Assembly: GCA_900617105.1 (NCBI GenBank)
Contig: UYFQ01000306.1
Location: 1-64,000, forward strand
Origin: Hydrurus foetidus
Lineage: Eukaryota
DNA: 64,000 nucleotides
Direction of reading: 5' to 3'
Shown here: positions 1 to 64,000 of the stretch, one piece after another
Numbering within the stretch: position 1 is the first letter of the stretch
How the letters are laid out: every line of letters begins with the position of its first letter
Program-made: the position numbers and the translations under genes
The notes under the pieces: model-generated
Seen by the model: the letters and a program-made list of their open reading frames with translations, nothing else
Told to the model about the DNA's origin: nothing
Databases searched by the model: none

Positions 1-1237
1 TTGGCTTTGATCCGGTTCTTGTCCGTGACTGGAGCGGATCCAGGTGGGACAGGAGGATGTGCTTTGCCAGAGAGAGGTGTCGCTGCCGGTTGCTTAGCAG
101 GAGCATGATAGTACTTGCACTTGTTACCGATAAGGCAGGTACCAGCGAGGATCTTGCGGCAGGCTTCAGGGGTAGTGGACAAGGCAGCTATCTTGACCAG
201 CTTGTCTTGGAGGAGGGCATACTCGGAATATACAGCGGCTCTCTCCAAAGTTTGGTGATATGTGAGCATGTTGCTATGGCATGACATAAAGTAGGACTTT
301 GTGTTGGGGCGGTGGTCGTTCATGAAGGCGTTGTGGAGGAATTGAAGGCGCTCCTGCTCGGTGCTCGGTCTGGCCTGGGCATACTCGAATTCTGTCATTA
401 ACGTTGTAAACCTCACTAAATCCTCTTGAAAACAAGTAGCCGTGGAGCCTTGAAGTTTTGTAGAAGTCGCCGAAGTCGGTTGATGTCTGCTTCAGTATGT
501 CCGTAGTAGTGCTTGTGCATACGTTTATAAATAGCGATCCCATCGCGAGAGGTAAAGGAATCGGCACATAGATAGTGGGTAGACTCGCTGAAAGCGTTCA
601 ACATGACGTTGTAGAGACGTTTCTTGTCGTGGGCCCATCGTGTAACATCGTCGGCGGGTACATAATTGAAGGTGCCGTCCAAATTCTCCGACGTTGTAGG
701 CTCCGAGTATCCTGATGGGTTAAGTCTCGTTGGGATTGGCTCGCGACGCGTGCCCATCGCCATTGGGTAGAGTCCAACGACATGGAGCAGCATGTTGTCG
801 AGCGCTTTGAAGCGCTTGTTGAATCCCACAGTCGTTGTGGAGATCTGGTTTTGCTTGATGCAATCCATTTCTGAAGAGGTCATCATAACCAGATCGAGTT
901 TTAGCCGTTTGAGCTCCAAAACGGATTCAAACGCGGCATTATATGATAGCCCACTTGCTGAAACTTCTGCAAAAGTTTGGCGCGGTGGCGTGGCTTCCTC
1001 TGCATGGGAGCCTCGTCGAGGTCGGTTTGGTGTTGAGAGATTTTGACGATTTGCCGTCGAGCTGGTGACCAAATTTTGTGTTTGGGCTCTTATGGCCTCG
1101 GCGACACGTTGATCGAACTCTGCGAGGGTCATGGAGAGCATGCGCGGCAGCTGGGCGCGGCTGGGAGTCTCTAGCCCAGTTGGGTCATGGTATTCCTCGT
1201 TGTTTTGGTCTGTGTTGTCGGACGATCGTAGCATCAT
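1..1237 (-). pseudogene. gag: gag-like ORF with a frameshift near 445; the C-terminal part contains a CCCH zinc finger
   Basis: ORF 416..1318 (first ATG at 1237) continues in the -1 frame from ~450 to the window edge with no stop: ...FQEDLVRFTTLMTEFEYAQ...EACRKILAGTCLIGNKCKYYHAPAKQP... Confidence 0.7.
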
Positions 1238-1314
1238 GGTCGACTTGAGATATCTGTTGTGATGAGATACCGTTGATATATTGATACTATATCGATGATT
1301 GCTGAACTTTCTAT

Positions 1315-1327
1315 GCAATCGCTACCA
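1315..1327 (-). promoter_or_regulatory. primer-binding site, initiator tRNA-Met type
   Basis: TGGTAGCGATTGC directly follows the LTR-terminal CA. TGGTAGCG is complementary to a tRNA ending ...CGCUACCA, which has the U72 of eukaryotic initiator tRNAs. Confidence 0.75.
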
Positions 1328-1835
1328 TGTGAGTCAGACTGTGGAGTGAAGCGAGCTACCTGTTGGCTGCGGAAGCGCAAAGGAAAGACTGGCTGATGGA
1401 AATGGTCTCAGAAGACGTGTTTACTCACAACGATCAAGTAGTAAAACAACTGGCGATGATATCAGAGAAGACAACCATCAAAGAAGCAGAGCAAAGCATC
1501 CATTGTGCATGAAATGGTGATCGCCGAAGTGGAAACATATTCAGCGAATATTCAAGTTGGCGATTGAGCAATGGGCGGAACCCTCGCTGCTCATGAAATC
1601 GGATGCTTGGTGGAAACCGGATACCTGGTGGGAATCCGGATGCTTGGTGGTGAAAAACCGGATGCTTGGTGATGGCCCCGAAGGGGGATATCGCTAGAAG
1701 AACGATGAGCGTATGTACACAACAGTGTATGGCGGTGTTTTGGGTGAGGAAGCGCTACACTACTTGTGACATGTGAATGCTAATCTACAGATGAAACTAT
1801 GCTAACAGATCATGCATGAATATGCTGGACTGACA
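1328..1835 (-). repeat. putative 5' LTR (~508 bp)
   Basis: TG...CA ends with a 7/8 inverted match (TGTGAGTC / GACTGACA) and an adjacent PBS. It contains four tandem ~18-bp CCGGATGCTTGGTG-like motifs (1596-1672). The outer boundary is inferred because the partner LTR is outside the window. Confidence 0.65.
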
Positions 1836-2007
1836 GGTTCCCCAGATTTTTTGCTTTTTTAGTATGGCGTGGGGTGATTTGGACGTGACCTGAGGTGTCT
1901 GAGTTTTCGGCACGAAAAGCAGACATTTTATTCTGCTACGGTAATATATCTCGCGGAGCAAACTGCTTCGGGTGAGATCACTATGTCCATGGCATAATGA
2001 TGATGTA

Positions 2008-2438
2008 CCGTCTAGTCCCATATGTTTGGTAAAAAAAATGTTAATAGGCCATTTGACCACACTCAAAATCACCAAAAAATAATTTCACCGAAAAAACTAT
2101 CTTCATCAATATTCAGAATCATGAAGAGTTAGCTATCAATTCAAATTCAGCACAATTATTCAAGATAGATGGCATATTTGAAATTTGTCAAAATAATTTT
2201 GCGGAGTGCAATATTGCGATCCCCAAGTACCGAACATGTCAAAAATGGTGCGCTAAGCAGTCATTAGCAACTAAACCATAATCGGACATGCGATACGACC
2301 ATATATAATTTTGTGTGGAATTTCATGGGGCATGCAATGCGCGAATAATACTTTAACTTTTCTTCATTATTACACTTGGTATACTCGAAAAACAGTCATT
2401 TTGACAAAACCGTTTACCAAACATATGGGACTAGACGG
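2008..2438. mobile_element. MITE / non-autonomous Tc1-mariner-type DNA transposon (431 bp)
   Basis: Perfect 26-bp TIRs CCGTCTAGTCCCATATGTTTGGTAAA (2008-2033 and 2413-2438), TA on both sides (2006-2007, 2439-2440), AT-rich non-coding interior. Confidence 0.9.
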
Positions 2439-2669
2439 TATACAATGTATAAATTTTGCACGTATGGATATTTGAGTGAATACGAATAATATACCAATAT
2501 TTTGCATTAGTCATTTTGTATGTATACAATATACGGAGAGAAGTTTCTATGATACAATATCTCCGTACAGTAATAAAAATGGACGCGTCCTGAGACGCAG
2601 TTTTATTAGATATTTACACGGTTGGCTGACATTTTAAAATCCACTATCCACTATCCACTATCCACGTAT

Positions 2670-4001
2670 CACGCATTAGGAAAGAGTTTCTTGAGCGATG
2701 TGATCCACCAACCTGCAGCACTGTTCTCGGCACGATTGCCTGGCAAGATTTAAGTGCGATAGCCACTTTTTAGAATGACATGATACTCATTTCCGAAAGG
2801 AACGAAGTTCACGGACAATGAAATGCCTCATGGAAGAACAACAGAGATACGTGCTCTGACCTTCCACGTTGGAGAATAATTACATGTAAACTTAAGCCTT
2901 CCGAAGTTAGAACATGACCAAATGTTGAGCTTTGTCAGAAGGGCACAATTGAATCATTATAATTAAGCCGAGAGGTAAGGTCAGAAACAATTTGTACAAC
3001 AGAGTTGAACAGGCTTATCTGCTGATCGGAAATTTTCTTTAACCAATATGATCATTACCTGATAGGAAAGATATAAAGCATTCACAAAGTCACGGGACGG
3101 GGTTGACATCTGGCGAAAGAGTTCGTAGCCAGCTAAATTATAAGTATAAACGGAATGTCTTGGATGGATGCGTCCCGCATTTAAACTATACCACCATTCA
3201 CCATTTAAGCACTGACTTTGATCAATCATTCACGTGATCACAATACTTTCCCTGTGATTCTCGACTTCAACGTTGCTAGTAGTGCTAAAATCTGGATTTC
3301 GTTGCAGCGTAGTTCCTGATGAATTTTGCGAAGTCGAAATTAATTTAACACGCCTTCAACAAATCATTTACTTTTTGACCATCTTGAACTTGTGAAGTCC
3401 TGCTCAAAAGAATCAAGAGATCGTGGGAACCCATTATGTGTGTTTTTACAAGACCAGATGTTGGTGCTACTATATCAGCTTTTACTGAAGTGTGCCTTGC
3501 AAATATACGAAAGCATCTCACACCATTTGTCTACATATCTTTGAAGCCAACTTTATTTAGAAAATTACCATGCGTCGGTAAGTTTGAAGATAAACTACGA
3601 CTACTAGATTCCACAAAACGAACAGCTCAAGAAGATATAGCACCTCTGAAAGTCAACATTAATTGTGAAATTCCGTTTTTGTTGTATTTCAATAACACGT
3701 GATACGTACTACTGATCACTACTACGACGAGTCTCTAAAATGAATTTGTAGCCAGCTCTTCGTCTCTTCGCAGCTGTATTCAATAGCACAGGACCAGCAT
3801 TAAAAATAGCATCAAAAGCCGAAACAAAATTAGTTGAATCAACATCAGTATCTGCCTGATAAGTAGAGAGATTGGTTCGAATATTTGATAGAGAGTAAAG
3901 TCGTAATGACTGCTGCCTATCAAAGACGAAGGAAAAGTTTCCACCCATTTCATCCCACCACTACCACTGTAAGGCTTGAAACATAGGAAGCATGCGGACA
4001 A
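2670..4001 (-). pseudogene. possible decayed intronless ORF of unknown origin (TE or virus relic?)
   Basis: A chain of minus-strand ORF fragments (3780-4001, 3709-3948, 2981-3229) and long frames broken by isolated stops. No motif recognised. Confidence 0.25.
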
Positions 4002-4526
4002 GACAAGCGATCTCGATGATTCCCCCCCCTTACTGACGTATCTAGATGTATCTAGATGTGTCGCACAATGTCAGACGTAGATTTCGACATAAACGTAACC
4101 TATCGTTCGACGGTAAAGTGCTCAAGAACTAAGCACTCATCAACAGGATAAATGAAACATACAACTTGAATTCCCAGGCTGCCGTACAACGTTCTCATCA
4201 AGATGATCACTAACATGCACTTGATCCATGACTACAAGTTAAATGAAGACAGCCATGTGCGTCGTCGTGTTGTGTAGTGTGGGCGGTGTTACGTGTTGGT
4301 CGTGTTAAGTAATGTTGACGGAGAAGAACTGAAACGTAACAGACATGAAAATTGAAAAAAGGTGGTGAACCTGAGAACGAAAAAATCTGAATTCGTCGTC
4401 AAAATACAGGAGAGCCTGATCTCCGTGACAAAAAAAAACAGTTGAGGTTTTCTGTTTTTTAAAATAAAGATGGAACCATCATACGGTTAATCCCCCAAAA
4501 CAGGCTGATTGTTGGATACTGGATAT

Positions 4527-4831
4527 TGTTGGGCTCTCTCTAAGTCCGGATGCTTAGTGACTCGTGCTACCGGTGACCCAAGGCTCGAAAAATAGACTTG
4601 CACTGTGTAATAACTTGATAATTAAACTTGTGCACCGGCATCAATCAAGACGGCAACGCGAGGCAATTGCATATGTTCTATCCATGTTGAAGATAGATGA
4701 ATGGATGGCTCAATGAGCCCATACAATCAATGGTCCACAGTCCACATCCCTAGGATGCACACCGCTGACCGTCAGGATCCACACATATACTATACAACTA
4801 CAGCAGTATCTTTTCTCCGGATACTCCAACA
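4527..4831 (-). repeat. 3' LTR of the copia element (305 bp)
   Basis: Direct repeat of 9542-9859 with about 20 substitutions and one 13-bp indel (counted by eye); TG...CA termini. Confidence 0.95.
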
Positions 4832-5028
4832 CACCCAACAGTCACGCAGTAGTTGAGCACCCAGGCACGCAATGGATTTTCATGTCAGCAATAAAATAAA
4901 TGTAAATTGATTTGCAAGCAGTAATGTCTAACTTGTCGGTGAGCAGTAACGGTGAGCTGTCCTTGTCGCCGGCACCCTTAATTCTTCTCGTCCACTGTGG
5001 ACCACCCCGTGAGCCCATCCCTCTCCCT

Positions 5029-8000
5029 TTAGAACTGGCATCCTTGAAGCGGCTTGGTCAGTACGTTCGCGTACATATCCTCGCTGCGTAAGTACTCCAC
5101 ACGCACCTCACCGGTCACCACCCGCTCTTTCACCCAGAAGTAACGGATCTGGATATGGCGTGTGCGCTCCGCCCCTGATCTGCCACGCTCCACCAGGGCC
5201 ATGCACGACTGGTTGTCCTGGTAGATGGTCACCGGCTCCATTTTGTAACCCTGTGCAATTAGAAAAATACGGATGAATATGCCTTGATTAGCTGAGTCGG
5301 ACAGCCCCACCAGCTCTGCCTCTGTGCTCGACTTGGTGACTATCGTCTGCTTCGAAGATCGACAGTGAACGGCCCCGATGTCTCCAATCACAACTCAGCT
5401 GCCCGTGTGGGACCTCCCATCACTGTGTACACCGTAGGATGCGTCCACAAATAGCCGCACTGAGATCCCCCCTGCACACGGCCTCAGCACTACGCCGCTG
5501 TCCCTCGTCGCATGTACGTACCGCACCAATCGCTGTAACTTGTCAACATCATCTGAGGTGCACTTATTCACACGTGTTGCCAGGAAGGCCACCGCCACTA
5601 GGCACTCCGGCTTGGTACGCTTGGCTAGGTAGAGCACCATTGCGACCACTTAGTGAAACCAGACTCGCACTGGCTCTGTCACTCCTGTGGCACTCTCCCT
5701 TGTCTCGAATAGTCCTTCTGTTGCTGGTGTCCGTTCCGCACCCTTCACCCCTGATACCTTGACTATCTCGTCACAGTATTCTGTGGTGTTGATCATCGTC
5801 TGTCCTGGTACATGCATGTCGATTGCCATACCGAGATAATTTATGACAGGACCATGCGATAAAGTGATTGCTCCGTACCTCTTTCGCAGTCCATCGACTA
5901 GGTGGAGCACAGTGTCTTTGCTCTTACTCGTAATGAGCAGATCATCTACGTGTACAGCAGCAGTACACTGATGCCCATCTGGGCCCGTCCGGTTGAATAC
6001 GCATTTATCGCTGATATTCTGTATGTACCCCAGTCCCCGCATCGTGACGTGCAAATTCTCATACCACAATCCGGCGCTCTCGACACACCCGTATAGCGTC
6101 TTCTTTAGATGCACGGTCACTTCCCCTTTTGCATCCGTGTACTTACCGTACGATGGGTCGATGTCGATAATGATGTCTGTCATGGTGCGATCGAGGCGCA
6201 TATGCACCGGCACCCCCGATGACATGTCCGCGCCCCACTGATGTCAACAACTGCGACTCTACGCCTTTCATGTGCTGCAGTCGCTAGTAGTGTGAATACA
6301 GCACTGGTGGACACAGTTGGGGAAGATAAGTCCTCATACAGGCTCTTGTCTTGTTGGTCGCCCCCTGCGACCAGTCTAGCCTTGAGCTTGAGGAAGCTTC
6401 CGTCTGGGTTGTTCTTCTGCTTCAGGAACATGGACGATCTGATGGTCGCTGCTCTCTGCATCGCAGACAGCTTGCCTCCCATCACCAGCACCCATATCCT
6501 CTTGTCTATCATCTGTTTTAGCTCTGACACGATGACCTTCTTAGCCTCATCCCCTTTAGTACGAAACGCCTCTTTGACACTAATGTTGGCTGTGCTGCTC
6601 TTGCTCATTTCCTCCCTATGTCGCTTTATCACTTCCTCTACATCGTGTGTTCCAGGTCCTGTGTCTGCTGGTCTAGGGGTGGTACCCCCAACGTTCGTCA
6701 CGAACGCGTCCTCGCTCGTACGGACTGACCGTGTCACCATACGTTACGTTGGTGCGGGTGTTCTACGTTGCTCTCTCACAGTTGGTTGCACCGTGTGTGC
6801 TGGTTGCTGTGGAAATGACGCGCTGTCAGCTTCAGCTGTGTCGACTGGACTGTCGTCTGGTTCGAGTGATGGTACTGGTGAGGGTGATGGTGTAAGTGCG
6901 TCGCGAACTTGCACCCCGATTGTATCGGGTTCCTCAATTCCGATTTCATCTAGTGGCGATAATGCTGTTGCTTCAAATGGGACTGGTACCTCCCCCCCCA
7001 AATTGGAACGTGGAATCTCGTAAATGCTGTCGGCTGATTGTAGGTCAGTGAAAGTGGGTTGGTCTACCGATCCGGCGTCGACAAGTGCATCCTGAGTGGG
7101 GGGGTTGATAATGAAATGTGGCATTTTAGATTTGTCGAGTCTGTTAGCGAATAGCAGTTCATCAAACACATGTAATTGAGTTTGAACGATTTTCTTCCCT
7201 TCTTTAACTGCCATGGCATTCAGTGTCACGATGACCGACTGCTGGCAGTTATGCCAGCATTCAGTGTCCTGACTGCTGGCAGTTGATGCGAGAGACGCAG
7301 TAGAGTGCTAGATAGGTTAGACAGAGTTCAGTTGGAGTAAATGAGAGCCTACCGCAGACGTGACCACGTGCTCGCTCCTTCACCATCTGAATCTGCCGTT
7401 CGATTCTGGCTACATGTCCGCCAGCTGCACTGACATCTACCTCTATTCCTAGTGCTAGCAGATCAAGCCTCATTTTGCCGATAGCACCCTCCCCGTCGGA
7501 CATGACGACTTGCATTAAGAAGTTCCTGGATTTTAGTATGGATATCATCTCACATAGGGCCGGCTTCACAACTGCTGCTGCTCGCGAGGTCTTCTCGGTA
7601 TCAAGTCGAATTAGGCTGACAGCGAGGGGTGGAAACCGCGATAAGTATCGCTGTAGTCTCCAGATACATAATGTCTACACTCAATACTTGTTGCTGCTGC
7701 GCTGGTGCAGGTGTCAGCGAGATGACTGCCACAGGTGAAGACTTCTTATGAGTTTTGCCTCTGAGGCTGGCGAGGCATTTACCCCAGATGGAATGCGTAT
7801 TCCTGAAGTCCGCTTCCTAGACGTTGAAGTTGTGGCCTCCCCTGATCATCCGGTGGGTAACCCATCCGTGCTAGCAGCTCTCTGGCTGCTGCTGCTGATC
7901 CTATCTCGCGTTTAGTGAACCTCGCCATGTTGTCTTGAAGTGTCGTCACCATCGCCTGCTCTACAAGTCGATGTGTCTGTCCTTCCATCCTGCTTGCGTC

Positions 8001-9516
8001 CCACACATAGAATCTGCCTGTCGAACTTGGTAAGTCTTGCCTGCTGAAGCTGTACTTGGTCGTGCTGCCTGCTGGTCGTAGCATGAAGCATCCTGCCTCA
8101 TGGTCGTAGCTGATGTCCGCACCACTGTCTGCCATCGCGGCGAAGGACAGTATGTTGGCAGTGGCCCCACGACTGAAGTAGACAGGTCCAATCTGGCCAA
8201 AGTCTCCTTCTTGATGGACTCTGACACCATGCGCTTCGGACTGTACTCCATTGAGCAGGATCGCGTGTTGCGATTTCCTGATATCCGTGAGAAGGCTTGG
8301 GTTGCAAAAGATGTTAACCGAAGCTTGATTGTCGAGCAGCACATGACTCCGAGTGAGCAGGGCGACTTCGTCTGTCGTGACGAAGGCTGCTTCTATGCTC
8401 TCGTCATCCTCCTCAATATCTTCTTCAACGCTGGTGAGTAGAGCGTGCTCCCCATCTTTGCGTTGCTCACAATCTCTTGCGAAATGACCCGTCTTTCCGC
8501 ATACGAAACATATCACTGACGATATTTTCTTCTTCGTCCCCGCTGTCTTCCCCTTCGACCCTTTTCCAACGACTTTTTCCTTTGTCCCTATCAAAGAGTC
8601 TGTGAGAAATGCGGAATGTTGCTCGGCTCCGAGGGGACTCCGCCGCCCGAGCTGGTCCAGGATGACGCTACCCTGTAGGCTCCGGCTAAGGTGGAAGGGA
8701 AACTATTCGGCAGGTTTTGTACAGCGTTGTTACGCATGTCAACATACCGGTATACCTTTTCGGGTCTAACTTACTGAGGAAGTCGATTGCTCTAATCGGT
8801 TCTTCAACTTCAGTCATACCAACACCTCTGTTGGCTAATACCTGATTGTCGAAGCGTGTCTTGAAATCGCCTATTATTTCACGTTCACCTTGTCTGAGGT
8901 AGTTGTACCGAATCGTTTGCTCGTGAACGTTCATTGCTCTCATTGAATCATCTTCTCCGTAGATGTGAGTTAAGTGGCTCCTACGAATGCACTCCCACAG
9001 TTTCACACTGTCAAGTCTGAGACGGGCCGCTTCGAATCCTGGTTCCTCGCGCACCTTGGATTTGGACCCCGTCGACATTCTCGACCACATGAGTGGAAAG
9101 AGCTTTTGCTCGTCGACTTTTTGAGTCTCTACTGCCTTGCGGCGTCCCTCGAACGCATTGGCTCTCAGCCTGTCGATAAGTGCCTCGGAGTACACGACAG
9201 GGGGCTCTGGAGGAAGCTGTGGCCCGATCATGACATTTTCGAGGTCTACGGACTCGTCTTCCTCGTCTTCATTTTCGGTACCCGCTGTCGGGGTATCGAT
9301 TTCCACCGTTAGAAAGGTGGGATTGTAGTCCTCCTCGCGAGGATACAGATGGACGTAACTCTTGTTGGTGGTGAAGAACGTGCCCGTCATCCCGTAGAGG
9401 CCGCATGCCTCGTTCTGCATATCTTCCCTCCATTGCACCACGTTGTTGTAACGCCCAAATTTCAGCATGCACTGCTCTGCACCTGATTTTGGTTCTTCTT
9501 GTTTCTTCGGCGGCAT
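5029..9516 (-). pseudogene. gag-pol: gag-pol polyprotein broken by several frameshifts/stops and an integrase-region rearrangement
   Basis: ORF fragments 8686-9516, 7779-8594, 7261-7569, 6744-7229, 6180-6740, 5650-6225, 5395-5649 and 5029-5391 carry consecutive copia motifs. Confidence 0.93.
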
Positions 9517-9531
9517 CTCGATGCGCTGATT

Positions 9532-9542
9532 AGTTTAATTAT
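9532..9542 (-). promoter_or_regulatory. non-tRNA PBS (ATAATTAAACT), putative self-priming site
   Basis: No TGG follows the LTR. The sequence is the exact reverse complement of LTR nt 9643-9633 (AGTTTAATTAT on the sense strand). Confidence 0.75.
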
Positions 9543-9859
9543 GTTGGGGTTTCTCTAAGTCCGGATGCTTAGTGACGCGCGCTTCCGGTGACCCAAGGCT
9601 CGTAAAATAGACTTGTACTGTGTAATTACTTGATAATTAAACTTGTGCACCGGCATCAATCAAGACGGCAACGAAGCTTTACATATCAAGACAATTGCAC
9701 ATGTTCTATCCATGTTGAAGATAGATGAATGGACGGCTCCATGAGCCCAAACAACCAACGGTCCACAGTCCACATCCCCAGGATGCACGCCGCTGACCGT
9801 CAGGATCCATACATATACTATACAACTACAGCAGTGTCTTTTCTCCGGATACTCTAACA
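9542..9859 (-). repeat. 5' LTR of the copia element (318 bp)
   Basis: Direct repeat of 4527-4831. It retains a TATA-like TATGTAAA (9685-9678) that the 3' LTR has lost. Confidence 0.95.
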
Positions 9860-10588
9860 CCTTTTCCCTCTACTATATATACTGTATGCTATATTTTATA
9901 GTTGGTGACTTTCTACTTGATTCAGAACAAGACGTATCGATATGGCATTCAACGGGTTACTCGAGCACGACTTCTTCCCTTTTTTGAAAATATGTAAGAA
10001 TTGTATTAAAAGAAAACAATATTGTGAAAGAGAAACTCCACTTTCAAATTGGACTATTTATTTTAAAAAGTAAAAAGGGAGGTAGCATGAAGGGCAGGTA
10101 TGTACTGTAGACCAAATTTGACAACTTCAATTCGATGCCTCTCTCATTTTGTAAAAACGTATCAATTTGACACTCCACAATTATAGTATAAGTAGATAGC
10201 CTCGTCAGAGGTCTCCGGCGCTATCCTTGCTGCAATGTGGAAGAGGTGCTGATTGTTGAAGGAATGGTGAAAAGGTTCAGCATCGCTTCTTATCGTCATC
10301 CAATTTCTGTTCTATTTGCGCTCGTGCTCTGATAACAAAGTACGTCATTTCATTACAAGAGGAGCGGGGATGTCGTAGACGCATTGAATTGATTTACTTC
10401 ATTCCAGATCCCTGTTCCTCCCCTCTTCCCTCACTCTTTCACATCTGTTCAACCCAGTAGACGCTGATTGTGCAGTGATGGGGGAGGGGGTGGGAAGGAG
10501 GTATTCTGACGCATCGACTGAAGACCACAGTGACTGAAAAAGCAGCGTAGATGCGGATGGATGATTATTCAATGAACAGATTACTTAA

Positions 10589-36914: not shown

Positions 36915-39058
36915 TGGAAGTGCGATCAAGATGCCTATAGCAGGTATTTGATGCCTCTGCTTCTCATCTATCATTCTTCACACAGCACTTCTCTTCTTCA
37001 CTCTCACACTTGGATGGACTATTCAATATACCCAATATGCAAATACATCACACTCTTGGTGTTCAAAAATTAAAAAACAGCAACTCCTCCAGAGAGTGCA
37101 GTATTTAATCACTGACGCACTTCAACATCTCGTACGTCACTAAGGCGGAAGTGGCGCACCTTCGATGCAAGGTACAGGCAGCCACCAACAGGTAAGGAGT
37201 TCTTAAGAACTACTGACACAGAGAGATAGATAGAGAGAGCGAGAGGGAGAGAGAGAGAGTGAGGGAGAAATAGAGTGAGGGAGTGTGACGGAAGGAGGAA
37301 GAGTGAGAGGGACAGAGAGAAAGAGTGAGAAAGGGAAAAAGAAAGACACAAAAAGCAGAAGAAGAAGGAGAAGAAGAAGAAGAAGGAGAGAAAAGGAAAG
37401 AGAAGGAAAAAAGGGAGGAGATAAAAAGAGGAAGGGATGCTGTGTGAGAGATCAAGTAGTGAAGAGAACCATTCAGTCGAACATTATGTATTTCTTCATT
37501 GCATGACGAGCTCTTATCTATTTGAAATTATGACTCAAAATGTCCAGTCATTCTCATCACTATCGGGTCATCCTCCCCTCCATTCTCTGGTATGATAATA
37601 ACATTGTATCCGTGTATCGCTGTAGGGGGCAGTTCAAGGGTCTCAAGAGCAACAACAACAACAACAACAACAACAACAGCAACAACAGCATCAACAGCAG
37701 CAGCTGTACAATAGCCAGCTGAGACAGCAGCAAGAGCAAGCTATGCGATACAGACAGCAATTACAACAGAATATAGGATATCCTACTCCATATCAGCAAC
37801 AAACACAACAACAACAGTACCAACAACAACAGCAACAGCAACAGCAACAATATCAAATAAATCAGACCAATAATGATAGCGATAATCCTACAAATAACAT
37901 CCCCCCAGGGATGAATCTTCCTTACCCCTACGCGTCATACAATCAAAACCAAAATCAGAATCAAAACCAAAATCAAAATCAAAATCAAAATCAAAATCAA
38001 AATCAAAATCAAAGCCAAAATACGAACCAAAATCAGAGTATGAATCAAAATCAAAATCAAAATCAAAATCCACCTACATTGGTGCAGATTGCATTTGGTC
38101 AGAATCACGGTCATCAGGGCGGTATGGGTGTCCCTCAGGGATCTTTACTTTACCAACAGCAGCAACAGCAACAGGCGTATAACTATGCAGTGCAGCAGCA
38201 AGCTCAACAACAGTTACAACAACAAGCACAGTTGCAGCAACAGCAGTACCTTGCACAGCAACAAGCCAATCACCTCTCACAGTATGGCAATGCCAATGCG
38301 AACAATGGGCTACCGTCTCAAACTCAATCTCAGCAGCAGCTCAGACAGAGCCAAGGTCAACTCATAGGACTGATGCAGGGACAGATACAAGGACAAGGAC
38401 AGGCACAAGGGCAAGCGCAGGGACAAGGGCAGAGTGGTTATATACAGCACAGCTCCCATATCCAGTCCCAGTCTATTCCTGTCAGCAAGTAAGTACTCAA
38501 TGCGCCTGTACCGGCTTCATACTGCTATAGCTCACTATAGGTACCTGTGCACACGCCTGTCTTCAATGTATGTACTTGTTTATCCGCTTAAGTTCTATGT
38601 TCAAACCGAGTGTTCTCTTGTATTCTCTTTTCTGACTCTCTACTAATTTCCTCTTGTGCCCTTCCATTAGCCAACCCTCTAGCAGCCACTTCAATGCCCA
38701 ATCAGGGGGGTTGCAGGGGGGTATCGACTCATCTGTTAGTTCCGCTGCAATGTCGAGCCACGTGTCAACTCACGCACCTAGTTCGCGAGATGCATACAAA
38801 GGCTCCTCTGCCTCTACTGACGGACCTGGACCCACGCATTCCACAGTGATTCCGAATATAGCGTTCAATTCTAATGGGACTAGTGGCAGTGCAGGATACA
38901 ATAATTTCGAATCTCCGTCTCAGCCCCCAGGGAATATTTCTATGACTGGAAGTCCCCACGATAGATTCAACAGTGACTCTTTGAAACGGAAATTAAGTAC
39001 AGATGATGTCATCAATGTGGCCAGTGCAGAAGAATTGAGTAGAAATGAAATGAGGTGA
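33960..39058 (+). CDS. Q/N/G-rich low-complexity protein with a putative SSXT (SS18/GIF-like) domain, multi-exon
   Basis: Spliced exons 33960-34437, 34695-34750 and 34876-34929 give DIEKKLSENSSLL...LRRGLHESLGFLAKYVQ. Downstream exons encode polyA, GQ repeats, polyQ and (NQ)n, ending in LKRKLS. Confidence 0.6.
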
Positions 39059-39917
39059 TGATAAACGATGTAAGTATATAGTGTATTTGTGTGGTGGAGG
39101 CGAAGTGAGAGGATGCGACAAGATGAAGGCAAAGGAGAAGAAGAAGAAGCAGGAGGAGAGGAGATGCAATTGCAATACAGCAAGATACAGGATAGGATGG
39201 TGCAATACGAATAACTCTCTGCCTATCACCACATCTTCTTCAACAGCAGTGAGGGACCACCACATCACATCTGCCCTCTTTCCCTGTGATTGCCAAGACA
39301 TGAAAGATCATTTTCAATCTTCAACCTTAGAGCTAGAGGACCTTGGGTTTGATCGATTCCTGTCTTGAGAGAGGGATGGACGCTTGGCCACCCTTCGTCC
39401 TTCTCTTCTCGTGCTGCATGACTGCACTTCACTCCCTACTGCACTACAACCCAATTCCATCTCCTCCCACTTTAAGTCGTGCAATTCGGCGTTACACTTT
39501 ATTCACTGCACCATAGGTATGCTACACTCCCAATTTTGATCCGCCCCTTTGACATCTGTCTTCCCCAGCACTTACCAGCAGCCCTCCTCTCTTCTCTTCT
39601 CATAAGGAGTGTAAAAGCTTCTAGATATTGGTTAACGACGTATCTTACCCTACAGAAGGCGGTGATATTCCACTTAAATAGATTTTACACGGCTAATGAC
39701 AACATCTACGTTGTTTACATAGTTACATTGTATCATATAAAAAGCATATCATATAAGTCTACCTGCCGGTTGCAAGCGCTGCAAAGAGAAAAGGGAAAAC
39801 ATTTGTATCAAAACTGCCATACATGGCGAATGCCAATCGTCAGATTTGAGAGAAAACTAACAGAAAAAGGTGGTACTGTAGTAGCTATTTACAGATCGAT
39901 CGACTGCCTTACTGGCC

Positions 39918-42781
39918 TTATTTGTTGTACGGAGATATTTCCATTATGTGCGTCAGAGCGGATTCGAATGAAGAATCTGAATCGTAAGACTTGGACGTAA
40001 CAGACGGGGACCCGGCTGATCCTACGGAATGTGGATCATCCACAGAATCTTCTGTGATATCCGTGTAACCGCGCAGACGGGCTCCCATACCCAAAGGGAT
40101 TATGCTTTCGGGAATGCATCTTAGGAGTACTTCCGAAGAAAGTTCCAAGGGGTTCCTAGCGATGGGAGTGGCGGGTGGAGTGGTGGCGGACCCTATCCCA
40201 AAGGGGCTTTTGGACTTGCCCCCCAGAATGCGTTTGAGCAGTTGGTAGCCGAGCAGGCCCATCAAGGCAGCTAGAGCGAAGGAGGCAACTATGAGCAGAG
40301 CTGCCACATCCACGGCACTGTCATTCTGACTATCAAGTGAAAGAGTCAAGAACATTAGGGATAAGGGAGAGAGAGAGGGGAGGCTTGAGATGATACGGCA
40401 TAATTTGAATCTGGACCGATACAATGCAAGCACTACAGAACTTTGCAGTGCACTACGCTACACCATACTGCACTGCATCATCTCACTGCACTACACAACA
40501 TAGCACTTCACTGCATTTTATACAACTATGCTGCACCCATCCACCTGCCATCGTCCAGGTAGTGGCAGCCCCCTGCAGACAGGAGGGCCCATCCGCTGCG
40601 ACTGTCATCGTCGCTGCTGTCATTACGGGACACTGCTGAGGAGTTAGAGACACCTGCTCCTCCTCCTCCTCTGCTTCCACCACCCGTGCTGTTCGATGTA
40701 CTGTTGCTGTTGTGGTGGGGCAGAGGTTGTCTGTGTCGCCTGGGATCTCCTTTTATATTGCCCCTTCCCTTGCCACTAGTACCGCTATCTCCCCCACCGC
40801 TGAGCAATCTCTCCACACTATTCAACTGCACATCAACATATGAGACAGCTGCATTACTGGTCACCTCTGACGTGGTATCTGACACACCGAAGCCTTGATA
40901 CCTGCTGTCGGAGTTGCTCGTAGGTAGGGGCAGCAGCCACAAGTCGTTGGACTGGGCATGGGAGGCCACTGGACCCAAGATTCCACCGTTATCGTTATCA
41001 GCCCCTCCGCCACCACTGCCTGAGAAGGAGTCGTCGTCGATTGCTGTTTGGTCGGACCCAGGAACTACATTTTGTCCCGCTGTGTTGTGCCGCAGATTTC
41101 CTTGCACCCCCTGCAGCTCCCACGGAGTGTCGCTCCTCTCCCCTCCGAAGCACACTAGGAATGGACGGTCAGCCCCATCTTCGCCATGCCATACTGACAG
41201 TCCATGCTGATACCTCGCAGCAGGCAGATCGCCCGCCACACCCACCCACCACTTGTTATTGTCCACTCCTCCCTTCTCGTAGAACCCAGTCCACTCTGTT
41301 TCTAGAAATCCTTGTGGCGTGATAACCACAGGCAGAGATGGGTCAGTGTCAGCGTCGGTGTTCCTCTCAGGCACCTCGTCACTGGTGTAGTCGTCATCGT
41401 AGGAGCGGTCTCCATACTGCGACCACTTCCTCGTTATCAAGTCGTATCCCCAGAGGTCCATATCGACTACATCTATGGAACTCGAGTCATCAGCATCTCC
41501 AGTGGGAGAGGTAGGATCTGCCAGTCTCCCTCCAGAGACGAATACAGTGCTCAGCTCAGCTACGAACACCATGGCGTGTTTGTCACGGCCCTCCGGCCAG
41601 TTGACAGCATGGGAAGGGTCCTTTTGAATCATCGTCCACGTATCCCACAAGGGGTCGTACAGCCAGATACTGTCAGAGAGCAAGTAGTTCGTATCAGTTC
41701 CTCTAGCTGACTCCCCTGCACTGAAACTGCTTGCCCTGTACCGGCCTCCAAATGCAAACAGTTTCTCCCTCCCGTCTGTCGGATCCAAGATACCCACTGC
41801 TTCTGCACCATATAAACACGACCCAGGAAAGTCTGACCCTCTCCTCCACTCTTCTAGATGTAAATGAGCTCTAGTAAATGATTCTTTAGGACGTTTATAA
41901 TTGTTAGGAGCGACTTTCTTGATCGCTGCTGTGGCGTTGAAGATATAGGTGTCTGATAGACATTGAATATACGGCCCTCTCCACCTTCCTCGTCCCCTCC
42001 CTCTACCTTCCTCCTCTACATGGACTGATTCTATGCTGGGGCTCGATATCTTGCCCACACCAATAGGAGGTCTTTGTCCCCCCCACAAAATGACCAGTCC
42101 ACTGATAGGCATCAAGAGTAAACTAGCCCCTTTCCTTCGACCTGGCCCAATACCCTGGTAAGGGCCATTAAAAGCCTGCAATTCCAACCATTTGTTCTCA
42201 TAGAAGACCCACGTATCGTCGTAGTGAACGTTACTTGTTGCATCTTCTCCTCCATAGAGAAGAAACCAACCTTCTTCAGAAGTAGTGTAGCCGAAGTTCC
42301 ACCGTCTCCCAGGCCACTGTGTTTTGACTGCAGGAGATGAAGTTGACGTACCACCTGTAATTGAATTATCCTCAGAGACTCTCTTCCATAGATGAGAGTA
42401 TTCTTGCTGTTGTACATTATTTGAGGTCTTGCTAACTTTCTTAGCGATGGAGAGTATCCACAGATCTTGCAAAAATGTTGATCCGGGGCTAGGCTGTTCA
42501 TAGTTGATTCCATCACCACCAAAAATCAAAATACCGAACTTTCTCAATCCACTTTCCTCATCAATGTGCAATGCATTCTGCGGAGAAGAAAGTATGAGGA
42601 AAATCGTTAAAGTATGAATCTAGCTTCCAAAGCAATTGTTACCACTTACCATTTGCCCGTGACCACGTCTACAGAAAGGCATTTTCAAAGTGTGAACAAT
42701 CTCTGTACCAGTCAACGGAGACTGAAGGTAACCAGCACATCTTCCCATCAGAAGATATGTCAGGATATGTACCAGCATCAT
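39918..42781 (-). CDS. Kelch-repeat type I membrane protein (signal peptide, beta-propeller, one TM helix); exons ~42781-42650, 42579-40555, 40330-39918
   Basis: Repeated P.R..H/[FY]GG...D.W motifs (IFGGDG..QDLW, LYGGED..DDTW, LWGGQ, AFGGR..IWLYDP..DTW, VSGGR..DLWGYD, CFGGE..NDLW). C-terminal hydrophobic helix AALLIVASFALAALMGLLGYQLL. Confidence 0.85.
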
Positions 42782-43743
42782 GGTTGAATAATTTAATTCT
42801 TTCTGATGACCATGAATGGAGCCTATGATCTATCAATGTTTCCGAAAATCAGTGCGGTCTAATTCTGCCAGATTGAGTTGCGTAAACGGCGAGTGAAAGT
42901 ATGATCCCACAGTTGCGATGTTGTTATCAGCTCCTGACATTCCCTAAAAGTTGACCCTCCCTGTTACATGCGTGCATCAGTAAATTCAACAAGAAAGCCA
43001 ATTACCACCATCAGACATATGAAGACAAACTTCGCTTCACTTGAGTAGACTAATTGGAGATGCAGTTTGGTGGAGGACAGTGCATTATTTTGTTATTTTG
43101 CCTCGAATGTGGGAAATGGAATGGACAATGGAGACTACTGAATGACGCACTAAATACTTTAGGGTGACGCGAGGGCTGCTACAGATGTTGATGATCTTTC
43201 TTATCACGATATAGTACAATCACAGCAGGGATATAGCCTTGCACTTTTGCGTATTCAGTCTAGAATAGATGTCCGTGGGAAGTGCAGTACTTAAGTCATT
43301 CTTCAGAGCTGCCATTATACTATGCAGATGTAAATTCAAAGTTGACAAGAATGCTAAGTGTGCTGAAAGGGCTTTCATCAACCTGTTAAGAAGAGGAGCC
43401 GTGCGGTAGTCGCTATTCAATCTTCTGGATGTATGTAGAGTACAGCTTGGTTCTCAATCTCGGCTGACAAAACATGCGTGGTCAATTTCATAGATGTGTC
43501 TACTCAAGGAATGTTTAGAACTCTCAGTTATGATTTATTGTGATTCACATTGTGCACCGTGTGCTCTCTCAGCTATTCTCTGCCTGCGTAATGTGTTGCG
43601 CACAGGATAACTTCATTGAGTAATCCCAACATACACATCTCTACGATACCCCAAATCAAATCTCGAGAATTTTCGATGTCTCTCCATCAGTCAAAGTAGC
43701 AGATTTACTTATCAGATACCGCAAGGCGATAAACTCTTCAAAC

Positions 43744-45189
43744 TCATGGCTGAATATTGTGCTCTGTAGCAGCTATCAGTTTATCAACAATGGCAGAAAA
43801 TGGAGCAGCGGCTGGGGAATCGGGAAACTTCTCCAAAAAAGAAAATCCGTTCTCGCATGCGTACATCATGTTCGGATCCATAGGAACTTTTCCAAAATAA
43901 GGAACTGAAAAGAGCTCAGCCATTTTAGCGGGAGTGTTGCCAGTGCTCTTTTCTTGGCTGTCCGTACTTACTGCACGCTCTGGTGTGAAGAGAGGTGCTT
44001 GGAGGAAAAGGTCCAGTAGTTCAGGACACGTGTTCTTTATTCTGCAAGAACAAAAATAAAGTGTTAGGAAACATCTCAATGAAAATTATAAGAGACTTTC
44101 GTTTCTAGCAGAATGGAGTGTTAGACAGATCATTATTGTAAGGAATAAGAGACATTAGTTCTCAACAAATAGAGTGCTTTTCTCACTTTTCTATCGCGTC
44201 ACCAGTGACATCATCACCAGCAGAATTCAGCAGTCTGTATCCACTGGCAGGATCGGATGTAAGAGATCTCAAGGGCACTCTGTAAACACGATGATACAGA
44301 AGAAAGTGAGAAGGTGGGTTATGATAAACACTCTCTCAATTTAAGAGCTCCATTTAATGACGTTACTAACCTTACGTCAGCCATGTTCTCAACGATACCG
44401 AGAACAGGCAATCCAGTCTTTTTACAAAAATTTAATTCTTTACGAACATCAGCCATTGACACCTCTTGCGGAGTCGTTACCACGATGGCGCCATCGACAT
44501 TAGTGCTTTTCAGGTACTGGACAATTGATATGTGCTCATCACTTGTTCCGGGAGGTGTATCAATTATCAAATAATCCAATTCGTTCCATACTACATCGGT
44601 TAAGAACTGCTTTATAAGCCCATTCTTTCGTGGTCCTCTCCAAATAACGGCATCATCAGCAGAAGGGAGCATGAAGCCTATTGACATGACTCCCAGGTTG
44701 TCGTCGACATAAACGGGCGACCATCCTTCGGCAGACTGGTGCACCTATATAAATTGAAACAGTTGTTAGAGCCATTTGAGCACACAGTTGCTGCGTGTGC
44801 CAAGCTTCACATTGGTAGAATAGAGGAAAAAGTCTCACCTCATGACCCAGCAGACCCAACATTCGGGGAATCGATGGACCACATATATCGACATCCAGTA
44901 AACCAACCTGTTTTCCACGTTTTGCAAGAGCAAATGCAAGCTGTGCCGAAAAAGTGCTTTTGCCCACACCTCCCTTGCCACTTAGTACGAGAACCTTATG
45001 CTTAATGAGGGACATCCTTTCCGCGACAAACTCCAACGCGGGATCGGCTGCTTTTGCCTCGCCTGATATGCAAGCCTTTTGATTAGGACATCCAGCACAC
45101 GAGCTGGATTTTCCAGCATCAGCTGACTGCGGGCCGACGCATTCGCTGTTAGCATTTTCGGGAGGGACTGCGCCGTCGGTTGATGACAT
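43744..45189 (-). CDS. NBP35: cytosolic Fe-S cluster assembly factor NBP35 (NUBP1), plant-type C-terminus
   Basis: N-terminal [25 protein letters not shown], deviant Walker [58 protein letters not shown]. Confidence 0.97.
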
Positions 45190-46327
45190 CTTCCTGAATA
45201 ACTTTGATCGTGACTTCAATGTTTCACAAGCGTCTACCGCATCGATCATTCCGCCTGAACGAAGTGTTCGAGAAACCGGATAGAATATGTTCCAAAGGCA
45301 ACCCACTCTCATCAACTCTTTACTTTATCATCACTTTTCATTTTCATTTTCATTGAAAATCTCCACAGGTCTTGACTGCTGCATAATAAGTGCAAAAACA
45401 ACGTGTGCGTCTGGTTCTGATAGATTGATCGATAATCAAACTCAAACATCATCAGCTAAATACTGTGGATGGGAATGGTTAAATTGGAGAGTTATTTTCT
45501 TCGGTAATATCTGTCAAGATTGATTCCTTTTCTTGAGGCTTGTGAGTTACCTATTACCTATGTAGGTACTTAGAATTGATGTTGTGGAGAATGGAGGGTG
45601 AGAATTGTGGGGGACGAGTTTGAAGTTTTATGCACTTCACATCACGACTAGAGGAAACAGCGCCTTATCGGAGCAGCTATATAGGCCACTATGTATAGTT
45701 GGCGTCATTCCACCGCTGCCACATCATCAACTTTTGCTGTCGGAAGTCATGATAGATCTCCTTGACATCATCCTTTTGCGGTTTCAGCATACCAATCGCA
45801 TGAAAGTTCAGAGAAGGTGAACCATGTTTGTCCGTCCGCTTCAGTCATCAAAATCTCGAGATTATTTATGTGGGTTCGGTAAAGAACAGTAAAAAGACCT
45901 GGTGTAAATCTTAGATCGCGCACGAATTCTGCTAGGAGGATAAGTTCATCGGGCAACGATGAGGAACATCACTTCATTGATACGTATCTTGAGAACACTT
46001 CCATACTATTGGCGTTTTCGTCTGCAGACCAAGCGACCAGTAATACTTGAGGCGACATTTGGAGGTACGTGTTGCTATTTTTCATAACCTTCTCCCGCAC
46101 GCATGAATATTCGCTACCGTAATTGGCTTCGAAATTATTATGGTCGCATTGGCGCATCTTCAAACTCATTTCTTGCGATTTCTATTATTCTAGTTCATCT
46201 TTGCATGACCCTCTCACATCGCCACCTCTGATGCAACGTGCTCTGATGGAGTAAGGAAATAAGTTTGGCAATACTGTTTAATACACTCTTTTTCAATGTG
46301 ATAAAAATGGAATGTTGAATATAAAGT

Positions 46328-48113
46328 TTATTTGTTTTGTCTTTTGGGCGCGAGCATTGTGGTGTACGGATCATAGTCTTGACCCTCCTTAGCGATCCTG
46401 GTGTAGTGCTGTTAAAGCATTGAGGAGATATGAAGTGATGTGAAGTGATGTGACGTGAAATGAGAAGGTTATCGGAATGAATGTGATGTGTTAACTGTGA
46501 CAAGTTCTACAGTTCCATTGTCTTTAGTACAGGTACTGTGAAGTACAATGCAGTGCATAATAATACATACAGTGGATTACATCACGTATTACATTATATC
46601 GTTGTTTAATACAATGTGATGGTGTTCGCAAGGCACATTGGATGTGACAGTGGATAGCTTCCTCGGTGTTGGACAGATGATGTGATCGGATGTCACAGCA
46701 GATGAAGTTGCTGGTATCTTAGTGCAGGTGTGATGCAACACAAACACCATATGTAGAAAAGAGAATTCAATTGATCGCGCCCAATCAAAGTCACGACACC
46801 ACGCCATACTTCAACTTGAATCTGGTGACCCTCACCTGCTTCAAAGTGACTTGGCCGAATTTCTCGACCGGGTTAGTCGTCAACATGTCTTCAACGGCAT
46901 AATACTTCCCTGTTAAATTGAGAACGAAGAATAACAGTCATGACGGGTCAGGATGCATAGGATGGGAAATGAAGAAAATAGTCAGATTGCTAAAATTATC
47001 AGCAAAAAGGATCAGTAGAGCAGGTCTATTGTGGAATAGTTGGGGGGACTATTAATGCCTGGGGTAGGAGTGTTGTGAATCGCATGAGAAATACAGGGTC
47101 AGAAATGACACGTCGTTTAGGAAGAGGCAGCGTTGACAACTTCAGTATACAAGAGCGCGCAATGATGATGTTGAGGAGTGTCGCACTTCATCATGCAGTG
47201 ATAACACTTTGATCACCAGACACGCGGTGTTTGATTTCAATCGGGATGAGAGATTCACGCACACTCAGGCCCCAAACACAACTATGCTCTGTCATGCCAT
47301 GTAGTCTTACACGCACACACACGCACGCACACAATCAACACGCACTAAAATACGTAAAACAAACGTAGGTACGTACCTATTCTGGCTAATTCCGCTGCAT
47401 CTTCTGCACCATCAAACCACTTTCCGAAGAAACTGAGACCCCCTATAATAGCATCGAAGAGAGAAATGGGAGCCGCCCAGAAGGCGGGTTTCTTGTCCAA
47501 TATCTCGAATATGAGGTCCCCTTGTTGTTTCATGCTCATGCCCTCGTCAGGACCGCCTATGTCCTGCAGATGATGTGTCGGTCAGTTGATAGGCCAGTGT
47601 GTCAATCAATCAGTTAGTCGACATGTTAGCCAACGTGTCAACCAATTGATATGCTAGTCGGTGAGTGAATGATTAGACGGTTAGTCAGACACACCATGAT
47701 TTTGTTCCACTTGTCCGGCTCCTCAATGCAATTTATCATGTACGTGGCAAGATCGGATCTGAGAGAAACAGAAAAGGGGAGGTGAGGAGGAGAGTAGAAG
47801 TAGCGGAGAAGAGAAGAGAGATAATGAAAGGGAGAGGAGGAGAAGAGGTAGGGGAGAGTAATGAGAAAAAGCACTGGAGTGTCAGTCAGAAATGTTTACA
47901 CAAAATAGCTTGAGAGATGGCCATAGGATTGAAGACTGCACAGGGAACAACGATGAAGGAGCAGCATGACAGCAGATGCGTGTGGGTGTTCCTACTCAGC
48001 GATTGGGTTGCACTTGCACATCGTTCCGTCTCCGAACATGACGAAGGGCCAGCCCTGTTGAAGTAGCTCAAGCTGACCTTCGCGTTAAAATTGATGAGAA
48101 GAAGGGAGAAAAA

Positions 48114-48167
<54 letters not shown>

Positions 48168-50175
48168 ACGTTGACAATCGAAAGACGAGAGACAGTGAGT
48201 GAAGTTGTGGTAGAGAAGATGGCTCATTATATGACACAGGATCAATTTTAGTGAGGGACAGTGCGGTTTTATATCGCCACATGTAAAACAATGCGACGGA
48301 ACAAAATACGAATACAGCCCATAATAATTCAGTCCGTAACAGATTCGTAGGTACGTCAATACGTGAGAGGCGTTTACTCGCACTCGTCTCCGCCAAATCA
48401 TTCTCCACTCTCTCTCCCACACACACACACTCTCTTTTCCTCTTACCTGAGACTGACTTGAAGAAAGCTGTTGGTCTGACGATGCTGTACTTGATGTCTC
48501 CCCCTTCACTCGCCTTCACTAACTCTCCCTCAAACTCTAACTTCGCATTCTGGAACTGAATATAATATTTAAATTCGGTAAGATTTAGCCGGGTTAAGCC
48601 GTAAATTACGGTGACTTCTCACAGAGAACAGTTGTTACATGTAACGACCATCGAAAATAAGAACAAGAATGTAGTTGATATGAATAAAATAAAATAAAAT
48701 GAGAAAGGATATAGAGACAAAGATGGTACGATATGATTTGCGGTGCAGTAAAGTGGACCCGACCCCAGGGTCCACTTCAACTTTTTCCAGTGCCGCTGAT
48801 GTCTCATTTGTCACATGTACACTCCGATCAGCGATGTAGTGTTCCCAAGTACATCCACTAAGATTACGATTGACCGTACATGCAGTTGTACGTGCTCACC
48901 TGTAGTAGGGGTTTCTTCACACAGAAAGCGGATAGAAGAACAAAATGGCCAACATTCGCCTTCTTGGCGGCATTTAATGTGTTCAGTGTAGCCTAGAAAA
49001 GAAGTATGAGTCAAACAGAGCGTCTAAATCAGATGTATCGAATTTCTAGACAGCTTGGATCGTAGTGATGTATTGTAGCGCAGGTATGAGGTTAGGTGAG
49101 ACTGCACTGAGGGCAGAACAATTGTTGTAATATCTTCTCCGCTAAGGTGGCACGGCTATTTTTCAATTCCAGTCGATATCGTCATTTTGCATGTGTCATG
49201 GTTGGAACCAATTGCAATGATGTCGAAGATTCCAGTTCTATTGAATTGTTCTTATGGGGAATCGCAGTCAGATCATGGGTTCTACCTGATAATCGATCTT
49301 ATAAGAATCCGATTTCGTGCCAGATCGCGATGCCAAGCAGCTGATCACAACGTCGGTCTGAAAAGTATTGGTAAAGGTAGAAAACGTAATGAAGATTAGA
49401 GGTGTGACAATTGCATTACTTGTGCAGGCTGGATCAAGAAGAGAAGAGACGTCTTACGAGTCCTGTACCTTTTTGTTCAAGAAGGCCGCATTTAGAATTG
49501 AAGATTCGTCAGACACATCGCCCACAACGACGGTGGCATCTGAATCAGTGAACTCGTTCAATTAGATGGATTTTAGGGTACATGTCGTCGGACTGTGAAG
49601 CTCTCATGAAGGTGTTGAAAAATGGTGAAAATGTCCATTACTGTCGCAGCCAAGCTCGACAGGGTTAGTGGTTTTTGCAGAGAGCACTCATGATACATAG
49701 ATAAAGTGAGGCGCCGTCATATTGCAGCAATTCACGATTGCATCTAGGGTGATTGCACGTAGTCGGATGCATAACATGCTGCTCACAACTACGCTTACCT
49801 TTAAAAAAGTCATCCTTCGGTGCTGAGCCCTCTCTGACTACAGCTATGGTATCATATCCTGATGAAATAAATTGCCAAATGGTCTACTGGTCAGTCTCCG
49901 TTAACTGCCCACAAGCTATTCACAGAACTGAGAGTCATCATTTTGCTTACGCCATGCAAACCTCGTCTAATGGATTCCTTCACAACAAATTTTCCAATGT
50001 AACCAGTGGCACCGACGATGACAACTCTTTTCTTCTCAACAGCAGTCGATGCCATCATTCGCAAGTTCAGGCCTCTGCCCCCAAGACTCCTCGCGGTCTG
50101 AAATGCCGCGACATATTGACTCAGACATATGAAGCAGATCGCTGCTTGCCTCACAAAGGATGAATCAAAGAGCAT
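46328..50175 (-). CDS. DVR: divinyl chlorophyllide 8-vinyl reductase (NADPH-dependent, BciA/PCB2 type), plastid-targeted, multi-exon
   Basis: Signal ...[69 protein letters not shown]; last exon [17 protein letters not shown]. Confidence 0.9.
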
Positions 50176-50907
50176 TTTGAGTATCTTTGTTGCAGCTGTT
50201 TCTCAGAGATATTTTGGTGAGAGACTCTACTGAACAGATGTTTAGATTGTTCTTCTAACAACGATCTCTAGTGGTCTACTTGATGTTGGTCGTTGTGCAC
50301 CATTTTGCAAGATACACGTCGCAAGATCTTGGATCTGGGTGACAACCGACATTCTGGATTCATTCCGTCTTCGTTCGCGTGGTTACCTGCTAACTCTTAC
50401 ATCAGAGGTCATGCAATTACTAAGTGTTTTCCCAATAATACTTCGCTGTTCTTAGTTTGACATGAACTCCTTCAGCTGAAACGTTGGCTACGGGCGTACC
50501 CCACATTGCAGAAGAACGATTTTGCTGTTTCTGTATGTCATGGGGTGCGGACACCATAGGGAAGGATAACTTCGTAAGAAGAACTAATTCCAAAACAGTC
50601 CTCTGTCCTCCATGATAAGTTTGCTTCAATTTAGACGGAGAAATTATTTGCGAAAATAGTGTCTATTGGCAAACGTGAGTGACTGAGTTACATCCTCTTG
50701 TCTAGTCACGTAATGTACAAATAGGAAACAGCTCCAAGGAACGGACAGGCGATTGTATGTACAGTACGATATAATTTGTGCTTGAATTGAAATGAGTGGA
50801 AGTACAGAGGTGCGATGGAGTCAGGAATAAGCGGGACACCATGTAAGTCATCTCTACTGTGAGAAGTCATCATCTCTGCTGCGGAGTCTGAGTGGTCGTC
50901 ATTCATT

Positions 50908-53900
50908 CTAATCTTTGCCAGCAGCTTTTCTAATGAATGATCCGGGTCTGCCAGCCGATGGACCTCTCCCTGCCCCCCGCCCTGCACCTATGATCAAAGA
51001 GCACAAACATAAATAAGAGCGCCAGAGAGATTTAGAAGAGGCACGACACAGAATTGAATAAGGGGTCAAGGAAAGGAACAATCATCCATGCGAATTGGTG
51101 CTGTAGTCACCTCTCCCTGCTCCTCCTCTACCAGAAGGCCCCCCTCTACCGGTTGTGTCCCTGCCTGTCTTGGGGGTTGAGTTCGCCCACTCACGATCCT
51201 CTGTGACATGGATTAGAGAGCAATAGTGAGGATGGTGACAGGGTTGCTGTTGACATACATTTGAGACGAGGCAAGACACTTCGGAGAGAATCGTACAGGC
51301 GGAGAAGCTGTGAAGTGATCATTGTAATTCAAAAAGCGTAGAAAAAGTTCACTGACCTTTTGGTTCGTTGCCTCTGGTGGCTTTACTGTCGTTGCGACCC
51401 TTCACAGTTGAACCTAAGAGCAGTGGAGTGATGGGGACAGGAATGTCAGTGAAAGAAAGGGAGAAAATGATACAAGGGTTCTTCGAGCAATATGTGATAA
51501 TTGATGAGTTGCGTAGACTTCATAATTTGTTCACCTCTTCCTCCTCTCCCCGCCCCTCTGTCGGTATACCCGCTGCTACTGCTGCCACTCGACCATGTGC
51601 CACTCTTCGCGCCTACAGAGTCAGATATGATGTAAGAGATGCACAGATATGGGTGAAGTCCACTCACACAACATGATGCAACAATTCCATTCCGCCCAAT
51701 CAGTACTACTGGATGACCGAACTTACCGCCTCTACCGGGTGCTGCCGGTCTCCCCCCATCACTGCGACCCCCGCTGCCCGTCTTTACCCCTCCTCCGAAT
51801 GAGCCAAACCGAGGCTTGAGTGCGGCAAGTTTCGAAGCTGTTGAGACAAAATATGGAAGAGATGGGATGTTCAGCGATTGTGAGATGTCTGTGACTTTCG
51901 ACACGAATAGCTGTGGAGGAAGAGATGAATGAAGCTATTTCAGGCAGACATTCCTCACCTTTTCTAGTCTCTACCTCCTTTCTAGTGGACCTCCCAACTG
52001 TGACGAAGAGAAAATAAGAAGGTTAGCAGTCGTGAGGCTTGAAGATTGAATGCGATACAATGGGAAGAGAGTCGAAGGAAAGGTGTTCTGTGCACCTGTC
52101 TGAGCAAGTTTGCCGCTGTCCTGATAATCCCTCTTCTCGGATGTAAGACTGTCGATAGGGAGACCTCGAGACACAGCGCCCTACGTAAGAAGAGATCAAG
52201 AGAGAGGAGGAGGGAGAGACAGTGGTAAATGGGTTATGAAGGTGGATGTGAGGAAGTCACAGCGGGTCCGGAGATGCGTATGACAGGGTATTAGTTCTTT
52301 CTATTAGATGTTATGCAGTGACACTGACGCACCTGAATGGCATCAGATAACACTTTGTCTCTCTTGGCGATGATTGCTGTGACGAGACCCTTCCTGCCCG
52401 CTCTGCCACACCTACCGGCACTGCATCATTGCAATCAAGTGGAAGTGAGGGTGAGATTATGCTATGTGCAGTATGGCTGGGACTGGCGGTGAATGTACAA
52501 AGGGCTGAAGGAGATGTAGAGAAGGTGGTCATATAATGAGAGAAGCTATGAGTGAAGCGAAGGATGATAGCAATGGACAAAGAAAGGAGGTGCTATGTGA
52601 CAGTGAAGAAAAATAGAGCAGTACCGGTGAATGTAGTCCACGGGGTTGAGCGGGAAGTCGAACATGATGACGTGGTCGATCTCAGGGATGTCAAGTCCTC
52701 TAGCGGCCAAATCAGTGCACACGAGAAACTGCTGCTCGCCCTCTCGGAATTTGTCCAAATTGGCTTGTCTGATGTTGGTGAGTAACAGAGTAAATAGCGA
52801 TAGTCAGTCAGTCGTGATTAGCGGTCTGTGGATTGTGTTGTAGTGTTTACCTTTCTTTTGAGTTCAGATCTCCGTGATAGCTGAGCACATCGATGCCAGT
52901 GGTGGACATCGCATACTCCACCGCTCTGAGGGTGAGTGAGGGGAAATAGTGGGAGAGATGAGGGAAGGTATGAGTAGGCAACATGGGTTGGGCAGGTGAT
53001 TAAGGTGGTTAATGTGAGATGCATAGACGGTCACAAAAAAGCACCCATTGATTGACTGTCGACCATGAGCCCCTCTATGTGCTCATCTGTGCTGCTCCTT
53101 TAAGAAGTAAAACACGCACCGATAGAGCACATGTACATTTACTTGTAAGCATATGATGTGTTCACCTGCATGACTTGACGGTGTTGCAGAACACTAGAGT
53201 TCTGTACTTCTTGAGGGTGTGGCGAGAGATGACGTTGTTGAGCACGATCAGCTTGTCCACTCCCTTCGTGTCTTCCGCTAAGTGACGCACGTTAGGAAGA
53301 GTTCTGAAAGGAAGAAAGAAAAAGAGAGAGAGGGAAAGAGTTTAGTATACAGAACAATACCCAGGACTCATGATAAATAGATGCGATGATGATCAGCGGT
53401 AGAAGATTGAAGATTAGTAGCAGTGCTGTGCTGTGCTGTGGGAGTGCGTTTGTATGACTGACGTACACACCTGTGCACTCCATCTACCTCCACAATGTTC
53501 ATCGCCACTCTGCTGTTGTCAATTTCCTTCTGGCCCATCTGGGTCTTCACTTTGCGTGGAGTCAAATTCGATGGATCTGTGATAGTGAATGATGGAGGAA
53601 AGGAAAGGGGGAATGGATGACGTAGGGGAGGAGAAAATGTTTTGCGATCACTTACAAGATGAGACGGATCAGAGCCATTTAAATTAATTTTTTAGATGAA
53701 ATAAGGAGTGTAGATCTGTGAGACACGTACCGGAATATTCTATGCTGAACCCGCCCTGGACATCGTTCAGTAGGAGTCTAACAGCCTGTGAAGTGCAAGG
53801 GGCAGTCGATTAGAAGGGGACGGTTCAGATAGTGCATGGAGAGGTTGGGGTGTGTCGTGAAGTGGCATTGCTAGGCGGAGATGTAGTGAGTGGAATGTGC

Positions 53901-56900
53901 TTCTCGGAGATACTGGATGATTCAAGTGGCAGAAGTGCAGGAGAAGGGCGATCAGGACTATCAAGAAATGTCGATGAATAAAGAGTGGCACGATGTAGCT
54001 GCCGTGTATTTTCGTAGAGGCTCAATTGAGCCGATTGATAATAGCCAACACATAGTCTTCTCTTGTGACGTAGATAAGTCACACTCCTTGGCAATCTCGA
54101 TGGATGCTGACCTTTGTGAGTGTCGCGGTGGACATGATGAGCTGAACCTTCTTGTCGATGTTGCTGTCCTCGCTGTGGTCTCCTGCGAGCTCCTCAGTAT
54201 TGCGCTTCACGACAGAGCGTAAGATGCCGCTGTGTAGAACAGGGGAGAGTGGTGAGAAGGTGATGCGAGTATGTAGTGTGGGATTGGGGACTGATAGATG
54301 AGGGAGGCACGGTGACTGGACTCTTCTTACGGAGTGGGGCCATAGGTACGGTGGAGTTGTGGTGCGACATTTTGTAATAATGGTATGCATCGATCGTATA
54401 TATGTGTGTGTGGGGAGACTCAGACTAACGTGCAATTGTGTCTTCATCTAGATCAGAGAAGGAATTCAATCTTCGAAAAGTTTATCATCACTGACTCTCA
54501 CACACAGAACAGAGGCGAACAGTAATGGTGATGGACAGACAACGCCTTAACGCAGTGTCGGGGCACAGGAAACATTGAAGGAGTGAGGGCAGCTGTGTTG
54601 TGCAGCAAGTACAGGGCACGTGATGGCATCGACACAATATGTCATCAGATGCACGGGAAAATCTCTTGTAGAAATGTGCAATAAAAATCGTACTATATCT
54701 CATAGAGTCTGAAGTGATATCAGATATCAAATAGTGGGCATCGCCTCAGCTGGATGATGAGTATAATGTGCGAGGTGGAGAGTAGTTGGAATGGTAGGAG
54801 AGTTCACTGCGATGCAGTGCATGTGAAAGCTGGAAGTTGATGGGTTGGAAGAGCAGGACTGTCAGAATGGAAGGGTACTGGAAAGGATGTAGTGTGGCGT
54901 CTTGCAGCATGGGGTGTGTGTGGGGAGGCTCAGACTAACGTGCAATTGTGTCTTCATCTAGATCAGAGAAGGAATTCAATCTTCGAAAAGTTTATCATCA
55001 CTGACTCCCACACACAAGCCACGACCACACACCACAGGATTGGCACTCACTGTCTTGAGAGAAGAATTATCAGCAAATACGTCAGGGATGAGTGGTGTCC
55101 AGACTAACCGGATATCGGATCCGAAACCTTGGGTGAGCATGGTGTCAACCTCGTCAATGATCACATGGGTGACCTGCAGTAATGGGTAATGAGAAAGAAG
55201 TGTGATGTCGTGAGGAGGGAGAAGAGGCATGATGAGAGATCGGGCTACAGAGTGTGGTAGATCAGTGACGGAGGTGTGGTGATCATACTGAAACAGGGAG
55301 GAAGAGCTTCTGTGAGGGATAACAGTGGTAGAAAGATTGATTCTCAAGATTATTAACTGAACTGATTCAATCGCTCAGGCTAACAGGAAACGAAGGTTCA
55401 AATCAAGGGCTGTTTTGGCCTCATATTGAGCTGAGTTTGTTTTGTCTTCACTGCGATGAATGTGTGCTTCAAATAGTCTGCTTGAGATAATGAGTTGCTC
55501 TCTCTCACTTCTCTTTATATTGTGATAGTGGCTGGGATGTGGTAAAAATGATGGCACTTCAGGATGAAGAGTGTCTTCATCCTGGTCTACAAAAGTCTTC
55601 ACTACATATCTTGTGACTGGTATGTGCGTATAAAAAGGGGAAGAGAGGAAAAGGGAGCGTTACCTGGCTGAGATAAAGATTGCCCTGTTCCTTGTGCTGC
55701 ATCAGTCTACCGGGAGATGCAACGATGACATCAACGAGGCGGTTCAACTGAACAGAGCGAGGGAAGAAACAATGTAAAGGGGGAGGGGCGAGTAGAGTAA
55801 GGGGCGGAGTTTGGGATATAACTAGGAAGACAGACAGGGGGACAGAGGGGACTGCAAGTCTGCGCGTTGTGAGCGGGAGGGAGGGTGTGTGTTGCTGCGT
55901 TGCATTGTGTCTCATCTAGTTGCTCAGACGTGAAATTGGTCTCCACACAAGCGCAAGCGCTATCGGAACCGTTCTTAGTTATTTAATATGAAATAATCCT
56001 CATCGCAGTGATGTGCAATGCAGTGTAGCACACCCCTTCCCACTCAAACAATGCACAGTCACTATTACAATCTCTCCGTTCTGCTCACACAACCGGAGAT
56101 GATGATGGAAGGCACAGCACGCAATAAAGGTTCTTACCGCTTTCTTCTGGATGGTGTACTGCTCTCCTCCCAATATGGCACATGAAGAAATCTAATGGGA
56201 GAATAAGAAGAAGGAATTTGTGGAGTGTTTAGTGATGTCAAGTTCTAGTTGTGTGTGCGCAGGCAGGTTGACACAGGAGAAGAAGTTGATAAGTATGTAG
56301 AGACTAGAGGTAGATAAAGGTGAGGAAAGTAGATTGAGAGAACGGAGGGAATGATAAAGAGAGAGAGAGAGGTGAGGAAGGTAGAGTGCGCTACAGTCTT
56401 GAACGATGGAAATAAAGTCCACACACAGCTTCTCCCTTTTCAGGAATAGGCCTCAGACAATTCATATTAAATGAGAGTTTCGTCATTGCGCTTTGGAAGA
56501 GGAATGAGAGAGGGAGGTGAGGAAGATAGACAGGGATTGATAGATAAAGCGCTACAGTCTTGAACGATGGAAATAAAGTCCACACACAGCTTCTCCCTTT
56601 TCAGGAATAGGCCTCAGACAGTTCATATTAAATGAGAGTTTCGTCATTGCGCATGGGAATGAGAGTGTGACAGACAACAGTGGAAGTGTGACACCTCCTT
56701 CAAGATTAAATTCCAAGTGTCAAAAGAGTAAGGAAGTAAAGCAGGTATAGAATGGGGCTGTTATATACCTTGGAGAAATGAGACAGGTCTTTGATTGATC
56801 CTAGAATCTGTCGTGCCAGGTCTCTAGTGGGGACCAGGATGATGCATCGGGGTCTGCGGACCTGTCTCTCGTATCCCTTTAGGGCGAACAAATGGATGAG

Positions 56901-58109
56901 GTGCGTGAGATTGGCAGAGAAAATTGGCAGTTCAATGTTCACATCATGTTGACTGCTGTGTATTAGCTGCATCACATTCTATTTTGCAGCATCTAAGTGC
57001 ATGAGTCAAAGTAATACAATGTACGGTTGCGAATGTTTTTTGCTCACCTGTTGTTCTTGCGATATGAGGGTCTGAATAACTGGCAGGGTGAAGGCAAGGG
57101 TTTTACCGGACCCGGTAGATGCGGCCATGACCAAGTTCTCACCATTTAAAAGTCGTGGAATGACAGCCTTCTGGACTGGGGTAGGGGTGTGGAAACCTGA
57201 AGTTGTCATTGCACCGATAATCAGTCAACTGGTAAATGGCACGATGAGGTCGGAGATAGTGATGTTGTTGTAGACTTGCACGATGACGAGTTTTAATATT
57301 TACATAAATAGGAGATTTTGGTTTAAAATGATGTCGATTTCATGATCGCTACGGCTGTACATGCAAATCGTGTACCTTGATTTGCGAGACCCTTCACAAC
57401 ATCAGTGACCAGTCCTAATTTGCTGAATTCGTTATCAAATCCGATATCAGGTGCTGGCTCATACGCACCAGAGTAGTCGATCTTCTGATAGATGTTGACT
57501 GGCTCTTTCGGTTCCTCAACAACTACGTTGTCAGAAGATGTACAGTTGAGTCAGCATATTTTTGAGTTATTCGAAGTATTCGTAAAGCCGAACTTTGATA
57601 AGTTATCTAGATAATCACTTTACAGATAAGATGGAACAGCGAAGTTGAACAACTCTGTCAGAAATTGGCAAGAAAAGTCGATGCTCTTGCATATGTCCAC
57701 AATTACATTGATTGTGGTGGGAAAAAGTGCTGTGAAAACATGGGTCAGTTTGAGGCAGATCAATGCGCTATGACGACAGTCAAGGGAGGGAGTACTGCTT
57801 ACCAGTAGTAGCTGCTACTTTAGAAGCCTTTTTAAGGCGCATTCTAGTAAGGCCTTTGAATATTTTCTCTGCTTTTTTCGTTCTTTCCATAAGGTCATCG
57901 TCATTTTCAGAGATTGCGCCAACGTCATTTCCACTGATAGAGCTAAATAAGCAGGATGATCTTAATCTGCAAGCAATGAGGTCTCCTCTCGGAAGTCGCA
58001 TGTTGACAGCGCATCTTCCTGCACTTTTTCTGAGCAGCATAGACTGACCAGCGAGCGCCGTGAACTTCAACATCGGAATGAGCATGAAGAAGAGATTTTC
58101 AAACTTCAT
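50908..58109 (-). CDS. DEAD-box RNA helicase (DEVD variant, RH50/RH39-like, probably organelle-targeted) with an RGG-rich tail
   Basis: [58 protein letters not shown]. The last exon (50987-50908) reads [16 protein letters not shown]...KD*. Confidence 0.92.
54404..55016. repeat. two copies (54404-54506, 54914-55016) of a ~103-bp unit with inverted ends in one helicase intron
   Basis: Near-identical direct repeats 510 bp apart; each begins TGTGTGTGGGGAG and ends CTC(T/C)CACACACA. Confidence 0.85.
56388..56652. repeat. tandem duplication of ~104-bp core (56388-56491, 56549-56652) in a helicase intron
   Basis: GCGCTACAGTCTTGAACG...CGTCATTGCGC twice, with one substitution seen. Confidence 0.9.
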
Positions 58110-59255
58110 GGGTTATGATTACTTCTGCCTATCAGTCATCAAGGATGCCGGTTGCAAGGTGGCAAATGCACAACAGAAGTTGATGCCACCTTTCGATTAG
58201 TTAGACAGTGCGGAGGAGTGAGAAGAGGCGACACAGAAATAGGGTCTGGCGAAAGGACGACTCTGGGGTATTATTGGTGGCTGTGAAATTGATGCTCTTT
58301 TCAGGAAACACTGGTCCAAGATCCATAGGAGATCCATAATCCATTATCTATATTATACCGTACTGTACCACTTTTTACTTCTGTACTGAGCTACATTTGA
58401 TTTTTTACTCTGCAGCGAAGAAGTTAATTAACAACAATTCAATTGAAGCAACTCTCGTAATAGGAACGCACTTAATGCCTGCTACCTGTCGAATCGGGAA
58501 TATAAAGAGCGCTATCTGACTCGAGAAACAGCTTGCATCGACATAGAAGGGACGCTATTGTCCAGCCAGACACAATCGATCTTCTCTCAAAATGATCTGT
58601 AACGATAATCTTAAATAACAAACAGAAAGATTTTTGAATGCGAAAGCCTGATCGCCAAGTTGTCAATTAAATCGCAAAATTTATCAAATAGATCAAGAAA
58701 GTGAAAGAGGGCGGTAGTCGGGTGTCATACTAATTGTCCAACAGACAAGGCATACATGCATTATGTTAAGTATGTACAATACGAAAAGGATGTGATGAAA
58801 TCAATTAAAATTGAGAGTCGCCGATCTGATCTCTGATCAAGGAATGCAGTGCTTGTATCGGCTTATTCGGTTTTCCAGGTATTACAATAACAAGAGATGA
58901 AGTGCAGTTCTGCCTGCTAAGTGCGTGTGAGTGAGGGCGCATCTTGTGAGCCAGTCCATTGAAGAGAGGGATGTCTTTGTGATGTGAGCCCACATAAATG
59001 GCCAGCAATGGGATTCGCGGAGGGAGCTAGCTATCAGTCCACAAGTCACAACTACACGGGAAGGGAATACCATGTCGTATTTGTGTATTCGAAAATGACC
59101 GCTGAGGACAACATCCACCGCTCAATATTTGTCCAATGTCGAACATCGAATGTGCTTCGACTGATTCCCGCAAACTACCGGTTACTTATTGCTTCTGCGA
59201 TACCAAGGGAAGAAACCAAAACGACTTGAATTGAGCGGGAATGTAATGGCCGTGA

Positions 59256-62200
59256 TTAGTCTCCGATGGCCGTAATGTTACGGCTAAGCAGTAGTTTCTT
59301 CCTGTGATCTATCCACAGCATCAATCCGAAGAAAAGCGCGCTGACTACGAATACAGCGTCAAATAGTAGGAAACATAACTCAAACGGAGCGGTCTCTCCC
59401 AGGGCTGCTGTCACTCCTCTGCGGCATCTGAGAGGCAGTTGAAAGCTCAGTTGCCACACACATGCCATGAAATAAAATCCTAATCATGTAAAAATACCAA
59501 ATTTACAGATTTGAGAATGATTATTAGAATGAAAAAATTGATTCAAATGAGAGGAATATTGTAAAAAGGAATTGATGCAGGAATTTGAGGGGTTCTGAGT
59601 CCACTGCTAAGAGGACAGCGGCTTCAGATGAGAAGCAGAGAAATGGAAAGAAACGAAGAGAAAGAAATCACGTGCGTGTCAGGAGCATGTTAGCGAATGT
59701 ATGAGGGAGGAATGAGAGGGAGGAATGGAAGATGATGATTGAGAGTGAAGGATTGTGATACCTGCCAGGAGAGCGAGTGCGAGAGAGTAGAGCTCCGTGC
59801 TGGTTGACATTATACCCAGACTGGCCAGCTGCTCCATCGCTACGAGGAACGCACGGACCTGAGGAATTGTACGGACATGAGAAGGAGGAGAAGGAAGGAG
59901 AGAAGGAGTGAAGAGTGTGATGCGATGCTATATGAGAGGAGGACGTGATCGCGTAGACTGGCGGAAAGAGGACGGCTGAAATGAAAGCATGAAGAGACAG
60001 ATGGCGACCGTGTTGATGCGGTCTTAGAAGGCAGTGGTTTGTGTGGGGTGGGATAGCATAGGATGGTATCAGAGAGCACCACATAGATTGATTCTTGCTC
60101 AGGTATGTGTGCTGAACTTGATGCATCAAAATAGAGAAATGAGAAGTAATACCAGCGTTGCATTGAATTGTCCTCCTTTTATGAATTTGAATGTGAATAT
60201 CGCTAGATGATATGATTTGAGACACATGCATGATGTCTGACACGCAGTAGATGATGTACTGCACCTGCATAAGAGACATGGAGGCTATATACGCAGAGCT
60301 CAGAGAAGGTGCCCATGCAGTGCCATCGATCTTGAGATGCACCAGTAGGAAGGACAGGGAGGTAGTTACCAAGTCCCCCCGAGGGACCTTGGACACACCC
60401 CCAACATCCGATCCTACGGTAGTCTCTTCCATATACCCATCCAGACGCACACCGAAATCGTGCCCTACAGGGTTGTAGTCGACACTTTCTGACAGGGTGT
60501 CTAAATCGCTTGAACTGAATACTGCACCTACACTGTATATGTCGTCCAAACCAACTGCAGAAATGGAGGTGAGAAACAGTGCTAAAATGAGAAGTAGAAG
60601 GTTAACGTCTGTGACGCTTGTCAACAAAATTAGGAGAACATTTTCAAAGGGAAAAAGTCTACGAGACTTGATTTTTGATAGGTATGTAAAATGCGCTTGA
60701 GAAAAAGATCAAAAAGTGTAAGACGTTACCGGAGTCTCCCCTGCGAAGAGCAATTTCAGATTCTTTGTAAGCGACAATAACTGTTCTCAAGTGGTCTAGT
60801 ATGTGCCACACTCCAACTAGCAGTCGAGCTATCGCCACCACACTGACAGAGAGAAAGAGGTGATTGACGTTGTTAGTGATATGGAGATTGGTATGAGCAG
60901 CAAGTGAGCATTACATGTCTGCACATGTCCTCATGTGCACACGAAGTATTCCTACGTAACAAGTGCGAAATATCTTTAAGAATCACGAAATCGTATTCGT
61001 CATCGCTAGTGAAGTTCTCTATTCACGACAAGAAGTACAATTCCGTGATTCTCGCTGGTGCTCTCTACTTGATACGCGGGGACGCTTACTACCTCCCATA
61101 CGTGCAGATCTCTCTTACCAACAGTGCATAGATAATCTAGGCTATCAATTCAAATCAAACTGAGCACCTCAGCGCTCTACTGACATGAGTTGGAGTGGTG
61201 TGACAGCATGTCGTGCCGTGAATAGTGGAACAAAAATTCATCAGAAAGTTGAATCTTACGTTAAAATTTGACCGAGTAGTCTCATGATCCTGCCCCACTG
61301 AGTACGTGCCATTTCGGCCATACGTTGCTGCTCTTTTAAGGCAACTATTTCTTGGAATAGACTGGTAGATAGCTCCTCTAATTGTTCCGCATTCTTGCTG
61401 AGATGGAGGAGCTTGAATGCCCTGTTGTTAGCAACACAGCAGTTTACACTCTGATCCATCTCTGATACCGCTGTGCCTCTCAGCTTCCTCCTCGTCTGCT
61501 CATCAGATATCCTGTCCATAGCAATGGCATCGAATGCTAGACTAAATTTGTCCGTTTCTATCGCGTCCTCACCAGTGACGTCAGGTCTGTGATCGTTGTA
61601 CTCCGTGTCACTGACTGTTCTGGGAACCCTCACAGTCTGACTAGGGGTCGGTGGAGGGGTTATCGTCATAGACATCATGAGCAATTCCTTTTTCCTGGTA
61701 GCTATTTCTCTAAGAAGCTGCGACAGACTTCTTTCTCTTCTTCTCAGTTGTTCTGCATCCACTCCACGGAATATCAGGAGCTGCTCGAGGGGAAAAAAAA
61801 CCGTCGCAAAACCTGAAATAACCGCAGCGCAGATCGTACCTAGGACAGCTATGTTCGCAATTGATCTTTGGACGTCATAACTCATCATCAGTCTCAGAAT
61901 TTGTACGGCTGGCAAAAGATATCCATAACCATCGTGATTGTTCGCATTCTCACCGTCGAACATGAAGATCCATTTCATGGCGCCCGGAGAAGTAATCCCA
62001 TGAAGACTGTGTCCGAAGAGGTCACTTTCAGCGGGCTTGTAACCACTATTAGGAAAATATGAGGTGTGATAGTAGTGGACTAGAGATGATGTTATCCACA
62101 TTAGTAGCTGAAATAACCCCACCGAAACACCACCCATGAAGACGGAAACTTTCAATGAGAAATTTACATGAAATCCAATCGATATGGCCAATACTGCAGG

Positions 62201-62515
62201 AATAAGAACATTCAGTAGGAGGGCCAATATGGACAAGGAAGTCGTCCAAGTGAAAAGCCTCAGGGCAGGATGCAATAAGTCAAGAATCTCAAACGTCACC
62301 AGCTCCAGCAGAGTGCAGCATGTTACGAATGTTAGCAGGAATAACGATTTGCAAAGGGTAGCCCACTGTTTAGAATGCGTAGAATGGTATTTGCCAAGAC
62401 CGCTCTCGAAAAATGCGCGCCCGATGATCGCGAACATCAACCATGACGCAGGGAATATAAATATGTCGTACATCTTTAAATTGAAAATGTTGTAAAGCTG
62501 AAGAGAGTCCTCCAT
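59256..62515 (-). CDS. GPR89/GPHR (Golgi pH regulator; plant GTG-like) multi-pass membrane protein
   Basis: LFLLTF..C.LLELVTFEILD.L....R.F.W; IAVLGT.CAAVISGFATV..P; coiled-coil loop ...RTQWGR; later exons DLVT.SL, VRAFL, FYFMACV..L..QLP..CR..V..ALG, FDAVFVVSAL. Confidence 0.85.
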
Positions 62516-63463
62516 GTTGCCAACCCCAGTGGAGCGTGGGTGTTGCCACTGCGTGGATGAGAACCTACTTTAAGAAGATTGTTCGATGAAAATCGATATC
62601 ACTTTCATAGTGTAACTGTTTTTTCCTCAAAGGAGTAACTCGAATTCGCACGATAAGTGAAGCCCATTACGTCGTTCCGGGAAGATTATTTTCACCCGTT
62701 TCTTGACGGCAGTGTTCAACAAGAAACTTGTTTCGGCAATAGTTTCTCGCGCTAAGGTGAAGGGGTTGAGGGCACATCGCAGAGGCGAGAGCAGTACACT
62801 ACAGTAACGAAAGAACTCCACTCCAACTCGAAACGTGTTGTACACACTGTTATTTACCGTACGGTACAGTACAGTACAAACTACGAACCAAATTTTCATC
62901 CCGAAGTGGAACATTCCATTTTCTATTTTCTCCGGTGGCATCTTTAATTTATCGAACAGATTCAGCGAAGCGTATCTGTTCCTCTGCAAATAACAAGTTG
63001 AAGTTACCACGCCAGTGACTTGGCTTTTGAAAAATGAGTTGTTGCGTACTGAGAGGTAGGAGCGATCACGACCAGCACAAGAAATAAGATATCAGTCATG
63101 TAATACTCATTATTATCATAGCAGAATAATTTTGTATCAGCGGCACAGCGTAAGGAAGAGATCACAGTACAGATGCGACTAGACTAATTTGAAAGCAATA
63201 TGCATAATTTCCATTTTTTTTAATTGAGGAATATCAGACAGCTCTTTCCAGTATTCTAAGTGTCCTTGACGTCGCGGAGAAAATAGTGCATATTCAAAAA
63301 TGCCGTTGATGTGACCTGTACACCGGAGTCCCACATTATATTGGTAACTTTCAATTCAAGAACTACCATGGGGTTCTAAATGCTCCTGCAGTATTCCATC
63401 TGCCATCTCGATGTATCCCACTTGATTTGCAGCTGACGTTGGGATGGAAATTAGAGCAATACT

Positions 63464-64000
63464 ATGTCGGTCATAACAGCCATAGTGGAGAAAAACTCTA
63501 AGAAAGTTCAAAACATACCTATGATCTACACTCAGTTCGAAATTATTCGAAAGAATCTATCTATCCGTTGCGATGTGAAAAATGAAAAGTTACCCCAACC
63601 CCCAACGCCCCCCCGACTTCAGCCTTCGTTTTCAGTAAAAACGAAATCGTAAGCGATCGAGAGCATTTGAAACACATTTGATTTCCCAAATACTGTCCCA
63701 GCTATTTCCGTTTTCAATAACTGTAGCTGCGACATCATTCCGTAATAGGCGAACAAACGGGCGACGACGAAATGGGACGATTGTCATCTGAAGTTGGCGG
63801 GCTTTCGCATAAATCGCAGGATATTAAGAAATATATGAACTTGTTCATAAGTAGGGCAGCAACCGATATAATCGGTCGCAAGCTCCCTTATGACGCAATT
63901 GTCAGCACTGAAATGTTTGCTGCCTATGAGAAAGTCTTGAAGGATGCTCTCGAGGCCGGGGAGATCCCGATGGGCCTTTCGTTATCGATCCTCAAGATGA
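63464..64000 (+). CDS. 5' part of an unidentified gene (partial)
   Basis: ORF 63464-63652, then an acceptor at 63726 and a frame open to the window end (LRHHSVIGEQ...AYEKVLKDALEAGEIPMGL...). Exon joining is uncertain. Confidence 0.4.

What the first reader, a model, noticed from the sequence alone, without database searches (positions are those of the whole stretch)
9516..9690. Ty1/copia element with the signature of tRNA-independent, Tf1-style self-primed reverse transcription
Seen: after the 5' LTR there is no TGG tRNA PBS. The sense strand reads (A)TAATTAAACT (9542-9532), and the gag ATG follows only 15 nt later. Inside the same LTR, 9643-9633 reads AGTTTAATTAT, the exact 11-nt complement. 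It is conserved in both LTRs and lies ~35 nt downstream of a TATA-like TATGTAAA (9685-9678), i.e. where the transcript should start. Established: S. pombe Tf1 and related Ty3/gypsy elements prime minus-strand DNA by annealing the first 11 nt of their RNA to the PBS and cleaving it with RNase H. From memory, the Tf1 PBS (ATAACTGAACT) is very similar, and this should be verified. Inference: this stramenopile copia-order element uses the same mechanism with a compact ~90-nt loop. Self-priming is much less documented in copia, so this would be convergence or module exchange.
Basis: partly seen in the sequence, partly recalled or inferred. Interest (0 to 1): 0.9.

Follow-up and report, generated by a model that had tools for sequence, protein, structure and literature searches.

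The report
Self-priming copia retrotransposon lineage
A broken copia-type jumping gene has, at the spot where a host tRNA normally binds, a short stretch that pairs with its own terminal repeat, and at least ten of eleven testable relatives show such a pairing with different letters, so this lineage likely starts copying itself from the front end of its own RNA.

Summary
A decayed 5.3-kb Ty1/copia element (minus strand, 9859-4527) has no TGG site after its 5' LTR. Bases 9542-9532 pair exactly with 9643-9633, which both LTRs carry (2 of 5000 shuffles match as well). Eleven relatives with a readable LTR-primer-site junction all pair 9-17 bp at the LTR edge with their own LTR, mostly with unrelated letters, against 6 of 132 cross-pairings; one (L063) depends on where the LTR end is drawn. 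Two alignable relatives mirror a substitution and an indel on both sides. Four other elements give 4-5 bp. Tf1-like self-priming is the best reading (0.8), inferred only: no transcript start, host tRNA set or assay was available. The TATA argument is weak, the likeness to the Tf1 sequence is probably chance, and self-priming is already predicted for plant copia (TAR: Houba, Osr-1). My paper searches found no report for diatom-type copia, but this scan has noted the trait at least eight times on other DNA. New variant of a known kind.

The parts
9542..9859 (-). 5' LTR, 318 nt, TGTT...AACA
9678..9685 (-). TATA-like word TATGTAAA, inside a 13-nt stretch absent from the 3' LTR; function doubtful
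9633..9643 (-). predicted self-primer AGTTTAATTAT (predicted 5' end of the RNA; a CA dinucleotide, 9645-9644, precedes it)
9628..9633 (-). TCAAGT at the predicted cut side of the primer; [AT]C.A at this register in 7 of 10 elements, not in the 2 found later
9532..9542 (-). primer-binding position: last A of the LTR plus TAATTAAACT; no TGG
8633..9516 (-). gag (ATG at 9516; frameshift near 8735); 84 homologues in metagenomes
7845..8636 (-). CCHC zinc knuckle (about 8513-8469) and protease region (LLDNQAS near 8330)
   Evidence: protease motif read from the sequence
7267..7849 (-). integrase region (SDGEG near 7500), upstream of RT: copia domain order; broken
   Evidence: motif assignment from general knowledge
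4999..6740 (-). reverse transcriptase (PF07727, HVDD) and RNase H; frameshift near 6231 and internal stops; 70-72% identical to intact P0085
4832..4839 (-). short G-rich site GTTGGGTG in place of a long polypurine tract; GGTG or GAGTG before the LTR in most relatives
4527..4831 (-). 3' LTR, 305 nt; carries the same 11-mer at 4628-4618

Best explanation
This is a decayed copy of a Ty1/copia LTR retrotransposon whose primer-binding position pairs with a stretch of its own LTR, and its lineage likely primes minus-strand DNA with the 5' end of its own RNA instead of a tRNA. Shown: copia anatomy, absence of a TGG site, the 10-11 bp pairing anchored at the LTR edge, and its conservation with changed letters in relatives. 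Inferred by analogy with Tf1: transcription would start at or just before 9643-9645, the first 10-13 bases would fold onto the site 90 nt downstream, the element's RNase H would cut at the end of the duplex (about 9633), and the freed 3'-OH would be extended across U5 and R. The trait likely arose independently of the Tf1/sushi gypsy group; its relation to plant TAR copia is untested.
For: Window: 11 bp, 2 of 5000 shuffles; the duplex is in both the minimum-energy and centroid fold of the predicted 5' RNA. Relatives: 11 of 11 loci with a readable junction pair 9-17 bp starting 0 to -2 nt from the LTR edge, each reached by 0-9 of 1000 shuffles; 0 of 12 sites have TGG in the first 8 nt; only 6 of 132 site-versus-foreign-LTR pairings reach 9 bp. 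The ten LTRs first analysed give no blastn match to one another, RT-RNase H identities to P0085 run from 27 to 72%, so the pairing is kept while letters change. L092 and L103, found by a pattern that does not involve the site, have alignable LTRs and mirror one substitution and one indel on both arms. The 9 self-pairing rows in the RT tree lie on one side of one branch (SH-aLRT 97). Four other elements give 4-5 bp. Contigs of the same family show indels just outside the site, one type extending the pairing to 13 bp. A CA dinucleotide touches the 5' edge of the motif in 7 of 10 elements against a background of 0.15 (post hoc). The site meets the working criterion of PMC6317226 (10 bp or more, 0-5 nt after the LTR).
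Against: No transcript start, cleavage or priming data: no RNA run was listed. Host tRNAs could not be checked (no genome held; no tRNA in the window). For L005, L023, L063, L078 and L092 I drew the LTR end after seeing the inverted repeat; by the fixed rule 'last CAACA before the gag ATG' 7 of 8 pass and L063 fails (5 bp). L077, just outside the branch, gave 6 bp on an uncertain boundary. The two flanking helices of the Tf1 'pretzel' are not evident and the overall fold is no more stable than shuffles (z -0.5 in the window; significant in 1 of 5 elements). No consistent TATA. Loop length varies from 53 to 205 nt.
Confidence: 0.8

Rival explanations
1. The pairing is a conserved RNA structure with another job (closing a 5' UTR domain for packaging, dimerisation or control of gag translation), and priming uses something else, such as a tRNA half or an unknown route like that of the hairpin site in fungal GalEa copia.
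For: The gag ATG is only 15 nt from the site; tRNA-half priming and tRNA-less hairpin sites are described in copia (PMC6317226, PMC5445492); host tRNAs were not available; no RNA start is mapped.
Against: The duplex stops at the LTR edge within 0-2 nt in all 12 elements, the register a primer needs and a regulatory stem would not; twelve largely different sites would each need a different tRNA fragment; the window's motif does not fit an anticodon loop layout (inference from general tRNA structure) and has no Rfam match; in the GalEa hairpin the partner lies downstream of the site, not in the LTR.
Confidence: 0.13
2. The LTR motif is the template or product of a separate small RNA (a short or read-through LTR transcript from another copy) that primes in trans, rather than the folded-back 5' end of the same RNA.
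For: The family is present in many variants (546-596 contigs laid in two runs); sequence alone cannot tell cis from trans; Tf1-type flanking helices are not evident.
Against: Short loops (53-205 nt) and the predicted intramolecular fold make cis pairing the simpler case; no precedent was found in the papers read.
Confidence: 0.05
3. The match is chance in an AT-rich stretch, or an effect of how LTR ends were chosen.
For: The window's 11-mer is 91% A+T; five relatives' boundaries were chosen after seeing the repeat; L063 fails under the alternative end.
Against: 2 of 5000 shuffles; 7 of 8 pass under a fixed boundary rule; mirrored changes in L092/L103; controls 4-5 bp.
Confidence: 0.02

Closest known systems
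Tf1/Tf2 of Schizosaccharomyces pombe, Tj1 and the Tf1/sushi group (Ty3/gypsy chromoviruses)
   Same: Primer site right after the 5' LTR is complementary to about 11 nt inside the LTR; no tRNA match (PMC7175516, PMC4600332, PMC10085805; passages).
   Different: Other superfamily: integrase before RT, RT of the PF07727 type, no chromodomain found by Pfam. The three-helix 'pretzel' is not evident. Self-priming is shown by experiment for Tf1, only inferred here.
TAR lineage of plant Ty1/copia (Houba, Osr-1, Fourf)
   Same: Copia elements predicted to self-prime by the same sequence criterion (PMC6317226; passages).
   Different: Land-plant lineage; this element's nearest RT clusters are recorded mainly from diatoms. 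No TAR sequence was in my tree, so shared or separate origin is untested.
CoDi (Copia of Diatoms) elements, e.g. Blackbeard and Surcouf
   Same: Size (5.2-8 kb, LTR 153-844 nt, TG...CA; PMC2806351 section 18); nearest RT clusters commonest in Bacillariophyta.
   Different: The main text of PMC2806351 has no passage on primer sites or tRNA; its Additional file 1 is an image that I could not see. No named CoDi sequence was compared. The host here is not shown to be a diatom.
Fungal GalEa copia with a Conserved Hairpin Site
   Same: Copia without a tRNA site; an AT-rich word at the site (CTAATTAGT there).
   Different: There the partner lies 12-41 nt downstream and the authors found no complement in the LTR (PMC5445492); here the partner is in the LTR and the sequence is not conserved.

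Membership tests
Ty1/copia LTR retrotransposons | Two LTRs with TG...CA ends around gag-pol | tested here: met
Ty1/copia LTR retrotransposons | Domain order PR-IN-RT-RH and a copia-type RT | tested here: met
   PF07727 on two RT pieces; colinear with intact P0085, SDGEG before KARLVAGG/HVDD; IN and PR assigned by motif, not by a Pfam hit
Ty1/copia LTR retrotransposons | Target-site duplication | tested here: not met
   flanks AAAGG and ATATC; an old or recombined copy
Self-priming LTR elements (works like Tf1) | At least 10 bp complement in the 5' LTR to the bases 0-5 nt after the LTR, no tRNA 3'-end site | tested here: met
Self-priming LTR elements (works like Tf1) | Pairing conserved through compensatory change | tested here: met
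Self-priming LTR elements (works like Tf1) | The LTR motif is the 5' end of the RNA | not testable with these tools
   no RNA holder listed; only indirect CA-edge signal
Self-priming LTR elements (works like Tf1) | RNase H cleavage releases the primer | not testable with these tools
   needs an assay
Self-priming LTR elements (works like Tf1) | Three-helix 'pretzel' around the site | tested here: inconclusive
   central helix predicted in 5 of 5 elements folded; flanking helices not consistent
Tf1/sushi group (Ty3/gypsy) | Gypsy domain order and chromodomain integrase | tested here: not met
Plant TAR copia lineage | RT/RH/INT phylogeny within TAR | not tested
   no named TAR sequence was available to the tree
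CoDi (Copia of Diatoms) | RT phylogeny within a CoDi lineage | tested here: inconclusive
   nearest Atlas clusters (score 0.97) commonest in Bacillariophyta, phylum known for only 3-4 members each; no named CoDi in the tree
tRNA-primed copia | Site begins TGG (tRNA 3' end) | tested here: not met
   0 of 12
Half-tRNA-primed copia (Osser, Bianca type) | Site complementary to the 5' half of a host tRNA | not testable with these tools
   no host genome; no tRNA in the window; no Rfam match in the LTR

The most novel reading that the evidence does not exclude
A deep, widespread copia clade of aquatic protists (RT-RNase H as little as 27-50% alike) replicates entirely without tRNA primers: a further independent origin of self-priming, using a bare 9-17 bp duplex without the Tf1 pretzel, a preferred word at the cut site and a very short G-rich plus-strand primer site.
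Probability: 0.55. Interest if true: 0.7.

Novelty: new variant of a known kind. Interest (0 to 1): 0.55.

Why it matters
Self-priming is proven only for Tf1-type gypsy elements and predicted for one plant copia lineage. A broad protist copia clade with direct compensatory evidence would show that RNase H-based self-priming evolved repeatedly, give intact single-ORF members (P0085 and others) for the first test in copia, and explain why pipelines that require a tRNA site (for example the filter described in PMC7466962) would miss such elements. The interest is tempered by the plant precedent and by the lack of any RNA or biochemical data.

Tried and rejected
No whole genome is held, so host tRNAs and other genomic copies could not be examined. 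No RNA holder listed: no evidence either way on expression or start site. Scans of viral contigs found no relative; metagenome scans gave none and 2 loci without the junction. A closer second look at variants over the two arms in sequencing runs could not be obtained, so in-family invariance of the 11-mers is known only from the 40 best-supported of 130 variant rows (none falls in either arm). No solved structure matched the polyprotein profile. Atlas search with a host gene did not identify the host. A pattern search for LTR end plus ATG was far too unspecific. Rejected: TATA as positive evidence; Tf1 sequence likeness as evidence of module exchange; GalEa-type downstream hairpin; folding z-score as support. 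The [AT]C.A word after the primer looked strong (7 of 10) but failed in the two held-out loci (one family), so it is at most subgroup-specific. Dropped before counting because the junction is not on the contig or no boundary could be drawn: L001-L004, L007, L008, L010, L011, L013-L017, L019-L022, L024, L077, L079, L086, L097; L006 repeats L005. Of the 40 contigs gave a readable clade junction (L053, L063, L078) and 3 a control junction (L064, L065, L081); of the 29 loci, 5 were repeats and 2 gave new junctions.

Full report
Observation. The window holds a 5.3-kb LTR element on the minus strand: 5' LTR 9859-9542 (318 nt), 3' LTR 4831-4527 (305 nt), both TGTT...AACA, about 93-94% alike. Right after the 5' LTR there is no TGG. 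The last A of the LTR and the next ten bases (9542-9532) are the exact complement of 9643-9633, which the 3' LTR also carries (4628-4618). The arms are 90 nt apart and the gag ATG follows 15 nt later. In 5000 dinucleotide shuffles of the LTR an edge-anchored match of 11 or more arose twice. The TATA-like word at 9685-9678 is real but sits in a 13-nt stretch that the 3' LTR lacks, 42 nt from its first T to 9643, longer than the usual 30 or so (general knowledge).

What the element is. Pfam finds a CCHC knuckle and two pieces of a Ty1/copia RT. The DNA is colinear, in 7 pieces, with an intact 1617-aa single-ORF relative, P0085, with the integrase region before RT. The copy is dead (frameshifts, stops) and has no target-site duplication. 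The family is large: 84 gag homologues, 41 long polyproteins, 1662 RT-RNase H hits at E 1e-30 or better among 7991 scored. The DNA occurs in freshwater, sediment, biofilm and air metagenomes and in three runs of one coded organism; none is on record as RNA. The nearest Atlas clusters of the RT are commonest in diatoms, on 3-4 members with a phylum each; the host itself is not identified. 'Diatom-type (CoDi-like)' is therefore an inference.

Covariation. Eukaryotic contigs lodged in bacterial genome bins supplied relatives with DNA (22 loci; more). The LTR-to-gag junction could be read in eleven. All eleven pair the bases at the LTR edge with a stretch of their own LTR: L026 10 bp, L009 9, L012 9, L053 10, L018 15, L005 17 (one contig copy has a G-U wobble), L023 16, L078 11, L063 15, L092 11, L103 11; each was reached by 0-9 of 1000 shuffles; none of the 12 sites has TGG in its first 8 nt; and 6 of 132 pairings of one element's site with another's LTR reached 9 bp. 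The ten LTRs first analysed do not match one another by blastn. L026 belongs to the same gag family as the window (39% to P0085) and has TAATTGACTG against CAGTCAATTA. L092 and L103 came from a pattern that covers only the LTR start; their LTRs align, and one substitution and one single-base indel in the LTR arm are mirrored in the site. Four comparison elements (L064, L065, L081 and the window's neighbour with a TGG site) give 4-5 bp. In an RT-RNase H tree of 45 rows the nine self-pairing rows present lie on one side of a branch with SH-aLRT 97 (quick search, midpoint root, no named references; L078 has a long branch; L026, L092, L103 lack RT and are not in it). Against: for L005, L023, L063, L078 and L092 I drew the LTR end after seeing the repeat; under the fixed rule 'last CAACA before the gag ATG' 7 of 8 pass and L063 fails; L077, next to the branch, could not be judged. 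The loci dropped are listed under Tried and rejected.

Within the family, contigs laid on the window show indels just outside the site: a C behind 9530 (3-5 contigs per run) and CA behind 9531 (1-2 contigs per run), the latter extending the pairing to 13 bp; none of the 40 listed substitution rows falls in either arm, but 90 rows are not shown. Two database proteins read through the site as NIIKLD (P0034, P0113), and P0044 as NIIYLE, so the site is kept at 47% gag identity in one case and changed in another.

Mechanism. Tf1 pairs the first 11 bases of its RNA with the site and RNase H cuts between bases 11 and 12 (PMC7175516, passage), helped by two flanking helices (PMC10085805, passage). Here the central helix is predicted in 5 of 5 elements folded, including the centroid structures, but flanking helices are not consistent and the total energy beats shuffles only in L018. 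The duplex ends within 0-2 nt of the LTR edge in all twelve, which is the register a minus-strand primer needs. A CA dinucleotide touches the motif's 5' edge in 7 of 10 (background 0.15; post hoc) and in both held-out loci (read), which would fit an initiator-type start; a TATA box at a fixed distance is not seen. The start site, the cut and the priming are all inferred. A tRNA-half primer cannot be excluded without the host's tRNAs, but would need a different fragment for nearly every family and would not explain the LTR match.

Comparison with what is known. Self-priming was proposed for the plant copia families Houba and Osr-1 and predicted for their TAR lineage (PMC6317226, passages), so it is not new to copia. 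Fungal GalEa copia lack a tRNA site but have a downstream hairpin and no LTR complement (PMC5445492, passages and section 10). The paper that defined CoDi has no main-text passage on primer sites (PMC2806351, passages and section 18; its Additional file 1 is an image I could not see and may bear on this). Of the Tf1 site only ATAAC was confirmed (PMC11042837, passage). Passages of PMC4600332, PMC3601003, PMC3587641, PMC5776459 and PMC7466962 were also seen; the original Tf1 and Houba papers were not read. Searches listed no paper reporting self-priming in diatom or stramenopile copia; the library lacks most subscription journals. Eight earlier notes of this scan describe the same trait in diatom-type copia on other DNA; I had reached the reading before seeing them, and they are not independent evidence.

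Verdict. Real feature; it works like Tf1 by inference (0.8); it is a Ty1/copia, not a member of the Tf1/sushi group; membership of CoDi and kinship with TAR are open. New variant of a known kind; interest 0.55.

Noticed in passing
window 1327-1320 and 1321-416 (minus strand): A neighbouring LTR-like element has CA followed by TGGTAGCG, a conventional tRNA-type site, then a gag-like ORF unrelated to P0085 and, after a frameshift, a C-x8-C-x5-C-x3-H-like finger. It served as a control (5 bp); its class was not established.
   Followed up: partly
window 4839-4832; L004, L005, L008, L009, L012, L013, L018, L020, L063: The plus-strand primer site of this clade is a very short G-rich word ending GGTG or GAGTG directly before the LTR's TG (10 of 13 rows), not a long polypurine tract.
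   Followed up: partly
window 9633-9628; L026, L009, L012, L018: [AT]C.AGT directly after the predicted primer in 5 of 10 elements with unalignable LTRs (background 0.0045); absent from L092/L103. Possibly a cut-site preference of a subgroup.
   Followed up: partly
L064 and L065, just after the LTR end: Another copia group has a palindromic site (CGCTAATTAGCG / CGCTATATAGCG) with a downstream hairpin and no LTR complement, resembling the Conserved Hairpin Site of fungal GalEa.
   Followed up: no
window 4526-4510: The flank of the 3' LTR repeats CCAACAAT 17 nt further on; read on the plus strand it begins TGTTGGA like an LTR start. Unexplained.
   Followed up: no
G001, G002, G003, G007, G011: Several bacterial genome bins hold many eukaryotic retrotransposon contigs (67 and 49 RT matches in G001 and G011): contamination of the bins.
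   Followed up: partly
window 2006-2033 and 2413-2440: A perfect 28-nt inverted repeat 379 nt apart, probably a small non-autonomous DNA transposon.
   Followed up: no
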